Shown: positions 1 to 64,000 of the stretch, piece by piece
Layout of the letters: each line of letters opens with the position of its first letter
How positions within the stretch are numbered: position 1 is the first letter of the stretch
NCBI GenBank assembly: GCA_964634935.1
Contig: CAZWJT010000005.1
Location: 7,128 to 71,127, forward strand
Origin: an uncultured Planctomycetia bacterium
GTDB taxonomy: Bacteria > Omnitrophota > Gorgyraeia > Duberdicusellales > Duberdicusellaceae
Direction of reading: 5' to 3'
Length of the DNA: 64,000 bases
Notes under the pieces: generated by a model
Seen by the model: only the letters and a program-made list of their open reading frames with translations
Told to the model about the DNA's origin: nothing
Databases searched by the model: none
Made by a program: the position numbers and the translations under genes

Positions 1-214
1 TGCGGATATAAGAAATAATCTGCGTCTTGTCGTTGTCTTGCAATAACTTATAAAATTGCGAATAAGGGATTTTTTCAGGAGGAGCGAAAGAACTGCTAAA
101 TGTCCCAACTAAATTAGCGATAATTACCGCAAGGATCAACCAAAAGAATATTGACCGTAAAAATTGGTAATTTGGAGGTACAGGGTTGTTCGGTTTGTTT
201 GGGTTTGGCTCCAT
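1..214 (-). CDS. ftsH: ATP-dependent zinc metalloprotease FtsH, N-terminal fragment; the rest of the gene lies outside the window. Not in the ORF track because there is no in-window stop.
   Basis: Manual minus-strand translation from the ATG at 214..212 gives MEPNPNKPNNPVPPNYQFLRSIFFWLILAVIIANLVGTFSSSFAPPEKIPYSQFYKLLQDNDKTQIISYIR. This is a TM helix followed by the ISYSxF...V..I motif characteristic of the FtsH N-terminus. The frame stays open to position 1. Confidence 0.6.
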   Translation of the reverse strand, partial: MEPNPNKPNNPVPPNYQFLRSIFFWLILAVIIANLVGTFSSSFAPPEKIPYSQFYKLLQDNDKTQIISYIR

Positions 215-298
215 AGTGCATTTATTATAATCGAACGCCCAACGAAATCAAGAAAAAGCTTTTTCATATTGGCGCTTGGCGTTTCCTGCATCTGTGGC

Positions 299-1420
299 CT
301 AAAAACCAGCGTTTTCCCGGTATCGCCCGCAATTCTTTTCCCACAGAGAACGCACTGCACTAAAAACGCTCTCAACCGATATTCCCTGAAGACATTGAAA
401 TTGGCTGCTACATTCAGCGACCTTGAATTTACGATAACAAGGTCGGCAAGGCAAGTCATTGGTAAGAACCCGATGATTGGGTTTGAGCGGATATAAACCA
501 TAAACTTTTTCGCTCACAGGACCAAAGAAAGTTATGATATCCTTTCCAAGGGCATTCGCGATATGCAATGGCCCAGTATCGTTGGATATGATAAACGCAC
601 TCTTTGCCACAAGAGAAGCAAGTTGGGTAATCGAAGTATCCGTTGCCTTGATAACGGCATTATCCCGGGCAGCAAGCTTACAGATGCCCGTAATCTCGTC
701 CTCTTCTTTCTTCCCGGCAAGTAAGATTATTTTTACGCCAAACACATCAACGAGCATTCTTATCAACTGTGCGAAGTTTTCTTTTGGCCACCGCCGCATT
801 GCTGCACGATTCCCAAAACTCTCACCCCCGCAGGGAATCATGCCAATAACTACTTTACCGGTAAGATGATGCCACAACCAAAAACCATCTGCGAAATCTC
901 GGTCATCTTGGGACAGAAACAACTCGAGTTCTCTGGAAACAACCGATATATTGAACAGGCGCAATACGTCCAAATAATATTCAACGACGTGCTTCTCTAA
1001 AAACCCTTCTATGGGTATCTTGTGGGTTAAGAATCTTCCGCGGTTCTTATAATCCAGCCCGATTCTCTTTTTGATTCCAGAATACCACGCAAAAAATCCG
1101 TATTGGCTATTGAGTGAAAGATCAAAAGAAACTTGAATCTTTTCTCTTCGTATTTCATTGAAAAAATCATTCATCGCGCGGAGCCACAGAAAATATGATT
1201 TCTTCTTTACAGCTTCAAATGCATCCCGCTCGTAGACAAAAATCTTGTGAAGCAATGGATGATTTCTGATAATGGGTTCGGCTCGCTTGTTACACAGATA
1301 ATAGATTTTACTTTTAGGATATGCCTGGTGGAGTGAACGCAGGAGTGGAGTGGAAAAAAGAACATCCCCTATACCAAATGGATTAATAATACAGAATCTC
1401 TCTGCGGCGCAGCCATTCAT
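299..1420 (-). CDS. Glycosyltransferase family 9 (ADP-heptose:LPS heptosyltransferase-like)
   Basis: 373 aa. The N-terminal FGIGDVLFSTPLLRSLHQAYPKSKI and C-terminal GNDTGPLHIA-like segments resemble RfaF/WaaC-type GT9 enzymes. It is followed by other LPS/sugar-nucleotide genes. Confidence 0.8.
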   Translation of the reverse strand: MNGCAAERFCIINPFGIGDVLFSTPLLRSLHQAYPKSKIYYLCNKRAEPIIRNHPLLHKIFVYERDAFEAVKKKSYFLWLRAMNDFFNEIRREKIQVSFDLSLNSQYGFFAWYSGIKKRIGLDYKNRGRFLTHKIPIEGFLEKHVVEYYLDVLRLFNISVVSRELELFLSQDDRDFADGFWLWHHLTGKVVIGMIPCGGESFGNRAAMRRWPKENFAQLIRMLVDVFGVKIILLAGKKEEDEITGICKLAARDNAVIKATDTSITQLASLVAKSAFIISNDTGPLHIANALGKDIITFFGPVSEKVYGLYPLKPNHRVLTNDLPCRPCYRKFKVAECSSQFQCLQGISVESVFSAVRSLWEKNCGRYRENAGF

Positions 1421-1887
1421 GAACGAGAATCTTTTCTCTGGATATATTCTTTCAAAAGGTGATCAATTAAATCAATGAAATCGTTCCTCTTTTGATTCGT
1501 AATATCAATCTTCCTTTTTATAGACCCGACAAAAGCAAGGCCTTTGTCTTCACGCCGGGCCTCATCTTCAAGATGCCAAAGTTTGATATTTTGCTCGGCC
1601 AAGCCTTCGATAGCTTGCGCGAGAGACTTGATGTTTCCAGTCTTCCCCATTACCTCAGGTTTATTGTAGAGTTTCAACTTCTCATCGGTCAATGAAACTT
1701 TTCCTGCCAACGCAAGTTTAAGAAAAACATCGATCTCATCTCCCAGCGCTGCCTTTTGCTTTTTCAGTATCGAGAGTTTCCGCGCTGGTTCCTTTTCCCT
1801 GGATGACGCGCGGCGTTCTCGAAGATGAAATTCCCGCAACGCTTTTATCGTGAGCTTGTCGATTAAACTGCCTAAAGTTTCTGCCAT
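1417..1887 (-). CDS. Hypothetical protein, possibly the DUF4254 family that often accompanies heptosyltransferases
   Basis: The ORF runs 1417..1944. The preferred start is the internal ATG at 1887..1885 (MAETLGSL...), which removes the 53-nt overlap with manC. The protein is a helical, charged small protein with an NIKLWHLEDEARR segment. The family assignment is from memory only. Confidence 0.4.
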   Translation of the reverse strand: MAETLGSLIDKLTIKALREFHLRERRASSREKEPARKLSILKKQKAALGDEIDVFLKLALAGKVSLTDEKLKLYNKPEVMGKTGNIKSLAQAIEGLAEQNIKLWHLEDEARREDKGLAFVGSIKRKIDITNQKRNDFIDLIDHLLKEYIQRKDSRS

Positions 1888-1891
1888 CCGA

Positions 1892-3292
1892 TTAGAAGGT
1901 AGCGGGGTGGTATTTTTCAAACCGCTGGATATCGTCTTCCCCAAGATAACTCCCGATCTGGACTTCGATAATCTTCAGAAGCTCATCTTGAGGATTGAAA
2001 ATTTTATGCTTTGTTTTCTTGGGAACAAAAATACCTTGATTCTTCCTGACAATATTCTTCTTTCCGCCAATGGTCACTTCAGCTATTCCTTGCACTACAT
2101 TCCAATGTTCACTCCGAAAATGATGCTTTTGCAGAGAAAGAGCCTTGCGCGGGTACACGCCAATCTCTTTAACCTTATAGTTGGGTTTTTCTTTTAAAAC
2201 CGTATAGTAACCCCAAGGTCGGTAAACCGTTGGGCCATCTTGACAATACGGAAGATGCTTTTCTTTAATTTCACGGAAAAGAGTATTTACCTGGTCTGAA
2301 CATTCTTTCTTCAAAACCAAAACAGAGTCTGCTCCATCAACAACAATCACATCATCAAGCCCGATAACCGCGATCAGTTTATCGGCCGAGAAAGAAAAAC
2401 ATTTCTTGCTGTTGAGAAAAACTGCTTTTCCCAAAGAAAAATTTTCACCTCGTGGAGCAAAAAAAGCCGAAAAACTCTCCCAGCTCCCCAAATCAGACCA
2501 GCGAGCAAGAAACTTGACAAGCCCAATCTTCTTTGACGGCTGCATAAGTCCATAATCAATAGAGATATTTGGAAGCTTGGGAAAACGCTGAATCAGAAAA
2601 CTGAAGCTTCCTGAAATGGCTGCGTACATCTGCGGTTGATAGCGAGCAAGTTCGCCGAGAAAAACATCTTTCCGGAAACAAAAAATTCCTGAGTTCCAAA
2701 AAGCACCATTCTTGATTAACTTTCCCGCCTTGGAAACATTAGGTTTTTCAATAAACTTTTCAACCAGATAACCTTCCTGGTATTTTTTCTGAGGCATCAC
2801 GTAACCAAAGCCTTCTTTCGGGTATGAAGGAACAATACCAAAAGTAACGAGCATTCCTCTTTGAGCCATCGCACAGGCAGTACTTAACGATTGGATAAAT
2901 CTCTTTTGGGGCTCAATGAAATGATCCGAAGGAAAAACAAAAATAACTTCTTGAGCAGATTTTCCTTCTTCTTTTTTCAATCCCAAAAGAATCGCCGGAA
3001 GAGTGCTCCGGGGACAAGACTCGATAATAAGGTTTTGCTTGAGTATGCGCTTTTGCTGACAAGAAATACCCCCCATAGCATCGATCTGGTTCCAAACGCT
3101 GAAAGTATAACTTTCACCTGCAACAATATAAATCTCCTGGCAGGAAAAATATCCCAAAAGCCTCAGAATCGTCAGTTGAAAAAGCGACTTCCCCTGAAAA
3201 ATACCAACAAACTGCTTGGGATGATTCTCGCGCGATAAAGGCCAAAGCCTGGTACCTTTCCCTCCCGCAAGAATAATCGCCCTTTTTTTCAT
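1892..3292 (-). CDS. manC: Mannose-1-phosphate guanylyltransferase / mannose-6-phosphate isomerase (bifunctional ManC/CpsB type)
   Basis: 466 aa. The N-terminal MKKRAIILAGGKGTRLWPLS is the nucleotidyltransferase G-loop. The C-terminal WGYYTVL...EVQIG portion is a cupin isomerase domain. Confidence 0.85.
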   Translation of the reverse strand: MKKRAIILAGGKGTRLWPLSRENHPKQFVGIFQGKSLFQLTILRLLGYFSCQEIYIVAGESYTFSVWNQIDAMGGISCQQKRILKQNLIIESCPRSTLPAILLGLKKEEGKSAQEVIFVFPSDHFIEPQKRFIQSLSTACAMAQRGMLVTFGIVPSYPKEGFGYVMPQKKYQEGYLVEKFIEKPNVSKAGKLIKNGAFWNSGIFCFRKDVFLGELARYQPQMYAAISGSFSFLIQRFPKLPNISIDYGLMQPSKKIGLVKFLARWSDLGSWESFSAFFAPRGENFSLGKAVFLNSKKCFSFSADKLIAVIGLDDVIVVDGADSVLVLKKECSDQVNTLFREIKEKHLPYCQDGPTVYRPWGYYTVLKEKPNYKVKEIGVYPRKALSLQKHHFRSEHWNVVQGIAEVTIGGKKNIVRKNQGIFVPKKTKHKIFNPQDELLKIIEVQIGSYLGEDDIQRFEKYHPATF

Positions 3293-4101
3293 AAATGGTT
3301 CGTTTCTTTATTTATATAACGCAGGGTACGATACTTGGCATAACTGATTAATTGATAGAGCGATGAATAATACGCAATCATGAAACCAACAAAACCATCA
3401 CGCCAACCTTGCTTCACAAAAAACTGACGAATAAAACGATCAAACGTCCTCCAGAGCGCGTGTGGAAAATTCATCTTGCGCTGTGCTCTCTTTGGATCTT
3501 TTTTCGAAAGTTTATACCACTTCAAAGCCTCTAGGTTAGTTTGCCGGTTGGTTTTGTGCAAGAAATCTTCCCACCCCCGGTAGCTATAATGGACCATATC
3601 AGACTTCAAGTGCCCGCAACTTCCCTCTACGATGACTGGGGCATGCACTTCAACTTCTTCATAACGAAACTTTCCTCTCTGAAAAAGCTTCACCTTCGGT
3701 GCAGGATACCACCCTCCCCAGCGTATCCAATAATCGGCGATATAAGTCTTAAACGGTATGGAGAAATGGGTGTGAGGAGTTGTTGGGATCACCTCTTTAA
3801 TCTCTCGCTTTAACTCTTCAGTAAGACGCTCGTCAGCATCCAGACTTAAAATCCAATCACCAGTGGCTTGAGCATAAGCCCAGTTACGATGAGCCCCTTG
3901 CACATCCATCTTTCTTTGAAATACCTTCTGAGTGTACTTTCGAGCGATCTCTACAGTCTTATCGGAACTCATGTCATCAACAATAACTATTTCATCGGCC
4001 CAACCGGATATTGACTGAAGGCAATCATCAATCCTTGTTTCTTCGTTCTTCACTACTAACACTACCGAGAGCGTAGGATTATGCTGACGGACATTTACCA
4101 T
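3289..4101 (-). CDS. Glycosyltransferase family 2 (LPS core/surface glycan)
   Basis: 270 aa. The SVVLVVKNEE...EIVIVDDMSSDKT...SLDADE motifs match GT2 (DxD). The start makes an ATGA-type 4-nt overlap with manC. Confidence 0.75.
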   Translation of the reverse strand: MVNVRQHNPTLSVVLVVKNEETRIDDCLQSISGWADEIVIVDDMSSDKTVEIARKYTQKVFQRKMDVQGAHRNWAYAQATGDWILSLDADERLTEELKREIKEVIPTTPHTHFSIPFKTYIADYWIRWGGWYPAPKVKLFQRGKFRYEEVEVHAPVIVEGSCGHLKSDMVHYSYRGWEDFLHKTNRQTNLEALKWYKLSKKDPKRAQRKMNFPHALWRTFDRFIRQFFVKQGWRDGFVGFMIAYYSSLYQLISYAKYRTLRYINKETNHL

Positions 4102-4153
4102 AGAACATCTCCCTGTTGCACATTGTGGTTATGGCTTTCCCCATAGAGCAGAA

Positions 4154-4642
4154 TCATTTTACTGTTTGTAATTCAAAATACAAGTGTTCTGCTGGCAATA
4201 GAAAAGCCCAAAAGCGTTCGTAGCCGCGCGGAAAAAGATTTGCGAGCCGGTGAATACCGTACCGGCGAAAGGCCCGATGGAATGTAATGGATTTTGCTGA
4301 AATCTTAAAACCGCACTGCGGTGCAAGAACATCAAAAGAAAAAATCGAAAAAGCTCGTCTATGGGTTGGGTCTGCATAGGAAAGATAACAAGAAAAATGG
4401 GGCACCTGAATGATAATCTTTGCTCCGGCCTTAGAAATCCTGTGAATTTCTTCAAGGACCGTGGCCACGGAAGCAAGATGCTCAAAGACTTGTTTCGACA
4501 CTACGCTATCAAAGGTATTCTCCTGAAAAGGATAAAATTTCCGGTTCAGATCACAAATTATGTCTGCCTGAGAGGCACGGTTCAGGTCAATACCCAAAGC
4601 GCCTTTTGTTTTACTGTTTCCGCAACCAAGATCAAGAATCAT
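4154..4642 (-). CDS. Class I SAM-dependent methyltransferase (short form)
   Basis: 162 aa. MILDLGCGNSKTKG is motif I (LDLGCG), and FDSVVSKQVFEHL resembles Methyltransf_11. Confidence 0.65.
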   Translation of the reverse strand: MILDLGCGNSKTKGALGIDLNRASQADIICDLNRKFYPFQENTFDSVVSKQVFEHLASVATVLEEIHRISKAGAKIIIQVPHFSCYLSYADPTHRRAFSIFSFDVLAPQCGFKISAKSITFHRAFRRYGIHRLANLFPRGYERFWAFLLPAEHLYFELQTVK

Positions 4643-4663
4643 ATCATCACTCCTGTTTTCCTG

Positions 4664-5791
4664 CTATCGCTGTCCCATTAAACCATATGTACGCAAGGTC
4701 CGGCACGCTGCATGAGTAAAATCATGCGACGACTCATGAGCAGACCATTCAGTGAGCTTCCGTAACCCTTCAGGAAGCGGAACCCGCGGTGCAAAACCAA
4801 GCTTCTGAGTAATCTTGCCGATATCAGCACAACAGTGCCGGATATCCCCCACACGAAATTCCCTCAGTATGCGGGGCGTGAAATTCTTTTGATAGAGTTG
4901 AATTATTCTTTCCGCGACATCCCGGATTGTCTGAGCTCTCCCTGTTCCCACATTCAGTGTTTCATAGTCCGCGGTTGACTTCTCCATTGCCAAGATGTTC
5001 GCGGTAACGATATCGCTAACGTAAATAAAATCGCGGGTTTGAAGTCCATCTTCAAAAATACATGGTTGCTTGCCAGCTTTTATCTGTGTTAAGAAAAGTG
5101 CAGTAACGCCGGTATAAGGGTTGCGAAGTGATTGTCGAGGACCGTAGATATTAAAATAACGCAACGCAACCGTGGGAATGCGGTAGGCCCGACCAACCGT
5201 CAGACAAAGCTGTTCCTGAAAAAGCTTTGTAATCGCATAGACGGATGTTGGGGCAGGCATTTTTTCTTCTTGGGTCGCAACAGGATCAAGTGTACGCCTG
5301 CAAGAAGGACAAAAAACCTCCCATTGGTTTTTGGCAAGCTGACGAAGGGAACGCACGGGAGGAGCTACAATGCCACAGTGCAAACACCGATAAGCTCCTT
5401 CTCCGTACACTGACATACTTGAAGCAACGATGAGTTTTCTGATTCTTTTGGAAGTACGCAGAAATATGTCGAGCAGAATTCCTGTCCCTGAAGCATTCTG
5501 AGATACATAACGATCGATCTCGTACATAGACTGCCCCACGCCGACCTGAGCAGCTTCATGAAAGACCACTTCGATATCCTGCAAAGATTTTTTTAATTTT
5601 CGCTGATCACGAAGATCCGCAAAAACATATTCAGCATCTTTATTCAAAAACGAGGGTGATTTTCTCCCATGTACCTGGGGCTCAAGCACGTCGTAAACCC
5701 GCACGCGATGGCCATCTTGGACTAAACGATCGACAAGATGCGAACCAACAAACCCGCAGCCACCTGTCACAAGTATTTTCTTTCCAGACAC
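4664..5791 (-). CDS. NAD-dependent epimerase/dehydratase (SDR extended family) with an inserted Cys4 zinc-ribbon-like segment
   Basis: 375 aa. ILVTGGCGFVGSHLV is the Rossmann GxxGxxG. SSMSVYG and YAITK supply the catalytic S and YxxxK. Between them lies CLHCG...(x19)...CPSC. Confidence 0.8.
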   Translation of the reverse strand: MSGKKILVTGGCGFVGSHLVDRLVQDGHRVRVYDVLEPQVHGRKSPSFLNKDAEYVFADLRDQRKLKKSLQDIEVVFHEAAQVGVGQSMYEIDRYVSQNASGTGILLDIFLRTSKRIRKLIVASSMSVYGEGAYRCLHCGIVAPPVRSLRQLAKNQWEVFCPSCRRTLDPVATQEEKMPAPTSVYAITKLFQEQLCLTVGRAYRIPTVALRYFNIYGPRQSLRNPYTGVTALFLTQIKAGKQPCIFEDGLQTRDFIYVSDIVTANILAMEKSTADYETLNVGTGRAQTIRDVAERIIQLYQKNFTPRILREFRVGDIRHCCADIGKITQKLGFAPRVPLPEGLRKLTEWSAHESSHDFTHAACRTLRTYGLMGQR

Positions 5792-5803
5792 TGGGAGTAA
5801 AAC

Positions 5804-6373
5804 TTACTGGAATCGGTATGAAAATCCTCCAAGGATTGTGTGGGTATTAATGCCGCCGTTACGATCGTCGATGCTGCAATTGGAAAGGTGCCGAAAACGG
5901 TATTCACAGTCAAAATACATACGGTCTTTAATCTTAAAAGACAAGCCTGCTCCGGCGGAATCAACAAAATTAAACTGAGTCCCCTGTTCATAGGTATGAA
6001 GGGTCATATAGGAAGGACCGGCGCCAAATTTGATATACGGAACCAGTTGCTCACTAAGTGGGAAACCGTACTTAAGAAGCAGATTGATGCCCGTCTCAAG
6101 GTTTTTCTCTGGTTCAAGTGCCGGGCTCAAAAAAGGCTCTACCTGAAATTCAAGAATTCCTTCGGTATGAATCCCGATTTTTTCTGCCAAAGGTTTTGCA
6201 TCGAAGCCAAAACTTACCATGAATGGAATTACCTCATAGTCATCCTGAGTTTTCAAATCTCCGGTCATATACCCGGAAAGGACGCCAACACTTGAAAGAC
6301 CTTCAGCGAACAGGTCGCCCGCTGCGCTGAAAAGAATTACTGCACACCACAAAAAAACAGATACTTGCTTCAT
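5804..6373 (-). CDS. PagL-like outer-membrane acyloxyacyl hydrolase (lipid A deacylase family)
   Basis: 189 aa. It has a signal peptide (MKQVSVFLWCAVILFSAAGDLFA). The C-terminal RFRHLSNCSIDDRNGGINTHTILGGFSYRF resembles the HxSN catalytic motif and C-terminal beta-strand of PagL. Confidence 0.55.
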   Translation of the reverse strand: MKQVSVFLWCAVILFSAAGDLFAEGLSSVGVLSGYMTGDLKTQDDYEVIPFMVSFGFDAKPLAEKIGIHTEGILEFQVEPFLSPALEPEKNLETGINLLLKYGFPLSEQLVPYIKFGAGPSYMTLHTYEQGTQFNFVDSAGAGLSFKIKDRMYFDCEYRFRHLSNCSIDDRNGGINTHTILGGFSYRFQ

Positions 6374-6471
6374 CTTTTTCTCCTTTTTTCAGAATAACTA
6401 CCTACTCAGAGAAAATTATACCAAAAAAATCACATTGCACAATACATATCAAAAACCAGAAAAAAGCAAAA

Positions 6472-7242
6472 TCAGCGTTCACTGCGTCGAGCAGCAGCCA
6501 GAAGACTGCGCGTATATTCTTCTTGAGGATGAGATAGAACTCCCGGAGTATTCCCTTTTTCAACAACCACCCCATCTTTCATAACCACAAGAGAATCACA
6601 CAAACAGCGCACAAGCCCAATATTATGCGAGATAAAAATAAGTGCGACACCAGAATCCGCATGGAGCCGGCTGAACATTTCAATGATTTTCTTGCTCACT
6701 AACACATCTAGGTGCGCAGTCGGTTCATCACAAATCAGCACACAAGGCTTTACCGATAATGCCCGGCCAATAGCAACACGCTGAGCTTGGCCACCACTCA
6801 ATTCATGAGGAAAGCGTTCCAATATGTCTTTTGAAAGCTCAACAACATCGAGTAACTGGTGGACCTCGCAAGAGGCTGCTTGAAAGGACATACCTTGACA
6901 ATAAAGGAATGGCTCAGCCAACAGATCCCGTATTCTCATTCTCGGATTAAGACTCAGATAGGGATTTTGGAAAACAATCTGGATATTTTTTCTTATCTCA
7001 GCAAGCGGCACACTAAAAACAACGCTACCGTTTGTAGGCTTCATAAGAACTGCGAGTATCCTCGCAAGGGTCGATTTTCCTGACCCGCTCTCGCCGACAA
7101 TCCCTATTGTTTCTCCAGGAAAAACATTCAAATCGACTCCCGATAAAGCAGTGACCCGCATGCGAACAATGCCTTTCTGAATTTCAAAAACCTTATGAAT
7201 GCCTTGCGCGCAAATCACTGGTTTATTCATAATCGGACACAC
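6472..7242 (-). CDS. ABC transporter ATP-binding protein (oligopeptide/dipeptide OppF/DppF type)
   Basis: Walker A GESGSGKST, signature LSGGQAQRVAIGRAL, Walker B LICDEPTAHLD. Confidence 0.85.
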   Translation of the reverse strand: MCPIMNKPVICAQGIHKVFEIQKGIVRMRVTALSGVDLNVFPGETIGIVGESGSGKSTLARILAVLMKPTNGSVVFSVPLAEIRKNIQIVFQNPYLSLNPRMRIRDLLAEPFLYCQGMSFQAASCEVHQLLDVVELSKDILERFPHELSGGQAQRVAIGRALSVKPCVLICDEPTAHLDVLVSKKIIEMFSRLHADSGVALIFISHNIGLVRCLCDSLVVMKDGVVVEKGNTPGVLSHPQEEYTRSLLAAARRSER

Positions 7243-8045
7243 GCCTCAATAAATTGGTTTGTATAAGCATGGTGCGTAGCGGTAAAAACTTCTTGCGCCG
7301 GGAATGTTTCCAAAATTTTATGACAACAGAGAATTGCCACCCGATTGCTGATATATTCGACAAGGGTCAAATCATGAGTTATGAATAAAATGCTGATATT
7401 TTTTTCGCGGTTTAATTTCTTCAAAATCTTCATGATTTCCATCTCGGTCGTTACATCCAAATGCGCAGTCGGCTCGTCCGCAATAAGTAACTTCGGCGAA
7501 AGGGCAAGAGCCTGAGCAATCATTACCCGCTGAGCTTGGCCGCCACTCAACTGATGAGGATAGCTATAAAATATCCTCTCAGGATCGTCGAAAGCCATCT
7601 CAGTAAACAGTTTTAATGTCGCAGATTTCGCTTCCGTCGAGGAATAAATACGGTGGAATAGAAAAACTTCGCTTATCTGATATCCAACACGAATCAAAGG
7701 ATTCAAGCTCGCCTGAGGCTGTTGGAATATATATCCTATTTGACGCCCCCGCATACGCTGAGCTTCTCTCGGCGCTGTCAACTCGTAGCTGACTCCTTGA
7801 TCGTAAAAAGTGATCGACCCAGAAATTCTAGCATTTCTTGACAGAAGACCGCAGATACTCAAAGTAGTCACTGTCTTCCCTGAGCCGCTTTCTCCGGCAA
7901 GAGAAAAAACCTCTCCTTTCTGGAGATCAAAATTTATCCCTTCGACAATCGGAACTGCTTTCTTATCGGCAATAAATTCAATGGTCAAATTCCGGACAGA
8001 AAGAAGTATATCCGTTTTGTTAGACACTTTCTCGCACTCCTTCAC
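7227..8045 (-). CDS. ABC transporter ATP-binding protein (OppD/DppD type)
   Basis: GESGSGKT, LSGGQAQRVMIAQAL, LIADEPTAHLD. The ORF-track N-terminus (8046..8177) is hydrophobic junk that overlaps the upstream permease. The preferred start is the GTG at 8045..8043 (VKECEKV...), which leaves a 26-nt overlap with the permease stop at 8020. Confidence 0.8.
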   Translation of the reverse strand: MKECEKVSNKTDILLSVRNLTIEFIADKKAVPIVEGINFDLQKGEVFSLAGESGSGKTVTTLSICGLLSRNARISGSITFYDQGVSYELTAPREAQRMRGRQIGYIFQQPQASLNPLIRVGYQISEVFLFHRIYSSTEAKSATLKLFTEMAFDDPERIFYSYPHQLSGGQAQRVMIAQALALSPKLLIADEPTAHLDVTTEMEIMKILKKLNREKNISILFITHDLTLVEYISNRVAILCCHKILETFPAQEVFTATHHAYTNQFIEACVRL

Positions 8046-8823
8046 CGATGAGATTAAAACCAAGCACAGTAAGCAAAATAGCTGTGCCTGGAAAAAAAGT
8101 AATCCACCAAGCAATACCCAAAGTAGACTTTGCCTCAGAAAGAATATTTCCCCAAGAAGGATCCGGCGGCTGAACACCTAAGCCTAAAAAGCTTAATGAT
8201 GACTCTAAAAGTATGGCCCCTGCTATACCAAGCGTCGCATTAACCAAAACCGAACCTACGGCATTTGGTATAAGATGAAAGCTGATGATTCTCCATTGTG
8301 GCAGCCCCAATGCCCGTGCTGCCAAAATAAAATCTTGCTCTTTCAACGATAAAATTTCAGCACGGATGAGTCGCGCTGAAGACATCCAACTCGTTAAACC
8401 GATAATAACCATGATCAGCTGGATTGAAGGTTTGCTGAAAGCAATCAAAGCAAGGATAAGAAAAAAAGAAGGAAAACAAAGCATGATATCAACGAAGCGC
8501 ATAATCACCTCATCAAGCCAGCCCCCAAAGTATCCGGCAAGCGCTCCAAAAATAACACCAAGAAAAATTGAAATCCCCACTGCTAAAAATCCTACAGAGA
8601 GTGAAACTCTCCCGCCGTACAACATCCGCGCGAAAAGATCTCTCCCTAAAGAATCCGTGCCGAATGGATGCTCCCAAGAAGGCGCCTGCAAAGCTTGTTC
8701 CACGGAAATGGCGCTATAGTCACAAGGAGTAAGGAAAAAAGCAAAAACACTGCAAAAAAGAATGGGAAAAATAATCCAACACCCTGCTTGCGTAAGCTTA
8801 TTTCTAAAAATAGCTTTAACCAT
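8020..8823 (-). CDS. ABC transporter permease (OppC/DppC type)
   Basis: 267 aa polytopic membrane protein. The SARLIRAEILSLKEQDFILAARALG segment matches the binding-protein-dependent transport EAA loop region. Confidence 0.85.
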   Translation of the reverse strand: MVKAIFRNKLTQAGCWIIFPILFCSVFAFFLTPCDYSAISVEQALQAPSWEHPFGTDSLGRDLFARMLYGGRVSLSVGFLAVGISIFLGVIFGALAGYFGGWLDEVIMRFVDIMLCFPSFFLILALIAFSKPSIQLIMVIIGLTSWMSSARLIRAEILSLKEQDFILAARALGLPQWRIISFHLIPNAVGSVLVNATLGIAGAILLESSLSFLGLGVQPPDPSWGNILSEAKSTLGIAWWITFFPGTAILLTVLGFNLIGEGVRESV

Positions 8824-9800
8824 TAGTTTTTCTTGATATAACGGATACGCGGATCAAGTAACATGTAGGAAATGTCCGCAAAAAAATTCCCCAGAAGAGT
8901 CAACAAGGCTCCCATGGTAAGTAACCCCATAATCAACGTGTAATCACGGGTCATAACTGCGTCATAAAAAAGCATACCCATTCCAGGAATGGAAAATATC
9001 GTCTCTAAAATAACGCTGCCACCGAGAAGTCCTGGCAAAGAAAGACCGAGAATAGTCACGACGGGAAGGCTGACTCCCCGGAGCACATGCTGGCGCAAGA
9101 TATAACTGTGCGATAGTCCTTTCGCGTAAGCAGTGCGTATATAGTCCGAATCCATGACCTCGACTGTCTTTGCCCGGGCGTACCGAGAAAGACCCGCCAG
9201 CGAACCAAACACAATAATTCCAATTGGAAGGACAAGGTGTCTGAAAAGATCTGCGATTTTTCCAAAAAGCGGTAAATTTTCAAAATCCAGCGAGTGTACC
9301 CCAGAGACAGCAAACCAACCAAGCCAAACTCCGAAAAACTGCATACATAAAAGCGCAAACCAAAATACTGGAAGTGCAAATCCAATGAATACAAAAATAG
9401 TTACCAAATGATCGAAAACACTCCCCTTATTTAAACCTGCCCATAAACCCAATGGAATTGAAATCAACAGAACCATGAATAAAGAAATTATATTGATACT
9501 GAGCGTTATCGGAAGACGCTCGGCTATCTTTGCTGAGACGCTTCTCCCGTCACTTAAAGAAACACCAAAGTTAAGACGCAAAATATTCTGGAACCATTGT
9601 GTGTATTGAGCGATGATCGGCTTATCTAAACCATAAATTCTCTTCATCTTCTCTTGAACTTCCAGGCTTACTTTCGGATTAAAAAGGGTAACACTCACAG
9701 GGCTACCCGGAGCAAGCCGAATAACAAAAAAAGTGATAACGGTAATTCCGATAAAAAGGATTGCCAGGGAAAAAACGCGGCGTATGAAAAAACTAAGCAT
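8823..9800 (-). CDS. ABC transporter permease (OppB/DppB type)
   Basis: The preferred start is the ATG at 9800..9798 (MLSFFIRRVFSLAIL...), the typical OppB N-terminus. The 62-codon ORF-track extension upstream was rejected. The EAA-like motif is YIRTAYAKGLS. Confidence 0.85.
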   Translation of the reverse strand: MLSFFIRRVFSLAILFIGITVITFFVIRLAPGSPVSVTLFNPKVSLEVQEKMKRIYGLDKPIIAQYTQWFQNILRLNFGVSLSDGRSVSAKIAERLPITLSINIISLFMVLLISIPLGLWAGLNKGSVFDHLVTIFVFIGFALPVFWFALLCMQFFGVWLGWFAVSGVHSLDFENLPLFGKIADLFRHLVLPIGIIVFGSLAGLSRYARAKTVEVMDSDYIRTAYAKGLSHSYILRQHVLRGVSLPVVTILGLSLPGLLGGSVILETIFSIPGMGMLFYDAVMTRDYTLIMGLLTMGALLTLLGNFFADISYMLLDPRIRYIKKN

Positions 9801-9831
9801 GGATAAATTAATCTTGTCTAAACCATTTGGG

Positions 9832-11421
9832 TTAAGGGATAAAAGTGTATTTTTGTTCCTTCTTCGGAACCCACCAATCGATAAAATTATACCAATACCC
9901 GCCAAGAGCTGGAGCAATACCACGGAAGCGTTTCTGCAAAGCAGAAAGATTGTGCGGGGAGCAAAGAAACATGTACGGCTGCTCATCGTAGATAATCTGC
10001 CGTATTTGGTAATAGAGTTTTTTCCTTTTCTCGATGTCGAACTCCCGGCGGGCTTCTATCAAAAGAGCGTCCACTTTGCTATTTTGATACAACCCGAAAT
10101 TAAATTCGCCTGGCTTAGTTTTGCTAGAGTGAAAAATATCATAAAGATCGGGATCCCGGGCTAAATTCCATCCGAGTAAAACAGCGTCAAATTTTCTCTT
10201 ACCGATAATCTCGTCAATAAAAACAGCCCACTCGATGATTCTGATTTCGACTTTTACCCCAACATCAGCAAGCCTCTTTTGAATAATTTCGGCGCTCATT
10301 TGCCGTTGTAAATTTCCCTGGTTGGTAAATAATGTAATTTGAAAAAGGGTGCCGTTTTTCTCTAAAATACCATCCCCGTCGGCATCGGAAAAACCTGCTT
10401 GTTGGAGTAGAAGACGCGCGCGAGCAGGGTCAAATGGGTCTCCGGAAGCCGAAAAATCATAAGCCCAGCTCTCCTGAGTAAACGGACCGTGAGAACTTTC
10501 GGCTTGGCCCAAGTATACTGCCTGTATGATTTCCTGCTTATTAACGGCATAGTTTAAAGCCTTACGTACCTGAACATCCCGCAAAAACTGATGATTCAGA
10601 TTGTATCCAACATAAAGAAAACTATTTGACGGGTACTTGAATTTGGTCAAATGATTCTTGAAAATTCTTGACTGAGCGTGCTTTAAGTATTGTAGCGGAG
10701 TAAGCGAGGTATTATCGACTCCTTGAGTTAACAACTCAAGGAACATCGTCGCATCATCGGAAATGAGCCGGAAAATAACCCGGTCAATATGTGGACTGCC
10801 TTCAAAGTATTTCTTCCAGACACCTAACTCGATTTTCCCCGAAGCAAGCCATTTTCGGAACCGATAGGGACCGGTACCGATTGGATTACGGGCAAATGAA
10901 GTACGAATAATGTCTTCTTTTTCGAGGCAATGCTTGGGCACGATACTCATACCCCAGCTGCTTAAAGCAGGAGAAAAAGGTTCCTTATAAATAACTTCGA
11001 TGGTATAGGGATCACGCACAAGCAGCTGTTCAACTCTTTTAAAATCTTCACTGTAGGGGGTCGGAGTTTGCGGGTCAATAATTTTTTGGAAAGTAAACTC
11101 AACGTCTTCGGCGGTAAAAGGAGTGTCGTCGTGCCACAATACATCCTTTCGTAAATGAAAAATAATCCGTTTCCCCCCTTCAAGAACCTCCCATGATTCC
11201 GCTAAATCGCCAACCAGTTTTAAATCTTTGTCGTATTTCACAAGACCATTATAAAGAAATGAACACACAGATCCTGAGGCGCTATCAGAAGCAAGAAACG
11301 GAATAAGGGTTCGTGGCTGGGCGATCTGCCCAATAACTATGGCGTCTCCGTTTTCTTGGGCATAAGAAGCGGTGAAAAAGAAAAACACCGCACAGAAAAA
11401 ACTAAGGAGTTTTTTTCTCAC
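9832..11421 (-). CDS. ABC transporter substrate-binding protein, family 5 (peptide/nickel type)
   Basis: About 530 aa. The preferred start is the GTG at 11421..11419, giving the signal peptide (M)RKKLLSFFCAVFFFFTASYAQ. The ORF-track start at 11526 would run deep into secG. The body resembles SBP_bac_5 (OppA/DppA). Confidence 0.8.
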   Translation of the reverse strand: MRKKLLSFFCAVFFFFTASYAQENGDAIVIGQIAQPRTLIPFLASDSASGSVCSFLYNGLVKYDKDLKLVGDLAESWEVLEGGKRIIFHLRKDVLWHDDTPFTAEDVEFTFQKIIDPQTPTPYSEDFKRVEQLLVRDPYTIEVIYKEPFSPALSSWGMSIVPKHCLEKEDIIRTSFARNPIGTGPYRFRKWLASGKIELGVWKKYFEGSPHIDRVIFRLISDDATMFLELLTQGVDNTSLTPLQYLKHAQSRIFKNHLTKFKYPSNSFLYVGYNLNHQFLRDVQVRKALNYAVNKQEIIQAVYLGQAESSHGPFTQESWAYDFSASGDPFDPARARLLLQQAGFSDADGDGILEKNGTLFQITLFTNQGNLQRQMSAEIIQKRLADVGVKVEIRIIEWAVFIDEIIGKRKFDAVLLGWNLARDPDLYDIFHSSKTKPGEFNFGLYQNSKVDALLIEARREFDIEKRKKLYYQIRQIIYDEQPYMFLCSPHNLSALQKRFRGIAPALGGYWYNFIDWWVPKKEQKYTFIP

Positions 11422-11785
11422 TTTCTTGTACCGGAGGAGGCGTAACCTCTTGTACTGGCGCAACGGGGGTGGCTGCAGCCGGAGTTTCACTGGGGATAAC
11501 ATCCTCAGGAATACCGGGCACCTCAAGGGAAACTCCGCTTAATTTCTCAAGCTTTGAACGACCTCTTTCTTTTGAAAGAAACGCAAGGGCTGTGGAAGTA
11601 AGAAAAAAACAAATAGCTAAGATTGTTGTTGAGCGTACCAAAAAAGAACTTGTTTTTGTGCCGAATAAACTTTCCACTCCCGCTAGCGACTCGACAAGCC
11701 CCCCACCCCTACCTCGTTGCATGAGAATTACCGCAAGGAGAAGAACGGAAATAATAATATGAAGAATTAATAAAAATGTATACAT
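11402..11785 (-). CDS. secG: Preprotein translocase subunit SecG with a Pro/Thr/Val-rich C-terminal tail
   Basis: MYTFLLILHIIISVLLLAVILMQRGRGGGL...FG is the SecG signature. It lies downstream of tpiA, as in many bacteria. The C-terminal 40 residues are low-complexity (PAAATPVAPVQEVTPPPVQ). Confidence 0.75.
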   Translation of the reverse strand: MYTFLLILHIIISVLLLAVILMQRGRGGGLVESLAGVESLFGTKTSSFLVRSTTILAICFFLTSTALAFLSKERGRSKLEKLSGVSLEVPGIPEDVIPSETPAAATPVAPVQEVTPPPVQESEKKTP

Positions 11786-11787
11786 AT

Positions 11788-12546
11788 TTATTCCGTTGAT
11801 TGCTTTACGATTTCTATAAACGACTCTGCCTTCAGTGACGCACCCCCTACGAGTGCCCCATCAATATCATGTTCCGCCATAAGTTCAGAAATATTCTCTG
11901 GTTTTACGCTTCCCCCGTAAAGAATAGAAACGCGCTCAGCGGTAATACTGCCATATAATTCCCCAATGAGCTTACGAATGAAACTATGTACTTCCTCAGC
12001 CTGCACAGGAGTAGCATTTACTCCGGTTCCAATAGCCCAAACAGGCTCATACGCGATGGTTATCGTTTGAGCTTGATGTTCCGGAATGGCTGAAAATCCT
12101 CCTTTGATCTGGGAAGAAACGACTGAAAGCGTTCGTTCGGCTTGACGCTCCTGTAGTGTCTCGCCAACGCAGAGAATAGGGATAAGATTTTCGGAAAGCG
12201 CAGCTTTTACTTTTTTATTGACTGTTTCATCGGTCTCGGCAAAATACTTGCGCCGTTCAGAGTGTCCGATAATCACATAACGACACCCTGCATCTTGTAC
12301 CATCGGCGCAGATATCGCTCCGGTAAAAGCACCTTCTTTTTCCCAGAATAAATCCTGCGCTCCCAACTGTATTCGAGAACCTGAAAGTGCGTGCGAAACA
12401 GAAGAAAGAGCCGTAAAAACAGGACAAACTACAACCGCGGCCTTATCTTGCTCGTCAAGAACCAAGCGTAGCTGCTTGACCAGTTCCAGGGCTTCTGGAA
12501 TAGTTTTGTACATCTTCCAGTTACCGGCAATAAGCGGCTTTCTCAT
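11788..12546 (-). CDS. tpiA: Triosephosphate isomerase
   Basis: The [15 protein letters not shown] start and [11 protein letters not shown] active-site region are classic TIM. Confidence 0.9.
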
Positions 12547-12551
12547 TTGTG

Positions 12552-13736
12552 TTATTGGGCTTTATTTGGAATAATAGCAATACCGGGAAGCTCTTTCCCC
12601 TCGAGAAACTCGAGAGAAGCCCCGCCACCAGTAGAAACATGCGATACTTTATCGAGAACTTTAAACTTCTTTGCGGCTGCCGCAGAATCTCCTCCGCCAA
12701 CCACAACTGTTGCTTGAATTTTTGCCAGAAATTTTACGATATCTTTGGTTCCTTTTGCGTAGGCAGGATTCTCAAATATCCCTACTGGTCCGTTTAAAAG
12801 AACTGTTTTTGCCGTTTTGAGTGCCCGCTTGAAAGCCCGGATAGTTTTCGGCCCAATATCAATCCCTTTCGTTCCCGCAGGAATATCGGAAACAATCTTT
12901 TTTGTTTCCGGCTTCTCAAGGTCATCGACAACGAGGTGATCTAAGGGAAGAATTATTTTGACTCCTTTGGCAAAAGCTTCAGAAAGAATTTTCTTGGCTA
13001 ATTCGATCTTATCTTCCTCAACTCGCGAAGCTCCAACGGAAATGCCTTGAGCCTTCAGGAACGTATACGCCATTGCCCCGCCGATGAGAAAAACATCGAC
13101 TTTGGCGAGAAGCTGCTCAATGATACCTATTTTGTCGGAAACCTTTGCGCCACCGAGAACCGCTACAAACGGTTTTTCTGGGTTAAAAGCAACTTTGCTT
13201 AAATAATTTATTTCTTTTTCAATCAAGAAACCGATGCAAGCGGTTGGAATAAACTTCGCAATAATTGTCGTGGAAGCGTGAGCCCGGTGGGCAGTTCCAA
13301 AAGCGTCATTGACATAGATATCGGCGAACGAAGCAAGTTCTTTAGAGAAATTCTCATCGCCAGCTTCTTCTTCAGAATGAAACCGTAAATTTTCCAGGAG
13401 GATAACCCGTTTTTTGGTTCTCCCAATCGTCCTCCTCACCGAATCACCGACACAATCAGGAAGCGCTTGAACTTTTTCCCCGAGAAGTTTCTGAAGCTTT
13501 TTCGCAATCGGCTTCAGGCGTAAAGATTCATCTACTCCTTTCGGCCTACCCAAATGACTCATTAAAATAACTTTAGCCGCTCCCTGTTCTAAAATATACT
13601 GTATTGTCGGAAGCGAGGCGCGGATACGGGCATCATCGGAAATTTTCCCTTTTTCATTAAACGGCACGTTGTAATCAACGCGCACAATGATTCTTTTTCC
13701 TTTCAGATCAACGTCACGAACGGTTACTTTATTCAT
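12552..13736 (-). CDS. pgk: Phosphoglycerate kinase
   Basis: 394 aa. RVDYNVP, the MSHLGRPKG hinge, and the C-terminal GGGASLE motifs are all present. Confidence 0.95.
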
Positions 13737-13871
13737 CGGGTCCTCCTTTTGGCAGTTCCACGCACATAAAAAGTAAAACGTATTATAGCATGATTTCCAG
13801 GGATGTCAATTTATCCCTGAAAATGAAAATGTCAGAAAAAATCAGCAAAATCAGGCGTGTTTTAATAGAAA

Positions 13872-13900
13872 AGGTGCGAGGTATACACCCCGCACCTTTT
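13872..13900 (-). terminator. Putative intrinsic terminator hairpin just downstream of gap (flanked by A-run and T-run, so possibly bidirectional)
   Basis: aaaaGGTGCGaggtatacacccCGCACCtttt is a 6-bp GC stem flanked by A4 and T4. It lies in the 178-nt gap between gap and pgk. Confidence 0.4.
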
Positions 13901-13914
13901 GCGAGCTAATTCGG

Positions 13915-14934
<1,020 letters not shown>

Positions 14935-14956
14935 TTAGTTTTACAATAAATGGTTA

Positions 14957-15967
14957 TTAATATAGGGTAATTTCCTTACGTAGATACCGGGCGGAAACTT
15001 CGGGCGGAGTCTCAACCACGTAAAAACCACTCCCCCACTCAAAACCGGCGATTCGAGTCAATTTCGGCATGATTTCAATATGCCAATGAAACCCTGGATA
15101 TGTTTCCGTGTTAACCGGAGACGTATGCACAATATAATTATAGGGAGGGTCCCTCAGCACTTCTCGGAGCCGCCCGATGCTTTGTTTTAAAATCAGGGAA
15201 AGCAAAGTAATTTTGGCATCCGTAATCATCACAAAATCATTTTCGTGTTCTTTGGGCATAATCCACACCTCAAAAGGGAAGCGGGAAAACAAAGGACAAA
15301 AAGCGATGAATGAATCATTCTCAAAAATAATTCGTTCACGGTTGTTCGAAAGTTCCTGGGTCACCATATCACAAAAGATGCAGCGCTCGTGGTAGCTCAA
15401 ATAGCGCTCTGCTCCCTTAATTTCTTCCTGCACATTTTTGGGAACCATGGGAAGCGCGATAAGTTGTGAATGACCATGCTCAAGCGAAGCTCCGGCGGCT
15501 TCTCCGACATTTTTAAAAAGAAGAATGTATTTAAAACGCTTATCGTTTCTCAGATCAAGACTCCGCGAACGATACTTGCTGAGCATTACTTCGACTTCTC
15601 TATCGTCTAGCTCAGAAATACCCTTAAAGTGATAGGGGCTATCGACAATAACTTCATGCGCTCCGATTCCATTTGACATATCATACATACCGACCGCCTG
15701 CTTATCAAGCGTACCTTCGATCCGTAAGGCAGGAAATTTATTTGGCACAACCCGGCTCATCCAGCCGCTCGTATTCGCCAAGGTATTTGCTGGTCGCACC
15801 GCTTCAATTTCAGGGGGAGTCATCGCTTCGTTACCAGGACAAAACGGACAACCTTTCTCTCCCTTCCAAACATGTTGATCAATATGAAAATCACGCGGCG
15901 AAAAAGGACGATCGGTATTCGTAATCACCCAACGCCCCGTAATAGGATCTTTGCGTATCTCCGACAT
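14957..15967 (-). CDS. GalT-like HIT-family nucleotidyltransferase (galactose-1-phosphate uridylyltransferase family), paralog 1 with an intact HxHxQ motif
   Basis: 336 aa. It has the zinc site CPFCPGNE. FKNVGEAAGASLEHGHSQLIALP aligns to the E. coli GalT FENKGAAMGCSNPHPHGQ segment (HxH nucleophile motif). Confidence 0.8.
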   Translation of the reverse strand: MSEIRKDPITGRWVITNTDRPFSPRDFHIDQHVWKGEKGCPFCPGNEAMTPPEIEAVRPANTLANTSGWMSRVVPNKFPALRIEGTLDKQAVGMYDMSNGIGAHEVIVDSPYHFKGISELDDREVEVMLSKYRSRSLDLRNDKRFKYILLFKNVGEAAGASLEHGHSQLIALPMVPKNVQEEIKGAERYLSYHERCIFCDMVTQELSNNRERIIFENDSFIAFCPLFSRFPFEVWIMPKEHENDFVMITDAKITLLSLILKQSIGRLREVLRDPPYNYIVHTSPVNTETYPGFHWHIEIMPKLTRIAGFEWGSGFYVVETPPEVSARYLRKEITLY

Positions 15968-15970
15968 AAC

Positions 15971-16999
15971 TCAGCTTACCACTTCTGGGTTCTTTAAAAA
16001 TTTTGCCGCTTCTTCCGGCGGAACAGGACAGATATAAAAACCACTCCCCCACTCAAAACCGGCAACTAATGTCAGACGAGGGATGATCTCCAAATGCCAA
16101 TGGTAATCCTCTTCGATGGTTGTCCAATATCCTTTCCGTTCTCGACGAAACGGAGCGCTGTGAATCACATAATTGTATGGCGGGTCTCCCAGTAGTTTTT
16201 TTAACCGCGAGAGGATTTCTTTCAACACCACCGCTAAGCTTCGAGACTCCTCGGGATTAATATGCTGAAAATCAGCGCTATGGCGTTTTGGCATCACCCA
16301 CACTTCAAAAGGAAATCTCGGAGCAAAAGGAGCCACGGCGACAATGCCGTCAACTTCGAGAATAACTCGCTTCTGTTCAGTTAATTCCTGCTTGACAAGA
16401 TCGCAGAAAACGCACCGTTCATGATACTCAAAGTATGATTTTGCGCCCGCCAGTTCCTCTTTCACCCGTTTCAATACTACGGGTGTTGCAATAATCTGAG
16501 AACGCGCATGGCGCACTCTGCCCCCTCCTGCTTTCCATCCATAATTCTTAAAAATAAGGACATACTTTATCCTTTTATCCTGTTCAAGGGTCTTTATCCG
16601 TTCCGCATAGGCAGTAAGCACCTTTTCTATCTGCGTAGTTTCCAGATCAGCCATATTTGCAATATGCTGAGGGGTTTCGATCACAACCTCGTGGCTGCCA
16701 GTCGCACCCATAAGATCATACAGGCCAACGCCCTTCTTCCATAGTTCATTGTCTAACTTAAGAAAAGGAGAGATGCTCGGAACAACGCGGATATCCCAGC
16801 CGGGAGCATTTGACTGAGGATGAGCGCGACGAATAGCAAATAACTCGGACGGCGTGTTCCCTTCCTTTTGTTCGCAGAAGGGACACTCTCCCTCTTGAGG
16901 GCCATCGTTGACTTTTTTAAAATCATTTGGTCTTTTGGCCCGTTCGGTCGAAATGATAACCCATCTCCCGAGAACCGGATCTTTCCTTAATTCAGGCAT
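15971..16999 (-). CDS. GalT-like HIT-family protein, paralog 2; the nucleophile His position is occupied by Arg
   Basis: The preferred start is the ATG at 16999..16997 (MPELRKDPVLGRWVI...); the 67-codon ORF-track extension was rejected. It has the zinc site CPFCEQKE. The active-site segment is FKNYGWKAGGGRVRHARSQIIATP, that is H-A-R-S-Q instead of H-x-H-x-Q. Confidence 0.75.
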   Translation of the reverse strand: MPELRKDPVLGRWVIISTERAKRPNDFKKVNDGPQEGECPFCEQKEGNTPSELFAIRRAHPQSNAPGWDIRVVPSISPFLKLDNELWKKGVGLYDLMGATGSHEVVIETPQHIANMADLETTQIEKVLTAYAERIKTLEQDKRIKYVLIFKNYGWKAGGGRVRHARSQIIATPVVLKRVKEELAGAKSYFEYHERCVFCDLVKQELTEQKRVILEVDGIVAVAPFAPRFPFEVWVMPKRHSADFQHINPEESRSLAVVLKEILSRLKKLLGDPPYNYVIHSAPFRRERKGYWTTIEEDYHWHLEIIPRLTLVAGFEWGSGFYICPVPPEEAAKFLKNPEVVS

Positions 17000-17090
17000 G
17001 AGTATTTTCTTTTTTAAATAATTATGCTGTATTATAACAACCTGGGAAAAACTTGCAAGATTTAAAATAGGCGTGGGGAAGGAAGATGGA

Positions 17091-17810
17091 TTACAAGAAT
17101 TTTTTTGCCTGTGCGATAGCTTCAGGGAGCGAAAGCACTCCTTCATAAAGAGCTTTACCGACGATTGCCCCCCAAGCTCCAAACTCCGCGATCTTCTCAA
17201 TATCAGCCAGAGACGAAACGCCGCCGGAAACGATAAAATGGCACGGGAAATCTTTGATGAACTTCTGGGTTTTTTCCAGCTCAGCCCCTTGCATCATCCC
17301 ATCACGCGAAATATCAGTATAGATAATCCACTGAATCCCCTTCTGCACAAGCATTTCAAAAGCAGATTGAACCGGAATATCCGCAGTCTGTTGCCATCCA
17401 AGCGTAGCAACATATCCATCTTTCACGTCAACACTCACCGCTATCTGTTCTGCTGAAAACTTTGCCAAAAGATGTTCAAGTAGGTTTCCGGCAAAAGCTT
17501 TCGTACCGATGATAATCCGAGAAACCCCTTCATCGAGCAACATGCGCGCCTTGGCAAAATCCCTGATTCCTCCACCGGTCTGCAGTGGTATACCGGTTGC
17601 TACGATTTTCTGGATAACTTCGAAATTATCCAAGCCCGTAGAAAATGCCGCATCTAAATCGACCACATGAAGAAAATCGGCTCCTTGATCCTTCCAGCGT
17701 TGAGCGTATTCGAGAGGATCTTTCGAATAGACAATTTTTTCCGCAAGTTTCCCTTGCCGAAGACGGACTACTTCTCCGTTTAAAAGATCGATGGCCGGAA
17801 TTATTTTCAT
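17091..17810 (-). CDS. hisA: ProFAR isomerase HisA
   Basis: MKIIPAIDLLNGEVVRL...; (beta/alpha)8 HisA/HisF family. It is immediately downstream of hisH with a 4-nt overlap. Confidence 0.9.
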   Translation of the reverse strand: MKIIPAIDLLNGEVVRLRQGKLAEKIVYSKDPLEYAQRWKDQGADFLHVVDLDAAFSTGLDNFEVIQKIVATGIPLQTGGGIRDFAKARMLLDEGVSRIIIGTKAFAGNLLEHLLAKFSAEQIAVSVDVKDGYVATLGWQQTADIPVQSAFEMLVQKGIQWIIYTDISRDGMMQGAELEKTQKFIKDFPCHFIVSGGVSSLADIEKIAEFGAWGAIVGKALYEGVLSLPEAIAQAKKFL

Positions 17811-18418
17811 AGCGAAAGAAAATTCTTAAAAAATCTTAACCCATTGGATTGACTTTTCTCTGGATGGAACTGGACCGCACAGCAATTGTTTTCAGCAATT
17901 GCGCTTGCGAAATCTATTCCGTATCGCGTAGTCGAAAGTATTTGGGCTTTTCTTTTCGGAGTCACGTAGAAAGAATGCGCGAAGTAAAAAAAACTTCCAT
18001 CCGGAATCCCCTGAAACATTTTGCGTGCTAAGACGTTGTTCCTGCAGATCTTTACGCTATTCCAACCCATGTGCGGGACAATTTGATTCCTGGGGAAACG
18101 CCGAACACGACCAGGGAAAATATCAAGACCTTTTTCCTTTTTTGATTCAGCGCTTTTCTCAAAAAGCATCTGAAACCCAACACAGATACCTAAAAATGCC
18201 TTGTCGCGTTCAATGTGTTTTTTCACGCTCTCCAGCAAATTTCTCTCCCGCAAACCAACCATACCAGCTCCAAAGTCGCCAACTCCCGGAAGAATGAGCT
18301 TTTCCGCTTTTCGTACCACACCCGGGCAGGCAGAAACCTTAGCCTTAAATCCGACATACGCAACTGCTTTTAGAACACTGCGAAGATTGCCAATACCACT
18401 GTCAACGATAACAATCAC
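17807..18418 (-). CDS. hisH: Imidazole glycerol phosphate synthase, glutamine amidotransferase subunit HisH
   Basis: MIVIVDSGIGNLRSV..., class I GATase (GICVGFQML, HPEKS). Confidence 0.9.
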   Translation of the reverse strand: MIVIVDSGIGNLRSVLKAVAYVGFKAKVSACPGVVRKAEKLILPGVGDFGAGMVGLRERNLLESVKKHIERDKAFLGICVGFQMLFEKSAESKKEKGLDIFPGRVRRFPRNQIVPHMGWNSVKICRNNVLARKMFQGIPDGSFFYFAHSFYVTPKRKAQILSTTRYGIDFASAIAENNCCAVQFHPEKSQSNGLRFFKNFLSL

Positions 18419-19005
18419 AAAGTACCCTTTGTCGTAGGAAGCCCTTTTTTGCGCGGATCTTTTGAAACCGCCATATGTAAACTTACCGCCAAAGCCTTAA
18501 AACACGCCTCAATAATATGGTGAAAATCCTCTCCCTTAAGCACATCAATATGTAGAGTCATTCGACTGGAGTTCGTAAACCCCCGGAGAAACTGTTGGAA
18601 ATAGTTTAGACTGTACCCCTCTTCGGTAATTTTTTTCTTGGGCATTTCACAGGCAAGATAAGGCCTGCCACTGATGTCCGTGACAACCCGAACCATGGCT
18701 TCATCGAGAACCGCATAACCGATCCCAAAGCGGGTAAGCGCTGTCTTGTCTGAAAGCGCCTTCGCAAACGCCTCACCGAGCACAATACCCAAATCTTCAT
18801 TGGTGTGGTGAATGTCTATTTCCAAATCACCTCTGGCGCACACAAAAAGATCAAAAACCCCATGTTTGGTAAAAAGTGAAAGCATGTGATCGAGAAAAGG
18901 AATACCTGTCGTTATCTTATAAAAACCCTTACCATCGATAGCAAGCCGGACATCGATGTTTGTTTCTTTCGTAGTGCGAGTAACGCGTGCGGTTCTTTTT
19001 TTCAT
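18415..19005 (-). CDS. hisB: Imidazoleglycerol-phosphate dehydratase HisB
   Basis: 196 aa. RTTKETNIDVRLAIDGKG..., with the DLEIDIHHTNED and HHIIEACFKA metal-binding motifs. Confidence 0.9.
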   Translation of the reverse strand: MKKRTARVTRTTKETNIDVRLAIDGKGFYKITTGIPFLDHMLSLFTKHGVFDLFVCARGDLEIDIHHTNEDLGIVLGEAFAKALSDKTALTRFGIGYAVLDEAMVRVVTDISGRPYLACEMPKKKITEEGYSLNYFQQFLRGFTNSSRMTLHIDVLKGEDFHHIIEACFKALAVSLHMAVSKDPRKKGLPTTKGTL

Positions 19006-19026
19006 GACTACCTTCCTTGTCTCTGG

Positions 19027-20247
19027 TTACACAAGTCTTATCTGCACACTCTCAAGATGTTTCTTCATTCCTTCGAGTGTCGCTATTTTTTCAAGAGAAT
19101 CTTTCTCATTCATCAGGGCTTTTTTCGAATAATTCACGATGTGGGTACGTTTCAAAAAATCGTGCACCGAAAGCCCAGAAGAAAACCGGGCAGTTCCAGC
19201 AGTCGGCAAAACATGACTTGGACCAGCGCTGTAATCACCTAAAGCCACCGGTGTATAATCTCCAACAAAAATGGCTGCTGCATGCTTAACTTTTCGGATA
19301 AATTTTGAGGATTGTTTAATCATAATTTCTAGATGTTCAGGGGCAATCTTATTTACAACATCTAGAGCTTCATTGAGATTCTTTACTACGATAAGATACG
19401 CATTTGTATTGACTGCTTTCAGTTCTCGGGCTAGAAATTTACAAGGCGTAATTACTACCCCGATACCATTCCGATGCTCAGTTTGAGCCTCTAAATCCTT
19501 AATGATATACGGAGCGCTGCTTTTTCTCCCGGCGACAATAACCACCTCAGAAGGTCCCGCAAGCATATCAATAGCAACAACACCAAATACTTGCCGTTTC
19601 GCCTCGGTAACATATTCATTACCGGGTCCGACTATCTTATCAACCTTGGACACGGTTTCTGTTCCATAAGCAAGGGCAGCGATCGCTTGGGCGCCCCCTA
19701 TTTTATAGATATTCTTGATTTTCAGCATTGACGCCACTGCGAGAATATACGGATTAATGTAGCCTTGCTGGTTTGGAGGAGAAGCTAAAACCACCTCTTT
19801 TACCCCAGCCACAAGCGCCGGAATAACACACATGTATACCGACGACACAAGCGGTGCTTGCCCGGAAGGTATGTAAACCCCTACTTTTTCGAGCGGCAAG
19901 AATCGCTCTTCCAGTGTTTTTCCTTCAGCAAGCCGTATGCGGCAGCTACGAGGCAGCTGTTTCTTGTAAAATGCCGTCACATTCTCGATAATACCCTTTA
20001 AGGCGTAAATAATGCCAGAGTTGAGCTCATTAAACGCGCCGCTAATTTCCGCCTCAGAAACTCTTATATTTTTCGGAGCAATGCGCACCCGGTCAAATTT
20101 ACGTGTATAGTGGACGACCGCTTCATCTTTCTTGCTGCGAACATCTTCAAGTATTTTGGAAACGACTTTCGTAATCCTCTTCTTGGTATGGGCGCCCCGC
20201 TGGACAAGTTTATGGAAAAGCTTTGAATTCTTTCTTACCAAAATCAT
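19027..20247 (-). CDS. hisD: Histidinol dehydrogenase HisD
   Basis: 406 aa. GGAQAIAALAYGTE and the C-terminal SHVLPT...SVHDF motifs are present. Confidence 0.9.
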   Translation of the reverse strand: MILVRKNSKLFHKLVQRGAHTKKRITKVVSKILEDVRSKKDEAVVHYTRKFDRVRIAPKNIRVSEAEISGAFNELNSGIIYALKGIIENVTAFYKKQLPRSCRIRLAEGKTLEERFLPLEKVGVYIPSGQAPLVSSVYMCVIPALVAGVKEVVLASPPNQQGYINPYILAVASMLKIKNIYKIGGAQAIAALAYGTETVSKVDKIVGPGNEYVTEAKRQVFGVVAIDMLAGPSEVVIVAGRKSSAPYIIKDLEAQTEHRNGIGVVITPCKFLARELKAVNTNAYLIVVKNLNEALDVVNKIAPEHLEIMIKQSSKFIRKVKHAAAIFVGDYTPVALGDYSAGPSHVLPTAGTARFSSGLSVHDFLKRTHIVNYSKKALMNEKDSLEKIATLEGMKKHLESVQIRLV

Positions 20248-20280
20248 CTTTTTCCTCGTACTTTTCTAAACCAATGATTA

Positions 20281-22899
20281 TTACGCTGAAAAAAATTCCG
20301 TAAAAATTTCCAGAATTTTTTCCTCAAAATTATTCCGATCTTTCGGTTGAATCTTTCCTCCGGCAAACGCAAAATCATCCCGGCCGCCACCGGAACCGGA
20401 AAATTTCCCTGAAAGATACTGCGCAAGCTTTCCGCACGAAAAACCGCTACCATCCTTTGTTCTGGAAATAACCGCGGTAAAAGAGCTTTCGGCCAATGCA
20501 ACACCAATCACAAGGCCAGGATGCGTCCATTGCTTCTTAACCGAATCGACTGCTTTGCCAAGAAAATTTTGATCAACATTTTTCTCTGAAAATAGAATGA
20601 CTGTGTTCCCGTGGATCGAATGTTTTTGCTCCAGAATTCCTGGAATCTTACTTCTGAATAATTCTTCTCTTAAAAGAGAAAGTTCCTTCTCCTGTTTCTT
20701 GACCTTCGCGATGGTTTCCCGAAACACCTCAGGCAGATTTGTTACATTAGTTTTTGCTATATCCGAAAGCTCAAGAAGTAAATCCTGTTTTTTAATAATT
20801 TCTAACAAGGCGCGCTTCCCGGTTACCGCCTCAATTCTCCGGATACCGCTGCTTACGGAACTATCGGAAATAATTTTAAAAATCCCAACTTGTGCCGTAT
20901 TCGACAGATGCGTACCCCCACAGAGCTCCTTGCTCACCCCTTCCACTTCAACTACCCGAACGGTTTGTCCATATTTTTCTTCAAAAAAAGCGAGCGCGTT
21001 CTGCTTCCGGGCTTCTTCCAGCGAAAGAAAATATTTTTTGAGTGGTCGTGCGCTTAGAATCATATCAGCAACAAAGTTTTCCACCTCCTGAATTTCATGA
21101 CCGCTTAACTTCTGATAGTGGTTGAAATCAAAACGGAACTGATCCTCATCGACAAAAGAGCCCTGCTGCTCAATATGTCCACCCAAGACAGCACGAAGGG
21201 CTGCCTGTAAAAGATGTGTCGCGGTATGCGCCCGCTCAAGAGCATTCCTGCGCTCTGTATTCACCGTAGCCACAACTGCGCTCTCTACTTGCAATGTTCC
21301 ACGCTTTAATATTCCATGGTGGAGAATTGTCATTCCGTTCTTAGATACCTCGGAAACCTCAAAACAAACCGTATGATCTTTGTCTTCAATAACCCCGGTA
21401 TCGTGCAATTGACCTCCAGATGTGCCGTAAAATGGAGTTCGGTCAAGAACAAGAATCGCCGCGCCGTTTTCTTTTAAGGTATTTACTGCAACCCCATTTT
21501 CAACAATACCGATCACCTTTGCGACTGCACTCACCTGCTCATGTCCAATGAATTCCGTAGAATGTTCACAGGCAAAATTATGAGAAACAAACACAGCATC
21601 TTTAAATTTACTGCTTTTGCGGGAAAGCTCTCGCTGTTGTTTCATCAAAACTTCAAAACCATCCCGGTCTACCGCGACATGTTCGTTTTCTGCGATAAGA
21701 CACGTGAGTTCCAAAGGAAATCCAAAGGTATCATACATTTTAAATGCCGAGCATGCGTCGATTGATTTTTGATTGATCCGAGCATGCTCGATATACCCGT
21801 CGAGAACCGTTCTCCCGGTTTCAAGCGTCGCAAGAAACTTTTCCTCTTCGGCTTTCACAATCTGAGCAATTGCTTCTTTCTTGTCGTAGAGCTCAGGATA
21901 GGCCGATCGCATAAGCATTCCCACAGTCGGAACAAGGCTGTAAAGAAACGGCGATTGCTTCCCCGCTGAAAACCCAAACCATAAGGCCCGCCGGATAATA
22001 CGTCGGATCACATATCCCCTATCCTCATTGGAAGGATAAATACCATCCCCGATCGCAAATGTTATCGCCCGCGCATGGTCAGCGACTGCCGCAAGAGCCG
22101 GTTGTTCATGCAACCCGGATTGCCGCCGTACTTCTTCGATCAGCGGAACAAAAATATCAATCTCGAAATTCGTTTCTTTTCTTTGGAGTACCGAGCATAA
22201 ACGCTCAAGACCCATACCTGTATCAATATTCTTTGAAGGCAAAGGTTCAACCTTCTGAAAACCAATCCGATTGAACTGGGTAAATACCAGGTTCCAAACC
22301 TCCACAAATCTCCCGCAATTACAAGCAGGGCTGCAGGTGGTATTCTTACACCCCAGATGGGACCCCCGATCAAAATAAATCTCCGAACACGGACCGCATG
22401 GACCGTCTGGGCCATCCTCAAGGGCATTGGCAGGCCAAAAGTTATCCCCCGCACCAAGCCGAACAATCTTTTTTTCTGGAATCCCTATCTTGGTATTCCA
22501 AATTTTGAAAGATTCCTCATCCTCCTGATACACAGAAACCCACAGAAGCTCTGGAGAAATCTTCAAAATCTTGGTCAAATATTCCCAGGCAAAGAATATC
22601 GCTTCCTCTTTGAAATAATCGCCAAAAGAAAAATTACCGAGCATCTCAAAAAAAGTATGGTGATACGAAGTCTTCCCGACGCGTTCCAAATCGGCAGTTC
22701 TCAAGCACTTTTGACAACTCGTTGCCCGGCGAAAATCGGTAACTTTGCCCAAGAATTCGTCTTTGAACTGGTTCATACCGGCAGAAGTAAAAAGCAGCGT
22801 TGGATCATTTTTGGGAACCAACGAATCGGAAGGTACTACTCGATGATTCTTCGTCATGAAAAATTCAAGAAATGAGCAACGGATACTATCAGCGTTCAT
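20281..22899 (-). CDS. alaS: Alanine--tRNA ligase
   Basis: 872 aa. N-terminal FTSAGMNQFK, the editing-domain HTATHLL, and a C-terminal DHHA1-like GGGRDDFAFAGG are present. Confidence 0.95.
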   Translation of the reverse strand: MNADSIRCSFLEFFMTKNHRVVPSDSLVPKNDPTLLFTSAGMNQFKDEFLGKVTDFRRATSCQKCLRTADLERVGKTSYHHTFFEMLGNFSFGDYFKEEAIFFAWEYLTKILKISPELLWVSVYQEDEESFKIWNTKIGIPEKKIVRLGAGDNFWPANALEDGPDGPCGPCSEIYFDRGSHLGCKNTTCSPACNCGRFVEVWNLVFTQFNRIGFQKVEPLPSKNIDTGMGLERLCSVLQRKETNFEIDIFVPLIEEVRRQSGLHEQPALAAVADHARAITFAIGDGIYPSNEDRGYVIRRIIRRALWFGFSAGKQSPFLYSLVPTVGMLMRSAYPELYDKKEAIAQIVKAEEEKFLATLETGRTVLDGYIEHARINQKSIDACSAFKMYDTFGFPLELTCLIAENEHVAVDRDGFEVLMKQQRELSRKSSKFKDAVFVSHNFACEHSTEFIGHEQVSAVAKVIGIVENGVAVNTLKENGAAILVLDRTPFYGTSGGQLHDTGVIEDKDHTVCFEVSEVSKNGMTILHHGILKRGTLQVESAVVATVNTERRNALERAHTATHLLQAALRAVLGGHIEQQGSFVDEDQFRFDFNHYQKLSGHEIQEVENFVADMILSARPLKKYFLSLEEARKQNALAFFEEKYGQTVRVVEVEGVSKELCGGTHLSNTAQVGIFKIISDSSVSSGIRRIEAVTGKRALLEIIKKQDLLLELSDIAKTNVTNLPEVFRETIAKVKKQEKELSLLREELFRSKIPGILEQKHSIHGNTVILFSEKNVDQNFLGKAVDSVKKQWTHPGLVIGVALAESSFTAVISRTKDGSGFSCGKLAQYLSGKFSGSGGGRDDFAFAGGKIQPKDRNNFEEKILEIFTEFFSA

Positions 22900-23405
22900 T
22901 GATTCTCCAATGCTTCACATACATCTGAATAAGCAAAACCGCGTCGCATAAAATACCCAAGTATTTTCTGTTTTACCCTAAATGCCCCACTCCCCACGTA
23001 TTTCACCTTCTTTGCACGCATTAATTCTCTTAATTTCTGCTGTTCAGTTGACCGACAATGTAAAACCTTCCATACGCTTTTGATCTCATCGTGAGTAATG
23101 CCCTTTGCTGAAAGTTCTTGGGCAATACGCAGAAAACCATAGCCTCGGGAAAGCTTTGCCCGGATCCACTGTTCTGTAAAACCAACATCATCAACAAGTT
23201 GCAGATTTCGGAAATAAGCAATAGACTGAGTGATGATATCTTCCGAAAAACCCTTACGTTTCAACCGCTCAGCGAGCTCTCGGGTTGAACGATTGCGAAA
23301 CTTCAAAAGCCGGAAAACCAGAGACTTTGCCTGCGCGAAATCCCGATTATTCCTTGCTCTGTTCTTTGACAACGGCAAATTTGCGATTCGTTTTAATGAG
23401 CACAT
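22896..23405 (-). CDS. recX: Regulatory protein RecX (start uncertain; the ORF overlaps the htrA 3' end by 59 nt)
   Basis: Three-helix-repeat RecX-like sequence (RLLKFRNRSTRELAERLKRKGF...). It lies between recA... correction: it lies between htrA and alaS, downstream of recA. Confidence 0.7.
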   Translation of the reverse strand: MCSLKRIANLPLSKNRARNNRDFAQAKSLVFRLLKFRNRSTRELAERLKRKGFSEDIITQSIAYFRNLQLVDDVGFTEQWIRAKLSRGYGFLRIAQELSAKGITHDEIKSVWKVLHCRSTEQQKLRELMRAKKVKYVGSGAFRVKQKILGYFMRRGFAYSDVCEALENQ

Positions 23406-24840
23406 CCCCTTTTATGTCCCGAACGGCTTTTTCAAAGTCATCCCGGGTGGCAATCGTTACCCCATTTATAGCTTCAATAATTTCTCCGGCTTCAAGCTCA
23501 GCCTCTTCAGCTGGAGAACCGGGTTCAACACGAATTATCAATACACCTGAAACTTGATTAATATTGTAACGCCGAACAATTGGGTCGGTAAGATCGCTTA
23601 CATCTAAACCGCGGAAAGAACGGGAGTTTGCGGCTTCCAGATCTTCCAGGTTCTTCGGCCTCTTGCCAATCGTCACTGAAACCGTTCGCTGGGAACCATC
23701 CCGAACAATCAACAATTCAACAACCTTCCCTTCTTCAAGCTCTCCAATTCGCTCGACGATATCCTCTTTATCGCTGATAAAATTTCCGGATGCTTTTAAA
23801 ATTACATCTCCTTCTTTCAATCCAGCCTTCGCGGCAGGTGAGTCTTGAAATACCTTGGCAATAACAACACCTTGCTGTTCTTGAATATTGAAATATTTGC
23901 GTAGGTCATCATTCAAATCCTGGATACTAACACCCAGCCAGCCATATGAAATATCCTCGCCTTTCACCAGCTTTGCAACAATTTTCTTCGCCTTGCTCGA
24001 GGGAATCGCAAAACCGACACCCTGATAACCGCCGCTCGTTGAAAGAATCGCGACATTAATCCCAATAATCTCGCCTTTGAGATTCACTAAGGGCCCTCCG
24101 GAATTTCCCGGATTGATCGCTGCATCAGTCTGGATCAGATCAGAAAGATTTTTGTCTTTACTGCCTAGAAAAGGAAGACTGCGATGAAGCGCACTGACTA
24201 CCCCAACGGTTACGGTTGGTTTCGCGCCTCCAATGGCAAATCCAAAAGGATTCCCCACTGCCAATACCCATTGTCCTATTTTGAGCTTTGAAGAATCACC
24301 AAATGACGCTACCGGTAAATTCCTCGCGTTTATTTTAATAACCGCTAAATCACTCCGTTCGTCTCTTCCTTTTATCTCAGCAGAGAATTCTCGCCCGTCG
24401 GCAAGCTTAACCTTAATCTTCTTTGCTCCATCTACCACGTGCTCGTTGGTAAGAATATAGCCTTCTTTGTCTATAATAACCCCGCTCCCCATTCCAACCC
24501 GCCGCAGTTCCTGTTCAGGCATTTGACCAAAAAAATCCCTGAAAAATCCATCAAAAGGATCTTCTTCTTCAGACTGGGGAGGGAAACCCCGTCCGAAAGG
24601 ACGGGCCGAGAAATAACGCCTTGCTTTTTCTTCTGCTTCAACTTTAATGGCAACCACGGACTTTCCTATATTCTCTGAGACAAAAATTGTTTTTTCCTCA
24701 AGGCTTGCTGCGCTCTCATTATATTTTCCGTTTTCCTGAGCGCATCCTTTCTGAAACAGACCGGTTGAAGCTGTAAGAAATATCCCGATCATAATTCCAA
24801 AACCAAGTATGCCCCAGAAAAAACCAGTTGTTTTTTTCAT
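23347..24840 (-). CDS. htrA: Periplasmic serine endoprotease DegP/HtrA family (trypsin domain plus 2 PDZ domains)
   Basis: Signal peptide, catalytic HVV...D...GNSGGPL triad motifs, and two PDZ-like segments. Confidence 0.9.
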   Translation of the reverse strand: MKKTTGFFWGILGFGIMIGIFLTASTGLFQKGCAQENGKYNESAASLEEKTIFVSENIGKSVVAIKVEAEEKARRYFSARPFGRGFPPQSEEEDPFDGFFRDFFGQMPEQELRRVGMGSGVIIDKEGYILTNEHVVDGAKKIKVKLADGREFSAEIKGRDERSDLAVIKINARNLPVASFGDSSKLKIGQWVLAVGNPFGFAIGGAKPTVTVGVVSALHRSLPFLGSKDKNLSDLIQTDAAINPGNSGGPLVNLKGEIIGINVAILSTSGGYQGVGFAIPSSKAKKIVAKLVKGEDISYGWLGVSIQDLNDDLRKYFNIQEQQGVVIAKVFQDSPAAKAGLKEGDVILKASGNFISDKEDIVERIGELEEGKVVELLIVRDGSQRTVSVTIGKRPKNLEDLEAANSRSFRGLDVSDLTDPIVRRYNINQVSGVLIIRVEPGSPAEEAELEAGEIIEAINGVTIATRDDFEKAVRDIKGDVLIKTNRKFAVVKEQSKE

Positions 24841-24855
24841 ACAGCCTCCTTTCGT

Positions 24856-25905
24856 TTATGTGTTATCGCCAATGGCACCGGAAAACGAATAGAGATTCTC
24901 TTGAACCTGCTTTCGTATACTTTCAAGCACCTCAGGATTTTCCTTAAGATATTTCTTTAACTGGTCTTTCCCTTGAGCCAAATTTTTACTCTGGTAAGAA
25001 AACCAGCTTCCTGATTTAGAGATGATGTTCATCTCAATCGCACAATCGATCATATTTCCTACCTTGGAAACTCCTTCATCATAGAAAATCTCAAACAGAG
25101 CCTCCTTGAAAGGAGGAGCGACTTTATTCTTAACAACTTTTGCCTTTACTTTCACGCCAGTTACCGAAGTTACTGATCCATCCGTAGTAGAAAGATTCCC
25201 TGTTTTACGCAGATCAATCCGAACTGACGAATAAAACTTAAGCGCTCTACCGCCGGGGGTTGTTTCAGGATTCCCAAACATAACCCCAATCTTTTCGCGG
25301 ATCTGGTTGATAAAAACAACGCAGGTTTTCGATTTGCTGATAGCCGCAGTCAGTTTTCTCAGCGCCTGCGACATAAGCCTTGCTTGTAAACCCATCTGGG
25401 CTTCTCCCATTTCGCCTTCGATTTCAAGTCGCGGAACTAACGCCGCAACCGAATCAACCACTACCAGATCTACCGCGTTCGAACGAACCAGGGTTTCGGT
25501 AATCTCTAAACCTTGCTCTCCAGTATCCGGCTGAGAAATAAGCAAGTCGTCCAGATTAATCCCGACAGTTTTCGCATACGAAGGATCAAACGCATGCTCC
25601 GCATCGACAAAAGCCGCCACTCCACCGGATTTCTGGACCTCAGCGATAATACTCAGCGTGAGAGTAGTTTTTCCTGAAGATTCCGGACCAAAAATTTCTA
25701 CTACGCGCCCTCGAGGAATACCACCGATGCCTAACGCTTTGTCCAGGGTCGGAATGCCCGTTGAGATTGCCTCGACATCCAAACGGACAGAATCCCCTAG
25801 ACGCATTATTGAACCTCGACCAAATTGTTTCTCAATCTGAGAAATCGCAAGCTCTAAAGCCTTACTTTTATCAGAAGCAACATTCTTTTCTTTTTCCTTA
25901 GCCAT
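24856..25905 (-). CDS. recA: Recombinase RecA
   Basis: [26 protein letters not shown] and [11 protein letters not shown] are present. Confidence 0.95.
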
Positions 25906-26019
25906 TATGCTCCTTTCGTTACGAATATTATGAAGGTAGAAGTGGACCTGAAATGTGCTTTTTATTATATCAGAGGCAGGGTTCTTGTCAATTTACCGGA
26001 TGGAGAAAATAAAGGGGGT

Positions 26020-26493
26020 TTACCGGGCTTTTACCAACAGAATTTTGGCATCCTTCAAGAAAGCCAAAGCCATCTCATCAGGATAATTTCCTTCAAAAAT
26101 AACTTCTTCTATCCCTGCGTTAATGATCATTTTAGCGCAGATAATACAAGGAGTAACCGTAACATAGAGAGTGCTCGCCTTCAATGAAACACCATGATAC
26201 GCTGCCTGAATAATCACATTCTGCTCGGCATGTAACCCCCGACAAAGCTCATGCCGCTGTCCGGAAGGAACCCCTAACTTTTCGCGTAAACATCCTGCAA
26301 CGCTGCAATGTGAAATCATGCGAGGCGCCCCGTTATATCCAGTAGCAAGAATTCTCCGTTCCTTGACTAAAACCGCCCCTACTTTTCTTCGCATACAAGT
26401 TGACCGGTCTGAAACAAGATGGGCTATTTTCAGAAAATACTCATCCCACGAGGGACGGTTCTCTTTCATCTCTTTGGATCTTCTGATTTTCAT
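26020..26493 (-). CDS. dCMP deaminase (ComEB/cytidine-deoxycytidylate deaminase family)
   Basis: HAEQNVI (zinc His/Glu) and PCIICAKMI (PCxxC) motifs in 157 aa. Confidence 0.85.
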
Positions 26494-26496
26494 GGT

Positions 26497-27747
26497 TTAC
26501 TCACATCCTTGAAGCTCAGCATATAACGGAAAACGATCAGTCAAAGCCTTAACCCGCCCTTGGAGGGCTTGTTTATCCTGTTTGTCTGCAAGCGACGAGA
26601 AGATAATCTGAGCGATTTCCGCTATCTCTGCCTTGCGCATACCCCGAGTGGTAATTGCTGGACTCCCGATACGAATGCCACTGGTGACAATGGGAGGCTG
26701 AGGATCATAAGGAATGAGGTTCTTGTTCACCGTAATGTGAATTTCATCAAGAGAGGCAACTGCTTCCTTCCCTGTTTTTCCGAGAGAACGTAAATCAAGA
26801 AGCAAGAGATGATTGTCGCTTCCTCCTGAAACAACGCGCATCCCGAGCTTAGTGAATTCATGGCAAAAAACTTTAACATTCTCAACGACTGCCTGCTGAT
26901 ACCTTTTAAATTCTGGGGTTTGGGCTTCTAAAAATGCGACTGCCTTTGCTGCGATAACATGCATTAACGGGCCCCCTTGAATGCCCGGAAAAAGCCCTGT
27001 GTTAAGCTGTTTTGCAAATTCTTTACGCGCGAGAATAAAGCCCCCGCGCGGGCCTCGCAGAGTCTTATGCGTAGTCGAAGTGACAAATTCGGCGTATTCG
27101 CAAGGATTAGGATGAAGACCTGAAGCGACCAAGCCCGCAAAATGAGCCATATCCACCAAGAGCATCGCCTGAACTGAATCAGCAATACTGCGAAATTTCT
27201 GAAAATCAATAACCCGCGGATACGCCGAAGCGCCAGCAATAATCAATTTTGGCTTATGCGCCTTTGCCAGCTCTTCTATCTGGGCATAATCGATAAACTC
27301 TGTTTTTTTATCCACGCCATAAGGAATGACCCGGTAAAACTTCCCACTAAAATTCAACGGGTGTCCATGTGAAAGATGCCCCCCGCACGCAAGATCCATC
27401 GCGAGAACAGTATCGCCGGGGTTGAGAACAGAAAACATCACCGCCATATTTGCCTGGGTGCCTGAATGGGGCTGGACATTCGCATATTCCGCGCCGAAAA
27501 GCGCCTTCACTCGTTCTTGCGCTAGCGCCTCAGCCTCATCGACATGAATACAACCACCATACCACCGCGCCTTCGGATACCCTTCCGCATACTTATTCGT
27601 AAGAACCGTGCCTTGCGCCTCCATAACGGCACAAGAAGTAAAGTTTTCGGAAGCGATCAATTCGATATTCTGCTGCTGGCGTCCCAATTCTCGACAGACC
27701 GCTGAGAAAATTTCTGGGTCAGTTTTCTTTAAATATTCAAAGTTCAT
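26497..27747 (-). CDS. glyA: Serine hydroxymethyltransferase
   Basis: 416 aa. The [15 protein letters not shown]-lysine motif is present. Confidence 0.95.
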
Positions 27748-28186
27748 GATGCTCCTCTATCTTTTTTATTTGATTGAGCCGGCGTGCGTGCCTCCCGCCT
27801 TCAAAAACCGCTTTAGACCAAGCGGAAATTATTTTTTTCGCGCTTTGCTCATTGACAAAATCATCTCCTAAAACAAGTACATTTGCGTTGTTGTGCTGAC
27901 GCGCTAGTTTTGCTCCTGCTATGGTATGTACTAAAGCTGCGCGGATACCCCGCACCTTGTTGGCGGCAATCGCCGATCCAACTCCGGTCTTACAGATGAG
28001 CACGCCAAAATCTGCTTCGTGCTTCCGTACTTTATGCGCAACTCGTGAGCAGTAAACCGGATAATCACAGGAGTCTGAAGAAAATGTACCAACGTCGCAG
28101 ACTTCATGCTTCTTCCGCTTTAAAAAATCACTCAAAATCCCTTTGAGATAAAGCCCTCGATGATCTGAACCAATTGCAATAATCAT
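27737..28186 (-). CDS. rpiB: Ribose-5-phosphate isomerase B
   Basis: The preferred start is the ATG at 28186..28184 ([15 protein letters not shown]...); the 42-codon ORF-track extension was rejected. RpiB/LacAB fold motifs are present ([24 protein letters not shown]). Confidence 0.85.
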
Positions 28187-28199
28187 ACCCTCTCCGTTG

Positions 28200-29273
28200 T
28201 TATGCGCCAAGCCAGTCAATAAGATTAAAAATCGCTTCCTGGATAAGAGAAAAAGTTTCTTCGTAAACCTCGCGTGATCCGCCGATCGGATCAGGAATAT
28301 CCTCTTCTTCAATCCGGTTTAAGAACTTGTGAAGATGCAACACCCGGGCAACCGCTGTGGGCTCAAACGCAAGGATTTCTTCCTTCTGTTTTTCTTCCAT
28401 CACGAGAATAACATCCGATGAACGAATAATATCGCGGTCAAGACGGCGCGCCCTATGCTCAGATGCATCAATGCCGTTTTTTGCCAAAAGCCCCAAGGTT
28501 TGCTCAGAAGCAGGACTCGCCGGATGCGCAAGAATTCCGGCAGAAAATACTTCAAGCGTTTCGGCAAGAACCGGGCGATCACGCTGCACGATACATTTCA
28601 GGAAATATTCAGCCATAACCGATCGACAAGAATTGCCTGTACAGACAAAAAGTATCCTCCTGCGCTTCAGTATCTCATCAATATCATTCTGCGTGTAAAT
28701 TGATTCGCGAACAACTCTCACGGGCAAAACAGTTAAATCAAGAATGGTCGAAGGAGCTTTATATTCTGATTCACCCGAATCAACGATAAGATCTATCCCG
28801 TCAGCAAAATAACGTTCCACTTCCTGCGCGGATGTCGCCTCGGGAAAACCGGAAAGGTTTGCCGAAGGAATTACCACCTGAGCAAATATTTCAGCGAGAA
28901 TCGCCCGGCAAACAGGATGGGAAGGATTCCGTATTCCAATAGTATGCGTACTGTTTTTAGCATAATAAATTACCGTGAGAGGCCCCGGCCAGAATTTTTC
29001 CAACAGCCGGTAGCCGTAAGGAGGTAAAACATCCATAAAAAAATCAACATCCTGCCGATAGGCGATATGGGTCGTAAACGGCTTGTCCTTTGGCCTTCTT
29101 TTCACGACATAAAGTTTCTCTAGGGTATCGATACGGCTTGCATTTACCGCTAATCCATAAACAGTTTCCGTCGGCAAGGCGACAATTCCCCCGTTCTTAA
29201 TACAATCAGCCGCTTTACGCACAAGCTTCTGATCGGGATGATGAGAATCAATATAGATCTTCTCTGCGCTCAT
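28200..29273 (-). CDS. Fusion protein: L-threonylcarbamoyladenylate synthase (TsaC/YrdC/YwlC domain) joined to a low-molecular-weight protein phosphatase (YwlE-like, CX5R)
   Basis: The N-terminal half has the YrdC motif (GGIVALPTETVYGLAVNA). The C-terminal half has ILFVCTGNSCRSVMAE (the LMW-PTP P-loop CTGNSCR), and later a DP motif. Confidence 0.8.
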   Translation of the reverse strand: MSAEKIYIDSHHPDQKLVRKAADCIKNGGIVALPTETVYGLAVNASRIDTLEKLYVVKRRPKDKPFTTHIAYRQDVDFFMDVLPPYGYRLLEKFWPGPLTVIYYAKNSTHTIGIRNPSHPVCRAILAEIFAQVVIPSANLSGFPEATSAQEVERYFADGIDLIVDSGESEYKAPSTILDLTVLPVRVVRESIYTQNDIDEILKRRRILFVCTGNSCRSVMAEYFLKCIVQRDRPVLAETLEVFSAGILAHPASPASEQTLGLLAKNGIDASEHRARRLDRDIIRSSDVILVMEEKQKEEILAFEPTAVARVLHLHKFLNRIEEEDIPDPIGGSREVYEETFSLIQEAIFNLIDWLGA

Positions 29274-29731
29274 GCATCAGTATATTTTTTGTCACGAAAA
29301 TTTTGAAGTTTTTTACGCACTTTCGCATCTTCTAATGCTAAGATACGTAAAGCGTACAAAGCAGCATTCTTGGCGCCTGCGGAACCAACAGCCATGGTTG
29401 CGACAGGAATCCCTTGCGGCATCTGGAGAATCGAAAGAAGAGAATCTATCCCTTTAAAAGCAGAAGTCATAATCGGCACGCCGATGACCGGAACTGCCGT
29501 ATAGGAAGCAACCACACCGGGTAACGCTGCTGCCCCTCCCGCAGCGGCAATAATAACCTTGCATCCTTCACGCTCGGTTCTCTGTGCAAAATCATGCACT
29601 CCGTGTGGATTACGATGAGCTGACAATATGGAAAGTCCATAGGAAACTCCAAATTTTTTTAAAGCCGCAAAACATTCTTCCATCCGAGGAACGTCGTTCT
29701 GACTGCCTAAAATAATTTCTACTTGTTTCAT
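29270..29731 (-). CDS. purE: N5-carboxyaminoimidazole ribonucleotide mutase PurE
   Basis: 153 aa. IILGSQNDVP...AAAGGAAALPGVVA is the PurE signature. Confidence 0.9.
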   Translation of the reverse strand: MKQVEIILGSQNDVPRMEECFAALKKFGVSYGLSILSAHRNPHGVHDFAQRTEREGCKVIIAAAGGAAALPGVVASYTAVPVIGVPIMTSAFKGIDSLLSILQMPQGIPVATMAVGSAGAKNAALYALRILALEDAKVRKKLQNFRDKKYTDA

Positions 29732-29797
29732 AATGGTTCCTCCTGTTTAAACATGAATTGCTTTGAAAAAATACCGAAAACACCTCAACATTATCTC

Positions 29798-30805
29798 CTA
29801 TGTATCATTCGTTCCGCAATCGGCTTGCTGCCGGATAGAAACAGGAAACTCCATATTTAATTCATCCAAAAACTGCTGCCAGGACTTGCATATTGTATCA
29901 TAAGGATATATTTTTTTCTCTCCTTTAAGATAGCTAAGACAGGTCTCCGCCTGAGCTTTCAATACCTCAGGATGATAGGAAAAAATTTCTTTTTTTCCGA
30001 GAGATTCGATCATTTCTCCGCAGGCCAAGCAGCCCTCAAACCGGGTCATGAGGTTCTCAGACACTAAAGATTGCGCGGGATTATTCATGCTCTCGCCGCT
30101 TGCCTCAAAGACTTCTAGATTCGCAGTAATTCCCGTATCAATGAATACAAGGTCCGCTGCGATGATCTTCCCTGAATTCAGTTTCACTGCCCTTACTTCC
30201 GAATCTCCGAACGCCTCAATGATCGTGCTGTCTGAAAGAACATCGCACCCTCGTTGCTGAAGAAACTCAGAAATCTCATGCTGACCGGAACTATGCAAGA
30301 GAATTTTCATATCCAAATCGTATTTTTTGAGTGCAAGCGCTACCTGCACTCCGTAAGAAGTACTTACCTGCAACACGACATGATCAAACATTTTCAATCG
30401 CTGTTTAAATTCAAACGGGTTCTTTAGGGCACCAAAATAATAGATCCCTCCTTTGTGTTCCCCGGTAAAGCCCAACCGTTTTGGCGTTACTCCGCAGCAG
30501 AGAATAACTGTATCCACTTCGAGTTTATCGTGCTCTTTAAAAAAAAGCGTCTTTCTTGGAAAATTGATCCGCTCAAGCGTATCGGTAATCATATTCGCTG
30601 AACGGAACCCTTCACAAACTTGAGCAGGATCAAGGAAGAAATCGCGGTCTGGAATAGCATCAAGAAGCCACGGAGCAAGAAGATACTTCCGGAACGTGTA
30701 GGTGTTACGTTCTACCAACGTGAGATCTAAATCTTGCTTAATTTCATTGAGACTGTTAAGCAACAAACATCCCATCTCTCCAGCTCCAACAACCGCAATT
30801 CGCAT
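29798..30805 (-). CDS. FAD/NAD(P)-binding oxidoreductase (pyridine nucleotide-disulfide oxidoreductase-like), possibly a MetF-associated electron-transfer partner
   Basis: The preferred start is the ATG at 30805..30803 (MRIAVVGAGEMG, a Rossmann GxGxxG), 28 nt after the metF stop, with an AGGA-type RBS. There is a second dinucleotide-binding-like segment and a Cys pair CLACGE near the C-terminus. The specific function was not identified. Confidence 0.5.
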   Translation of the reverse strand: MRIAVVGAGEMGCLLLNSLNEIKQDLDLTLVERNTYTFRKYLLAPWLLDAIPDRDFFLDPAQVCEGFRSANMITDTLERINFPRKTLFFKEHDKLEVDTVILCCGVTPKRLGFTGEHKGGIYYFGALKNPFEFKQRLKMFDHVVLQVSTSYGVQVALALKKYDLDMKILLHSSGQHEISEFLQQRGCDVLSDSTIIEAFGDSEVRAVKLNSGKIIAADLVFIDTGITANLEVFEASGESMNNPAQSLVSENLMTRFEGCLACGEMIESLGKKEIFSYHPEVLKAQAETCLSYLKGEKKIYPYDTICKSWQQFLDELNMEFPVSIRQQADCGTNDT

Positions 30806-30833
30806 ACAACTCCTATCGTCTGAAAATACTTTT

Positions 30834-31700
30834 TTACAATCGCTCAAAAAGAGGAAGAATTTTCTGCTGCCAGCCTATAGGCATAAGATGAACGCCGGCG
30901 CAGAGCCCACGAACACCTTGAAGAATTTCATAGGTAATGTCTAACGATTCTGCAACTTTATCGTGAGCAGATTCCATCCGCGCAATAACCGATTCGGGAA
31001 CTTCGATGCCTGGGATATGCTCATTCAAGAAACGAGCCATCTTTTCTGACTTTAAAATTACAATCCCGGCGATAATCTTTGCGCGCAGATGCTTTGTCCT
31101 TTCGAGAAAATATTCAAATCGCTTCAGATCGAAAACGGCTTGAGTCTGGAAAAATTGCGCTCCTGCGCGAATCTTCTTTTCCATCTTGATAAGCTCCGGT
31201 TCCAAAGGATCAGCCTGCGGATTGACTACCGCGCCGATAAAAAAATCGGTTTTCCCCTTTAGCTGATTTCCTGAACAGTCAACACCGGAATTGAGCTTCT
31301 GGATTACCTGAAGAAACTGGACAGAATCAAGATCAAACACTGGTTTTGCCTGAGGATGATCTCCTAAAAGAGGATGATCGCCGGTGAGCGCCAAAACATT
31401 ACGGATACCGAGCGCAAAACTTCCTAACAAATCAGACTGAAGCGCGATCCGGTTTCTATCGCGGGTTGTAAATTGAACGATTGACTCAAATCCTTCTTGC
31501 TCTGCGCAAAGTGCCATAGCCCAAGAAGAAAGTTTCATCACTCCGCCTTGTGAATCAGTTACATTCACCGCGTCGACTTTACCCTGAAACTTGCGAAGCA
31601 CCTCCCTGACAGCCACTAAATCTGTCCCCTTGGGAGGTTCAATCTCAATAGTAAGAACAAATTTACCCTGATTGATTTTTTCCCTAAACGTTTGAATCAT
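30834..31700 (-). CDS. metF: Methylenetetrahydrofolate reductase (small, acetogen/anaerobe-type MetF)
   Basis: 288 aa. The TIM-barrel MetF motifs (VEIEPPKGTD, LALTGDHP) are present. It lacks the E. coli-type N-terminal extension. Confidence 0.85.
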   Translation of the reverse strand: MIQTFREKINQGKFVLTIEIEPPKGTDLVAVREVLRKFQGKVDAVNVTDSQGGVMKLSSWAMALCAEQEGFESIVQFTTRDRNRIALQSDLLGSFALGIRNVLALTGDHPLLGDHPQAKPVFDLDSVQFLQVIQKLNSGVDCSGNQLKGKTDFFIGAVVNPQADPLEPELIKMEKKIRAGAQFFQTQAVFDLKRFEYFLERTKHLRAKIIAGIVILKSEKMARFLNEHIPGIEVPESVIARMESAHDKVAESLDITYEILQGVRGLCAGVHLMPIGWQQKILPLFERL

Positions 31701-32541
31701 GTTGTATCCTATAGGCGCGCATGAGGTTTTCGAACAGGAGACTGATAGTCAAACTGCCAATCCCTCCGGGAACCGGAGTAATAAACGAAGCACGCTCTTT
31801 TGCTTTTTCAAATTCAATGTCACCTACGATTCTGCCTTGCACTGTATTAATCCCCACATCGATAACTACCGCTTGTTCGGGGATCAAATCTCCTTTGATA
31901 AATTCAGGCTTACCAACAGAAACAACAAGAATCTTTGCCCGAGAGATATGGCCAGTAAGCTTCTGCGCTTCTGATGTGCCAATATGACAAATGGTGACCG
32001 TTGCAAGCTCTCGTAATAAAAGAGCCGCAAGGGGCTTACCAACTGTATTTGAATGCCCAATAATAACGGCTTCGCTGCCCCGGAGAACAACGCCGGAAGC
32101 CTTAACCGCTTCAAAACAAGAACGAGCAACCGGAGAGACAAAAAGAGGATTCCCCAGAAACAAAAGACCTATATTTTGAGGATGAACCCCTTCTACGTCT
32201 TTTTCGGGAGCGAGATAAGAAACGACTTCGGAAAAAGCAATATTCCTGCCAAAAGGCGTATGGAGAATAATGCCGTGCGTACTGTGGTCTTTATTTAAAC
32301 TATCAAGTAAATCTTTCAGCTCTTCTTTCGTAATTGTATCTTTTGTCGTAATCGCCTCATATGCAATACCCAGCCGCGCCGCGTTCTTCTTTTGCGCCTG
32401 AACATACAGGGCCGCTGCTTCATTATGCGCCGTGCTTACAGAAACTAATTTCGGTGGCATCGTTCCCGGAGAACGAGCGGCAAGCTCCGAAACAATCTTT
32501 TCTTCAATCTTAGCTTTCATCGGCAACGGATCAAAAATCAT
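31684..32541 (-). CDS. folD: Bifunctional methylene-THF dehydrogenase / methenyl-THF cyclohydrolase
   Basis: 285 aa. The HSNTVGKPLAALL and TPVPGGIG motifs are present. Confidence 0.9.
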   Translation of the reverse strand: MIFDPLPMKAKIEEKIVSELAARSPGTMPPKLVSVSTAHNEAAALYVQAQKKNAARLGIAYEAITTKDTITKEELKDLLDSLNKDHSTHGIILHTPFGRNIAFSEVVSYLAPEKDVEGVHPQNIGLLFLGNPLFVSPVARSCFEAVKASGVVLRGSEAVIIGHSNTVGKPLAALLLRELATVTICHIGTSEAQKLTGHISRAKILVVSVGKPEFIKGDLIPEQAVVIDVGINTVQGRIVGDIEFEKAKERASFITPVPGGIGSLTISLLFENLMRAYRIQHDSNV

Positions 32542-32542
32542 T

Positions 32543-33118
32543 TTATACTAACGTCCTATCTATCCGCGCCAGCCGAGCTTGATAAGAAAAAAATGCCTTA
32601 CGGTAGGCGCGAATCTTTCCCTGAACCTTCTGATTGGAAAATCCTAAATACTCTGTATTAGCCTTCATATTGATTAAAGCGGTTTTTAGCGCCGCGCACG
32701 AGAAAGAAAAACCGACGGAAAAATCACCGAGCAATCTCCGGGATACCACGCTGCGCAGGTTTTCTGCTTCATGTAAAACCGCGAGGGCGCAATCCGCCAA
32801 TTCTTCTGACAAAACGAGAGCTTGATTGAGCAATTTCTGCTTTCTTTGCTTATGCTGTTCCTGAGAAAACCTCTGAAAAACAGCGCTGTCTCTATCAACG
32901 ATGGTCAAAGCTTTTTCGCGAAGCCGCAAAAACCGGGAGAAAGATTTTTCAAGAGTCTTCTGTTGCGCGGAATCAAGCTTTTTAAAGCTTATCCGGAGAG
33001 CCATCTCAAAAAGGCTAATTCCCAAAGCGAGCACCAACCCCGCGGCACTCCCGCCGCCGGGAGCCGGTTTCTGGGAAGCTAAATCTTGGATATATGGTAA
33101 TAACCCCTGTCGGTACAT
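32543..33118 (-). CDS. Formimidoyl-THF cyclodeaminase / methenyl-THF cyclohydrolase-like protein (FTCD C-terminal domain family)
   Basis: 191 aa, all-helical. The N-terminal PAPGGGSAAGLVLALG motif is the hallmark of the FTCD_C/FchA family. It sits in a folate-C1 neighbourhood. Confidence 0.7.
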   Translation of the reverse strand: MYRQGLLPYIQDLASQKPAPGGGSAAGLVLALGISLFEMALRISFKKLDSAQQKTLEKSFSRFLRLREKALTIVDRDSAVFQRFSQEQHKQRKQKLLNQALVLSEELADCALAVLHEAENLRSVVSRRLLGDFSVGFSFSCAALKTALINMKANTEYLGFSNQKVQGKIRAYRKAFFSYQARLARIDRTLV

Positions 33119-33221
33119 GTCCGGTTTTCTCAGAATAATACTCTGCTCATTGTACCATCAGCCTGTTTTTATTCAATATTTTCAAGAAAGAATTTAACGA
33201 AGAAATTACCGGGAGGATTCG

Positions 33222-33461
33222 CTATTCTTGGTCATCAGTTTTCGATTCTTCCGTTTCCTTCTCAAACATCTTCATGATATTTTTAATCTCAATCTCAGTA
33301 CTGTCAATCCGAGCCTTACAGAGATTAATCAACTCCATTGCCCGTTTTACTTTTTCCGAGAGCTCATCAACATCAACTTCCTGGTCGCGCAATCCTTCCA
33401 GAATTCTTTCAAGCTCTGCAACCGCCTCAGAGTATTTTAATACACTCGGTTTATTTTTCAT
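33222..33461 (-). CDS. xseB: Exodeoxyribonuclease VII small subunit
   Basis: 79 aa coiled-coil protein (SYSEAVAELERILEGL...). It is immediately downstream of xseA with a small overlap. Confidence 0.85.
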   Translation of the reverse strand: MKNKPSVLKYSEAVAELERILEGLRDQEVDVDELSEKVKRAMELINLCKARIDSTEIEIKNIMKMFEKETEESKTDDQE

Positions 33462-34788
33462 CTTCCTCCTTTATGTTGCTAACTTTGCTGGTAATCCTGC
33501 CTTGGTAAAGCAGAGTAATCAACTCATCGCCTTGTGTCACTTTCTGGCTTTGGCGGACCGGAACATTCTTATGCAAAGTAATGCTGAAGCCGCGCTTGAG
33601 AACATTTTTTGGGTTTAACAACTCAAAGGAATTTTCAAAAAAAGAAAGGCGTTCCCTGCAAATCTTTATGTATTGCTGGGCTGCCCCAAAAAAATCACTC
33701 CGCAAAAGCTCTATTCTCTTTCTTCCGGATTCAAGTTCATGTAAAACGGTTGTTTTAAGGTATGTTTTCTGCTCGATAAGCCATCCTTTCCGATTCGTAA
33801 AGAATTCCGCGATGAGCAAAGAAAAACTCCCGGCTAAAGACGCTAATGCTCGATCTCGAGATTCGACGTATTCCCGTGCACTTTGAAGAATATCACGCAC
33901 ATGCGCGTCGAGCGATTGCCGGAAATTACTTACTCGTTCCACGAGAAATTGTGCTACCTTCGTTGGAGTCTTAAAAGAAGTGTGGGCAACAAGATCAAGA
34001 ATGGTCGTGTTAATCTCATGGCCAAGAGCAGTAAAAACCGGAAACGTACAGAGCGCTGCTTTTTCAGCAATCCTCTGGTTGTCAAACCAGCTTAAATCAG
34101 CGGTAGATCCTCCTCCACGCGTGATCACGATCACATCCAGCTCCTCCTGCCCCAAATTTTCAAAAAGCCTAAAAGCCTGAAGAAGATCGCTCTCGACGTT
34201 TTTACCCTGCATAAAAGCGTCAAAAAGAATAAGCTGGAAAGCAAAATTACTCCCTTGCAATTCTGAGATAAAATCATGGTATGCCGCTGAATTATGCGCA
34301 GTTACAAGCCCAATCCGCAAGGGAACCTGAGAAACTGAATGTTGTTTGTTCCGTTCAAGCAATCCCTTCTTTCGTAAATCATCGATAATCCGCTGACGGT
34401 CTTGAGCAAGCTTTCCTAAGGTATAGATAGGATCGATATCATACACTTCTAAGCTATACAGTCCCCATTTTGGCGAAAGACCAACGCGGCAAAGAAGTTT
34501 TACTTCAATATCATCGCGAAGAACAAAGCGCGCGTCCGCTTGTTTGAGTTTTCTGGCAATACGTTCGGCGACATTTTCAAAAACAACTGCTTTGACTTGA
34601 GCTACGATCTCATTTGCCTCGGGATGTTTCTGCACCAGGTTAAAATGTAAATGACCGCGGGAACGAAAATCCTGGATTTCACCGCACACCCAAACGTATT
34701 CGGGAAATTCGGAACGGATAAGACGCTGGACAGCAGTATTAATCTCAAGAATTGTAAAAACCTTTTCCGTCTTCAAAAAATCATCCAT
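33451..34788 (-). CDS. xseA: Exodeoxyribonuclease VII large subunit
   Basis: The preferred start is the ATG at 34788..34786 (MDDFLKTEKVFTILEINTAVQRLIRSEFPEYVWVCGEI, the OB-fold N-terminus). This removes the 80-nt overlap with the upstream receptor gene. Confidence 0.85.
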   Translation of the reverse strand: MDDFLKTEKVFTILEINTAVQRLIRSEFPEYVWVCGEIQDFRSRGHLHFNLVQKHPEANEIVAQVKAVVFENVAERIARKLKQADARFVLRDDIEVKLLCRVGLSPKWGLYSLEVYDIDPIYTLGKLAQDRQRIIDDLRKKGLLERNKQHSVSQVPLRIGLVTAHNSAAYHDFISELQGSNFAFQLILFDAFMQGKNVESDLLQAFRLFENLGQEELDVIVITRGGGSTADLSWFDNQRIAEKAALCTFPVFTALGHEINTTILDLVAHTSFKTPTKVAQFLVERVSNFRQSLDAHVRDILQSAREYVESRDRALASLAGSFSLLIAEFFTNRKGWLIEQKTYLKTTVLHELESGRKRIELLRSDFFGAAQQYIKICRERLSFFENSFELLNPKNVLKRGFSITLHKNVPVRQSQKVTQGDELITLLYQGRITSKVSNIKEEDEK

Positions 34789-34825
34789 GATGAATATTAT
34801 ACCATATTCCCGAATTCGGAGAAAA

Positions 34826-36679
34826 TCAGAAAGAAACCTCAGCTCCGGCGTAAAATGCCCTGCCGGAAAGGGGGTATCCATGTTCTTCCTGATAAATCTT
34901 GTCAAAAATATTTTTTACCTCAATAAAAAATTTAGTATGCTTATGAAGCGTATAGGCAAAGTCAAAATTGACTAAACAAGAATGTTCAAGAAAAGCGCTA
35001 TTGTCGACATTGACAAACCGTTTTGTCTTATAAATTGTGTTGAGCCCAAACTCATATTGCTGAACTGGGGTATACGCAAGCCGCAATTTATACAAATGTT
35101 GCGGACGGTACATCAGCCATTTTCCATTACTGCCGTTCTCGCTTTCTAAATATGTATAGTTAAAATTTGCTTTTACATGCTTTGGAAGCACGAATTCTGT
35201 CTCATATTCAATGCCTTGTATCGAAGCCGAGTTGATATTTTCCGGTCTCCACCACCAGGCATTATCCACCGTCCACTCAATCAGATCTCTGAATTTTGTC
35301 CGAAAGAAAGTTACGTCTGTTTTAAATTTTCCAAATAGATAACCGCTGAAACCAGCTTCATAAGAAGTGGCATGCTCAGGAATGAGATCTTCATTTCCCT
35401 CAACACCGCCAAAAATACCCCAATCTTCCCGAGGCCAATATAAATCATTGAAAGTGGGAGCACGAAAAGACCGGGCAGCTAAAGCATGGAATTTGAGCAT
35501 ATCAAAAAACCAGAAATTAAACCCAACACTCGGGCTAAATTCGCTGCCAAAGTTTGAGTAATCATCCCAACGGGCACCGAATTTAAATGATCCGTTCTTG
35601 AAAATTTCTGTTTCTGATTCCGCGTATAGCCCTTTTACGAAATAATCGTGCTTCCCGCTATTGGAACTATTCAGTTTGTGCTCTTGAAAATTGAGACCGA
35701 ATGCCGTACGAAAAACGTCAAAAAAAACATGAGAAATCTGCCCATCAAATCCATCGATTACGGTACTATGCGCGTCCTTAAGCAGAGGACTGAATGTTTC
35801 AATAAATTCAAATCTATCCCTGTTTTCGTATGCCTTAAGCAAAATCTGCTGATCTGCTCCTGTTTTTCCAGAGAAACTCAAGTCGAAATAATTCTTGAAT
35901 GATTCAGTCCGATCATCCAAATCAATCCAAGAAGTCGGTCCAGCGCTTCCGTTTTCCGAATTATAATAGCCGGTAGAAAAACTTAAACGGTTATCTGCAT
36001 CAAATGCATAACCAATCCGGGTATGAACCGTATTGCTTAAATAATCGGTATTATCTCTGTACCCGGCTGAAGCAAGATATCCATAGGAAAGAAAGTAGTC
36101 TAGATCGCAAATTTTATCCCCATGATTCAGAGCAATTTCTTTTGAGCGGAAAGAACCGAATTTACTCAATATTCTCGTTCCTTGGTTATCCAGTCCGTTC
36201 TTCGAAATAATATTGAGTACTCCTCCTACCGCATTTGCACCATAAATACTGCTTGCAGGCCCCCGCAGAACTTCGATTCGGTCTACATCAGAAATCATGA
36301 TCTGGTTAAAATCAGTGAAACCATCTCGGGGGGTACTCATTGGACGACCGTCAAGAAGCGTTAAAACCTGGCTCGATGAAGCACCGCGAGTATGTACCGA
36401 ACGAGTTGCCCCTATCGAACCGTATTCCAGAATATCCACCGAGGGCAGGAGGTCGAGTATCTCAGTAATTTCGTTTGCGCCGATGGAATTCAGATCTTTT
36501 TCAGTAACAATGCTAATATTTTGGCTTGAATATTTGTAGGCCTGCTCAATTCTCGAAGACGTCACCACGACTTCTCCCAAATCCAGCCCGTATTCAGCAA
36601 AAGAATCAGCATCGGCAAAAACCAAAGCATAAAACCCAAAAACACAAGAAAAAAAAGTGAGAAAAGTTATGTTTCGCAT
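34826..36679 (-). CDS. btuB: TonB-dependent outer-membrane receptor, probably the cobalamin transporter BtuB
   Basis: The preferred start is the ATG at 36679..36677 (MRNITFLTFFSCVFGFYALVFA signal peptide). There is a TonB-box-like DLGEVVVTSSR, plug and beta-barrel segments, and a C-terminal ...AGAEVSF. A cobalamin riboswitch lies directly upstream. Confidence 0.8.
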   Translation of the reverse strand: MRNITFLTFFSCVFGFYALVFADADSFAEYGLDLGEVVVTSSRIEQAYKYSSQNISIVTEKDLNSIGANEITEILDLLPSVDILEYGSIGATRSVHTRGASSSQVLTLLDGRPMSTPRDGFTDFNQIMISDVDRIEVLRGPASSIYGANAVGGVLNIISKNGLDNQGTRILSKFGSFRSKEIALNHGDKICDLDYFLSYGYLASAGYRDNTDYLSNTVHTRIGYAFDADNRLSFSTGYYNSENGSAGPTSWIDLDDRTESFKNYFDLSFSGKTGADQQILLKAYENRDRFEFIETFSPLLKDAHSTVIDGFDGQISHVFFDVFRTAFGLNFQEHKLNSSNSGKHDYFVKGLYAESETEIFKNGSFKFGARWDDYSNFGSEFSPSVGFNFWFFDMLKFHALAARSFRAPTFNDLYWPREDWGIFGGVEGNEDLIPEHATSYEAGFSGYLFGKFKTDVTFFRTKFRDLIEWTVDNAWWWRPENINSASIQGIEYETEFVLPKHVKANFNYTYLESENGSNGKWLMYRPQHLYKLRLAYTPVQQYEFGLNTIYKTKRFVNVDNSAFLEHSCLVNFDFAYTLHKHTKFFIEVKNIFDKIYQEEHGYPLSGRAFYAGAEVSF

Positions 36680-36699
36680 AGAGCAAGTACAGCCTTTCT

Positions 36700-36965
36700 T
36701 GGTGAAAAAAAATCCCGGCACCTTATAAAAGATGCCGGGATTGCACCCGTATTCTCTTAATCCCTTTCTCTATTTTAAACTGCTCACGCGGCAGTATCAA
36801 AATATAGTATCATACGCAGGTCTTCTGGCTCTGGGATTATCCTGCTAAGTGCGCCTTCCCGCTGAAAATCAGCAGTGGCTTTTTGCTTTACAGCAAGCAC
36901 TGTTCGTTCCCCATTACAGCACCGGGAGTGCTTCCGATTCACACGGAATTCCCTTACATATGATA
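36700..36965 (-). promoter_or_regulatory. Cobalamin (B12) riboswitch: aptamer (~36853..36957) plus terminator-type expression platform, in the 5' leader of the BtuB-like gene
   Basis: The minus-strand reading is ...GUAAGGGAAuuCcGUGuGAAuCgGaaGCacuCCCgGuGCUGUAAugGGGAA...aaaaaGCCACUGcugauuuucagcGGGAAGGCgcacuuagcagg... This contains the conserved AGGGAA, GGUG.AA.UCC, GCUGUAA, B12-box GCCACUG and GGGAAGGC elements of the Rfam cobalamin class. It is followed by a terminator hairpin and then the btuB start. Confidence 0.8.
36703..36741 (-). terminator. Intrinsic terminator hairpin plus U-tract (riboswitch OFF-state expression platform)
   Basis: The minus strand reads CCCGGCAucuuuuauaagGUGCCGGGAuuuuuuuu, 24 nt upstream of the btuB ATG. 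The ORF track translated this U-run as ...FFFTKK. Confidence 0.6.
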
Positions 36966-37165
36966 TAACTCTTCAAAAGAACTGTCCTTATTGTAATCAA
37001 AGTAATCACTTTGTCAAGTGCGCACTTAGGCGGCATCACTCAAAAACAAGAAAAATATTTTCTGGATGAAGGATTGCAGTTATTTGGCGCTCATAGAAAT
37101 AATATGTCATGCAAGCAAAGAGAAGCAACAAATTGGCAAAAAGAAATACTAGGCGAGAAAGTTCC

Positions 37166-37876
37166 TTAAGAATGCCTGGAAGGATACAAACCGCATCCGC
37201 GTTTTCCCTCAGGGCAGTAGCCAAGCCGAACGCACTTAGCGCCTGTTTTCGAAAAAACTTCCGGCAGAATCTTACCGCATGCTTTGTGCATCTTTTGGGC
37301 AACTGAACGGATTTCCCATTGGGCTCTTGTGCAGAGGCGTTCTTCAAAAAAATGCAAAAGTTCCCGGATATTCATCGTAACCACAATCTTGGTTTCAACT
37401 GCCTGGGGGAGCAGAAACCGCAAATCTTGGTTCATCGCTTCCCGATCAAGTGTATTCTCTTTTTTCAATTCTTCTTTACATTCCCGATAAGAAGCTTTTA
37501 TGTATTCCATGGCAGCGATGAATTTCTCGCAAATCCTTTTACGCTTCTGAATCGACGGGGGGATGATGTACGCAAACTCATCCATCGCCACATATCGCTG
37601 GCTCTGTTGAGAATAGGAGGCGATTCGATGACGAACAAGCTGATGAGTACAGGTACGGGAAACTCCTTCAATCGCAAAGGTAAAACTCACATGTTCTAAG
37701 GGACTGAGGTGTCCGACCTCTTTGAGATGTAAGACGAATTCCCTTAGCTCCTTCGAAGTTACGTTTTCAAGGCCCTGGAAGATGCTCTTTGCTGAGTGCT
37801 TTGAATAGCATTGGCGTGCCGCGGAGAAAATGACTTCTTTTGGCTTTTCGGTATAGGAAAGAATACAAACATTCAT
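37166..37876 (-). CDS. thyX: Flavin-dependent thymidylate synthase
   Basis: 236 aa. The ThyX signature LVRHRIASYSQQSQRY (RHRx7-8S) is present. Confidence 0.9.
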   Translation of the reverse strand: MNVCILSYTEKPKEVIFSAARQCYSKHSAKSIFQGLENVTSKELREFVLHLKEVGHLSPLEHVSFTFAIEGVSRTCTHQLVRHRIASYSQQSQRYVAMDEFAYIIPPSIQKRKRICEKFIAAMEYIKASYRECKEELKKENTLDREAMNQDLRFLLPQAVETKIVVTMNIRELLHFFEERLCTRAQWEIRSVAQKMHKACGKILPEVFSKTGAKCVRLGYCPEGKRGCGLYPSRHS

Positions 37877-37908
37877 CGATAGTGCGGGTCAATTATTTGG
37901 TGGCAGAA

Positions 37909-38412
37909 TTATTCTGCAAAAAGGATCCTGCGCGCTCTGGAAGATTTAATCCAACGTACAGAAAGTTCATAAGTTCCAAAGAGCACGCCCACGTAGAGAA
38001 GATCCGCGAGCACAGAAATCCGAAAGAAAGGAACCGCGAGCGTAAAACATTCGACGAAACCTTCAAAACTCCGGGGATACCAGAGAAGCCACACTCCAAA
38101 ATTGGTAATGAGAAAAAAAAGGACTGAAGAAAGAACGGCATAAGAGATTACCCGCGAAGCTGTCTTGGTTTGTTTCAGCCGCATCCCCAAATACGAAATC
38201 AGCAAAATACTTGACCAGGTAAAAAGAACCGCGTCATGCATTCCGAGTAAAATATCAGACAGAACATAGAGAAAAAAAGGTACGGTTAGTGCCTGCCCTT
38301 TTTTTAAATACACACCGGAAAAAAGAGCAATTCCTACTACCGGAGAAAAATTTGGCATATGCGGCAGAAGCCTTGAAAAAACACCAAGAAGAATAAGTAT
38401 TCCTGCAATCAT
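37909..38412 (-). CDS. Small polytopic integral membrane protein (possible vitamin/ECF-type substrate-binding membrane component; family uncertain)
   Basis: 167 aa with about 5 predicted TM helices (MIAGILILLGVFSRLL...). No catalytic motifs were found. The call is by hydrophobicity only. Confidence 0.4.
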   Translation of the reverse strand: MIAGILILLGVFSRLLPHMPNFSPVVGIALFSGVYLKKGQALTVPFFLYVLSDILLGMHDAVLFTWSSILLISYLGMRLKQTKTASRVISYAVLSSVLFFLITNFGVWLLWYPRSFEGFVECFTLAVPFFRISVLADLLYVGVLFGTYELSVRWIKSSRARRILFAE

Positions 38413-38445
38413 AGTGTTTTTATACTAACAAAAAAATATCCTTTG

Positions 38446-38907
38446 TCAAATTATTTTTCCGGGTAATTTTAAACTTTGCTCTTTCCGCAACAAATCGAGA
38501 AGCTTCTCCTCTTCTTTTCTCATAATCTGGCGCGCTGAAGCAGGCTTATCACAATAACCTAAAAGATGCAAAATCCCATGCACGATGCACAAAGCATACT
38601 CTGCGCGAAACGTATTCCGAAAATACCTGGCATTCCGCATGACCTCTGAAAAACAAATAATCACTTCGCCCAAAAAGTTATCCGGGTCACAAGATTCTGA
38701 TAACCGGAAAGAGATAACATCAGTTGTACTGCTTGTATGAAAATATTTTTTATTGAGAGCGCGGATACAGGCGTCGTCAACAAAAACTACGGAAACCGAA
38801 TAACCTGACTTTCCTTTCTCAAGCAACGTCCGCTCCGCAACGGCTGTGACGAAACGCTTACTGATTATGCGTGGATGTATCTTCCGGGGAATCCTGGTGA
38901 ATATCAT
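38446..38907 (-). CDS. ybeY: rRNA maturation endoribonuclease YbeY
   Basis: The HGILHLLGYCDKP (H-x-x-x-H...H) zinc motif is present. The preferred start is the ATG at 38907 (MIFTRIP...). It overlaps the pgpH 3' end. Confidence 0.8.
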   Translation of the reverse strand: MIFTRIPRKIHPRIISKRFVTAVAERTLLEKGKSGYSVSVVFVDDACIRALNKKYFHTSSTTDVISFRLSESCDPDNFLGEVIICFSEVMRNARYFRNTFRAEYALCIVHGILHLLGYCDKPASARQIMRKEEEKLLDLLRKEQSLKLPGKII

Positions 38908-40234
38908 TTTCCTGTTTCGGGTAATCAACACGGGTATGAAACATGGCGTTCAGTATCCGGATGAAAACACTGGAAATCTTTTCCAAATCGTTTACGGTCA
39001 GGCCTGACTCATCAAGCTGGCCGTCAAGGAGCTTCTGGTTGATACTTTCTTTCACCATCTCCCGAATCCGAGACGGCGAAGGCTCTTCAAGGCAACGCGA
39101 GCGGGCCTCAACGGTATCAGCAAGATGAACAATAGCAACTTCTTTTGATTGAGGCTTTGGCCCCGGATAACGATACTGCTCTTCACTGTTTGAATCTTCC
39201 GGCTTCTCCTTCTGCGCCATGCGGAAAAAATAATATACTAATGTGGTCCCGTGATGTTGCAGGATAAAATCCACAATATGCCGATGTAAGCGGTACTTAC
39301 GCGCCGCCTCTGCGCCTTCTTTCACGTGGTTTGTAATAACCAACTTGCTCATCGAGGGATTTAACTTTTTATGTTTATCGCGTTGCACAGCCAGCATTTG
39401 GTTTTCAGAGAAATATTCCGCCTTGGAAATCTTCCCAATGTCATGATAATATGCGCCAACCCGGGCAAGAAGAGACTTTGCTCCCACTTCTTCCGCTGCC
39501 GCTTCGGCCAGATTCGCAACAACTAAGCTGTGTTGATATGTCCCTGGTGCTTCAAGAATCATTTTACGCAGGAGCGGATGGTTAAAATCAGAAAGTTCCA
39601 GTAAAGAAATATTGGTAATCACGCGGAAAAGATACTCGAAAAGAGGAAGAAAACCCAGAATAAGTCCTGCGGAAATCAAGCAGTTTAAAAGAGTGGTATG
39701 AAACATAAAAAAAAGACCGTATCCGGTATAACGCGTGGCGAGACTGCCCAATAAAAATTCAACGCAGCCAGCGATGAAACCAGCGCGTATAATCTTAATA
39801 CGTTTGCGCACATTGGTGCTTAAAAACGCGCCAGTAAGTGAGGCTAAAAAAAGACTTGTGAATGTGGCCAACCCTTCATTATAGATAAAGCAAGCAGCCA
39901 GGCAGGCGAGAAAAGAATAAACAAAAGAAAACTCAAGATCATCAAACAATACCGTGATTAAAATAGAAAAACCCACCAACGAAACCGCGTAGATGTTTAA
40001 CTGAACCGCGTGAGACACGATAAGCGTCGCAAAAGTTAGCGTAAAAAGGAAAATAATATTTGTATAAGAAATATCCTGTTTTTTACGATAGTATTTCAGA
40101 TAGAGGACTCCGAACAAAAGCGCGACCAAAACAACGAATGATATCTCGTATATAAAAAAGATAACCCCCGCCACTAAAATAACACCGAAACCGATGAGAC
40201 CTTCAAATACGCTAGCATTAATTATTTTTTTCAT
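38858..40234 (-). CDS. pgpH: 7TM-HD membrane phosphohydrolase (PgpH/YqfF family cyclic-di-AMP phosphodiesterase)
   Basis: 458 aa. An N-terminal 7-TM region is followed by an HD domain (HSLVVANLAEAAA...YYHDIGK). It sits in the conserved phoH-pgpH-ybeY arrangement. Confidence 0.8.
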   Translation of the reverse strand: MKKIINASVFEGLIGFGVILVAGVIFFIYEISFVVLVALLFGVLYLKYYRKKQDISYTNIIFLFTLTFATLIVSHAVQLNIYAVSLVGFSILITVLFDDLEFSFVYSFLACLAACFIYNEGLATFTSLFLASLTGAFLSTNVRKRIKIIRAGFIAGCVEFLLGSLATRYTGYGLFFMFHTTLLNCLISAGLILGFLPLFEYLFRVITNISLLELSDFNHPLLRKMILEAPGTYQHSLVVANLAEAAAEEVGAKSLLARVGAYYHDIGKISKAEYFSENQMLAVQRDKHKKLNPSMSKLVITNHVKEGAEAARKYRLHRHIVDFILQHHGTTLVYYFFRMAQKEKPEDSNSEEQYRYPGPKPQSKEVAIVHLADTVEARSRCLEEPSPSRIREMVKESINQKLLDGQLDESGLTVNDLEKISSVFIRILNAMFHTRVDYPKQENDIHQDSPEDTSTHNQ

Positions 40235-41150
40235 ATGCTTTCACTATCTTTTTCACAAGCGGATGCCGTACGATATCCTTTTCAGTCAGAAAAAGAACTT
40301 TTATCTCAGGAATGGTGCGGACGATTTTCAGTGTTTCAACCAGCCCCATCGGATTAGCCGAGGGAAGGTCTGTTTGCGTAATATCTCCTGTGATAACCGC
40401 GCGAGAAGAAAATCCAAGACGAGTCAAGAACATTTTCAGTTGTTCCTTGGTGCAGTTCTGCGCCTCATCAAGAATGATAAAAGAGTTATGGAGCGTTCGA
40501 CCTCGCATATAAGCCAAAGGCGCAATCTCGATAATGCCGCTTTCGCAGTAATTTTCAATAAAATTTATATCCATCATATCGTGCAAAGAATCATAGAGAG
40601 GACGAAGATAAGGATTTAATTTTTCACGAATCGTTCCGGGAAGATATCCAAGAGATTCTCCGGCTTCAAGCGCTGGCCTCGTTAAAACGATCTTCTTAAC
40701 CTGCTCTTGCGCCAAAGCATGCACAGCCATTGCTGCGGCAAGATATGTTTTCCCACTGCCTCCTGGACCAATCGCAAAAACAATATCATAGCGCTTCATC
40801 GCATCCACATAGCGTTTTTGCCCTACCGTTCTGATGTCGATGAACTTTTTCTTCGAGGGCACTTCTAAAAATCCATAGGAAGACCTTGCCCCTCCTATAG
40901 CTTGTTTCGATTGGGCTAAAATCATTTCTTTAATCTCCTCTAAACCTGCTGGCTTATCTCTGTGCAGAAGGGCGGCAACACAAGCCTCTGCCTTTTGAAC
41001 ATTCTTCCTGGTTCCCTGAAACAGCAAATTCTCTTCTCTGAGAAATATCCGAACGCCAAAATGGTTTTCCAAAAATCTCAAATTTGTGTCACAGACTCCA
41101 AACAACGAAGAAACACGGGAAAAATCCTCGACTGCAAGAGAATGTTCCAT
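40218..41150 (-). CDS. phoH: PhoH-like ATPase
   Basis: A P-loop (GPGGSGKTYLAAAMAV) is preceded by an N-terminal KH-like segment. Confidence 0.9.
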   Translation of the reverse strand: MEHSLAVEDFSRVSSLFGVCDTNLRFLENHFGVRIFLREENLLFQGTRKNVQKAEACVAALLHRDKPAGLEEIKEMILAQSKQAIGGARSSYGFLEVPSKKKFIDIRTVGQKRYVDAMKRYDIVFAIGPGGSGKTYLAAAMAVHALAQEQVKKIVLTRPALEAGESLGYLPGTIREKLNPYLRPLYDSLHDMMDINFIENYCESGIIEIAPLAYMRGRTLHNSFIILDEAQNCTKEQLKMFLTRLGFSSRAVITGDITQTDLPSANPMGLVETLKIVRTIPEIKVLFLTEKDIVRHPLVKKIVKAYEKNN

Positions 41151-41159
41151 GGAAAGATT

Positions 41160-41654
41160 TTAGGGGATCTTAATTACCTGTCCGGGACGGATACTGTTGG
41201 GGTTTTTCAAAATATCGCGATTTGCTTCAAATATCTTCTGCCATTTCCGGGTGGTCTTATAAAATTTCTGGGAAATTTTTTGCAGGGTATCATTCTTCTC
41301 AACAGTATAAAACTGGACTGAAGCAGATTCTTCTGCCGAAATACTGTCGCTTTCCGTTAATTCCTGACAAGCAGGATCTTCTTTTTGCGACTGCATGTTG
41401 GAAGAATCTGGCTGTGCTTTCTTTTTCCGGCCAGAAAAAGGAAAACCAAGCTCGATCTCAGTCACGCTGATCTTGCGGGTCTTCTGTAAATCCGTGGACT
41501 CTGCCGGAGGAACTTCGCCCACAAGATACCCTCTATTTCCGGTAATTTCTAAATCAGTGCGCGCTTTCTCAATCTCATAGGTCCTGACTGAACAACCGCT
41601 CAACCCAATAAGAAGCAATAGAACCGCACTAATTATCATTCTACCGTGTTTCAT
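41160..41654 (-). CDS. LysM-domain lipoprotein
   Basis: The signal peptide has a lipobox (LIGLSGC). The C-terminal segment YTVEKNDTLQKISQKFYKTTRKWQKIFEANRDILKNPNSIRPGQVIKIP is a LysM-like motif. Confidence 0.65.
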   Translation of the reverse strand: MKHGRMIISAVLLLLIGLSGCSVRTYEIEKARTDLEITGNRGYLVGEVPPAESTDLQKTRKISVTEIELGFPFSGRKKKAQPDSSNMQSQKEDPACQELTESDSISAEESASVQFYTVEKNDTLQKISQKFYKTTRKWQKIFEANRDILKNPNSIRPGQVIKIP

Positions 41655-41736
41655 ATACCCTCCATTTATTTGCTTTTAATTGGCCTATCTTATCATAGCT
41701 TCCCTGAAAGTCAAGAAGCATAAAAAGCGCTATCGC

Positions 41737-42771
41737 TCATCGTTTAACCCATATTCCAGGTAAGGCATTCCCGCAAGATGGACATGAACCTTCCTTTAAC
41801 AGATTCTCAAGCACGGAAAAACCACGCCGTTTAATGACTCTCGTTCCGCATACTGGGCAAAACGTATTATCGCTACCTTGCCCTGGAACATTTCCGAGAT
41901 AAATAAAACACAACCCTACTTCCTTCCCGATGGTATAGGCTAAATGAAGAGATTCATATGCCGTGGGCTGGACCATAAGAAACTTATGAGCAGGAAAAAA
42001 ACGGGAAATATGCCAGGGAATATTTTTATCAACAGAAGCAATGAATTGGGCGATTTTCGTAAGCTCTTCCCTGCTGTCATTATAGCCAGGGATAAGTAAT
42101 GTGGTTATCTCTATCCAAGAACCATGCTGCTTGAGAAATTCAATGCTACGAAGTACGCCCTGGAGCGAAGCACCGCATAGGTTACGGTAGGAAGTCTCTG
42201 AGAAAAACTTCAGATCAATATTATAAGCGTGTATGACTCCTTGGAGCCGTTCAATCACGCCGTCACTCATATATCCATTTGTGACAAAAACATTGAGAAA
42301 GCCCTTCTCAAGCGCAAGCTCTGCGGCTTCCAGCGCAAATTCACAGAAAAGCGTAGGCTCATTATACGTATACGATATGCTGCTGCAACCGTGCTGTTCA
42401 GCCATGGCAATAATATCGCCCGGGGAAAACTTCCTAAGGTTTCCGGTTCCGAGCAATCCAGCGGATATTTGTGATATATCCGCATTTTGGCAAAAACTAC
42501 ATCGAAAATTGCAGCCAAACGTGGCAAGCGAAAACGTGTCTGTGCCCGGCAGAAAATGGAAGAGCGGTTTTTTCTCCACAGGATCAGCAGCACAGGCGCT
42601 TACGATACCGTACGTTTCGGTAAAAAGTATGCCACCGCGGTTTTCCCGCATGCGACACAACCCAAAATAACCATCCTGAATCAGGCATTCGTGTCGACAA
42701 AGCAGACAGCGGACAGCGCCGGATTCTACTTTCTGGTAAAACGAGGCTTCACGCATGTTTCTGTTGAACAT
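41737..42771 (-). CDS. AmmeMemoRadiSam-system radical SAM enzyme (PFL-activase-like)
   Basis: The N-terminal VRCLLCRHECLIQDGYFGLCRMRENRGGIL...DPVEKKPLFHF and the CNFRCSFCQN (Cx3Cx2C) pattern match the radical SAM member of the AMMECR1/Memo/radical-SAM triad. Confidence 0.7.
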   Translation of the reverse strand: MFNRNMREASFYQKVESGAVRCLLCRHECLIQDGYFGLCRMRENRGGILFTETYGIVSACAADPVEKKPLFHFLPGTDTFSLATFGCNFRCSFCQNADISQISAGLLGTGNLRKFSPGDIIAMAEQHGCSSISYTYNEPTLFCEFALEAAELALEKGFLNVFVTNGYMSDGVIERLQGVIHAYNIDLKFFSETSYRNLCGASLQGVLRSIEFLKQHGSWIEITTLLIPGYNDSREELTKIAQFIASVDKNIPWHISRFFPAHKFLMVQPTAYESLHLAYTIGKEVGLCFIYLGNVPGQGSDNTFCPVCGTRVIKRRGFSVLENLLKEGSCPSCGNALPGIWVKR

Positions 42772-42884
42772 TCAACAAAATGTTCTCCGAGGAAAAAATA
42801 CCAAAAAATCATAAATTAATCTTGATTTTTCTGAATAAAAAAGTATAGTAATTATTAATATAATTATATCGCAGTATCATACAA

Positions 42885-43556
42885 ATGGAAAGAACGCTCC
42901 GTCAGACACATAGAATTGAAGAAGCATTTTTTAAGAAAGAAAAGTCTGAGCGTACACTAAAAACCCCGTTAAAAAAGAAAAAGGTATTCTTCTCTATTCT
43001 CCTCAGTTCCCTGCTTGTTTCTGGGGTAATTATCACAGCGATCATCACCCTTGGAAAGTTTGACTTCTTGATCTTGGTTACGCCAAAACAAAAAATCGGA
43101 TCTTCTCTTTCAGAAAACATTCTCACGAAAAACATATCTGTCGCTACGCAAAACCGAAAGTCGTATGCCAATCTTTTTGACAAAGGAACCCTGAACATCG
43201 TTTCTTCAAAATCCAGACCTGCGGTAGTGACCCTTGATTTTCCTGAACCGCTGAATGCAAAAGGCAGAACACTTACCCTGCAAACACAACAACTTCCGGT
43301 CAACACGTCCTTTGCCATCTTCTTCCGCGACAGCTTCCATTACTCCAACGCGCTTGCGCCTGTTTTCGTGACCGTGAATAAAGAAAACCCGCTACCCGCT
43401 CCTCTTCTGTCAATTCCTTTACCGGAAGAATCTAACCCGCAGATCGATTGGACAAAGATAAACCAGATCAGGATTAAGGTAATCCCTCTTTCCCAGGTAG
43501 ATACCCTTGTTGTAATCAAACATATGTCCCTTGAAAAAAAGGAGGCCAAGTTATGA
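42885..43556 (+). CDS. Membrane-anchored hypothetical protein: basic N-terminal tail, single TM helix, and a C-terminal extracytoplasmic domain of unknown fold. Candidate partner of the downstream ParA-type ATPase.
   Basis: 223 aa. Residues 1-35 are Lys/Arg-rich (FFKKEKSERTLKTPLKKKK), followed by the TM helix FFSILLSSLLVSGVIITAIITL. The stop overlaps the next gene start in an ATGA motif (43553..43556). Confidence 0.6.
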   Translation: MERTLRQTHRIEEAFFKKEKSERTLKTPLKKKKVFFSILLSSLLVSGVIITAIITLGKFDFLILVTPKQKIGSSLSENILTKNISVATQNRKSYANLFDKGTLNIVSSKSRPAVVTLDFPEPLNAKGRTLTLQTQQLPVNTSFAIFFRDSFHYSNALAPVFVTVNKENPLPAPLLSIPLPEESNPQIDWTKINQIRIKVIPLSQVDTLVVIKHMSLEKKEAKL

Positions 43557-44581
43557 AAGTGGTGTCGGTCACCAATCAAAAAGGAGGGTGCGGAAAAACG
43601 ATTACTGCGGTGAATTTTGCCGCTGCGCTCGCCCGAAAAGGGATAAAAGTTCTCCTGATAGACCTTGATCCGCAAGCCCACGCCACATACGCTTTAGGCT
43701 ATAAAGATACAAGCGAAAAGAACATACTCCGGGTTTTTGACTGCATTATCCAAAATGGATCATGGGACCTAAAAGAATTCCTGTGGGAAAAAAGCGCAAA
43801 TTTATCTTTTCTTGCCTCAACCATGGAATTAAGCGCCTTGGAACAAGAACTTAAAGATAGCCAATACTCTCTTGAAATCCTTAACAAGCTCATCGATCAA
43901 GCTGAACCTATGGGATTTGAATACATCGTCGTTGACTGTCCGCCAAGTCTTGGCTTTCTCACCCTTAACGCCCTAAAATCCTGTGATACAGTGCTGGTGC
44001 CTCTTGACACAAGCTTATTTTCACTCGTAGGCCTTGACAGTTTATTGAGAGTCGCTTCGCTCACGCAGCACTACAGTGACCGTTTGCCCAACTTCTATTA
44101 CCTGGTCACTATTTTTGACAAACGCTCTAATTTTGCAAAACGATTCATGGAGACAGTGAACGAACAATTTTCGGATAAACTCTTAACAACCATTATCCGC
44201 AACAATGTTCATCTGCGCGAATCGGCTTTACTTGGCAAAACCATTTTTGAACATGATGCAGCTTCAAACGGCGCAAAAGATTATGCAAGCCTGGTTGACG
44301 AGATACTCGCAAAAGATAGAGCAAAACGAACAGTAGAGTTTCGCTGTGAAGCCCCTCAAGCGCAAAAAGTGTATATTACCGGAGACTTCAATAACTGGCG
44401 GAAAGAAGAAAAATTCTCGCTTGTTCCGTCCGATGGAATCTGGAGAAAAAAAGTTTCCCTGCCTCGCGGTGCATATAACTATAAGTTTATCATCGACGAC
44501 ACGTGGACGCACGACAAAGCAAATCCCCAACTACAAGACGACAGTTACGGAGGGTTGAACTCAATTATCACGATTCAGTAA
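43553..44581 (+). CDS. ParA/MinD-family P-loop ATPase fused to a C-terminal AMPK-beta-type glycogen-binding domain (CBM48)
   Basis: The deviant Walker A is VTNQKGGCGKTITAVN. Residues ~265-342 (VEFRCEAPQAQKVYITGDFNNWRKEE...YNYKFIIDDTWTHDKANP...GGLNSIITIQ) align closely with the AMPK beta-subunit glycogen-binding domain. A GGAGG RBS lies 8 nt upstream of the start. Confidence 0.85.
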   Translation: MKVVSVTNQKGGCGKTITAVNFAAALARKGIKVLLIDLDPQAHATYALGYKDTSEKNILRVFDCIIQNGSWDLKEFLWEKSANLSFLASTMELSALEQELKDSQYSLEILNKLIDQAEPMGFEYIVVDCPPSLGFLTLNALKSCDTVLVPLDTSLFSLVGLDSLLRVASLTQHYSDRLPNFYYLVTIFDKRSNFAKRFMETVNEQFSDKLLTTIIRNNVHLRESALLGKTIFEHDAASNGAKDYASLVDEILAKDRAKRTVEFRCEAPQAQKVYITGDFNNWRKEEKFSLVPSDGIWRKKVSLPRGAYNYKFIIDDTWTHDKANPQLQDDSYGGLNSIITIQ

Positions 44582-44591
44582 AGAGACGCCC

Positions 44592-46532
44592 TTAGATTCC
44601 GGAAAGGGCTTCTGAAGAAAGAAAAGAAATAATTTCTTGTTCTTTAGCGCAGGCTGCAGCGTATCCGCGTTCGATATACTCATCGATCTTAGAAAAATCC
44701 GTCCACTGTAAATCCGCAAGCAACGGATGGATAATCACGTCAGAAAATGAAGCTGCTTCTTCAACAAACACCCGTTGCATCGTTTCGATACTCCCAAAAA
44801 TAAAGTCAAAGATATTGAAAGCATGAGAAAGCCGTCCGTTTTTATACGCATCAAGGATTTCTTCCCGGGAAGGAGTTACATTAACACCAATAATTCGATT
44901 TACCCGTTCACGGGAAAGTATTTGCGTGGGCAGTGGGTTTAGGATGCCTCCATCAAGTAAAAGCTCCTGTTGCCGTTTTACTGGCATGAAAATTCCGGGA
45001 AACGCGCAACTTCCTAAAACCGCTTCCCAGACATACCCTTTCTCAAGAACATAGGAAGATCTCCGCTTAAAATTAAAGACAACAATACGGAGCGGCATGC
45101 GCAAATCAGAAAACTTTTTATTTCCGAAAAGCTTCCGCATGATTGCGTGAAGCGTAGACCCGCGAAAGAATGAAATCAGAGAAAAATTAATATCAAAAAA
45201 AGAAAAAAGCGAAATTTTCCGGAAAAGACCAACTTTCTCTTTGATCGTTTCCCAAGTATCCCCCATCGCCCATAAGGCGGCGATTACCGAACCCATACTC
45301 GATCCGGAAACGATATCAACCGGAATATCTAACTCTGAAAAACGCTTTATTACCCCAATGTGCGACAACCCATATGCCGATCCACTCCCGAAAGCAATCC
45401 CGGTACGCACATTTCCAATTGCCCGGGAAATATTTCGGACTGTTGATCCATAGATCAATCCCGGTCCCGTTTGTGTTTTTTCCTGAAGATCTTTCTTGCT
45501 CGTAAGACCTTCAATAAAGGCGAGTTTTGCGTAAATCGCCTGGCTATAAGGAATGATCTGGGAGGGAAATTTCTTACTGAGCAACAAAAGACGCACCTTG
45601 TCTTCAGTAAAGCTGTAGGCACGCATAAAGCGCTGAACAATACCGTGATAGCGGCGCAGAAACCCAAGCTCACCACGCAAAAGAAGGTGGATTGCATCTG
45701 AATGATAGATGAAATTCGCGATTGCCTTATCTTCGCTGGAACACAAATCAACAATCACATAGTTATAAACCGTACCTAAAAAGTTTAACAGCTCGAACGC
45801 GCGCTTCTCTTCGTCAATCCGGGAAACATGGTATCTGACCGCCAGATGATGAAACCCAAGGTCCTGAAAAATAAAATCGAGGATTGTCTCTTCCGAGAAT
45901 TGATAGAGTTCAAGAAATTTCTCAAACTGCAACCCTTCGCGCCGCAAAGAAAACATATCATCCAGGCGCACCTCAAGCAACATGACTTTTCTGCCGGTTT
46001 GGACTGCCAGGTGTTTCGCCAGCATCCAGGCATAAGTAGTTTTCCCGATAGTGATAAAAGGACTGTAAACGGCAATCAGCGAACTTTCGAAAATGTTCTT
46101 TCCTTTCCCTTGCCGCCTCTTGATCCTGCGCGAAAGAGTTTGAGAAAGCTCAAGCACAAGCGAAGGCTGCTGTTCAGCAAACTTCAGAAATTTTTCTTTG
46201 GGAATACGTAAAATCCAGCAATCGCTCGCTGCTTCCGCGGTAACTGAATGAAGATCGTCGGTAAGAAGCGAAATGATCCCGAAGCAAGTACCCCGAAAAA
46301 GATATTCTAAAATCTTCCCCTGTTTTGATGATTCCGCGGTATACGTCACAACTCGACCTTGAACAACAACATAGAAGAAATCTGCGGGAGAATCTTCCCG
46401 GTAGATAACCGCCTGCTTCTTGTATTCAATGAGTTCGGCTAAAAACGCAAGCTCTGCCAGAGACTCCCTTGATAAAGACGCAAAGAGAAAAATCCGCTGA
46501 ATAATTTGTTTTTTATCAATCCGCATGTTCAA
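44592..46532 (-). CDS. Multidomain protein: N-terminal cyclic-nucleotide-binding domain, a central degenerate MinD/ParA-like domain, and a C-terminal patatin-like phospholipase
   Basis: 646 aa. The cNMP-binding region is FFYVVVQGRVV...RGTCFGIISLL. The central segment IAVYSPFITIGKTTYAWMLAKHLAVQTGRKVMLLEV...VIVDL resembles a CpaE/MinD domain with a non-canonical P-loop. The patatin motifs are GIAFGSGSAYGLSHIG (Gly-rich), GSSMGS (GxSxG) and LLDGG (DGA/G). Confidence 0.8.
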   Translation of the reverse strand: MNMRIDKKQIIQRIFLFASLSRESLAELAFLAELIEYKKQAVIYREDSPADFFYVVVQGRVVTYTAESSKQGKILEYLFRGTCFGIISLLTDDLHSVTAEAASDCWILRIPKEKFLKFAEQQPSLVLELSQTLSRRIKRRQGKGKNIFESSLIAVYSPFITIGKTTYAWMLAKHLAVQTGRKVMLLEVRLDDMFSLRREGLQFEKFLELYQFSEETILDFIFQDLGFHHLAVRYHVSRIDEEKRAFELLNFLGTVYNYVIVDLCSSEDKAIANFIYHSDAIHLLLRGELGFLRRYHGIVQRFMRAYSFTEDKVRLLLLSKKFPSQIIPYSQAIYAKLAFIEGLTSKKDLQEKTQTGPGLIYGSTVRNISRAIGNVRTGIAFGSGSAYGLSHIGVIKRFSELDIPVDIVSGSSMGSVIAALWAMGDTWETIKEKVGLFRKISLFSFFDINFSLISFFRGSTLHAIMRKLFGNKKFSDLRMPLRIVVFNFKRRSSYVLEKGYVWEAVLGSCAFPGIFMPVKRQQELLLDGGILNPLPTQILSRERVNRIIGVNVTPSREEILDAYKNGRLSHAFNIFDFIFGSIETMQRVFVEEAASFSDVIIHPLLADLQWTDFSKIDEYIERGYAAACAKEQEIISFLSSEALSGI

Positions 46533-47739
46533 GAATCAATTTTTTATACAGGAACGCGAAGGGCTTGATAACTCTCTTGCCGCTCGCCTGAACCTGCACG
46601 AGCCCAAAAAAAGCGCCGTAGCCTTTATCCCATTCGTAATTATCGAGAAGTGACCACCAAAAATATCCGCAAACAGGAATTTTGTTCTTGAGGGAAAAAA
46701 CCACATCCAGATGTTCTCGTAAAAAATCCTCATAATCTTTTTCACAAAGCGCAGTAGTACCATTTTCGGTAATCATACACGGCAAGCGATAGCCGCACAA
46801 ACCAAGAAGAATGGTTTTTAGTCCTTGGGGGTAGATCTTCCAGCCCAAAGAATTCGTTTTTTCCTTATGCACCGGGCATCCACATTCTCCCTGAAAAGAA
46901 AACGGCCAGAATGTCCGCAGATAAAAAACACGATAGTAGTTGATACCAATAAAATCAAGAGTTTTTTTCTTTACCAAATACCAGATCAGCATTTGATTAA
47001 AAATTTGGTTGCGCAAAAAACAGGCAAGATTATTCTGTCCGAAGTTAAAACGCGAACAAGGCTTAAACACCACCCAATGCTGGGCGATGCTCACCAGTGG
47101 ATTGAGCAATGTGCCATCCCGGGAAGATACAGACGACGCCTGATGCACGATCCGATAAGCTTGTTTATGAGCTTTAACCAAATGACCCAGAGCCCGCAGC
47201 ATACAGAAAATTGAACGTTTTCCAGGAGGCCAAATCCCCAGCAGATACCCGTTGTAGAGATAAACAAGCGGCTCATTCAAAGTAATCCAGAATCTTACAT
47301 ATTGGGAATACTCAGAAAAAACTTTTTCGGTATAACGCTGAAAGTAGTGAACAGAATTCGGACTCTCCCATCCTCCTTCTTGAGCAAGCCATGCAGGAAT
47401 TGTAAAATGAAACAAAGTGACCACTGGCTCTATCGAACGTTTCCGAAGCGCAGAGAAAACACGGTGGTAATGCTGAACCGCCTCGGCGTCCCATGTGCCT
47501 TTTTCCGGTTCGATTCTCGACCATTCCAGCGAAAATCTGTGCGCAGTATGTCCTAAGGAAACAGCGATATCAAAATCTTCCTCAAACCTTTCGTAGTGAT
47601 TACACGCAAAACCAGCAGGCGGAACCTTTGCCTGAAGTTCCCATAAAAACCAATCGTTATTCCGGTTATTTCCTTCGACTTGATGGCTCGAGGTAGCCGA
47701 TCCCCAGAGAAAATTCTCAGGGATATACTGAGAGGTCAT
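46516..47739 (-). CDS. Glycoside hydrolase family 1 beta-glucosidase
   Basis: 407 aa. NFLWGSATSSHQVEG, TLNEP (acid/base) and ITENG (nucleophile) are present. Confidence 0.85.
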   Translation of the reverse strand: MTSQYIPENFLWGSATSSHQVEGNNRNNDWFLWELQAKVPPAGFACNHYERFEEDFDIAVSLGHTAHRFSLEWSRIEPEKGTWDAEAVQHYHRVFSALRKRSIEPVVTLFHFTIPAWLAQEGGWESPNSVHYFQRYTEKVFSEYSQYVRFWITLNEPLVYLYNGYLLGIWPPGKRSIFCMLRALGHLVKAHKQAYRIVHQASSVSSRDGTLLNPLVSIAQHWVVFKPCSRFNFGQNNLACFLRNQIFNQMLIWYLVKKKTLDFIGINYYRVFYLRTFWPFSFQGECGCPVHKEKTNSLGWKIYPQGLKTILLGLCGYRLPCMITENGTTALCEKDYEDFLREHLDVVFSLKNKIPVCGYFWWSLLDNYEWDKGYGAFFGLVQVQASGKRVIKPFAFLYKKLILEHAD

Positions 47740-48266
47740 GGAGAGGATAAAACAGATTTTATAAAAAACTCGACGCCCGCGGAAGCAATCTTGTCATCAT
47801 CGGCGCCTTTCGTACCGCTTACGCCAATAGCACCAAAAATTTTATCTTGGGCAACCAGAGGGAAACCCCCGGAAGCTCCAACAATAATCGTTTTCCCAAA
47901 AAGATCTAAAATCTGAAAAGTTCCTTTCGCGGTCGGCTGTCGAAACTCCAAGGCGCCGAGTGCTTTCGCTAAAGACCATTGATACGATAAAAATTCTTGC
48001 CCATCCATAACAAAAACAACCCGAATATCCCCCCGGCTATCCACCACGACAACCGCCACCTTCTGCCCAAGTTCTTCAGCTTTGCGCAAACAAGCTCTTG
48101 CGATGTTTTCAGCGGCCCCAAAGGAAAGCACATAATTCTGCAAAGGCTCACCAGTTATTTCGCTTTTTCTCGGATTCTTATCCTCAGAGGCAGCAAAAGC
48201 TACTGCAGAGAAAAAGACGCAAACCACGCAAATCACCCGCTGGAAAAACCGCTTCATCCTATCCAT
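47736..48266 (-). CDS. Secreted GlcG/HbpS-like protein (DUF336 family)
   Basis: Signal peptide, then VAVVVVDSRGD...GAIGVSG, typical of DUF336/heme-binding HbpS-like proteins. Confidence 0.6.
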   Translation of the reverse strand: MDRMKRFFQRVICVVCVFFSAVAFAASEDKNPRKSEITGEPLQNYVLSFGAAENIARACLRKAEELGQKVAVVVVDSRGDIRVVFVMDGQEFLSYQWSLAKALGALEFRQPTAKGTFQILDLFGKTIIVGASGGFPLVAQDKIFGAIGVSGTKGADDDKIASAGVEFFIKSVLSSP

Positions 48267-48268
48267 AC

Positions 48269-48559
48269 CTACCCCTCCAAAAACCGTTTTGCCTCTCCCC
48301 GTTTATATTCCGAGAGAAAATCTTCAAAATCAATAAAAATAATCTGATCTTTATAGCCTTCAACGGGACGAATTTGCTGTTTTCTGCGGAAGGCGATATA
48401 CTTAAAATTCGTCTTGCATTCGGGACAACTCAATACATCCCTTTTCAATCCAACCGCGCGGCAATTAAAACACTCAGCGCTTAAATCCCCCATCACCAAA
48501 AGATACGGCTTTATCGCTTCAGTATCGAACTGCTTCCAAACACGAACCCATGAACTCAT
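48269..48559 (-). CDS. Small zinc-ribbon protein, hypothetical
   Basis: 96 aa with CFNC...(x13)...CPEC. It sits in an operon between the LOG and DUF336 genes. Confidence 0.4.
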   Translation of the reverse strand: MSSWVRVWKQFDTEAIKPYLLVMGDLSAECFNCRAVGLKRDVLSCPECKTNFKYIAFRRKQQIRPVEGYKDQIIFIDFEDFLSEYKRGEAKRFLEG

Positions 48560-49215
48560 TTTTTCTTGCGGTAAAATTTCTTGATAATCTGCAGTACTTC
48601 CTTGGCCTCATCCACAACATGGAACAGGGATAGATCGTCTGAAGCGATAGCCCCGAACTTACAGCATGTATCCCGAAGCCAGCCAACCAGATTTTTCCAG
48701 TAAGAAGTTCCGACAAGAACTATGGGAAAGGCGTGAACCCGCTGAGTCTGAACCAAGGCAAGTCCTTCAAAAAACTCATCAAGCGTTCCAATGCCTCCGG
48801 GAAAGATAATGAATGCTTTCGAATATTTGGTAAACATGACTTTCCGCACAAAAAAATACTTGAATTCCAACAAATAGGTTACATAAGGATTGGGAACCTG
48901 CTGGTGAGGAAGAACGATATTCAACCCCACAGTCTCTCCTCCTCCCTCTTTCGCTCCTTTATTTGCCGCCTCCATGATTCCCTTGCCCGCGCCGGTAATA
49001 ATCGTAAAACGATTTTTGGCAAGTAATTGCGCGGTTTCACTGGCAAGCGAGTAATAAAAAGTTCCTGGCTTGGTTGCTTTTGAACCAAAAATGGCAACTC
49101 CGTCCTTAATCGTTGAAAGATTCTCAAAACCTTCTACAAATTCACTCATAATCCGGAATACCCGCCAGATATCCTGACGGTTGGCGGTAAGTTCAAAAGT
49201 AAGCGGCTTACGCAT
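48556..49215 (-). CDS. LOG-family protein (cytokinin riboside 5'-monophosphate phosphoribohydrolase / TIGR00730-type nucleotide hydrolase)
   Basis: GAGKGIMEAANKGA and PGGIGTLDEF (the PGGxGTxxE motif) are present. Confidence 0.75.
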   Translation of the reverse strand: MRKPLTFELTANRQDIWRVFRIMSEFVEGFENLSTIKDGVAIFGSKATKPGTFYYSLASETAQLLAKNRFTIITGAGKGIMEAANKGAKEGGGETVGLNIVLPHQQVPNPYVTYLLEFKYFFVRKVMFTKYSKAFIIFPGGIGTLDEFFEGLALVQTQRVHAFPIVLVGTSYWKNLVGWLRDTCCKFGAIASDDLSLFHVVDEAKEVLQIIKKFYRKKK

Positions 49216-49228
49216 CGTTCTGATAATG

Positions 49229-49669
49229 TTATCTTTTCACTCGATACAGTTTATCCTTACGCCTGACCCTTTGACGCACCAGAATCCCCACTTCATCCCC
49301 CTGAGAGACCCGGATAACCGGCTCATGGTTAACCTGCATGGAGGTAATCTTTTGCTCAAAATCACTCGTATACCCTTTAAAGTGAACTAAGTCTCCGTTC
49401 TGTAATGATGATCGGGAAATCTTTACCGCAGCAACATGAATTTTAGGAAAATAATGGGTTACGCGCCCTGTAAGCTCTTCGGAGGAAAGATTCTTTTTTA
49501 CCTGAAGTTTTTTCCTTTTGAAACGAACAGCGGAAACTTTGGGAAGGGATTTTTTCTTCGTGGCTATTTTGTGCGCAGAAACCTTGCGAAGTTTCTTGAG
49601 AGCTTTTCTTCTACGCGGCAAAGAAGCTTTCCCTCTTTTCTTCTTCTTAAAAAGAAACCCAAATATCAT
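49229..49669 (-). CDS. Hypothetical protein with an extremely Lys/Arg-rich N-terminal half and a C-terminal small beta-rich domain
   Basis: 146 aa. Residues 5-60 are about 50% K/R (KKKKRGKASLPRRRKALKKLRK...). The C-terminal GRVTHYFPKIHVAAVKI...GDEVGILV looks like a beta-barrel of the translation-protein type. There were no database hits by memory. Confidence 0.45.
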   Translation of the reverse strand: MIFGFLFKKKKRGKASLPRRRKALKKLRKVSAHKIATKKKSLPKVSAVRFKRKKLQVKKNLSSEELTGRVTHYFPKIHVAAVKISRSSLQNGDLVHFKGYTSDFEQKITSMQVNHEPVIRVSQGDEVGILVRQRVRRKDKLYRVKR

Positions 49670-49672
49670 AGG

Positions 49673-49996
49673 TTACACAACGAGCTTTTCAGCGATTTCA
49701 GAAATACCGGGAAATTTTGCATATTTTCCCATAAGCGCTGAAAAAATACCAAGGAAAGAAAGAAAAAAAAGAATGAGAAGCAAGAATTTTGCGAAGGTCC
49801 CAAGAATAAAAACCCGGGAAAGTAGAAGGCATAAAAATTCGAGAATACATAAAACTAAACCTTGGCGCGCATGGAAATGAGCGAATTTATTCTCCCTGGC
49901 GTAGAGCACAACGACAAAACACATAAAAAACACATAGGAAAGCGCCGCCCACCAGGCGCCTTGCCTGATTTCTGAAAGAGTTTCTTTTTCACTCAT
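49673..49996 (-). CDS. DUF4870-family small membrane protein
   Basis: The preferred start is the ATG at 49996 (MSEKETLSEIRQGAWWAAL...). The FHARQGL motif is followed by TM helices. Confidence 0.55.
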   Translation of the reverse strand: MSEKETLSEIRQGAWWAALSYVFFMCFVVVLYARENKFAHFHARQGLVLCILEFLCLLLSRVFILGTFAKFLLLILFFLSFLGIFSALMGKYAKFPGISEIAEKLVV

Positions 49997-50080
49997 AATA
50001 CTATGGTTTATATCATAAAAAAAAAGGTCTGTAAAGATGAAGCTTGGGAAGAATTCCGGAAACACAAGAACGTGAAAGAA

Positions 50081-53000
50081 CTACCAGGATTTAAAATCCG
50101 CTGGATCAAGAATCCGCCAAGTGCTGCGCGAGGCTCCGGAAATATCTCCGGGGGGAAGACGTAGATCATTCGGATCAGCAAAACTTGTATTATAGGAAAA
50201 ATTCCAGATACCCACTGAAGTATTATAATAATACCCGTATCCGCGTTCATATCCATACCGATAGTCACCTGGAACAGTAGCCTTCTCGCTGGGAGCAAGT
50301 TGAACAAATGCCCCTCCGATGCGCCTTGTCTTTGTCCCCTCGTTTGCATCAGAAGTATCGCCATCCCTATTTAAATCAGTCGCATACCAACGCTCAAGCA
50401 CATACCCCTGTGGGTCATACGGAGAAACGATCGCGGTATTATACGTAGAGGGAATGCTAGCGTATCCAGGTAACGCTGCATTGGTAAAGCTTGAAGAATA
50501 TCCTGAAGTTCCCGGAATATTCCAGAAATCAGCAGGATCAGAAAAAACCGCGTTTTTCTTCGTAGCATAAGGATTGGAGCCTCCGTTCAAATCCTGATGC
50601 CAATAGGTTGTAAGTACTCGTAAATCATCTAAGAAAGTGGCGCGCTCATTTGCCGTGGGAGGATTTGTGCCAGAAGGGTCCCAATCATACTCTTTTCTTC
50701 CGACAATAACCCCATTTCTTTTCACATAAAGATACCAATGTTTATCGCCAGGCCAAGCGCCACCATGTTGTTGATAGACACAGTCACCGGCAGCTCCGCT
50801 TGTAGCGCCATTTAAAACGAAATTTTGTAACGAACCCGCATCTCCAACATCCAGCAAATCAGCAGTATCACTGTCGTTCAATAAGTGGGCAGGATAATTC
50901 ACCGGCGCAGCCGGCTTATAAGGAAATGTGAGGGAACTGGCGAACGCGGCTTGAAACCCGTTAAACCCCGAAGAAAGCGTGTATACTTTGCGCTTTTCCG
51001 TAATTACCGAAGCCGGAGGAACTTTTGAAGCGCTATCGTTATAATCCGCAGAACCGGGAACTTTCTCATCCCAGGTTGTGGCTCCTGATTTTTTGTATTT
51101 CACAACATTATAATCTCCTGCAAGATAAATATTATGAGGAGTAACAAAAGTCAATCCTTCCCGGGGAAGTTTCTGCCCATTTTTCAAAACAACAGCAAAA
51201 TCACGCTCTAGATGTTCCGGCTTCAGGCTCTCAATATACACAACTCCATTAAAATTCGGTATCGCCCCACTATTGATCTTGGTAACCAAAGCTGCGACGT
51301 CGATTTCCAGGGTCTTTGTTTTACACACCCCTTTACTTGCGTCGCAATCCGCGCCAGCGCCAGTAACCGGATAAACCGGGTTCCAAAATGACGCTTCCGT
51401 AGTTACATCGCTTATTGGGTTAATGTCTCCTCCTGGATCAAACTTGACATATATGCCATTTGTCTGGGCTTCTGATTTCAACGTTGTATTTAAAGGCGGA
51501 GGGTCGATTTTCTCAGGACATCCTGAATTGTGCTCAAAAATATTCACCGGGGAAAGATCATCATCAACTCCGTCCGCTAAATCTTTCCAATCCCGCCATT
51601 CGGTCGCCTGCTCGTAAGTATTGAGAAATTTTACTAAATCGTATTCTTGGCCTGCCGTATCGCTTGTACCTGAAAAGTTATCCTGATCTCCGGTAACCCG
51701 GTCATGCCCGTATTTTAAATCATCCCACCATTCTTTATTGATGAAAGTTGGCCGAGCCGCGACCCAGTCAGCGTCAGTCCAGACTCTCGTATTGGGATTC
51801 GTCTGATACCCAGCCGTTAAATCACTTTGATAAATGCTTGCCCAATATCTTCTGTGTTTTAGTTTCCAATAATCAGCCCAATCAGTTCCCGGAAGCTCTT
51901 CGCTGTTTCCACCATAGATATCCCCTACGGTTCTTGCTCCCTTGTCGGAAATATCAACGTTCATCCGGACAAATTCTGTCTCCGGAACCACAAACCTGAT
52001 TGTGTTTTCTGGAGTTGGCAGGACGGCTCTATCGGTGCCGGAATACTTATCCCATGTCCAAGTTCTCTCAAGATAATACGGCAAACCAAGACCAGCCTGC
52101 AGAGCAGGATAGGCCGAGGCTGTTTGTTGCCATTTCGGTAAATTGGAAGGGGTAGCGGTATATGTTCCAGTTGTATTATAGTTAAAGTGAAAGAAAACAT
52201 TGTGAGTGATATAAGAATATGAAGGAGAAAAAGTAATTTGGTCATCCGTCAGATATAAGGGAGCTTTTCCATCTCTGCTATTGTTAGCCCAGCCATAATT
52301 TGAATTATCGTCTGCTGAATAAGGAGCAGTCATCTGATAATTCCACAATTTGATATATCCATTGGTACTCAGTTCTTTTAAATCCTTAAAGAGAGTATTG
52401 AGCCTTAAGGTGATGCCTTTCTGGAGATTTACATCAGCCTGTTCAACATTGACATGAATACTACCAAAACCGCCGCCGTCGTAAATAGTACTTGATTCAT
52501 CTGAAAAAGTCCTTGGTCCCGGATAAAACTGGAAAAATTCATAGAGCGAGCGTTTGATAACCCTCTGTTCAGCTGCCTTCTGAATATTGCCTATTTGGGC
52601 AAATACCCGGATAACCATCGCCTTAGAATCCTCCCAATTGGTAGGAGCGGTAAAAGGGTATAGTTCTTGGAAAGTTATGACCTTTAGCGTCGAGTTTGCC
52701 GGAAGATTCTGCAAGGTATAGTAGTAATCAGTGCCCGGGCCTTCGTTCACATAGGTATAATCGCCGGTAAGATGAATCTGCGGACGCCCAACATTCGCAC
52801 CAGCTGTATACGGACTCTGAATCGCAGGATGTCCGCTGTCATTCGGAAGAATCTGGGGATTATTAGGATTGGATATATCGATATAGTGCGTACACCACTG
52901 CCACTTCGTTGTGCTGGCCAACTCCCGGTATGCCGCCCATAAACCCCTGTTTATTAACGCATCGATTGCGGTTTCCTCAGTATCCCGCTGCGTGGTTCTT

Positions 53001-53179
53001 AAGCCTGAGGTGATGACGCTGTAGAGGGTGACCCCTCCAATCAGAAGAACCAGGACAACAAAAAAGACGACGACGATGACAACGCTTTTCTTTGATTTTT
53101 CTCTACCGCGGGGTTTTGCATGATCCTGCCTATCCATAGCAACCATATAAGTATATCTTTTTTTCATGGAAGAATTCAA
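50081..53179 (-). CDS. Large (1032 aa) secreted/surface protein with an N-terminal membrane anchor, encoded directly downstream of two pseudopilin genes (candidate pilus-associated adhesin)
   Basis: A basic N-terminus is followed by a hydrophobic helix (SVVIVVVFFVVLVLLIGGVTL). The remainder is rich in W, Y, N, G, T and D (beta-rich). No recognisable catalytic motif was found. The start is 1 nt after the stop of the upstream pilin gene. Confidence 0.6.
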   Translation of the reverse strand: MNSSMKKRYTYMVAMDRQDHAKPRGREKSKKSVVIVVVFFVVLVLLIGGVTLYSVITSGLRTTQRDTEETAIDALINRGLWAAYRELASTTKWQWCTHYIDISNPNNPQILPNDSGHPAIQSPYTAGANVGRPQIHLTGDYTYVNEGPGTDYYYTLQNLPANSTLKVITFQELYPFTAPTNWEDSKAMVIRVFAQIGNIQKAAEQRVIKRSLYEFFQFYPGPRTFSDESSTIYDGGGFGSIHVNVEQADVNLQKGITLRLNTLFKDLKELSTNGYIKLWNYQMTAPYSADDNSNYGWANNSRDGKAPLYLTDDQITFSPSYSYITHNVFFHFNYNTTGTYTATPSNLPKWQQTASAYPALQAGLGLPYYLERTWTWDKYSGTDRAVLPTPENTIRFVVPETEFVRMNVDISDKGARTVGDIYGGNSEELPGTDWADYWKLKHRRYWASIYQSDLTAGYQTNPNTRVWTDADWVAARPTFINKEWWDDLKYGHDRVTGDQDNFSGTSDTAGQEYDLVKFLNTYEQATEWRDWKDLADGVDDDLSPVNIFEHNSGCPEKIDPPPLNTTLKSEAQTNGIYVKFDPGGDINPISDVTTEASFWNPVYPVTGAGADCDASKGVCKTKTLEIDVAALVTKINSGAIPNFNGVVYIESLKPEHLERDFAVVLKNGQKLPREGLTFVTPHNIYLAGDYNVVKYKKSGATTWDEKVPGSADYNDSASKVPPASVITEKRKVYTLSSGFNGFQAAFASSLTFPYKPAAPVNYPAHLLNDSDTADLLDVGDAGSLQNFVLNGATSGAAGDCVYQQHGGAWPGDKHWYLYVKRNGVIVGRKEYDWDPSGTNPPTANERATFLDDLRVLTTYWHQDLNGGSNPYATKKNAVFSDPADFWNIPGTSGYSSSFTNAALPGYASIPSTYNTAIVSPYDPQGYVLERWYATDLNRDGDTSDANEGTKTRRIGGAFVQLAPSEKATVPGDYRYGYERGYGYYYNTSVGIWNFSYNTSFADPNDLRLPPGDISGASRSTWRILDPADFKSW

Positions 53180-53182
53180 GGC

Positions 53183-53719
53183 TTAGTTTCTTAAACGCAC
53201 AGAGCGCCTGCCCTGCGCCGGGACATTCACCCTTCCAATAACCTCGCGAATCATAATATCAATGATAACGACATCACCGGTGCGGGTTGCCTTAAACCGC
53301 TGGATATTATTCAGTAAAACCTTGTCGGTTGTATTTGCTCCATTCACGAATCTACGGATTAACTGTCCGTTAATTACCCTGTATTCATAAGACGCGTTCT
53401 GGATATTATCCGCGCCCCAGACAACCGTACGCAGCGCCGGGTCAAGTTTCACCTTCTTGTCAACAATCACCGGCGTGCGTATAGCGGTAATTGTATCAAA
53501 TCCACCCGGAGTAAAACTGATGAAATTCCTTGTGGCCTGCGATAAATCTTTCTCAAGAATATCGAGTGCCTGCTGAACCTTCATATCTAAAAGAACCGAG
53601 TTACTTGTTGTCATCCAGGAAATATTACTCGAAAAATACGTGGAAAATATTGCCAGCGACAAAACACCGACAATCCCGGCTACAATGAGCATTTCAACGA
53701 ATGAAACCGATTTCTTCAT
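53183..53719 (-). CDS. Prepilin-type N-terminal cleavage/methylation domain protein (pseudopilin / minor pilin-like)
   Basis: 178 aa. MKKSVSFVEMLIVAGIVGVLSLAIF places Glu at +5 if the cleavage is KKS|V. The N-terminal helix is hydrophobic. Confidence 0.6.
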   Translation of the reverse strand: MKKSVSFVEMLIVAGIVGVLSLAIFSTYFSSNISWMTTSNSVLLDMKVQQALDILEKDLSQATRNFISFTPGGFDTITAIRTPVIVDKKVKLDPALRTVVWGADNIQNASYEYRVINGQLIRRFVNGANTTDKVLLNNIQRFKATRTGDVVIIDIMIREVIGRVNVPAQGRRSVRLRN

Positions 53720-53724
53720 CCAGG

Positions 53725-54153
53725 TTATTTAATTTTAAGGATGGTGACATGCATCTCTGAACAACCAGCGGCAGCGGGTGTACAGTCTCCCCCGATCGGC
53801 AGATCATTCAGATTTGAATATTGCACGGCCAAGGTAACTGGTTTTGCTTCGCAAGTAGTGCAGGTTCCAGGGTCGATATCAGCTCCTTGGGTGATTACTC
53901 CTGAAAAACGGGAAAGAACGTTTCCGAAAGCATCCGTAACCTGGAAAGTCCCCGGAACGCTCGCATAATCCACCTGTTCAACAGCCGCCACTTGTGAGCG
54001 CAGCGCGTTCATTGCGATATGCTTATTATGGAGCTGGCGGTTTACGCGCATCGTAAAATCAACTGTTGAGAAAGCGACGCCTGAAATAAGTGCAAGGATA
54101 AAGGCGCTCACAATCAATTCTGCCAAGGTGAACGAGTTCTTTTTTGCCCGCAT
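53725..54153 (-). CDS. Type IV pilin-like / pseudopilin (prepilin N-terminal methylation motif)
   Basis: 142 aa. MRAKKNS|FTLAELIVSAFILALISGVAF has the canonical F+1 ... E+5 motif. Four C-terminal Cys are consistent with the disulfide D-region. Confidence 0.7.
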   Translation of the reverse strand: MRAKKNSFTLAELIVSAFILALISGVAFSTVDFTMRVNRQLHNKHIAMNALRSQVAAVEQVDYASVPGTFQVTDAFGNVLSRFSGVITQGADIDPGTCTTCEAKPVTLAVQYSNLNDLPIGGDCTPAAAGCSEMHVTILKIK

Positions 54154-54200
54154 ACCATCTCAGTATAGCACAGGAACATGTGAAAAACAATATAGCGGTA

Positions 54201-55022
54201 TTATGTGCCTATCCTCTCTCCGGAAGCCAGGGAAGAAAGAAGAGCCTTCAACGAAGCCACCGTTAGGGCGCTTGTTTTTGGATTATCTTTTGAAGGCACA
54301 TTCTCGACAGTAACTGAAATATTCCCAATATCAGAATCAACACGCAGCTGATGGATATTCTTCTGAATAAAAGGATTCGCCTGAATCAATACCTCGAGCT
54401 TATCTGTGCGAAGCGCCAAGGCAACGGTCGCAGCAATATTGATATTCTGTGGAAAAAGCTTCACGGCATCGTGCACATTCCCCTTAAAGAGCGTGCGCGG
54501 CGCATGGAGCGCCTGAAGATTTACCTTACGCTCGGCTACATATCGATTCCCTTCAAACCCTCGTGGGGGTTTTTGAGTGAATAAGGTACAAGAACGAATT
54601 TTTCCAAATGAAGCCGCGCGTACCCCATCAATACCACAGAGAGCCCCTGAAGGGATCAGCAGATGAATCCCCTGTTTTTCTGCAGCTCGAAAAATGGTAT
54701 TCCGTTGCTCAAAGACTCCCCCGACACTGAGTAGAATCACTGTCTTGTCACGCAGATTTCTCGGTTTAGCGAATAACTGAGAAACCGCCTCTTTTGATGC
54801 CGCCTCAAGAATAATATCAGAATTCTGAACAAGTTGCTCAAACGAACACTTCGAGCAACCACGCATTGTTTGAGCCAATCCAACCGCTTTTTCCGGATAC
54901 GAATCATACAGATACCGCAGCGACATTTTTTTTGCAAGTTTTTCCGCAATAAACTGCGCCGCCTGTTTTCCAATATTACCGCATCCAATAAGACCAACCC
55001 TTGGTTTTTTCATAAAAAACAA
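54201..55022 (-). CDS. nadX: L-aspartate dehydrogenase (NadX, DUF108 family)
   Basis: VGLIGCGNIG is the Rossmann motif. The C-terminal NINIAATVALA...IGNISVTVENVPSKDNPKTSALTV closely matches the Thermotoga NadX C-terminal domain. The start may be the ATG at 55013. Confidence 0.85.
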   Translation of the reverse strand: MFFMKKPRVGLIGCGNIGKQAAQFIAEKLAKKMSLRYLYDSYPEKAVGLAQTMRGCSKCSFEQLVQNSDIILEAASKEAVSQLFAKPRNLRDKTVILLSVGGVFEQRNTIFRAAEKQGIHLLIPSGALCGIDGVRAASFGKIRSCTLFTQKPPRGFEGNRYVAERKVNLQALHAPRTLFKGNVHDAVKLFPQNINIAATVALALRTDKLEVLIQANPFIQKNIHQLRVDSDIGNISVTVENVPSKDNPKTSALTVASLKALLSSLASGERIGT

Positions 55023-55879
55023 ACTACCTTTCTTTTACCCAGCACAATCCTCATGTTATCAATTAAACGCGTTTTCCCGCATGAGATAGAAACCAGAACA
55101 ACTGCGTTTCGGGTAATCTTTTGCATGGAACACCACTCTCTCTCGTCAACAATCTCAAGATAGTTTATGCTTATTTGCCTGCTCTGCCGCAGCGTCGCCT
55201 GCATCAATCTTTTGATACGAAGAACATCCCGTTCGCCGCTTTCAATTGCCGAACGAGCCGCATGAAGAGACTGGAACATAAGACAGGCATCAGCGCGCTG
55301 GCTACGGGTAAGATAAACATTTCTTGAACTGAAAGCAAGCCCATCGTCATCGCGAACCGTAGGTATAACCTTGAGCCGTACAGGAAAAGAAAGATCCTGG
55401 ACCATTTTTTCAATAATCCGCGTCTGTTGGTAATCTTTCCTGCCGAAATAAGCGACACAAGGCCCAATGATAGTAAAAAGTTTTGCGACAACCGTAGTAA
55501 CTCCTTTAAAGTGACCCGGCCGGTCAACCGCGCAGAACCCTTTACTATACGTCGATTCCTCAACGGAAGTTGAGAAATGCCCTGGGTACATTTCGGAAAC
55601 TTTTGGGCAAAATAAAACATCAACTCCGTTTTTCTCCAGAAGAACCTTGTCCTGGCGCATGGTGCGCGGATATCGCTGGTAATCCTCCTGGGGACCGAAT
55701 TGAAGAGGATTGACAAAAATACTCACGATTACAAAATCGCACTCTCTTCGGGCAGACTGGATAAGGCTTATGTGCCCCTGATGCAATGCGCCCATGGTTG
55801 GAATAAACCCTATCCGCTTCTGAAATCGCGCTTTGAGGAGTTCGCTTGAGAAAAATCTAATATTGCTAATTACTTTCAC
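55010..55879 (-). CDS. panC: Pantoate--beta-alanine ligase
   Basis: IGFIPTMGALHQGHISL (the HIGH-like motif) is present. Confidence 0.9.
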   Translation of the reverse strand: MKVISNIRFFSSELLKARFQKRIGFIPTMGALHQGHISLIQSARRECDFVIVSIFVNPLQFGPQEDYQRYPRTMRQDKVLLEKNGVDVLFCPKVSEMYPGHFSTSVEESTYSKGFCAVDRPGHFKGVTTVVAKLFTIIGPCVAYFGRKDYQQTRIIEKMVQDLSFPVRLKVIPTVRDDDGLAFSSRNVYLTRSQRADACLMFQSLHAARSAIESGERDVLRIKRLMQATLRQSRQISINYLEIVDEREWCSMQKITRNAVVLVSISCGKTRLIDNMRIVLGKRKVVCFL

Positions 55880-56826
55880 AAATCCAACCCTTGCCGGGCT
55901 AGGAAGAAAGCGCCAACAATTCCAGCATCTTCTTTAAAACGCGCGAGCACAAATCTTACTTGTGACGCAAGCGGCCGCATCGTTCGCGCGCGCACAGTCT
56001 CGCGCAAAGACCCCTTAAACACAGAAAAAGCTCCGGAAAGACCTCCTCCTAAAACAATCCGTTCGGGATTAAAAATATTGATGAGCCCCGCGCAGTACAC
56101 ACCCAGCATCTCCCCGTAGTAATCCCAAAGAGAACAAGCAAGCGCGTCTTTTGCCAGCGCCGCCTGGTATACATCGTGCGGAGTAACGTCATTCTGGGAG
56201 CGTAAAATTGTTCTCTGCTTCCGGATAAACCGGTTGACTTCTCGCATAAAACCGATACTCCCGATAAATGTTTCAATACACCCCTGCGCTCCACACCCGC
56301 ATTTTGCCCCATTATACAGAATCGGAACATGCCCTCCTTCAGCAGCAGAACTCCTCCCCCGGAACACTTGTCCGTGTATAATCAAACCAAAACCAACACC
56401 TGTTCCTAAGGTTAAACAAACGGCGGTCTGAACGCCCTGCGCACTTCCTGCGCTCAACTCTGCCTGTGCCATTGCATTGGCGTCGTTATCAATAAAAACT
56501 GGTTTGTCTAATTCTTGCTCAAAATATCTCTTGAATGGAATATTCTGCCAGCCGCGAATATTCGGAAGATAATAAATAAACCCCTTCTGGACATCGATCA
56601 TCCCGGGAATTCCAACGCCAAAAGCGGCAATGTCGCTGAGCCGTAGTTTCGCCTGAAAGACTGAATCGGAGATACAGGCCTTCAAGGCCTTAAAAAAAGA
56701 ACCCGGAGAGGAAAAATTTTTTGCCGCAACTGACTTTTTGAAGATAGGTTTTGCGCTCTGATCAAAAAAGCCTATTTTGAGGAGCGTTCCGCCCCAATCA
56801 ATTCCAACAATGATTTTTTGTTTCAT
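55876..56826 (-). CDS. ROK-family sugar kinase (glucokinase-like)
   Basis: The N-terminal GIDWGGT, the DNDANAMAQAE motif and the zinc motif CGCGAQGCIE are present. Confidence 0.8.
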   Translation of the reverse strand: MKQKIIVGIDWGGTLLKIGFFDQSAKPIFKKSVAAKNFSSPGSFFKALKACISDSVFQAKLRLSDIAAFGVGIPGMIDVQKGFIYYLPNIRGWQNIPFKRYFEQELDKPVFIDNDANAMAQAELSAGSAQGVQTAVCLTLGTGVGFGLIIHGQVFRGRSSAAEGGHVPILYNGAKCGCGAQGCIETFIGSIGFMREVNRFIRKQRTILRSQNDVTPHDVYQAALAKDALACSLWDYYGEMLGVYCAGLINIFNPERIVLGGGLSGAFSVFKGSLRETVRARTMRPLASQVRFVLARFKEDAGIVGAFFLARQGLDL

Positions 56827-56828
56827 TA

Positions 56829-58340
56829 TTATCGCTCTGACTCTGAGAAAACATCGGCGCTAAAAACAAAAAGTTCTGTACCTTTTTCTTTCCAGCAGTC
56901 ACTCGATAAGCCAGCCTTTTCTGAACAAAGATAAGAAAGAAATTCCTCTTTATTCCAGCCGGTTTCAAGAGCAACCTGTGGCAAAAATACACCTTGCCGA
57001 AAACCACGCCGCACCAAAACACCATGGGTCCCAAGAATAATCTCCGAAGAATCATTCACTCTGCGCAACGGCGAAAGAACAGAAATTTCGATTGTAATAT
57101 TGCCGAGTTCATTATGGGCAACCGGAGAGAACCGAGGATCTCCAGTTGCGGCTTCAATTGCCATACTCCGTATCGTTTGATAAAGCGGTGTATTCGCCGA
57201 AAGATTCCCAATACATCCCCGAAGCGCTCCCTGTTTACGTAACGTTACAAACGCTCCTCTTTTTTCCAACAGAACTGCGCTTTTTGGTTCAAAATCAGGC
57301 ACTCTTTTTTGTGATAAAAATACTTCGAGCGTACTGCGGGCTTCCGCAAGAAGAAAATCCTTATCCTGCATCGAAAGATCGGATGTATCTTTCTTCTGAG
57401 AAGAAATTTCAGAGATATTCTTCGCTTCTGGTTTATTCTCCGGAATAAGAAGCGCGGCACTCACATAACCGACCACTTCGTCTTTTTGGCCTGAAGTATC
57501 CCCGGAATTAGCATACTTTAATATGGCAATCTGGGCACCGTCAAATTTCTTTGCCAAAAGCAGTGCAGTCACCACCGGCATAAACCCACAGCACAATTGC
57601 TCTCCCCGGAGAATTTCATCAAATAGCTCCTTTGCTTTAAGCTGCTCAATATACTGCACAGTTTTTCTATCAAGGGAAACAGCAGTATTATAGGAATGAA
57701 AATGGGATAAATCAGTGCTAAAAATAACAGCGACATCTTCACGCAAAGTAAGGATTTTTGAGAGTGCCTCAGCGAGAATTTCACAATCCTGGTAATTCTG
57801 GCTACCGAACACAATTGGAACAAAAGAAACGGATGGCAAAGCTTTCTTAAGAAAAGGGAGCTGCAATTCCAGAGAATTCTCCTGTTGAAAAGCATCCGGA
57901 AGCACTGCGCACCTTTTTGAAAAGCTTAAAATCTGCTGAGCAAGGCTCGTGTCAACAACCAAATCTCCAAGTGGAGTCTCAAACACCCCGGGGGTGTAAA
58001 GAGCCATTCCCGGAAAATTCTTTCGGTGCGTGAAACCTACAACAACTGCTGTTTTGATTTTTTTGCCTGAAAGCGCCTTAAAACCGTAAGCGGCAACCGG
58101 ACCGGAGAATTGAATCCCCGCATGAGGTGAAATAATTCCCAGAATCCTTCCTGCCGGCAGGGAAACTTCTGCTTCCGAAAAATACCGGTCAAGAAGCTGA
58201 AGTAACTTTCCCTTTTCCCGAGGATACCATGTCCCGGATAAATCGGCATTCTTGCGCTCAGGCACTTGACTGAACACGCTGGAACAGAAACAAGAACAGA
58301 ATGTCAAAATCTCAGCGATCATGAGAATACTCCTTGCCAT
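56829..58340 (-). CDS. Fusion of Memo-like protein (AmmeMemoRadiSam system protein B) and AMMECR1 domain (system protein A), with a hydrophobic N-terminal extension
   Basis: The Memo core is GTWYP...GIISPHAGIQFSG. The C-terminal third has GAFVTLRKQGALRGCIGNLSANTPL, the AMMECR1 RGCIG hallmark. The first ~27 residues form a signal-peptide-like hydrophobic stretch; the true start may be an internal GTG. Confidence 0.8.
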   Translation of the reverse strand: MARSILMIAEILTFCSCFCSSVFSQVPERKNADLSGTWYPREKGKLLQLLDRYFSEAEVSLPAGRILGIISPHAGIQFSGPVAAYGFKALSGKKIKTAVVVGFTHRKNFPGMALYTPGVFETPLGDLVVDTSLAQQILSFSKRCAVLPDAFQQENSLELQLPFLKKALPSVSFVPIVFGSQNYQDCEILAEALSKILTLREDVAVIFSTDLSHFHSYNTAVSLDRKTVQYIEQLKAKELFDEILRGEQLCCGFMPVVTALLLAKKFDGAQIAILKYANSGDTSGQKDEVVGYVSAALLIPENKPEAKNISEISSQKKDTSDLSMQDKDFLLAEARSTLEVFLSQKRVPDFEPKSAVLLEKRGAFVTLRKQGALRGCIGNLSANTPLYQTIRSMAIEAATGDPRFSPVAHNELGNITIEISVLSPLRRVNDSSEIILGTHGVLVRRGFRQGVFLPQVALETGWNKEEFLSYLCSEKAGLSSDCWKEKGTELFVFSADVFSESER

Positions 58341-58373
58341 GTCCCATCGGCCTTTCCCTTAGAGCATAATATA

Positions 58374-58446
58374 TGGAGCTGAGCGGACTTGAACCGCCGA
58401 CTTCCTCGTTGCGAACGAGGCGCTCTCCCAGCTGAGCTACAGCCCC
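58374..58446 (-). tRNA. tRNA-Ala (anticodon CGC)
   Basis: The minus-strand sequence is GGGGCUGUAGCUCAGCUGGGAGAGCGCCUCGUUCGCAACGAGGAAGUCGGCGGUUCAAGUCCGCUCAGCUCCA. It folds as a cloverleaf with a G3:U70 wobble (the Ala identity element), anticodon loop UUCGCAA, and T-loop GGUUCAAGU. No CCA is encoded. Confidence 0.85.
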
Positions 58447-58462
58447 GCTATCTTTTGAGCAG

Positions 58463-59446
58463 TCAAAGGCAACATACCCGGTTCCTACCCTCTTTTTTGG
58501 CCTTATACAAAGCTTTATCCGCAAGTTCAATTAACGCCGCAGAATCTCCGGTATTTCCCGGAAAACCGGCAACCCCAATACTCAGAGTAAGATGAATATG
58601 CTCATCATACGCGGTAATCTCCTCTTTTGCAACTTTTTCCCGCAGACGCTCAGCAACTCGGCAAGAGATTTCTGTGGTTGCTTCAGGCAGAATAACCGCA
58701 AATTCTTCCCCGCCAAAACGCCCGATAAAATCAATCTCTCTGATATTATCTTTCAGAATCCGGGCAATCTTCTTCAAAACCACATCTCCAACCATATGGC
58801 CATACGTATCGTTGCAATACTTAAAGTGGTCAATATCGACCATCATAAACGAAAGCGAGAGTCCAAGACGGGTCGCCCGGCTAAACTCTTCTCCAAATCG
58901 CTCCATCAGATGCCTGCGGTTTGCTATCTTGGTAAGAGTATCCGTGATCGATAATCTCTGCATCTTCTCATAAAGCTTGGCGCGCTCAAGAAAAAGATTC
59001 AACTGAGATAACAAATAAGGGACTTGGCTGACAATGCGGCGGTCATCCGACGATATTCCGAGAAAAAAACCAAGATCGTTCGCTGCTTTGTAGTGGTAAA
59101 CGAAATATTTCTTTTCATCGAGCGGATGGGGTGAAACAACAACTTCTTGAATATTCTCAATACGAAGTAATGCATCCTGAAAAGCCCGAAGCAGTTCTTC
59201 AAAATTCAACGCTTCGGATATTTCCCGATTCACCTCATAGAGCTTTAAAACATTATGCGCACGCTCTTCTTCTCGGGTATATTTCTTGGAAATATCCTCA
59301 CAGCGGTTCCGGATATTTTCAAGGTAGACCCGCGCTGCTTCATATTCACGGAATATGCGCTTTGAGTACCGCTGGAGAAAGAAAAAAAACACCCCAACAA
59401 TCAACACGAGAAAGCCGATGTACCCAGTAAAAGTAAAAATGCTCAT
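58463..59446 (-). CDS. Membrane-anchored GGDEF diguanylate cyclase
   Basis: An N-terminal TM helix is followed by a sensor-like region and a GGDEF domain with RFGGEEFAVIL (intact GG[DE]EF). Confidence 0.85.
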   Translation of the reverse strand: MSIFTFTGYIGFLVLIVGVFFFFLQRYSKRIFREYEAARVYLENIRNRCEDISKKYTREEERAHNVLKLYEVNREISEALNFEELLRAFQDALLRIENIQEVVVSPHPLDEKKYFVYHYKAANDLGFFLGISSDDRRIVSQVPYLLSQLNLFLERAKLYEKMQRLSITDTLTKIANRRHLMERFGEEFSRATRLGLSLSFMMVDIDHFKYCNDTYGHMVGDVVLKKIARILKDNIREIDFIGRFGGEEFAVILPEATTEISCRVAERLREKVAKEEITAYDEHIHLTLSIGVAGFPGNTGDSAALIELADKALYKAKKEGRNRVCCL

Positions 59447-59465
59447 ACCCTTTTCAAGGTTCTCT

Positions 59466-60680
59466 TCATCCCATACAACATACTCGATTCTTGCCTTGCT
59501 TCTTTGCTTTATACATCCGGCTGTCAGCGATACGGACTAATTCTTCAAAAAACTTGCTTTCTGCGGGAAAACTGGATATGCCAATAGATACTGTGGCCAA
59601 AATCTTTGTACGTCTTAATTCTATAGAAGCCTTCTGTATTTCCGAACGAACTCTTTCAGCAACCTTGTACGCCTGTTCAAGATTCTCAGCAAGAAGCAAA
59701 ACAATGAATTCTTCCCCGCCAAAACGCGAGATAATGTTCCCGGAATTCCCGATAACCTGTGTTAAGATATCTGCGATTTTCTTCAAAATCATATCCCCGG
59801 CGATATGCCCATACTGGTCATTGAGCTTCTTAAAATCATCGATATCAACCATAAACAAAAAGAAGGATGTAGAGTTGATCAAGCTGCGCTTGATTTCTTG
59901 TTTCAAGCGATCCATAAAAAAACCTTTTAGGTATAAACCGGTTATTCCATCATGGATAGCCATTTCTTGGGTACGGCGAAAAATAAATGACTTATCGAGC
60001 GCAACCGCCCCAATATCAGCGATGATTGAAAGCGCACGTAAATCTTCGATACGAAAAGCATTCTTTTCTCTGGACTCCGCCCGTAACGTACCGAGTATTC
60101 TCTTCCCCAGCGCGAGTGGAGCTTCAATCAACGAATTCACCACCCTGCTCTTTAAGCCCTCAATCTTCTCAAGGTCAAACCGGAAATCCTTGGCTAAATC
60201 CTCAATAAAAAGACCGCGGTTATGCTTCAAAACCCAGTAGTCAAAAATATCGCCTTCTTTCTCTTGAATAATGTAATTTCGATCTTCTTTTGCCACGGAA
60301 GTAAGCTTGAGCACTTTCGATTCATCTTCAACGAGAAAAAGTAAAGTACGGTCATTTTGATGAAAAACTTCTTTTACCTTGTGAGTGAGATACTCGCAGA
60401 TCTGCTGGGGCATTTCAAAACTCGCGATGTCTTCGATCACCACGCGGAATGTATTTAATTTTTGCATACGGAGCGGCATACTCTTCAAATACTCCTCTTT
60501 CTCTTTAATCTGCTCCTGATAAATATTGCTCTCCTCTTGCATCTGTTCGGCAGCAAGCAAATGCCGTTTTATCGCGCTTTGTTTCTTGGTATAGAAAAAG
60601 AAAAGGACAAAACCTGTTATGCCATACAGGCAAGAGAAAAAAAGAGGAAATGAAAGGTTGTAGGGAAGCGTAATTACCAT
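59466..60680 (-). CDS. Membrane-anchored GGDEF diguanylate cyclase (second, tandem)
   Basis: An N-terminal TM helix and a coiled-coil/GAF-like region are followed by GGDEF with SRFGGEEFIVLL. Confidence 0.85.
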   Translation of the reverse strand: MVITLPYNLSFPLFFSCLYGITGFVLFFFYTKKQSAIKRHLLAAEQMQEESNIYQEQIKEKEEYLKSMPLRMQKLNTFRVVIEDIASFEMPQQICEYLTHKVKEVFHQNDRTLLFLVEDESKVLKLTSVAKEDRNYIIQEKEGDIFDYWVLKHNRGLFIEDLAKDFRFDLEKIEGLKSRVVNSLIEAPLALGKRILGTLRAESREKNAFRIEDLRALSIIADIGAVALDKSFIFRRTQEMAIHDGITGLYLKGFFMDRLKQEIKRSLINSTSFFLFMVDIDDFKKLNDQYGHIAGDMILKKIADILTQVIGNSGNIISRFGGEEFIVLLLAENLEQAYKVAERVRSEIQKASIELRRTKILATVSIGISSFPAESKFFEELVRIADSRMYKAKKQGKNRVCCMG

Positions 60681-60701
60681 ACGTTTTCCAGGCAGGAACA
60701 G

Positions 60702-61805
60702 CTATATAATAGTCTCTTCTGTGTCTTTATCAAAAAAATGGATCTTGCGCATATCGAATACGACTTCGATAATATCACCCATGGCTGGACGATCATGCGC
60801 ATCAACAATAGCAACAAAGGTGTGCTTTTGAGTAACAAGATGGACGTGATTTTCCGACCCCATTGGCTCTATAACATCACAGCGAACCCGAACGGTATTC
60901 TCTGGAGTTGCGGCAGAAGCGAATAAACGGTCGTAAATATTTTCTGGCCGGATGCCAAAAATTACCTCTTTCCCGATATAGCTCTTTAAGGCTCCATTCA
61001 TCGATTCAGTAATCTTGACATCAAATTCTCCTTCAACAAAATAAAGTCTTCCTTCTTTCTTGATAATCTTCCCAGACATAAAGTTCATCGGCGGAGAACC
61101 AATAAAACCAGCGACAAACTTATTGGCTGGTTTATCATACACAGCAAGCGGTTCATCAAACTGCTGAATTTTTCCATCCTTCATGACTGCGATACGCGTG
61201 CCTAAAGTCATAGCCTCAATCTGGTCATGAGTTACATAAATCATCGTTGATTGAAGACGGATATGGAGCTTATGGAGCTCGGTCCTCATTAATGTCCGCA
61301 TCTTCGCGTCTAAGTTGCTCAATGGTTCATCGAAAAGAAAAACCAATGGTTTACGGACAATTGCTCTTCCTACCGCGACCCGCTGCCTTTCTCCACCGGA
61401 AAGCTCACGGGGCTTGCGATTAATCAGATGTTTAATGTTTAAAATTTCAGCCGCCGCCTTCACTCGGGTATCTATTTCCGATTTCGGATATTTGCGCAAT
61501 TTCAAGGCAAACGCCATATTCTCATAGACACTCATATGGGGGTATAACGCATAATTTTGGAACACCATGGCAATGTCACGATCTTTGGCGGGAATGTTAT
61601 TGACAAGCTTGTCAGAAATATAAATCGATCCGGAAGTTACATCTTCAAGGCCGGCAATCATCCGAAGAGTTGTCGATTTTCCGCAGCCGGAAGGACCGAC
61701 AAAAACGACAAATTCTTTATTTTCAATCCCTAAGCTAACATCTTTAACCGCAGCAATTTCCTTGCTAAACGCCTTGCTGACATTCACTAAACTTACCTGA
61801 GCCAT
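60702..61805 (-). CDS. ABC transporter ATP-binding protein, sugar-import type (MalK/UgpC family, with C-terminal TOBE-like domain)
   Basis: GPSGCGKST, LSGGERQRVAVGRA and FLFDEPLSNLDA are present. The C-terminal ~130 aa form a regulatory/TOBE-like domain. Confidence 0.85.
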   Translation of the reverse strand: MAQVSLVNVSKAFSKEIAAVKDVSLGIENKEFVVFVGPSGCGKSTTLRMIAGLEDVTSGSIYISDKLVNNIPAKDRDIAMVFQNYALYPHMSVYENMAFALKLRKYPKSEIDTRVKAAAEILNIKHLINRKPRELSGGERQRVAVGRAIVRKPLVFLFDEPLSNLDAKMRTLMRTELHKLHIRLQSTMIYVTHDQIEAMTLGTRIAVMKDGKIQQFDEPLAVYDKPANKFVAGFIGSPPMNFMSGKIIKKEGRLYFVEGEFDVKITESMNGALKSYIGKEVIFGIRPENIYDRLFASAATPENTVRVRCDVIEPMGSENHVHLVTQKHTFVAIVDAHDRPAMGDIIEVVFDMRKIHFFDKDTEETII

Positions 61806-61959
61806 CGCTTCAAAATTATCCTTTTCGGTTAGCTTTCGTATGGTTATGGCAATGACAACGTAGCACTATTATATAAGGAGAAAAAACACTGTCAATATAA
61901 TTTCAGGGGGGTATAAACTTCCATCAATTCACTGTTTCTTTCCCAAAACCAAAGATGAA

Positions 61960-63501
61960 TCAAGAAAATGATCGTCCAAATTCCTCCTGCAAAAGGTGCT
62001 TTGCGATCTTGCCCGCTGGCGTCTTCGGCAGTGACTGGCGAATTTCAATACGCGCTGGAACCTTATACGCAGCAAGGTTATTCCTTAAAAAATGCAGCAG
62101 TTCCTTGGAGGAAATTTTTGTGTTTTTCTTTTCAACCACAAAGGCAATGGGTATTTCTCCCTTATGGGGATGCGTTATACCAACAACCGCCGCTTCGGCA
62201 ATTGAAGGATAGAGATAGAGTAAATCTTCTATCTCCCGGGGATACACGTTAAATCCGCGCACGTTGATCATTTCTTTTTTTCTGCCGACGATATAAAGGT
62301 ATCCTTCCGCATCTTGATATGCCATGTCACCGGTATAGAGCCATCCGTTTTTTAGGGCTTGGTCTGTCTCCAAAGAAAGATTGAGATAGCCTTTCATAAC
62401 ATTCGGTCCCTGCACTAAAAGTTCACCTATTTGTTCAGTTCCCTGAGGATTGTCGATGGCGACTTTTACGGAATTTAAAGCTACACCTATCGATCCGGGT
62501 TTACGCTTTCCAAAAAGAGGATTTAAGGAAACCACCGGCGCTGCCTCAGTAAGGCCATATCCCTCGAGCAAGGGAATCTTAAATTTTTTCTCAAATGCCC
62601 GGAGAGTTTCTTTTCCCAGGGCAGCAGCCCCGGAGATACAAAAACGCACGGGATTCATTCTGCTGAAAAACGGAAACTGCAAGAACCAAGGAATCTTGAT
62701 ATCTTTCAGAACCTGGAAAAGTGAAGGCACCCCGACAAAGATAGTAACTCGTTTCCGGATAATTGTCCGAATAACCCGTTTAAAGGGCTTCAAAGACCGC
62801 ATGATTACGGTTTGTGCGCCGATAAATAAAGGGATAAGAAAACAAACGGTGAAAGCGAAAGAATGAAATAAAGGAAGAATGCAGATGAATTTCTCACGAT
62901 GATCTACCCGTATCGCCGCGATGCAATCTTGCACATTAGTAATAAAGTTTTTATGGGTAAGACACGCTCCTTTTGGCTTCCCCGTTGTCCCTGAGGTATA
63001 AAGAATTGCCGCAATTTCATCGGGATGCGCCTGGTATGCAGATTCCAAAGAACTTCTTTTCCGGATCAGCGAATAAAAATCAACGGCTTCTATCTTCTGA
63101 GCAGGATAGGGAAAAGAAATCACATGCCGCAAGCCTTTCAGCAATCCAGCAAGCTGTAGGCTCTCGTCCGTCTTATCGATGGAAGTGATTACCGCCTGCG
63201 CTTGTGAATCTTCGAGAATATACCGCACCTCTTGCGCCTTGAGCATTGTGTTTAGGGGCACCACACAGCAGCCGATTTTTAGTATGGCAAAATAAGCAAT
63301 GGCAAATTCCGGACAGTTGTAAAGCCACAGCCCAACCCTGTCCCCCTTGCCCAGCCCAAGACCGGCAAGGCCAGAAGCAAGATACGAAGAAATTTGGTCA
63401 AGCTGTTGAAAAGTGAGTCGTTTTTTCCCATAGATAATGAACGGTTTCCGAGGAAAACGATCGGCGCTTTTTTGGAGGGCCTGGATGAGATTCTGATACA
63501 T
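61960..63501 (-). CDS. Long-chain fatty acid--CoA ligase (AMP-binding enzyme family)
   Basis: YTSGTTGKPKG (AMP-binding motif I), GYGLTE and the C-terminal motifs are present. 513 aa. Confidence 0.85.
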   Translation of the reverse strand: MYQNLIQALQKSADRFPRKPFIIYGKKRLTFQQLDQISSYLASGLAGLGLGKGDRVGLWLYNCPEFAIAYFAILKIGCCVVPLNTMLKAQEVRYILEDSQAQAVITSIDKTDESLQLAGLLKGLRHVISFPYPAQKIEAVDFYSLIRKRSSLESAYQAHPDEIAAILYTSGTTGKPKGACLTHKNFITNVQDCIAAIRVDHREKFICILPLFHSFAFTVCFLIPLFIGAQTVIMRSLKPFKRVIRTIIRKRVTIFVGVPSLFQVLKDIKIPWFLQFPFFSRMNPVRFCISGAAALGKETLRAFEKKFKIPLLEGYGLTEAAPVVSLNPLFGKRKPGSIGVALNSVKVAIDNPQGTEQIGELLVQGPNVMKGYLNLSLETDQALKNGWLYTGDMAYQDAEGYLYIVGRKKEMINVRGFNVYPREIEDLLYLYPSIAEAAVVGITHPHKGEIPIAFVVEKKNTKISSKELLHFLRNNLAAYKVPARIEIRQSLPKTPAGKIAKHLLQEEFGRSFS

Positions 63502-63525
63502 ATGCTTTATTTTGTGCTTTGAGCT

Positions 63526-64000
63526 TCAGCGTTTCTGAGAAGAGCACAGCACGCCTCTCCGGACAAAGTTACTCAGCTTCCCGACGGTGTCAACCTCGAT
63601 ATCAACCCTATCTCCAATCTCAAGCTTTCCGATACCCGGAGGGGTCCCGGTTGAAATAATGTCTCCAGGAAAAAGCGTCATGCTTTTGGAAATAAAACTC
63701 ACCAGATATTCTATAGGAAAAATAAAATTATCCGTTGTGGAATTTTGCCGAATAACGCCATTGACATAGGAACGTACTCCTGCGCTGCGCACTTGGGCAT
63801 GGGTTACAATCATTGGGCCAACCGGCGCAAAAGTATCAAATGATTTTGCCCGAGACCACTGAATCTCTTTCTTCTGGATATCCCTTGCGGTTACATCGTT
63901 AAAACAACAGTACCCCAAAACATAGTCTTTGACCTGCCGGGGAGAAATATTCTTCCCCTCCTTCTTTATAACTAAAGCGAGCTCCGCTTCGTAATCGACT
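63526..64000 (-). CDS. Fumarylacetoacetate hydrolase (FAH) family protein; the 5' end runs past the window edge
   Basis: The in-window part reads ...ELALVIKKEGKNISPRQVKDYV(L)GYCCFNDVTARD...GTPPGIG..., typical of FAH-family hydratases/isomerases. The reading frame stays open from 63918 to 64000 with no stop. The ORF-track start at 63918 is a TTG inside the domain. Confidence 0.75.
   Translation of the reverse strand, partial: VDYEAELALVIKKEGKNISPRQVKDYVLGYCCFNDVTARDIQKKEIQWSRAKSFDTFAPVGPMIVTHAQVRSAGVRSYVNGVIRQNSTTDNFIFPIEYLVSFISKSMTLFPGDIISTGTPPGIGKLEIGDRVDIEVDTVGKLSNFVRRGVLCSSQKR

Follow-up and report, generated by a model that had tools for sequence, protein, structure and literature searches.

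A ParA/Soj-type ATPase fused to a CBM48 glycogen-binding domain and encoded with a membrane partner: a candidate system for glycogen positioning in bacteria

Two adjacent genes in a 64,000-nucleotide stretch of DNA (the window) encode a ParA-type ATPase whose C-terminus is an AMPK-beta-type glycogen-binding domain (gene 2) and, directly upstream of it, a protein predicted to cross the membrane once (gene 1). We tentatively regard the pair as a two-component accessory ParA system with an alpha-glucan as its cargo or ligand, most likely cytoplasmic glycogen, and place the probability of this reading at about 0.45. The ParA-CBM48 family to which gene 2 belongs is widespread and unstudied, and in some bacteria it may anchor or distribute glycogen stores.

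Bacteria place their chromosomes, plasmids, carboxysomes, chemoreceptor arrays and division sites chiefly by means of ParA/MinD ATPases, and if our reading is correct glycogen would be the first cargo of the family that is neither protein nor DNA. The fusion family is a testable candidate for such a role, a glycogen-binding module and an ATP switch in one polypeptide that has two dedicated types of partner, and with the cargo adaptor fused to the motor it could offer a minimal system in which to dissect or re-engineer ParA-based positioning. A polysaccharide cargo lies outside the ParA/MinD classes described in a 2024 review, where none is listed and the words glycogen, granule and carbohydrate are absent. 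In Escherichia coli, phase separation of glycogen is reported to be what drives asymmetric division and the rearrangement of macromolecules (PMC12706056), and the control of glycogen placement and inheritance in bacteria is therefore a live question.

The ATPase and its C-terminal domain

Gene 2 is an open reading frame of 342 amino acids (43553..44581, plus strand) with two domains:

43553..44323, plus strand: ParA/Soj-type ATPase domain, residues 1-257 (Pfam, PDB phmmer, AF2, Foldseek)
44324..44581, plus strand: CBM48 or AMPK-beta-type glycogen-binding domain, residues 258-342, plus stop codon (Pfam, PDB phmmer, conservation)

[quoted passage not shown] The original prediction had rightly read KGGCGKT (43580-43600, residues 10-16) as a deviant Walker A motif; it fits the pattern KGGxxGK[ST] with the N-terminal signature Lys, and on comparison of 75 fusions it was found that K10, K15, D37, D39 and D128 (signature Lys, Walker A, A' and B) are invariant in 75/75, the Cys of the motif being invariant as well. 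Pfam assigns AAA_31 to residues 1-173 (E 6e-45, 153.7 bits against 27) and also CbiA (E 9e-20), while phmmer searches of the PDB with the ATPase domain detected the ParA 8ray (E 8e-39) and Thermus thermophilus Soj (E 2e-34). The alignment with Soj runs end to end, with a Foldseek TM of 0.91-0.92, and the AF2 monomer is a confident two-domain model (pLDDT 93.9, pTM 0.91). Position 191 is Arg in 72/75 fusions and corresponds in the alignment to the Arg of 'D-x-R-T' in Soj, which we take to be the DNA-binding Arg R189 of B. subtilis Soj, the numbering being our own count. This equivalent of the Soj-type DNA-binding Arg is one feature of ParABS ATPases that gene 2 does possess.

The C-terminal region exceeds the gathering scores of both AMPK1_CBM (residues 269-342, E 2e-16, 60.4 bits against 26.8) and CBM_48 (E 1e-6, 29.0 bits against 22.4), so that the glycogen-binding domain proposed from the sequence, and the pairing of ParA-family and CBM48 profiles that it implied, were both recovered. 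A phmmer search of the PDB with residues 258-342 detected the CBM of AMPK beta1 (E 7e-11) and also SEX4 and LSF1. Residues W100, K126, W133 and N150 of AMPK beta1, the sugar contacts in its cyclodextrin complex, align with positions that are kept in the fusions: W282 and W318 are invariant in 75/75, K311 is Lys or Arg in 68/75 (Gln or Cys in the other 7) and N336 is Asn or Asp in 73/75, while the position of L146 is occupied by Phe or Tyr. Retention of these Trp, Lys/Arg and Asn/Asp contacts is the pattern predicted by selection for glycan binding.

The linkers between ATPase and CBM are mostly long and vary in length (median 44 residues, range 25-91, over the region); within the short-linker clade, the pTM of 0.91 suggests that the CBM is packed against the ATPase in the model. 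The fusion is not peculiar to the window. Hundreds of matches were found in Omnitrophota and in MAGs labelled as some ten other phyla, with full-length fusions in many phyla, and the best 120 homologs all retain the architecture and carry PF16561. With this architecture repeated across hundreds of genomes, a chance origin is far from sufficient to account for it. As far as our literature search goes, no ParA-CBM48 protein has been described, in agreement with the novelty originally claimed for it.

The membrane partner and the gene neighbourhood

Gene 1 and the signals and neighbouring genes that may be associated with the pair are as follows:

42822..42849, plus strand: candidate sigma-70-like promoter, TTGATT-16-TATAGT (consensus scan, 9/12 matches; weak evidence)
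42885..43556, plus strand: gene 1, predicted bitopic membrane partner protein, 223 aa (ORF; homologs directly upstream of ParA-CBM48)
42903..42932, plus strand: N-terminal amphipathic helix THRIEEAFFK, residues 7-16 (AF2 helix 7-15; clade conservation)
42933..42977, plus strand: disordered polybasic linker ending KKKK, residues 17-31 (pLDDT <50)
42978..43055, plus strand: predicted transmembrane helix, residues 32-57 (AF2 helix 32-57)
43137..43538, plus strand: CBM-type jelly-roll beta-sandwich ectodomain, residues 85-218 (beta-sandwich in the AF2 model)
43540..43545, plus strand: Shine-Dalgarno AGGAGG of gene 2, in the 3' end of gene 1, 7 nt upstream of the gene 2 ATG (read from the sequence)
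49229..49669, minus strand: polybasic-tail protein, 146 aa, with EF-Tu-domain-2-like C-terminal barrel, possibly associated
49673..50065, minus strand: DUF4870-like small membrane protein, possibly associated by the position of its family in relatives

No Pfam or NCBIfam family matches gene 1, and the public gene call for the contig places an antisense ORF of 138 aa in its stead. Starting from the genes at the corresponding position in relatives, and by profile and exhaustive HMMER searches, we recovered a gene 1 family with at least 133 cluster representatives in the exhaustive search, and a homolog lies directly upstream of the fusion in 33/33 loci examined, including 2/2 distant members sampled blind. 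Gene 1 is thus a real gene, missed by the public call and restored by the present analysis.

The AF2 model agrees with the arrangement first proposed for gene 1, a basic N-terminal tail followed by one transmembrane helix and a C-terminal domain. By the positive-inside rule the protein would be oriented N-in, and its C-terminal jelly-roll domain is probably periplasmic. The CBM-type jelly-roll nature of that domain had been overlooked in the original prediction. Residues R10, A14 and F15 of the N-terminal helix are invariant within the clade, the wider family has a related N-terminal motif, [DE][IV]Y[DE]HLAx[IV]YL, and the Lys-rich stretch is found throughout; we consider the helix a candidate peptide for contact with the ParA domain. 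A TM-CBM27 protein encoded near the fusion in one relative (locus L003) is an analogue only, since hhalign of a three-sequence gene 1 profile against it detected no homology.

The two genes overlap by four nucleotides (ATGA), from which obligate co-expression had been proposed. The overlap is present in the window, however it is not conserved: the two genes overlap in 4/31 loci and in one further locus (L093), and the spacing between gene 1 and the fusion has a median of 21 bp and a maximum of 335 bp. Whether the partner gene always accompanies the fusion had been posed as a check. It does so within an Omnitrophota-type branch, to which it is confined, and the fusions of other phyla carry a different partner. 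There (type B loci) the gene after the fusion encodes another ParA-like protein, which begins with a ParB-like peptide, LGRGL, and envelope genes are absent from these loci. Since this neighbour also starts with a ParB-like peptide, the fusion family would appear to rely on N-terminal partner peptides in these phyla as well.

The candidate promoter sits in an AT-rich divergent intergenic region of 113 bp, and the gene diverging from the pair encodes an AmmeMemoRadiSam radical SAM enzyme (310 bits with TIGR04337, whose cutoff is 220), as had been recognised; the statement that these are the only two plus-strand genes of the window holds for ORFs of at least 100 aa outside minus-strand genes. 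On clustering of all ORFs in the loci of relatives, it was found that the pair is joined in other Omnitrophota loci by genes for a GH57 alpha-glucan enzyme, for an outer-membrane barrel of AlgE-like type, for DUF4870 and for a polybasic protein. GH57 lies in the same cluster as the fusion in 12 related loci (226 bits); NCBIfam assigns it no specificity, and it is hence not labelled here as a branching enzyme. Of the 14 loci with a member of the DUF4870 family, about 10 have it directly 3' of the fusion, while in the window and in one relative (L001) the DUF4870-like gene is about 5 kb from the fusion on the opposite strand. The polybasic-tail family, which has a weak Pfam match to GTP_EFTU_D2 (E 0.017), is downstream of the fusion in 19 loci and on the same strand in 17 of these. 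The glycoside hydrolases near fusions vary (GH57, GH130, GH1), and in the window itself no GH57 or glg gene is present among gene calls over about 45 kb, nor was GH57 matched by tblastn anywhere in the 64 kb. Omnitrophota MAGs have been inferred to synthesise glycogen (PMC8542988).

A search for the elements of chromosome partition supported the earlier observation that neither ParB nor parS accompanies the pair. B. subtilis Spo0J, a query confirmed as ParB by Pfam, had no tblastn match in the 64-kb window, nor in any of 87 loci searched together with about 6 kb of flanking sequence, and ParB Pfam families were absent from every gene table retrieved. The parS consensus TGTTNCACGTGAAACA was matched once at three mismatches, against 1.8 matches expected by chance. 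A canonical ParABS identity was rejected because these searches found neither ParB nor parS, and gene 2 also falls below the cutoffs of the corresponding models, with 110 bits against 180 for NF041546 (ParA_partition) and 90 against 348 for TIGR03453 (RepA).

Proposed function and alternative explanations

We propose that gene 2 would act as an active Soj-type ATPase which on binding ATP forms a sandwich dimer on nucleoid DNA, each dimer displaying two CBM48 domains that could grip glycogen particles directly, and with such a direct grip no separate cargo adaptor would be needed. Gene 1 would be an N-in single-pass protein of the inner membrane with its CBM-like ectodomain in the periplasm, and its N-terminal helix and polybasic tail could reach the ATPase from the membrane, where they would either draw ParA to the membrane or stimulate ATP hydrolysis, by which ParA would be freed together with the granule. 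The outcome would be that glycogen granules are tethered and distributed between nucleoid and envelope under the control of ATP, in place of passive polar piling. A Brownian ratchet, as first suggested for the pair, requires an activator of the ATPase on the cargo; since the candidate activator is here located in the membrane, the ratchet scheme was not sustained and tether-and-release fits the anatomy better.

A wider version of this proposal, more doubtful than the core reading, is that a ParA family spanning many phyla has the glycogen granule as its direct cargo through the fused CBM48, and that in Omnitrophota a bitopic partner connects it with the envelope, where the periplasmic CBM-like domain of this partner could couple the status of external or periplasmic glycans to the holding or release of cytoplasmic glycogen.

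The granule reading is favoured by the Soj-like ATPase, the conserved CBM contacts, the upstream partner, GH57 in 12 loci and the absence of ParB from the sequences searched. Against it stand the window without GH57 or glg genes, and the variable neighbouring hydrolases, by which the link to carbohydrate is not uniformly one to alpha-glucan. The candidate activator, moreover, is membrane-bound, unlike that of every characterised ParA ratchet known to us, and a periplasmic CBM-like domain and an AlgE-like barrel are left unexplained by a purely cytoplasmic granule role.

The jelly-roll ectodomain of gene 1 and the outer-membrane barrel in relatives may leave room for a role in envelope polysaccharides. 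An unlikely alternative, yet the strongest of those considered, is accordingly that the pair organises a machine for trans-envelope polysaccharide import or export in the manner of BcsQ, in which the ATPase would assemble or localise the bitopic protein and the barrel while CBM48 holds the cytoplasmic end of an alpha-glucan. The cluster, however, has no conserved synthase embedded in the membrane, no conserved transporter and no conserved PilZ/c-di-GMP module, the window contains neither the barrel nor GH57, and the type B loci of other phyla are without envelope genes. The ATPase is also nearer to Soj than to BcsQ (TM 0.91 against about 0.8; identity 32-36% against 17-19%), the NCBIfam BcsQ model TIGR03371 gives 75 bits against a cutoff of 158, and bcs genes are absent from all the loci.

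The AMPK beta CBM has been described as a glycogen sensor, and it is also the nearest in sequence to the fusion CBM, just as Soj is nearest to the ATPase. It is conceivable, though rather improbable, that gene 2 works in a similar way, the CBM48 reporting glycogen load and tuning a Soj-like activity at the nucleoid (replication initiation, segregation or choice of division site) with no movement of glycogen; the packing of CBM and ATPase suggested by the model of the short-linker clade would suit such a sensor. The long and variable linkers of the family are better suited to a flexible tether than to an allosteric module, however; linked ParB, DnaA or division genes were not found, and such a sensor would not be expected to have a dedicated membrane partner.

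E-set and CBM48 folds also serve in contacts between proteins, as at the ADaM site of AMPK, and with the variable hydrolases and the Gln or Cys at position 311 in a minority of fusions this lends some weight to a third possibility, that the CBM48-like domain binds a protein or another ligand and the ATPase positions a protein complex unrelated to storage glucan. We consider this more improbable again, since neither platform Trp varies and more than 90% of fusions, across many phyla, keep the Lys/Arg and Asn/Asp contacts. It is very improbable that gene 2 is simply a ParA for the partition of a chromosome or plasmid and that its extra domain is incidental: automatic database names such as 'chromosome partitioning protein ParA', Soj as the best similarity and the conserved R189-equivalent Arg speak for it, but ParB and parS are missing as described, the ParA_partition score is below cutoff, dedicated partners other than ParB are conserved instead, and the family is present in phyla such as Myxococcota, which have canonical ParAB.

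Relation to other ParA/MinD systems

Chromosomal Soj/ParA proteins (T. thermophilus Soj 1WCV/2BEK, B. subtilis Soj, H. pylori Soj 6IUB, ParA-ATP 8RAY) are like gene 2 in the fold and size of the ATPase (TM 0.86-0.92, identity 29-36%) and in the signature Lys, the deviant Walker A, the Walker A'/B Asp residues and the Arg that we equate with the Soj DNA-binding Arg. Gene 2 differs from them in having no ParB/parS partner, in its C-terminal CBM48, in a KGGCGKT with invariant Cys and in its partners, namely the bitopic membrane protein or the additional ParA-like protein of the type B loci. The C-terminal domain in turn has its best sequence matches in AMPK beta and related CBM48 proteins (SEX4, LSF1, glycogen branching and debranching enzymes), however known CBM48 domains are joined to a kinase scaffold, a phosphatase or a glycoside hydrolase, whereas that of gene 2 is joined to a P-loop positioning ATPase.

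McdA-McdB, PomZ-PomXY, PpfA-TlpT and ParC-ParP likewise employ an accessory ParA-type ATPase for a non-DNA cytoplasmic cargo, an analogy at the level of the cargo proposed here. McdA is a structural neighbour of gene 2 (identity 18-19%), and McdA-type systems encode alongside the ATPase a small partner with a basic or disordered N-terminus, as gene 1 has. In those systems the partner resides on the cargo and stimulates the ATPase there, whereas in the present pair the cargo-binding module is fused to the ATPase and the partner is predicted to be membrane-anchored; BMC and RuBisCO genes are absent nearby.

BcsQ of cellulose secretion is also a ParA/MinD-family ATPase that works with polysaccharide-handling envelope proteins, and in CapA/CapB a cytoplasmic peptide of a bitopic membrane protein controls a cytoplasmic P-loop partner encoded next door. 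Gene 1 and gene 2 resemble the latter pairing of membrane activator and adjacent P-loop gene, with the candidate activating peptide N-terminal here and C-terminal there. Compared with BcsQ and CapB, gene 2 has no linked bcs genes, its C-terminus is a CBM in place of a Tyr-cluster tail, and its NCBIfam scores are far under cutoff (38.7 against 108 for TIGR01007, the BY-kinase model of Wzc/CapB type). A MinD identity was rejected: the C-terminus is an all-beta CBM with no membrane-targeting helix, MinD models of NCBIfam score 47-51 bits against cutoffs of 202-508, and neither minC nor minE is present in the retrieved gene calls of the window. The idea of a defence system, prompted by a neighbouring cNMP-patatin gene, was likewise set aside, as gene 1 has no match among PADLOC defence models, gene 2 has only an 18.8-bit P-loop match, neither belongs to a PADLOC family and a cyclase was not noted among the gene calls retrieved.

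The outcome proposed for the pair has a parallel in PhaM, which tethers PHB granules to the nucleoid and so leads to their distribution at division. Coupling of a storage granule to the nucleoid would be common to both by analogy; PhaM is no ATPase and its sequence is unrelated, whereas the tether proposed here would be switchable by ATP.

A ParA-type ATPase joined to a glycogen-binding domain

The locus is organized as the original prediction had described it, with two co-directional plus-strand genes joined by an ATGA overlap and divergent from the gene of an AmmeMemoRadiSam radical SAM enzyme (NCBIfam, 310 bits vs cutoff 220). The genes concerned are:

42885..43556, plus strand: gene 1, ORF for the membrane partner, 223 aa
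43553..44581, plus strand: gene 2, ORF for the ParA-CBM48 fusion, 342 aa
42902-43318, minus strand: antisense ORF of 138 aa, the stored gene call for the contig in place of gene 1
44592-46532, minus strand: cNMP-binding and patatin phospholipase gene, convergent neighbour of the fusion
49229-49669, minus strand: gene for a protein combining a histone-like polybasic tail with an EF-Tu-domain-2-like barrel
49673-50065, minus strand: DUF4870 membrane protein gene, paired with the polybasic-tail gene

A strong AGGAGG Shine-Dalgarno sequence lies 7 nt 5' of the gene 2 ATG, and the 113-bp AT-rich spacer separating gene 1 from the radical SAM gene holds a weak sigma-70-like promoter match. No plus-strand ORF of 100 aa or more other than genes 1 and 2 lies outside minus-strand genes in the window. 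Strand bias is extreme across positions 1-64000, the retrieved gene calls and all ORFs of at least 250 aa being on the minus strand with the exception of the studied pair, and GC skew stays negative over the whole length, the pattern expected of a single replichore. The gene-called parts of the window consist of housekeeping genes, and no classical glg genes were found within them.

Profile search with gene 2 bears out both domains that had been read from the sequence, a ParA-family ATPase (AAA_31, E 6e-45; CbiA) and a C-terminal CBM48 of the AMPK-beta type (AMPK1_CBM, E 2e-16; CBM_48), all matches exceeding gathering scores. The AF2 model, predicted with very high confidence (pLDDT 93.9, pTM 0.91), comprises a Soj fold (residues 1-257) followed by an all-beta domain (258-341). 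Chromosomal Soj/ParA structures align end to end with the ATPase part (8RAY, 8e-39; T. thermophilus Soj, 2e-34; H. pylori Soj), and Soj is also the top Foldseek match (TM 0.91-0.92), with McdA, BcsQ and MinD farther away. The last 85 residues best match the CBM of AMPK beta1/beta2 (E 7e-11), followed by SEX4 and LSF1.

Residue conservation was counted over 75 full-length fusions, drawn from every phylum recovered. K10, G11, G12, C13, K15, T16, D37, D39 and D128 are invariant (75/75), and position 191, an arginine in 72 of the 75, is matched in the alignment to the Arg within Soj's "D-x-R-T" segment; by our count it corresponds to R189 of B. subtilis Soj, the DNA-binding arginine. Within the CBM, the tryptophans W282 and W318 never vary, while K311 is K/R in 68/75 and N336 is N/D in 73/75; W282, W318, K311 and N336 align with W100, W133, K126 and N150 of AMPK beta1, its cyclodextrin contacts. 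Given this conservation, both halves of the protein look functional and under selection.

Such fusions recur widely. The best 120 database matches to gene 2 all combine ParA with AMPK1_CBM, every named one belonging to Candidatus Omnitrophota, and at least 596 related stretches came from scanning a single genome for each species. The best 80 loci, which mostly span the whole protein, are labelled in their MAG records as Omnitrophota, Planctomycetota/Phycisphaerae, Myxococcota/"Deltaproteobacteria", Gemmatimonadales, Krumholzibacteriota, Eisenbacteria, Rokubacteriota, Margulisiibacteriota, Acidobacteriota, Auribacter and Gammaproteobacteria. The window's nearest relatives (49-57% identity) are of the Omnitrophota type.

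Partner proteins and their neighbourhoods

With the antisense ORF called in its place, gene 1 has no entry in the protein database, which explains why the initial search with it was empty. Conservation and the predicted fold show the plus-strand ORF to be the real gene. Its positional counterparts (211-223 aa) are alignable over the full length; a profile search found six family members in the indexed database, those checked adjoining the closest ParA-CBM48 genes, and an exhaustive HMMER search gave 133 cluster representatives (70 at E <=1e-10), nearly all of 200-256 aa with end-to-end matches. In the AF2 model, a short helix at the N-terminus (7-15) is followed by a disordered linker rich in Lys (17-31), a TM helix (32-57) and finally a beta-sandwich (85-218, pLDDT 80-94). 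The membrane protein with a basic tail that had been proposed stands as regards the Lys-rich N-terminal stretch and single TM helix, but the protein is more than that, with a predicted CBM-like ectodomain. By the positive-inside rule the tail would be cytoplasmic and the CBM-like domain periplasmic.

Neighbourhoods were compared by all-ORF clustering in 87 loci (flanks of 4-10 kb, some contigs being shorter). Among these, the Omnitrophota-like type A includes 31 loci in which a gene 1 family member lies directly 5' of the fusion on the same strand, with a median spacing of 21 bp and a 4-nt overlap in four. Both hhalign (probability 90%, E 1.5e-6) and an iterated HMM search that converges favour placing the divergent clade of the window in this family. 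Two distant members, blind-sampled from the exhaustive search, both lie immediately 5' of a ParA-AMPK1_CBM gene, and the originally predicted pairing holds in these 33 loci. Many type A loci follow the order Alginate_exp-type outer-membrane barrel (13 loci), GH57 (12 loci, 226 bits), partner, ParA-CBM48, DUF4870 (14 loci) and polybasic small protein (19 loci). In the window, GH57 and the barrel are both absent, and the DUF4870 and polybasic genes lie ~5 kb downstream of the fusion on the other strand (49229-50065). The usual place of this pair in other Omnitrophota is just downstream of the fusion, which makes it a candidate additional component, perhaps an adaptor for the nucleoid or the ATPase. 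Adjoining it is a 1032-aa ORF (50081-53179, minus strand) without any Pfam family.

A gene 1 homolog was not detectable in two Omnitrophota loci, L003 and L004. Both carry a GH130 gene downstream of the fusion (L003:7209-8201, L004:7140-8087), and a divergent gene in the former (L003:4890-5870, minus strand) combines a basic stretch, a TM segment and a CBM27, the layout of gene 1 without detectable homology.

At least 25 loci of other phyla (type B) have a second CbiA/ParA-like protein directly 3' of the fusion, often with a degenerate Walker A (L020, L027, L037-L039, L044-L048, L050, L055, L056, L059-L063, L065, L073 and L078 among them). At least 11 of these proteins start with "(K/R)LGRGLx(D/E)VSHxFLS". 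The N-terminal peptide of ParB contacts ParA, and this start strongly resembles such a peptide; a ParB-type activator peptide on a ParA-like protein is unusual. Other companions are a MerR regulator (7 loci), often upstream, and an unannotated protein of ~220 aa, often downstream. Close to their N-termini, type A and type B partners have in common a short amphipathic core, phi-x-x-phi-[F/Y]-[L/F], which is at most suggestive.

Possible working of the pair and its alternatives

Judged from its residues, the Soj-type ATPase of gene 2 is apparently active; it carries, as a permanent part of the same chain, a CBM48 whose glycan platform is intact. The fusion gene is tightly linked to that of a bitopic protein whose N-terminal helix is conserved and which has a basic, presumably cytoplasmic tail and a CBM-like ectodomain, and a subset of relatives has a gene for an alpha-glucan-family enzyme in the cluster. 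Sequence, predicted structure and gene linkage point tentatively to an ATP-regulated tether of glycogen granules between nucleoid and envelope (probability about 0.45). ATP-bound gene 2 dimers would bind the nucleoid, the two CBM48 domains per dimer would provide a multivalent grip on glycogen particles, and the N-terminal peptide of gene 1 would trigger hydrolysis or recruit the ATPase at the membrane; between nucleoid and envelope, granules would thereby be tethered and released. The Brownian ratchet originally predicted fares less well, since the classical form has a cargo-borne partner and the candidate activator here sits on the membrane; a switchable tether fits better. One study infers that Omnitrophota MAGs encode glycogen synthesis (PMC8542988).

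Features that define ParABS, Min, McdAB, BcsQ and BY-kinase systems are lacking in the pair. Gene 2 scores below every cutoff of the NCBIfam ParA_partition, RepA, MinD, BcsQ and BY-kinase models, the retrieved gene calls include no minC or minE, gene 2 has no C-terminal amphipathic helix, and neither gene matches PADLOC defence families. Orphan ParA cargo systems come closest to the expected working; the pair, however, has its adaptor fused to the motor and its partner in the membrane. A search of the available literature found no description of a ParA-CBM48 fusion, and the words glycogen, granule and carbohydrate are all missing from the text of a 2024 ParA/MinD review.

The outer-membrane barrel and the predicted periplasmic CBM-like domain would suit an ATPase that, like BcsQ, organises a polysaccharide machine of the envelope; such a machine would, however, be without any synthase or transporter, and the type B loci weaken this explanation further, making it unlikely. 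It is quite unlikely that the fusion senses glycogen as AMPK does and acts on a Soj-type function at the nucleoid, and a little less probable still that the CBM48 fold serves something other than glycogen. An ordinary partition ParA is very improbable; as had been claimed, no ParB turned up in the window, nor did one in the 87 loci (the query being confirmed as ParB by Pfam), and nothing resembling parS was found beyond chance.

Other genes in the window and related loci

Within the window's clade (L001, L008, L094), the convergent cNMP-patatin gene is conserved as a neighbour, in most cases with a GH1 beta-glucosidase after it. Residues 162-279 of its protein weakly match the ParA-like AAA_31 (E 0.0097), and the protein also has weak effector-type PADLOC matches. 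A tandem pair of GalT-like paralogs (GalP_UDP_transf/DUF4921; minus strand, 14957-15967 and 15971-17200) adjoins gap-pgk-tpi; these could be sugar-nucleotide or glucan-related enzymes. Two neighbouring GGDEF-domain proteins (58463-60680, minus strand) are encoded beside a MalK-like ABC ATPase gene (60702-61805), and PilZ-domain genes occur in several related loci (L003, L009, L092).

Follow-up and report, generated by a model that had tools for sequence, protein, structure and literature searches.

A divergent NTE-like protein conserved across Omnitrophota unites a CNB-fold domain, a ParA/MinD-like domain and a patatin esterase and is encoded next to a GH1 glycosidase

In humans, the gene NTE/PNPLA6 is linked to neurodegeneration; how its regulatory region operates is not understood, and the action of its CNB sites, including whether they act at all, is still under study. 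In the window, i.e., the whole stretch of 64,000 nucleotides analyzed here, a gene on the minus strand (44592..46532) places a CNB-fold domain, a ParA/MinD-like domain and a patatin esterase in a single polypeptide, raising the questions of what such a protein senses, whether its middle domain is a nucleotide switch, and how it is related to lipases of the NTE type. The open reading frame encodes 646 aa from TTG 46532, and the ATG at 46526 (644 aa), two codons inside, is the likelier true start. The frame and all motifs quoted in a preliminary description of this DNA are real, as IAVYSPFITIGKTT, YNYVIVDL, GSSMGS and LLLDGG are all present in the 646-aa product. The three-domain architecture proposed there was confirmed, by Pfam matches to cNMP_binding and Patatin and, for the middle domain, by a family profile and an AF2 model; the full-length model has a pLDDT of 86.3 and a pTM of 0.81. 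Searches for TM segments returned none in this protein and none in its partner GH1.

The protein belongs to a divergent bacterial NTE-like branch that is conserved across Omnitrophota. Approximately 58 full-length homologs share 31–45% identity with it, relatives occur in the genomes of 317 representative species, almost all of which bear an Omnitrophota label, and an exhaustive search gave 50 clusters at E<=1e-30. No description of this Omnitrophota family was found in the literature. Motifs were counted in 84 species-level members, and loss of the P-loop Lys also in a more diverse set of 59; UPGMA clustering on identity separates three clades, of which the largest, clade 1, comprises 63 loci.

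The CNB-fold sensor domain spans residues ~5–140 (46113..46520, minus strand), with the Pfam cNMP_binding match at residues 35–121 (E 5.6e-21) and Foldseek matches to the CNB domains of PKA-R, CRP, DNR and MlotiK1. In the canonical cAMP/cGMP cassette, FGE[LI]AL...R[ST]A, the Glu contacts the ribose 2'-OH and the Arg contacts the cyclic phosphate. This pattern, in the form GE...R[STAN]A, is retained by canonical NTE-like and CNB-ParA proteins, whereas the family studied here has FG-I-ISLL...H-SV and lacks both the Glu and the Arg. In the protein itself, the phosphate-binding cassette (PBC) reads F-G-I-I-S-L-L-T-D-D-L-H-S-V-T-A (residues 84–99; 46236..46283, minus strand). Position 86, the site of the ribose-binding Glu, is I, M or V and never Glu in 84/84 members, the phosphate-binding Arg is replaced by His equally without exception (84/84), and G85, I87, S88, H95, S96 and V97 are invariant throughout the 84. 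The same substitutions are displayed in an alignment of the protein with PfPKA-R.

Because the PBC lacks the two residues that hold cAMP or cGMP, canonical cNMP gating is doubtful. The preliminary description had envisaged a second-messenger-gated phospholipase, possibly sharing an interaction surface with the neighboring ParA. Such a reading, in which a cAMP/cGMP-gated phospholipase A carries a pseudo-ParA domain that pairs with the ParA-CBM48 neighbor, for instance as a heterodimer, draws on the confirmed CNB fold and on the fly homolog SWS/NTE, whose catalytic function has been reported to require the CNB sites; it is nevertheless distinctly unlikely, given that the cNMP-contacting Glu and Arg are missing from the cassette in all 84 members, and its gating component is not supported. 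An invariant yet non-canonical pocket points instead to a ligand other than cAMP/cGMP, and some ligand is probably bound there; a phosphate contact through His95 is still conceivable in principle. Between the C-helix of the CNB domain and strand 1 of the ParA-like domain lies a conserved linker, K-x-I-F-E-S (residues 141–150; 46083..46112, minus strand), with K145 and F148 invariant, which may serve as a relay or hinge.

The middle domain (residues 146–372; 45417..46097, minus strand) is a genuine ParA/MinD homolog of the CpaE/TadZ-like kind, and the degenerate fold suspected in the preliminary description was thereby borne out. With the single sequence, Pfam yields only a sub-threshold AAA_31 match (E 0.0097), and AAA_31 is matched individually by 20 of 27 family members. 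A profile of the 27 members finds 3ea0, a ‘ParA family ATPase’, in the PDB with an E-value of 3.8e-11 and also retrieves Soj and MinD. When modelled with AF2 (pLDDT 88), the domain resembles 3ea0, Soj, FleN and MinD, with TM 0.6–0.7 and a Foldseek probability of 1.0. The best non-family matches of the middle-domain profile are two-domain proteins of ~400 aa, REC+ParA-like and CNB+ParA-like, at E ~1e-18 to 1e-20. At its C-terminal end, a conserved YAKAIRRIAR-type helix leads into the patatin domain.

The Walker A of this domain is degenerate. It (S-P-F-I-T-I-G-K-T-T, residues 157–166; 46035..46064, minus strand) had previously been described as devoid of the conserved Gly and Lys. This holds for the ParA signature Lys and both Gly of KGGxGK[ST], which are absent, but not for the P-loop itself, as G163-K164-T165 is kept. 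Family-wide, the signature Lys of the deviant Walker A motif, xKGGxGK[ST], is found in 3/84 members and Gly at the two glycine positions in no more than 7/84, while GK[ST] is present in 83/84. The Walker-B-like strand (Y-V-I-V-D-L, residues 258–263; 45744..45761, minus strand) has D at position 262 in 74 members and E in the other 10 of the 84, and of the switch-I DxD, the first acidic residue, at the end of beta2, occurs in 79/84 and the second is absent. In the more diverse set, GK[ST] is lost in 15/59 members, including 8/18 of the window's clade, the P-loop Lys having given way to R, N, S or D repeatedly, in several lineages; the closest homolog, P0001, carries GRT.

It may be postulated that the middle domain is a working ATP/GTP switch operating through GK[ST] and Walker B, which would make the protein a dual-input lipase responding to ligand and nucleotide. 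The near-universal GK[ST], an acidic Walker B residue in 84/84, the common acidic beta2 end, a well-formed P-loop modelled at high pLDDT and the active-looking CpaE-type ATPases among the nearest relatives are all in keeping with this possibility, and in the two larger clades, where GK[ST] and the acidic Walker B and beta2 sites are well conserved, binding of a nucleotide may retain a role. Against it, the P-loop Lys is gone in P0001 and the other members concerned, whereas the patatin dyad and the PBC never vary; P0269 has no P-loop at all, and the signature Lys, both loop glycines and the second switch-I Asp are generally missing. Since a quarter or so of the diverse set (15/59) has dispensed with the P-loop Lys, ATP-dependent dimerization or hydrolysis is argued to be non-essential for the family as a whole, and the dual-input reading is considered doubtful. 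A ParA-derived domain acting as scaffold or dimerization module would be the preferred role.

The remainder of the protein is a patatin-like esterase with a C-terminal extension (residues 373–640; 44613..45416, minus strand), recognized by Pfam Patatin at residues 380–539 (E 1.7e-27) and by similarity to PlpD. Its glycine-rich loop is GSGSAYG. The nucleophile Ser412 in GSSMG (codon 45297–45299) and Asp527 in DGG (codon 44952–44954), the pair anticipated as the catalytic dyad, are intact here and invariant in 84/84 members, and on sequence grounds the domain carries all catalytic residues. PlpD is the closest solved patatin domain (E 4e-21, TM 0.83), although PlpD itself, unlike the present protein, belongs to the type Vd autotransporters and possesses POTRA and a beta-barrel; RssA is the best NCBIfam match, yet scores 95 bits where the cut-off is 272. 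Where PlpD and RssA patatins have the Arg of the GGxRG loop, the family has Tyr or Phe.

A patatin lipase also figures in a defence reading, in which the protein would be a Pycsar/CBASS-type abortive-infection effector, a cyclic-nucleotide-activated lipase that destroys membranes. Weak PADLOC matches (Pycsar TIR effector CNB, 2e-7; CBASS phospholipases, 3e-7), an NCBIfam CBASS_lipase match at 2.4e-4 and the presence of CapV and CapE among the structural neighbors of the patatin domain lean that way, but all scores are far below the family cut-offs, the PBC is non-canonical, and no adjacent cyclase or CD-NTase occurs in the window or in the loci examined. Moreover, a stable, housekeeping-type GH1 synteny across 317 species is unlike mobile defence islands. 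This extremely improbable reading was rejected for the lack of a cyclase and the stability of the synteny.

That synteny concerns a GH1 glycosidase of 407 aa (46516..47739, minus strand; Pfam GH1 1.8e-71) with NEP and TENG catalytic motifs, whose stop overlaps the start of the esterase gene in the window. It lies directly upstream in 71/81 loci, in 60 of these 71 with a spacing of -14 to +11 nt, and its catalytic Glu motifs are conserved across loci. The two genes are translationally coupled, and in the window they belong to a putatively co-transcribed run, orf146-LOG-orf96-HbpS-GH1-esterase. GH1 is thus the robust conserved neighbor, one that the preliminary description, attentive to the ParA gene on the other side, had missed. 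GH1 is lacking in 10/81 loci, one of which (L081) has GH57 glycogen enzymes upstream instead. An apparent in-frame GH1–esterase fusion in locus L048 was ruled out, the junction TAAATG being a stop followed by a start.

The best PDB match of the glycosidase is 1vff, a P. horikoshii GH1 (E 1.4e-78; next, 1e-65), presumably the enzyme BGPh, which has been reported to be membrane-associated and to prefer long-alkyl and steryl glucosides. Both are short (~400–420 aa) and possess both catalytic Glu motifs; BGPh is archaeal and hyperthermophilic, unlike the Omnitrophota GH1, for which a preference for amphipathic substrates would hold by analogy. The near-obligate pairing with a GH1 of the lipid-glycoside type suggests a substrate class for the esterase in Omnitrophota.

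Put together, these features suggest, at about even odds in our judgment, that the protein is a cytoplasmic or peripheral-membrane lipid acyl hydrolase regulated by a ligand, with GH1 as co-worker on amphipathic glycosides or glycolipids. A small ligand, not canonical cAMP/cGMP, would enter the CNB pocket, and the conformational change would be relayed via the invariant K-x-I-F-E-S linker and onward by the rigid domain of ParA ancestry, a scaffold or dimerization module rather than an ATP-sandwich ATPase of the ParA type; the Ser–Asp esterase would thereby be switched on or off. Acyl chains would be stripped by the esterase and the sugar by the co-translated GH1, so that an amphipathic glycoside or glycolipid would be dismantled or remodelled. 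The glycolipid part of this scheme derives solely from the GH1 gene pairing and from how a distantly related archaeal GH1 behaves.

On the other side of the gene, and convergent with it, lies a bona fide ParA gene (KGGCGKT) whose product also carries a CBM48/AMPK glycogen-binding module (43553..44581, plus strand; Pfam AAA_31 6e-45, AMPK1_CBM 2e-16, CBM_48 1e-6), with stop codons 10 nt apart, as already noted in the preliminary description. Coincidence or a shared surface had been offered there as explanations. Pure coincidence is disfavored, because the adjacency recurs in two clades that are only ~37% identical in the esterase protein (11/21 loci, convergent and downstream), and the GH57 glycogen enzymes upstream in L081 echo the CBM48 theme. 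A partnership by way of a shared surface is improbable: ParA-CBM48 is beside the gene in 0/63 loci of clade 1 and never co-oriented with it, no terminator or promoter feature shared by the two genes was found, and the middle domain, the supposed heterodimer partner, lacks the signature Lys on which ParA-type sandwich dimers depend. Furthermore, neither the esterase gene nor GH1 occurs within 6 kb of ParA-CBM48 in 21 distant loci (29–36% identity), which is weak evidence either way; the reverse search, run with generic patterns, mostly retrieved generic ParA. In other lineages, the gene upstream of ParA-CBM48 encodes a membrane protein without detectable homology to orf223 of the window. Where the esterase gene is absent, ParA-CBM48 is still accompanied by syntenic partners of its own, GH57 and an orf146 homolog. 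ParA-CBM48 is a lineage-restricted neighbor and an unproven, putative member of the functional unit.

The analogy with NTE-like lipases was upheld, the nearest matches outside the family being cNMP+NTE_Ploop+patatin proteins. The preliminary description had taken the middle domain for an insertion that sets the protein apart from these lipases; this is contradicted by Pfam PF24179, the ‘NTE family P-loop like domain’, which occupies the same position between CNB and patatin in bacterial NTE-like proteins, and by the collinearity of the profiles. A full-length hhalign comparison of the two families gives a probability of 100% (E 1.1e-69) over 581 collinear columns, which take in the RRIAR helix ahead of patatin. 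The architecture is therefore the already catalogued one of the NTE family, with a middle domain merely less decayed here. At the domain level, PF24179 is matched neither by the protein nor by the 27 members, domain-only hhalign against NTE_Ploop reaches 48–51% probability (P ~1.5e-4, 49 columns), an enlarged NTE_Ploop alignment does not raise it beyond ~51%, and the NTE_Ploop profile finds nothing significant in the PDB, with FleN and Wzc just at E 0.6–0.9. As these matches fall short, the homology of the two middle domains rests mainly on collinearity.

Bacterial NTE-like proteins (cNMP_binding + PF24179 + Patatin), kin of eukaryotic NTE/PNPLA6/SWS, share with the present family the domain order, the Ser–Asp dyad and the helix into the GxGxxG loop of patatin (RRIAR/RRLSGR). 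They differ in having two or three CNB domains rather than one, a PBC without the Glu-to-Ile and Arg-to-His changes, and a TM anchor. In addition, the middle domain of the Omnitrophota family is recognized by AAA_31 and CbiA models instead of NTE_Ploop and usually keeps GK[ST], and its tight GH1 operon was not seen beside the canonical NTE-like genes examined.

A more tentative and rather improbable proposal concerns origins. The [CNB]-[ParA-like] unit might be an older ligand-controlled dimerization switch, such as that of P0241, later fused to patatin; the P-loop-like domain of NTE/PNPLA6 would then descend from a sensor-coupled ParA ATPase of the CpaE/TadZ type, and the Omnitrophota switch would combine a non-cNMP ligand with a BGPh-like GH1 module for membrane glycolipid turnover, maybe spatially organized by ParA-CBM48 in some lineages. 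A recognizably ParA/MinD-like middle domain offers the NTE regulatory region a hypothesis, namely a sensor-coupled dimerization switch; these implications are hypothesis-generating rather than surprising. CpaE/TadZ-type proteins (REC + ParA-like) and P0241 (CNB + ParA-like) have a ~140-aa N-terminal sensor followed by the same ParA-like domain, and 3ea0 is the top structural match of the middle domain. Both keep the full KGGVGK[ST] and have no patatin, whereas the protein in the window lacks the signature and has patatin. Unlike the Omnitrophota family, P0241 retains a canonical PBC.

The gene at 44592..46532 of the minus strand (646 aa from the listed TTG start) encodes a new, Omnitrophota-wide variant within the family of lipases resembling neuropathy target esterase (NTE), in which the three-domain architecture is already known. 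Its most informative features are a recognisable ParA/CpaE-type middle domain, an invariant, non-canonical cyclic-nucleotide-binding (CNB) pocket, and what appears to be a near-obligate operon with a BGPh-like GH1 gene. The open reading frame and all motifs quoted in the preliminary description are present in the window sequence, and an alternative ATG start at 46526, two codons inside the TTG, overlaps the upstream gene's stop by 11 nt and agrees with the ATG starts of homologs. In Pfam, residues 35-121 match cNMP_binding (E 5.6e-21) and residues 380-539 match Patatin (E 1.7e-27), and the middle region gives a sub-threshold AAA_31 match alone (E 0.0097). The patatin domain, whose nearest solved counterpart is PlpD (E 4e-21; TM 0.83), is predicted to be catalytically competent: both residues of the expected dyad, Ser412 (GSSMG) and Asp527 (DGG), are intact and invariant across 84 species-level members, while the Arg/Lys of the GGxRG loop is replaced by Tyr or Phe in all members.

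The likeness to NTE-like lipases seen earlier stands, except that the middle domain is not something intervening, as PF24179, the 'Neuropathy Target Esterase family P-loop like domain', holds the same position between the CNB and patatin domains. Proteins with cNMP_binding, PF24179 and Patatin are the nearest matches outside the family. The PF24179 threshold in Pfam was not reached by the window protein or by the middle domain of 27 family members, and a domain-only profile-profile comparison was weak (48-51% probability, P ~1.5e-4, 49-50 columns spanning a helix, the Walker-B strand and then a 'QSD-hhhh' strand). Full-length profiles of the two families are collinear over 581 columns (probability 100%, E 1.1e-69); these take in strand 1, helix 1 and the Walker-B element, as well as the RRIAR/RRLSGR helix leading into the glycine-rich loop of patatin. 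Matches in the PDB were all per-domain, none being a solved structure of the three-domain arrangement. With good but not complete confidence, these alignments make the Omnitrophota proteins a divergent offshoot of the bacterial NTE-like family, one whose P-loop-like domain is less decayed.

Homology of the middle domain to ParA/MinD proteins is genuine. Searched against the PDB, a profile of this region from 27 family members matches 3ea0, 'ATPase, ParA family', at E 3.8e-11, followed by Soj, MinD and other ParA proteins; individually, 20 of the 27 match AAA_31 and 12 match CbiA. AlphaFold2 models of the full-length protein (pLDDT 86.3, pTM 0.81) and of the middle domain alone (pLDDT 88.2, pTM 0.88) are confident, and Foldseek neighbours of the domain are 3ea0, Borrelia PF-32, Soj, FleN, MinD and BcsQ (probability 1.0, TM 0.6-0.7). 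The MinD/CpaE/ParA-like fold proposed earlier, and with it structural likeness to P-loop NTPases, is thus borne out by both approaches.

The nucleotide-binding loop itself is partly decayed, Soj NQKGGVGKT aligning with SPFITIGKT in the window protein. The preliminary description, which held that the conserved Gly/Lys were lacking, was right about the ParA-specific signature but not about the classical P-loop Lys, which is present. Among the 84 species-level members, Lys occupies the ParA signature position in three and Gly the two loop positions in at most seven; GK[ST] is retained in 83, Walker B has D or E in all, the end of strand 2 is acidic in 79, and the second switch-I Asp is absent. 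Without the ParA-specific signature, the middle domain is unlikely to form an ATP-sandwich dimer of the ParA type; having the classical Lys, it may bind nucleotide. In a more diverse metagenomic set (n=59), the P-loop Lys is replaced in 15 members (GRT, GNT, NS[RK], RSL, DRV, GRA, FSS, DDT), with losses including 8 of 18 members of the window's clade and the closest homolog, P0001; the catalytic dyad and CNB cassette show no variation. Such repeated loss indicates that hydrolysis would be inessential to the family's core function.

Gating by cyclic nucleotides, as first proposed, fared worse. In the canonical cassette, FGE[LI]AL...R[ST]A, Glu and Arg hold the ribose 2'-OH and cyclic phosphate. 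Bacterial NTE-like proteins keep this cassette, whereas the target family carries FG-I-ISLLT..-H-SVTA, without either residue on alignment: G85, I87, S88, H95, S96 and V97 are invariant in 84/84 members, whereas position 86 varies among I, M and V, with Glu in no member. P0063, an NTE_Ploop protein, also has His at the Arg position but keeps Glu. As the cassette is the protein's most conserved stretch (mean column entropy 0.55 bits versus 1.5 for the whole domain), the pocket appears to be under strong selection, yet it lacks both cNMP-holding residues. Canonical-mode cAMP/cGMP binding is probably absent, and we infer that some other ligand binds the pocket.

When 1.84 billion representatives were searched exhaustively with the middle-domain profile, 50 proteins scored E<=1e-30 and 895 reached E<=1e-10. 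Family-type proteins account for the first ~90; the tier below them (E ~1e-18 to 1e-20) is made up of two-domain proteins, ~400 aa long, that join a receiver to a ParA-like domain, which is the CpaE/TadZ architecture. Two proteins are useful as evolutionary intermediates: P0241 (412 aa), a member of this tier, combines cNMP_binding with a ParA-like domain bearing canonical KGGVGKS and, unlike the target family, a canonical cassette (FGEMAL...RNAT), without patatin; P0269 (512 aa) has the middle domain and patatin, without CNB or P-loop. Given these relatives, fusion of a sensor-coupled ParA-type switch to patatin would be the most economical origin.

Relatives occur in 317 genomes in a scan of species representatives, and 59 of 80 fetched loci are labelled Omnitrophota/Omnitrophica, the rest being mostly generic or PVC. 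Of 81 loci having upstream sequence, 71 carry a GH1 gene (~400 aa) immediately ahead of the target in the same orientation, spaced -14 to +11 nt in 60 of the 71, which suggests an almost obligate operon; neither of two canonical NTE-like genes examined has a GH1 neighbour. Of 63 GH1 sequences, 60 keep the nucleophile motif and at least 52 have the NEP acid/base motif. By a wide margin, the closest solved relative of the window GH1 is 1vff (E 1.4e-78), a P. horikoshii GH1; P. horikoshii BGPh is membrane-associated and prefers long-alkyl-chain glucosides, and its relatives hydrolyse steryl glucosides (PMC4687101). No transmembrane segment was found in the target or the window GH1. From anatomy and context, the protein could be a ligand-gated esterase that works alongside GH1, with amphipathic glycosides or glycolipids as substrates; its ParA-derived domain would serve as relay or dimerisation scaffold. 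A role as Pycsar/CBASS defence effector was rejected: PADLOC and NCBIfam matches are weak and domain-level only, the neighbouring genes of the window and of the loci examined include no cyclase, and gene order is stable, as for a housekeeping function.

Clustering of the 84 proteins gave three clades. Clade 1 (63 loci) mostly has GH1 upstream and, directly after the target in nearly all loci, a ~150-aa lipoprotein with signal peptide and Cys lipobox but no Pfam match (L001 10026..10481; L026 4089..4562; L065 10003..10473). In clade 2 (12 loci; GH1 in 8), a DUF3108-like gene takes the lipoprotein's position (L003 9845..10552, 235 aa), and at L081 (4396..7990) two GH57 genes stand in place of GH1; one of them encodes a 1,4-alpha-glucan branching enzyme (BE_C domain) and overlaps the target start with its 3' end. 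The window's clade, 3/4 (9 loci), has GH1 upstream in 7/8 besides the window. In the window, the target ends a run of six packed minus-strand genes (44592..49669; overlaps of 4-17 nt or gaps <=13 nt): orf146, LOG/SLOG (Lysine_decarbox), a 96-aa ORF, an HbpS/GlcG-like gene with signal peptide, GH1 and target; L010, L011 and L013 carry the same set.

The convergent neighbour (43553..44581, plus strand; stop codons 10 nt apart, with no terminator-like hairpin found at the junction) is a genuine ParA gene, as described (AAA_31 6e-45, Walker A KGGCGKT), and its product carries an AMPK1_CBM/CBM48 module at the C-terminus. The fusion, which might position glycogen granules in the manner of ParA systems, probably exceeds the target gene in novelty. 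Coincidence or a shared surface had been offered for the adjacency. Coincidence alone falls, as the arrangement, convergent and directly downstream in 5/9 loci of the window's clade and convergent in 6/12 of clade 2, recurs between clades whose target proteins are ~37% identical and is more than chance. The two proteins may physically interact, but ParA-CBM48 is never co-oriented with the target, is missing from clade 1 (0/63), and keeps its own conserved company elsewhere. It also occurs at L007, L011, L013, L030, L035, L046, L070, L071, L076 and L087-L103; the fusion recurs in at least 21 further metagenomic loci (29-36% identity), and 21 such distant genes have no target or GH1 within 6 kb, their conserved company being a small single-pass membrane protein upstream, GH57 (alpha-glucan enzymes, at L088 and L091) and an orf146 homolog. 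Inherited synteny is therefore the best explanation of the adjacency: in some lineages the GH1-lipase operon lies next to this block.

The window's orf146 (49229..49669, minus strand) is lysine-rich at its N-terminus and conserved in its C-terminal domain, and because its homolog at L091 (7111..7512; 41% identity, E 2e-22) lies directly downstream of a distant ParA-CBM48, the two seem to belong to an old syntenic block, rearranged in the window. Upstream of ParA-CBM48, the gene for a 223-aa single-pass membrane protein (42885..43556, plus strand) shares its last 4 nt, at the stop, with the ParA-CBM48 start; the protein matches no Pfam family, and no similarity was detected to the membrane protein that occupies this place at L088. 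Beyond orf146, a 1032-aa ORF (50081..53179, minus strand) carries a putative membrane anchor at its N-terminus, and a long region rich in Gly, Tyr, Trp and Asn looks extracellular.

Follow-up and report, generated by a model that had tools for sequence, protein, structure and literature searches.

What would two small pilin-like genes and one giant gene build when they stand together among housekeeping genes? A sequence-only reading of the 64,000-nucleotide stretch analysed here (the window) had proposed such a three-gene unit and linked it to the tip of a type IV filament. The unit is real: three consecutive minus-strand ORFs of 142, 178 and 1032 aa occupy the positions given in Table 1, separated by gaps of 5 nt and then 3 nt (36 nt with the ATG start of gene 3), not by the 1 nt first read ahead of the large gene. 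The product of gene 3 measures 1032 aa from a TTG at 53179 or 1021 aa from an ATG at 53146, the latter being the public gene call (P0001). A promoter for the trio may tentatively be placed upstream of gene 1, in the 47-nt gap after nadX and ending 8 nt ahead of the gene 1 ATG; this candidate failed a consensus scan because its -35 hexamer agrees at only 3 of 6 positions, and co-transcription with nadX is possible.

Table 1. Positions in the window of the three genes and of the features predicted or proposed within and beside them.
Feature	Position	Strand	Description
Gene 1	53725..54153	-	142 aa; I-like minor pilin, GspI/PilV/ComGE class
Gene 2	53183..53719	-	178 aa; J-like minor pilin, GspJ/PilW/ComGF class
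Gene 3	50081..53179	-	putative giant capping pilin-like protein, K/PilX/ComZ/HpsA class
Pilin-like module of gene 3	52523..53146	-	P0001 aa 1-208; from hydropathy, AF2 and family alignment
Insertion in gene 3	50147..52522	-	~800 residues, aa about 209-1000; from AF2
Family signature motif	51698..51739	-	N-x-E-W-W-x-D-L-x-Y-G-x-D-R, aa 470-483, NKEWWDDLKYGHDR
Conserved C-terminal beta-strand	50108..50140	-	aa 1003-1013, ...STWRILD...; AF2 strand, pLDDT 90-94
Possible promoter	54162..54190	-	TTGTTT, 17 nt, TGcTATACT (extended -10); read from sequence

All three proteins carry pilin-type N-termini. That of gene 1 (MRAKKNS/FTLAELIV, the slash marking the putative cleavage point here and below) shows the F+1 and E+5 ascribed to it earlier, with Ser instead of Gly at -1, and barely exceeds the Pfam N_methyl cutoff (21.4 against 21.2 bits). 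It matches NCBIfam ComGE (E 4.5e-4) and GspI (E 0.037), and its 14 positional homologues in relatives match ComGE (11), PilV (8) and GspI (8), all under curated cutoffs; four Cys lie in its C-terminal half (aa 98-131). The same motif had been read in gene 2, which instead has the N-terminus MKKSVSFVEMLIV (MKKS/VSFVEMLIV) and reaches 12.5 bits against N_methyl, under the cutoff. Its alignment to relatives (e.g., MKKA/FTLLEVVIV) is gap-free, so cleavage would fall after KKS, giving V+1, F+3 and E+5. Gene 2 matches the J-like gene of a relative's locus, L002, at 25% identity (BLASTP E 1e-9), and E9, P83, G102, R177 and N178 are invariant among 14 homologues, 6 of which match GspJ (best 5e-8) and 8 ComGF; gene 2 itself matches Pfam ComGF with E 0.012. 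Its C-terminus reads ...VRLRN, and the LRN end of the J-like proteins here is common to many GspJ and PilW proteins.

The giant protein begins in the same manner. A charged leader ending in KKS precedes a hydrophobic alpha-1N (VVIVVVFFVVLVLLIGGV) without Glu5, which falls in the protein's single hydrophobic segment (P0001 residues about 21-50). AF2 predicts an N-terminal helix of ~60 residues (aa 18-78) and a four-strand beta-meander (aa 152-164, 171-185, 188-200 and 204-208), with pLDDT of about 86-97 over helix and sheet and an overall pLDDT of 76.5 (pTM 0.80). Across the family the N-terminus comprises a prepilin-like leader (NxKG/vvLI...), a hydrophobic alpha-1N lacking Glu5 and a PilX_N-like 'AFYxAEaGIxYAY'; Pfam PilX_N is its commonest match, yet in only 4 of 39 sequences and below cutoff, with weak matches also to GspK (2/37), ComGG (1/37) and HpsA (2/37). 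This N-terminus, together with the constant position of the gene after an I-like and a J-like gene, argues for a K/PilX-type third subunit with a very large insertion, in place of the PilY1-like adhesin or pseudopilus cargo suggested previously. The sequence-only reading had named the lack of a conserved cleavage site among homologues as evidence against processing; we found the region conserved, position -1 being taken by G, A or S, all of them small, and all three proteins would be cleaved after Ser(-1). Ser in place of Gly in all three, plus the unusually long leader of the giant protein (21-32 residues, Ser at -1), count against cleavage.

Beyond this module the protein is rich in aromatic residues (Y+W+F 12.9%), with 6.4% N and 7.8% G. 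In the insertion AF2 predicts a Trp-rich helical part and series of short beta-strands at aa 212-267 and 565-724, and it models the variable aa 745-900 poorly and at low confidence. In the relative P0026, ~90 residues of a solenoid-like motif region match NCBIfam EPS_HpsA (NF038301) with E 7.5e-6, at 23.8 bits against a curated cutoff of 400 bits; we infer that the insertion of gene 3 is a beta-solenoid. Within its signature motif W473 is invariant, and E472, W474, D476, Y479 and G480 nearly so (37-sequence alignment). The C-terminal strand has the family consensus 'SSWREI', and we propose that it returns to the pilin sheet, by analogy with the last strand of ComZ and cyanobacterial PilX. The giant protein has no sequence match in Pfam, NCBIfam or PDB; nor was a vWA or beta-propeller signature detected, as the sequence-only reading had stated. 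Structure prediction followed by Foldseek, the check proposed with that reading, found no enzymatic fold: searches of PDB and viral structures (BFVD) returned nothing significant, and ComZ (6qvi) was the top PDB match for both of two independent models, at a non-significant level (E 0.01, probability 0.28, low TM-score).

A profile search places the giant protein in a family with 433 representatives. A DNA pattern from the signature motif retrieved 18 true family loci and four chance matches from GTDB species genomes, and all 18 are labelled Omnitrophota or uncultured Planctomycetia/Planctomycetales; the family is unnamed and so far almost confined to Omnitrophota. The window itself probably derives from Omnitrophota. 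The window protein and its relatives align end to end. Because the window protein retains the family's nearly invariant residues, and because synteny links its locus to that of a relative with 39% identity, we argue that the giant gene is functional. Gene order is conserved, and the giant family is tied to type IV pilus clusters. The small-small-giant unit, whose conservation in relatives had been raised as a check, recurs in at least 12 loci, where the giant gene is immediately preceded by an I-like gene of 131-175 aa (KKGFTLIEV) and a J-like one of 175-210 aa (GFTLxE...LRN); a pilC-like gene lies just ahead of the trio in L019, L022 and L028.

A stretch of about 74 kb around the trio yielded neither pilus machinery nor a major pilin or a prepilin peptidase, so the earlier statement that type IV filament machinery is not nearby holds over that stretch. 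When a relative's T2SSE, T2SSF, PilM/N/O/P, secretin and PilZ were searched by tblastn, the only window matches were the J-like and giant genes; six-frame scans of the window returned two pilin-type N-termini, both from the trio, and no GGGD[VIAF]K prepilin-peptidase motif. The ~10 kb past the window ends held no pilus machinery save one generic PilZ-domain gene, and the trio lacks an adaptor pilin of GspH/FimU type as a fourth member. P0004 is a distant relative whose trio (158 aa with N_methyl, 199 aa and 998 aa) is embedded in a full type IV pilus cluster (MshEN, two T2SSE ATPases, T2SSF, PilN/O/P-like genes, secretin, PilM and PilZ). By tblastn, the trio also lies within a pilus cluster in L034, L032/L039, L022 and L028, and the arrangement is found in part at L008, L015 and L033. 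Since relatives' trios lie inside complete type IV pilus clusters, we do not take the missing nearby machinery as the mark of a machinery-independent system. The link to a filament tip gains support from the same clusters, and nearly all Omnitrophota genomes are reported to have type IVa pilus genes (PMC10066038).

We consider it probable that the trio is a minimal core set of minor pilins of the I-J-K (PilV-PilW-PilX) type. It would prime and cap a type IV filament, in all likelihood a type IVa pilus, for which other parts of the genome would supply the motor, platform, peptidase and secretin. If they behave like GspI-J-K and ComZ-PilA2, the three subunits would form a trimer, with their N-terminal helices bundled in the inner membrane. 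Because it lacks Glu5, the giant subunit would sit on top; no subunit could then be added above it, and major pilins would polymerise beneath. The ~800-residue insertion would form a bulky knob at the distal pilus tip, plugging it in place of PilY1 and offering a contact surface, probably for adhesion or receptor binding. Counting against a tip reading are the lack of nearby machinery, the Ser(-1) sites, the missing fourth adaptor pilin, the family-model matches beneath curated cutoffs, the non-significant structural match to ComZ and the poor model over aa 745-900.

The plan resembles GspI-GspJ-GspK (PDB 3CI0) and Pseudomonas PilV-PilW-PilX, with three subunits of increasing size, the largest without Glu5 and with an inserted domain, and the best weak matches of the gene 1 and gene 2 families are to the GspI/PilV and GspJ classes. 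Unlike those systems, all model scores here are sub-cutoff and no GspH/FimU homologue accompanies the trio; GspK has ~300 aa with an alpha-helical insertion elsewhere in the sheet, and Proteobacterial PilX is small and paired with the non-pilin PilY1. Cyanobacterial PilX_Com and PilX_EPS/HpsA are Glu5-less caps with a triangular beta-solenoid between the penultimate and last strands, greatly expanded and with extra undefined domains in the PilX_EPS/HpsA branch; they are encoded beside small core minor pilins (PilV, PilW) and proposed to substitute for PilY1 as tip plug (bioRxiv 10.64898/2026.02.12.705559). The giant family comes from another phylum, and the trio has three genes only, whereas in cyanobacteria the set has a fourth pilin, of FimT/FimU type. 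Two giant-family members match the HpsA model (the window protein itself gives no match) and I-like members match HpsC and HpsB, as would be expected if the trio capped a short type II secretion-like or EPS pseudopilus (cf. HpsA-HpsB-D) whose giant subunit pushes or binds secreted polysaccharide or protein. The I-like and J-like families score about equally on GspI/GspJ and PilV models, and the L002 cluster has T2SSE, T2SSF and secretin families common to type II secretion systems. Yet relatives' clusters add PilM, PilN/PilO/PilP-like genes, PilZ and two ATPases, a type IVa pilus layout; surveys place Omnitrophota systems among type IVa pili (PMC10066038), and all type II secretion model matches fall far under cutoff. 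We regard a pseudopilus as unlikely.

ComZ of Thermus thermophilus (PDB 6QVI, with PilA2) is a Glu5-less tip pilin with a beta-solenoid before its last strand and a GspK-like pilin fold; its proposed role is capping the filament jointly with a neighbouring minor pilin of small size (PMC6561018). The giant protein is likewise large and pilin-like, with a hydrophobic N-terminal helix and a bulky domain apparently inserted ahead of the last beta-strand. Were the trio a competence-pilus tip, its giant subunit would be a ComZ-like DNA receptor for natural transformation: ComZ, the best structural match, is a DNA-binding protein with a small pilin as its partner (PMC6561018), and ComGE, ComGF and ComGG models are among the best weak matches. 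However, these matches lie mostly over the generic N-terminal helix, and the giant has ~1020 aa against ~550 in ComZ, with an insertion about twice as large and no detectable sequence similarity. ComZ is encoded in a competence locus, whereas no competence genes (comEA, comEC, dprA) lie near the trio in the window or in relatives' clusters, and this role seems very unlikely.

We give similarly little credence to a trio uncoupled from filaments here, in which Ser(-1) N-termini are uncleaved anchors and the giant is a membrane-anchored surface or periplasmic protein. Gly(-1) occurs in none of the three proteins, the giant's leader is atypically long, the trio lies far from machinery and from the two-component pair usual beside the family, and the close relative P0002 apparently has no leader (its contig ends there). 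But Ala or Ser(-1) also occurs in relatives with a pilC-adjacent trio (L028) and in other family members, both small proteins keep Glu5, P0005 of the same clade has a canonical KNKKG/F site, and the three genes, still closely linked, are intact and preserve the residues conserved in the family. The idea that the insertion is a beta-helix enzyme (polysaccharide lyase or hydrolase) attacking a host wall or capsule from the pilus tip is scarcely credible: its short-strand runs and 'NGxxLPxGGLTxVTPxNVYxKGNYN'-type motifs look like beta-helix rungs, beta-solenoids are often hydrolytic (PMC6561018) and Omnitrophota have been proposed as predators or parasites (PMC10066038), but Foldseek returned no significant PDB enzyme or BFVD phage depolymerase/tailspike match, and Pfam/NCBIfam searches no catalytic domain.

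As a tip-capping minor-pilin set, the trio can be set beside two further kinds of pilus tip. Modular type IV pilins (S. sanguinis PilB/PilC, ETEC CofB, V. cholerae TcpB) also have a pilin module bearing a bulky functional one, which is displayed at the tip for adhesion (PMC8179133). There the extra module follows the pilin module via a linker and Glu5 is usually kept, whereas in the giant protein the extra mass apparently interrupts the pilin module itself, and Glu5 is missing; at ~1020 aa it exceeds the 860-aa maximum in a survey of modular pilins (PMC8179133). Like PilY1/PilC tip adhesins, it has ~1000 aa and a proposed role as tip plug and adhesin with core minor pilins, but PilY1 is a non-pilin that starts with a cleavable Sec signal, frequently includes a vWA domain and has a beta-propeller at its C-terminus; we rejected a PilY1-like identity for the giant protein, with its pilin-type N-terminus and none of these features detected. 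Its tip location and adhesive function, like the trimer, would follow from the I-J-K plan, and the trio would then be a known kind of device, a pilus tip, built with a new protein family.

Type IV pilins and pseudopilins (PF07963, TIGR02532) open with a brief hydrophilic leader, whose last residue is small (Gly, sometimes Ala), and ~20 hydrophobic residues come next; they fold as a long N-terminal alpha-helix packed on an antiparallel beta-sheet. Prepilin peptidase (PilD/GspO) cleaves and N-methylates them, and only the capping K/PilX-type subunit lacks Glu+5, counted from the mature N-terminus. In the three tightly spaced minus-strand ORFs considered here (gaps of 5 nt between genes 1 and 2, and 3 nt between genes 2 and 3; coordinates in the table), all three proteins have such a leader and hydrophobic stretch, and Glu+5 is present in gene 1, present in gene 2 if cleavage follows KKS, and absent from gene 3. 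Atypically, residue -1 (the last before the cleavage site, marked "|") is Ser in all three.

Gene 1 begins MRAKKNS|FTLAELIVSAFILALISGVAF (i.e., MRAKKNS|FTLAELIV), with Glu at +5, and barely passes the Pfam N_methyl model (PF07963; 21.4 bits, cutoff 21.2). Against the class models for this position (TIGR01707 gspI, TIGR02523 PilV, NF041013 ComGE) no score exceeded the curated cutoff, the best weak NCBIfam matches being ComGE (20.3 bits, cutoff 49) and GspI (14.5 bits, cutoff 44.35). When members of the gene-1 family were compared with NCBIfam one by one (E<=0.01), 11/14 matched ComGE, 8/14 PilV and 8/14 GspI, all sub-threshold. On these profile matches we class gene 1 as I-like (GspI/PilV/ComGE), at class level only. 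The I-like pilins of six related loci (L002, L010, L020, L007, L017, and L028) contain tandem Asp/Asn-rich "GEDxNxNGxLDxGEDxNxNGxxDSP" loops with the look of calcium-binding sites; the window protein has no such loops and carries four Cys in the same region (CTTC...C...C, aa 98-131).

The sequence-only reading had placed an F+1...E+5 motif in both small genes, which holds for gene 1 (S|FTLAE) and fails for gene 2, whose protein begins MKKSVSFVEMLIV and reaches only 12.5 bits against N_methyl. Gene 2 nevertheless aligns without gaps to 13 positional homologues from related loci (e.g., MKKA|FTLLEVVIV), which places its site at KKS|V (MKKS|VSFVEMLIVAGIVGVLSLAIF) and, if cleavage occurs there, Glu at +5; this Glu is invariant across 14 homologues, as is the C-terminal "RN" (...LRN) across the family. 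Its relatives were beyond a word-indexed homologue search, which returned the query itself only; it is homologous to the second trio gene of a distant relative (E 1e-9). The class models used were TIGR01711 gspJ and NF041002 ComGF, with second-gene position in the trio as a supporting feature. Gene 2 itself had no NCBIfam match at E<=0.01, no score above a curated class cutoff, and 16.3 bits against Pfam ComGF (cutoff 27). Tested one by one, 6/14 members of its family matched GspJ (best 5e-8) and 8/14 matched ComGF, in every case below cutoff, and a PDB profile search with the family gave nothing or generic pilin N-terminal helices only. The homologues share both its place as second gene and its "LRN" end, and gene 2 is best described, at class level only, as J-like (GspJ/PilW/ComGF). 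In the alignment of J-like proteins, 9/14 also weakly match TIGR02599 ("Verru_Chthon cassette protein C"), which hints at a relationship between these trios and an uncharacterised cassette of pilin-like proteins in the Verrucomicrobia, which are also a PVC lineage.

PilY1/PilC tip adhesins lack a pilin-type N-terminus; they have a C-terminal beta-propeller and often a vWA domain at the N-terminal end. The product of gene 3 had been likened to this type, a comparison that does not survive: Pfam shows neither a vWA nor a propeller domain in it or in 37 family members, and the N-terminus is pilin-like (...EKSKKS|VVIVVVFFVVLVLLIGGV), with Val at +5, as in nearly all family members. The public call of gene 3 starts 11 codons past the TTG start. 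One hydrophobic segment lies near the N-terminus of the protein, which has just five Cys; its composition is led by Thr, Ala, Gly, and Asp, with Tyr, Trp, and Asn frequent too. It has no sequence match in Pfam, NCBIfam, or PDB. A word-indexed search returned four relatives only (three matches with a 37-sequence profile), and the family was revealed by a full HMM scan, in which a profile of the four relatives was run against 1.84 billion representatives: 433 proteins (representatives at 50% identity) matched at E<=1e-3 and 55 at E<=1e-30, ~30 of them full-length (940–1070 aa). The near-invariant residues of the family, among them the signature N.EWW.DL.YG.DR (aa 470-483), are kept in the window protein.

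Family N-termini start with a brief basic leader that closes on KG (sometimes A/S), continue with ~20 hydrophobic residues without Glu+5, and then show the motif "R...E....R....s.qAFYxAEaGIxYAYxE....W.TH", a pattern that we read as the signature of the PilX/GspK capping-pseudopilin class. Pfam PilX_N (PF14341) is the most frequent match on these N-termini (4/39, best E 1.3e-3, below cutoff); the window protein itself does not match it, its version of the motif being degenerate ("AIDALINRGLWAAYRE" versus the family's "AFYxAEaGIxYAYxE"). GspK, ComGG, and HpsA gave isolated weak matches among family members. The HpsA equivalog (NF038301) demands at least 400 bits over the whole protein; the best family member scored 23.8 bits over ~90 residues and the window protein had no match. 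PDB profile searches with the family and with its N-terminal module likewise gave nothing or generic pilin N-terminal helices only. Judged by these models, all of whose scores lie below cutoff, the trio cannot be filed in any curated family; what the present data support is its class.

Small -1 residues other than Gly also occur among the relatives: both small pilins of one pilus-cluster locus (L028) read KKA|F, and two giant proteins read KRKS|IVLI (P0067) and KKKA|VILV (P0008). A further giant protein, P0005 (42% identical by alignment), has a canonical MQRLKNKKG|FLLM site after start correction, the called start being too short and the upstream ORF supplying these residues. Its 3165-bp Logan contig (L006) bears a perfect inverted repeat of ~29 nt at its ends, probably an assembly artefact.

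The structure of the giant protein was modelled with AF2 from 37 sequences (pLDDT 68, pTM 0.70) and, with a better result, from 83 (pLDDT 76.5, pTM 0.80). The better model predicts an N-terminal helix of 60 residues at aa 18-78 and, at aa 152-208, a beta-meander of four strands, both at high pLDDT as read from the secondary structure, followed by ~800 residues with runs of short strands (aa 212-267 and 565-724) and a Trp-rich helical part; aa 745-900 are poorly modelled, and a conserved strand that closes the model (aa 1003-1013) is predicted with confidence. The structure search proposed in the sequence-only reading gave no significant homologue in PDB or BFVD. The best three Foldseek matches in PDB, for both models, were three ComZ chains of Thermus thermophilus (E 0.01–0.12, not significant). 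Neither a known enzyme fold nor a phage receptor-binding protein was found at E<=0.001 in these databases, and an enzyme displayed at the pilus tip is a less supported reading of the putative ~800-residue insertion.

Positions of the genes and other features discussed (window coordinates unless a locus is named)
Feature	Position	Strand	Size or remark
Trio, genes 1 to 3	54153..50081	minus
Gene 1 (I-like)	54153..53725	minus	142 aa
Gene 2 (J-like)	53719..53183	minus	178 aa
Gene 3 (giant)	start 53179 (TTG)	minus	1032 aa
P0001, public call of gene 3	start 53146 (ATG)	minus	1021 aa
TIC20/DUF-like small membrane protein	49673-50065		3' of trio
Basic small protein, beta-barrel-like C-terminus	49229-49669		3' of trio
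LOG-family protein	48556-49215		3' of trio
Zinc-ribbon-like protein	48269-48559		96 aa; 3' of trio
GalT-like tandem gene pair	14957-15967 and 15971-17200		read by eye
ParA/MinD-like ATPase	43553-44581	plus	C-terminal extension
tRNA-Ala (anticodon CGC)	58374-58446	minus	sole tRNA of the window
GGDEF tandem pair	58463-59446 and 59466-60680
PilZ-domain gene	L041 (right-hand extension) 274-624		116 aa; ~2 kb past right window end
OmpR-type regulator and HisKA/HATPase kinase	L002 7184-8742		~219 aa and ~298 aa
Retropepsin-like aspartic protease (PF13650/PF13975)	L002 13033-14154	minus	373 aa
Terminal inverted repeat	L006 1-29 and 3137-3165		~29 nt

In the window, the trio follows nadX (aspartate dehydrogenase) on its 5' side and, further upstream, panC, a ROK kinase, and an AmmeMemoRadiSam-type protein. 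The four genes on its 3' side show no evident functional link to pilins and are syntenic with a related locus (L001) at 43–69% identity. The closest relative of the giant protein (P0002, 39% identity) has the same downstream synteny, with neighbour genes 40–69% identical, which argues that the locus is stable and that the giant gene has been kept in this clade. Recent horizontal transfer was rejected (the locus GC of 0.45 equals that of the rest of the window, and base composition is unremarkable). A consensus scan for independent promoter and terminator signals found sites no more numerous than in shuffled sequence.

That no other type IV machinery lies nearby was borne out: tblastn, with the machinery proteins of the distant relative locus L002 as queries, found no homologue of any of them in the 64 kb. 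Pilin-related genes in the window are the trio only, pilin-type N-termini number two only, and there is no prepilin peptidase gene; the flanking ~7 kb (left) and 2 kb (right) add housekeeping genes and one PilZ-domain protein, no more. The three-gene unit is also conserved, as had been asked of relatives, with an I-like and J-like pair directly upstream of the giant gene at at least 12 loci. For relatives in GTDB, a hand-made DNA pattern for the EWW.DL.YG.D motif was scanned against one genome per GTDB species and gave 22 loci: a family member is encoded at 18, and the other four matched by chance, close to the prior estimate; by label, the 18 comprise 13 Candidatus Omnitrophota and five "uncultured Planctomycetia/Planctomycetales." This distribution points to Omnitrophota, or a nearby PVC lineage, as the probable source of the window, whose RecA and GAPDH are both singletons at 90% identity. 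A GTDB genome scan with another alignment (A1) gave no relatives.

The distant relative P0004 stands in a small-small-giant trio amid a complete type IV pilus cluster (MshEN, two T2SSE ATPases, T2SSF, a two-component pair, the trio, PilN/O/P-like proteins, a secretin, a TPR protein, PilM, and PilZ). Trios lie inside such clusters at L002/L003, L034, L032/L039, L022, and L028, and three loci have a pilC-like gene directly upstream. The tblastn comparison, which included ten further metagenome loci, found machinery adjoining the family at L002/L003/L004, L008, L015, L019/L032/L039, L022, L028, L033, and L034. Other loci, such as L007, L010, L020, and L029, resemble the window in having no machinery in view. 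Linkage of the trio to pilus machinery is a property established here for the family; the window itself has the trio alone. A membrane protein decoupled from any filament is a less supported reading.

Tandem giant genes or whole trios, with copies 28–49% identical, occur within single loci (L007, L014, L018, L019/L039, and L028). An OmpR-type response regulator and a HisKA/HATPase kinase adjoin the giant gene in L002 and likewise in L007, L008, L009, L013, L014, L015, L017, L021, L034, L035, and L036; the pair, which has no homologue in the window, is a possible regulator of the tip set. The L002 pilus cluster also contains, convergent to the giant gene, a retropepsin-like aspartic protease with a hydrophobic N-terminus and, by eye, a long coiled-coil-looking region; it recurs in L004, L005, and L034. 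Elsewhere in the window, the GGDEF tandem pair was Pfam-confirmed in L041, and the ParA/MinD-like gene, one of only two sizeable plus-strand genes, carries an extension (...YITGDFNNWRKEE...) that by eye resembles a glycogen-binding or E-set-like domain, an unusual fusion.

The trio is a known type of system, with no new kind of system in it. In ComZ, a GspK-like pilin, a beta-solenoid interrupts the fold between the penultimate and last strands, and the protein has been argued to occupy the pilus tip together with PilA2 (PMC6561018). All cyanobacterial PilX are described as sharing this architecture, which is greatly expanded in the PilX_EPS/HpsA branch and proposed there to form a tip plug replacing PilY1 (2026 preprint, 10.64898/2026.02.12.705559). 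Our trio would work like these cap pilins, within a GspIJK-type core set. It differs from the ComZ, PilX/HpsA, and GspIJK examples in the ~1020 aa size of its giant member, in its own signature motifs, in its phylum, and in having no fourth adaptor pilin, and, in the window, in its Ser(-1) sites and its separation from the machinery. By analogy with GspI-J-K, PilV-W-X, and ComZ-PilA2, prepilin peptidase would process all three subunits, which would assemble into a trimer via their N-terminal helices with the Glu5-less giant subunit uppermost; this trimer would prime major-pilin polymerisation and come to lie at the distal tip, where the ~800-residue insertion may plug the filament and contact its ligand (i.e., a surface, a host cell, or a polymer). 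Among the profile matches, those to GspI and GspJ could be taken to mark a pseudopilus for secretion or EPS export, and those to ComGE and ComGF a competence DNA receptor; both are less supported readings.

Omnitrophota are widespread, uncultured, ultra-small bacteria, and we know of no description of what sits at the tip of their pili. Almost all Omnitrophota carry genes for type IVa pili, and they are suspected of attaching to other cells or preying on them (PMC10066038). The family defined here consists of unannotated, ~1,000-residue proteins, without a Pfam or NCBIfam model, paired with two small minor pilins; its giant size, this pairing, and its frequent location in pilus clusters make it the obvious candidate for the tip plug and adhesin. 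Inserted-domain cap pilins of the ComZ and cyanobacterial PilX-HpsA type are thereby extended to another phylum, and the family offers a concrete target for structural work, binding studies, and cryo-tomography of enrichment cultures.

More speculatively, and we regard it as rather unlikely when taken as a whole, the giant cap pilin would serve ultra-small Omnitrophota, possibly predators or episymbionts, in recognising hosts or surfaces, with swappable tips and altered processing at Ser(-1). Genomes with tandem divergent trios could then mount interchangeable tips of different specificities, among which the adjacent OmpR-type two-component system might choose, and the window lineage, with its trio away from the machinery and its Ser(-1) sites, would imply a relaxed or altered peptidase specificity or an uncleaved tip complex. 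For annotation, the window's three "hypothetical" genes can be named a core minor-pilin set, and as such they provide a lead to the pilus tip of Omnitrophota.
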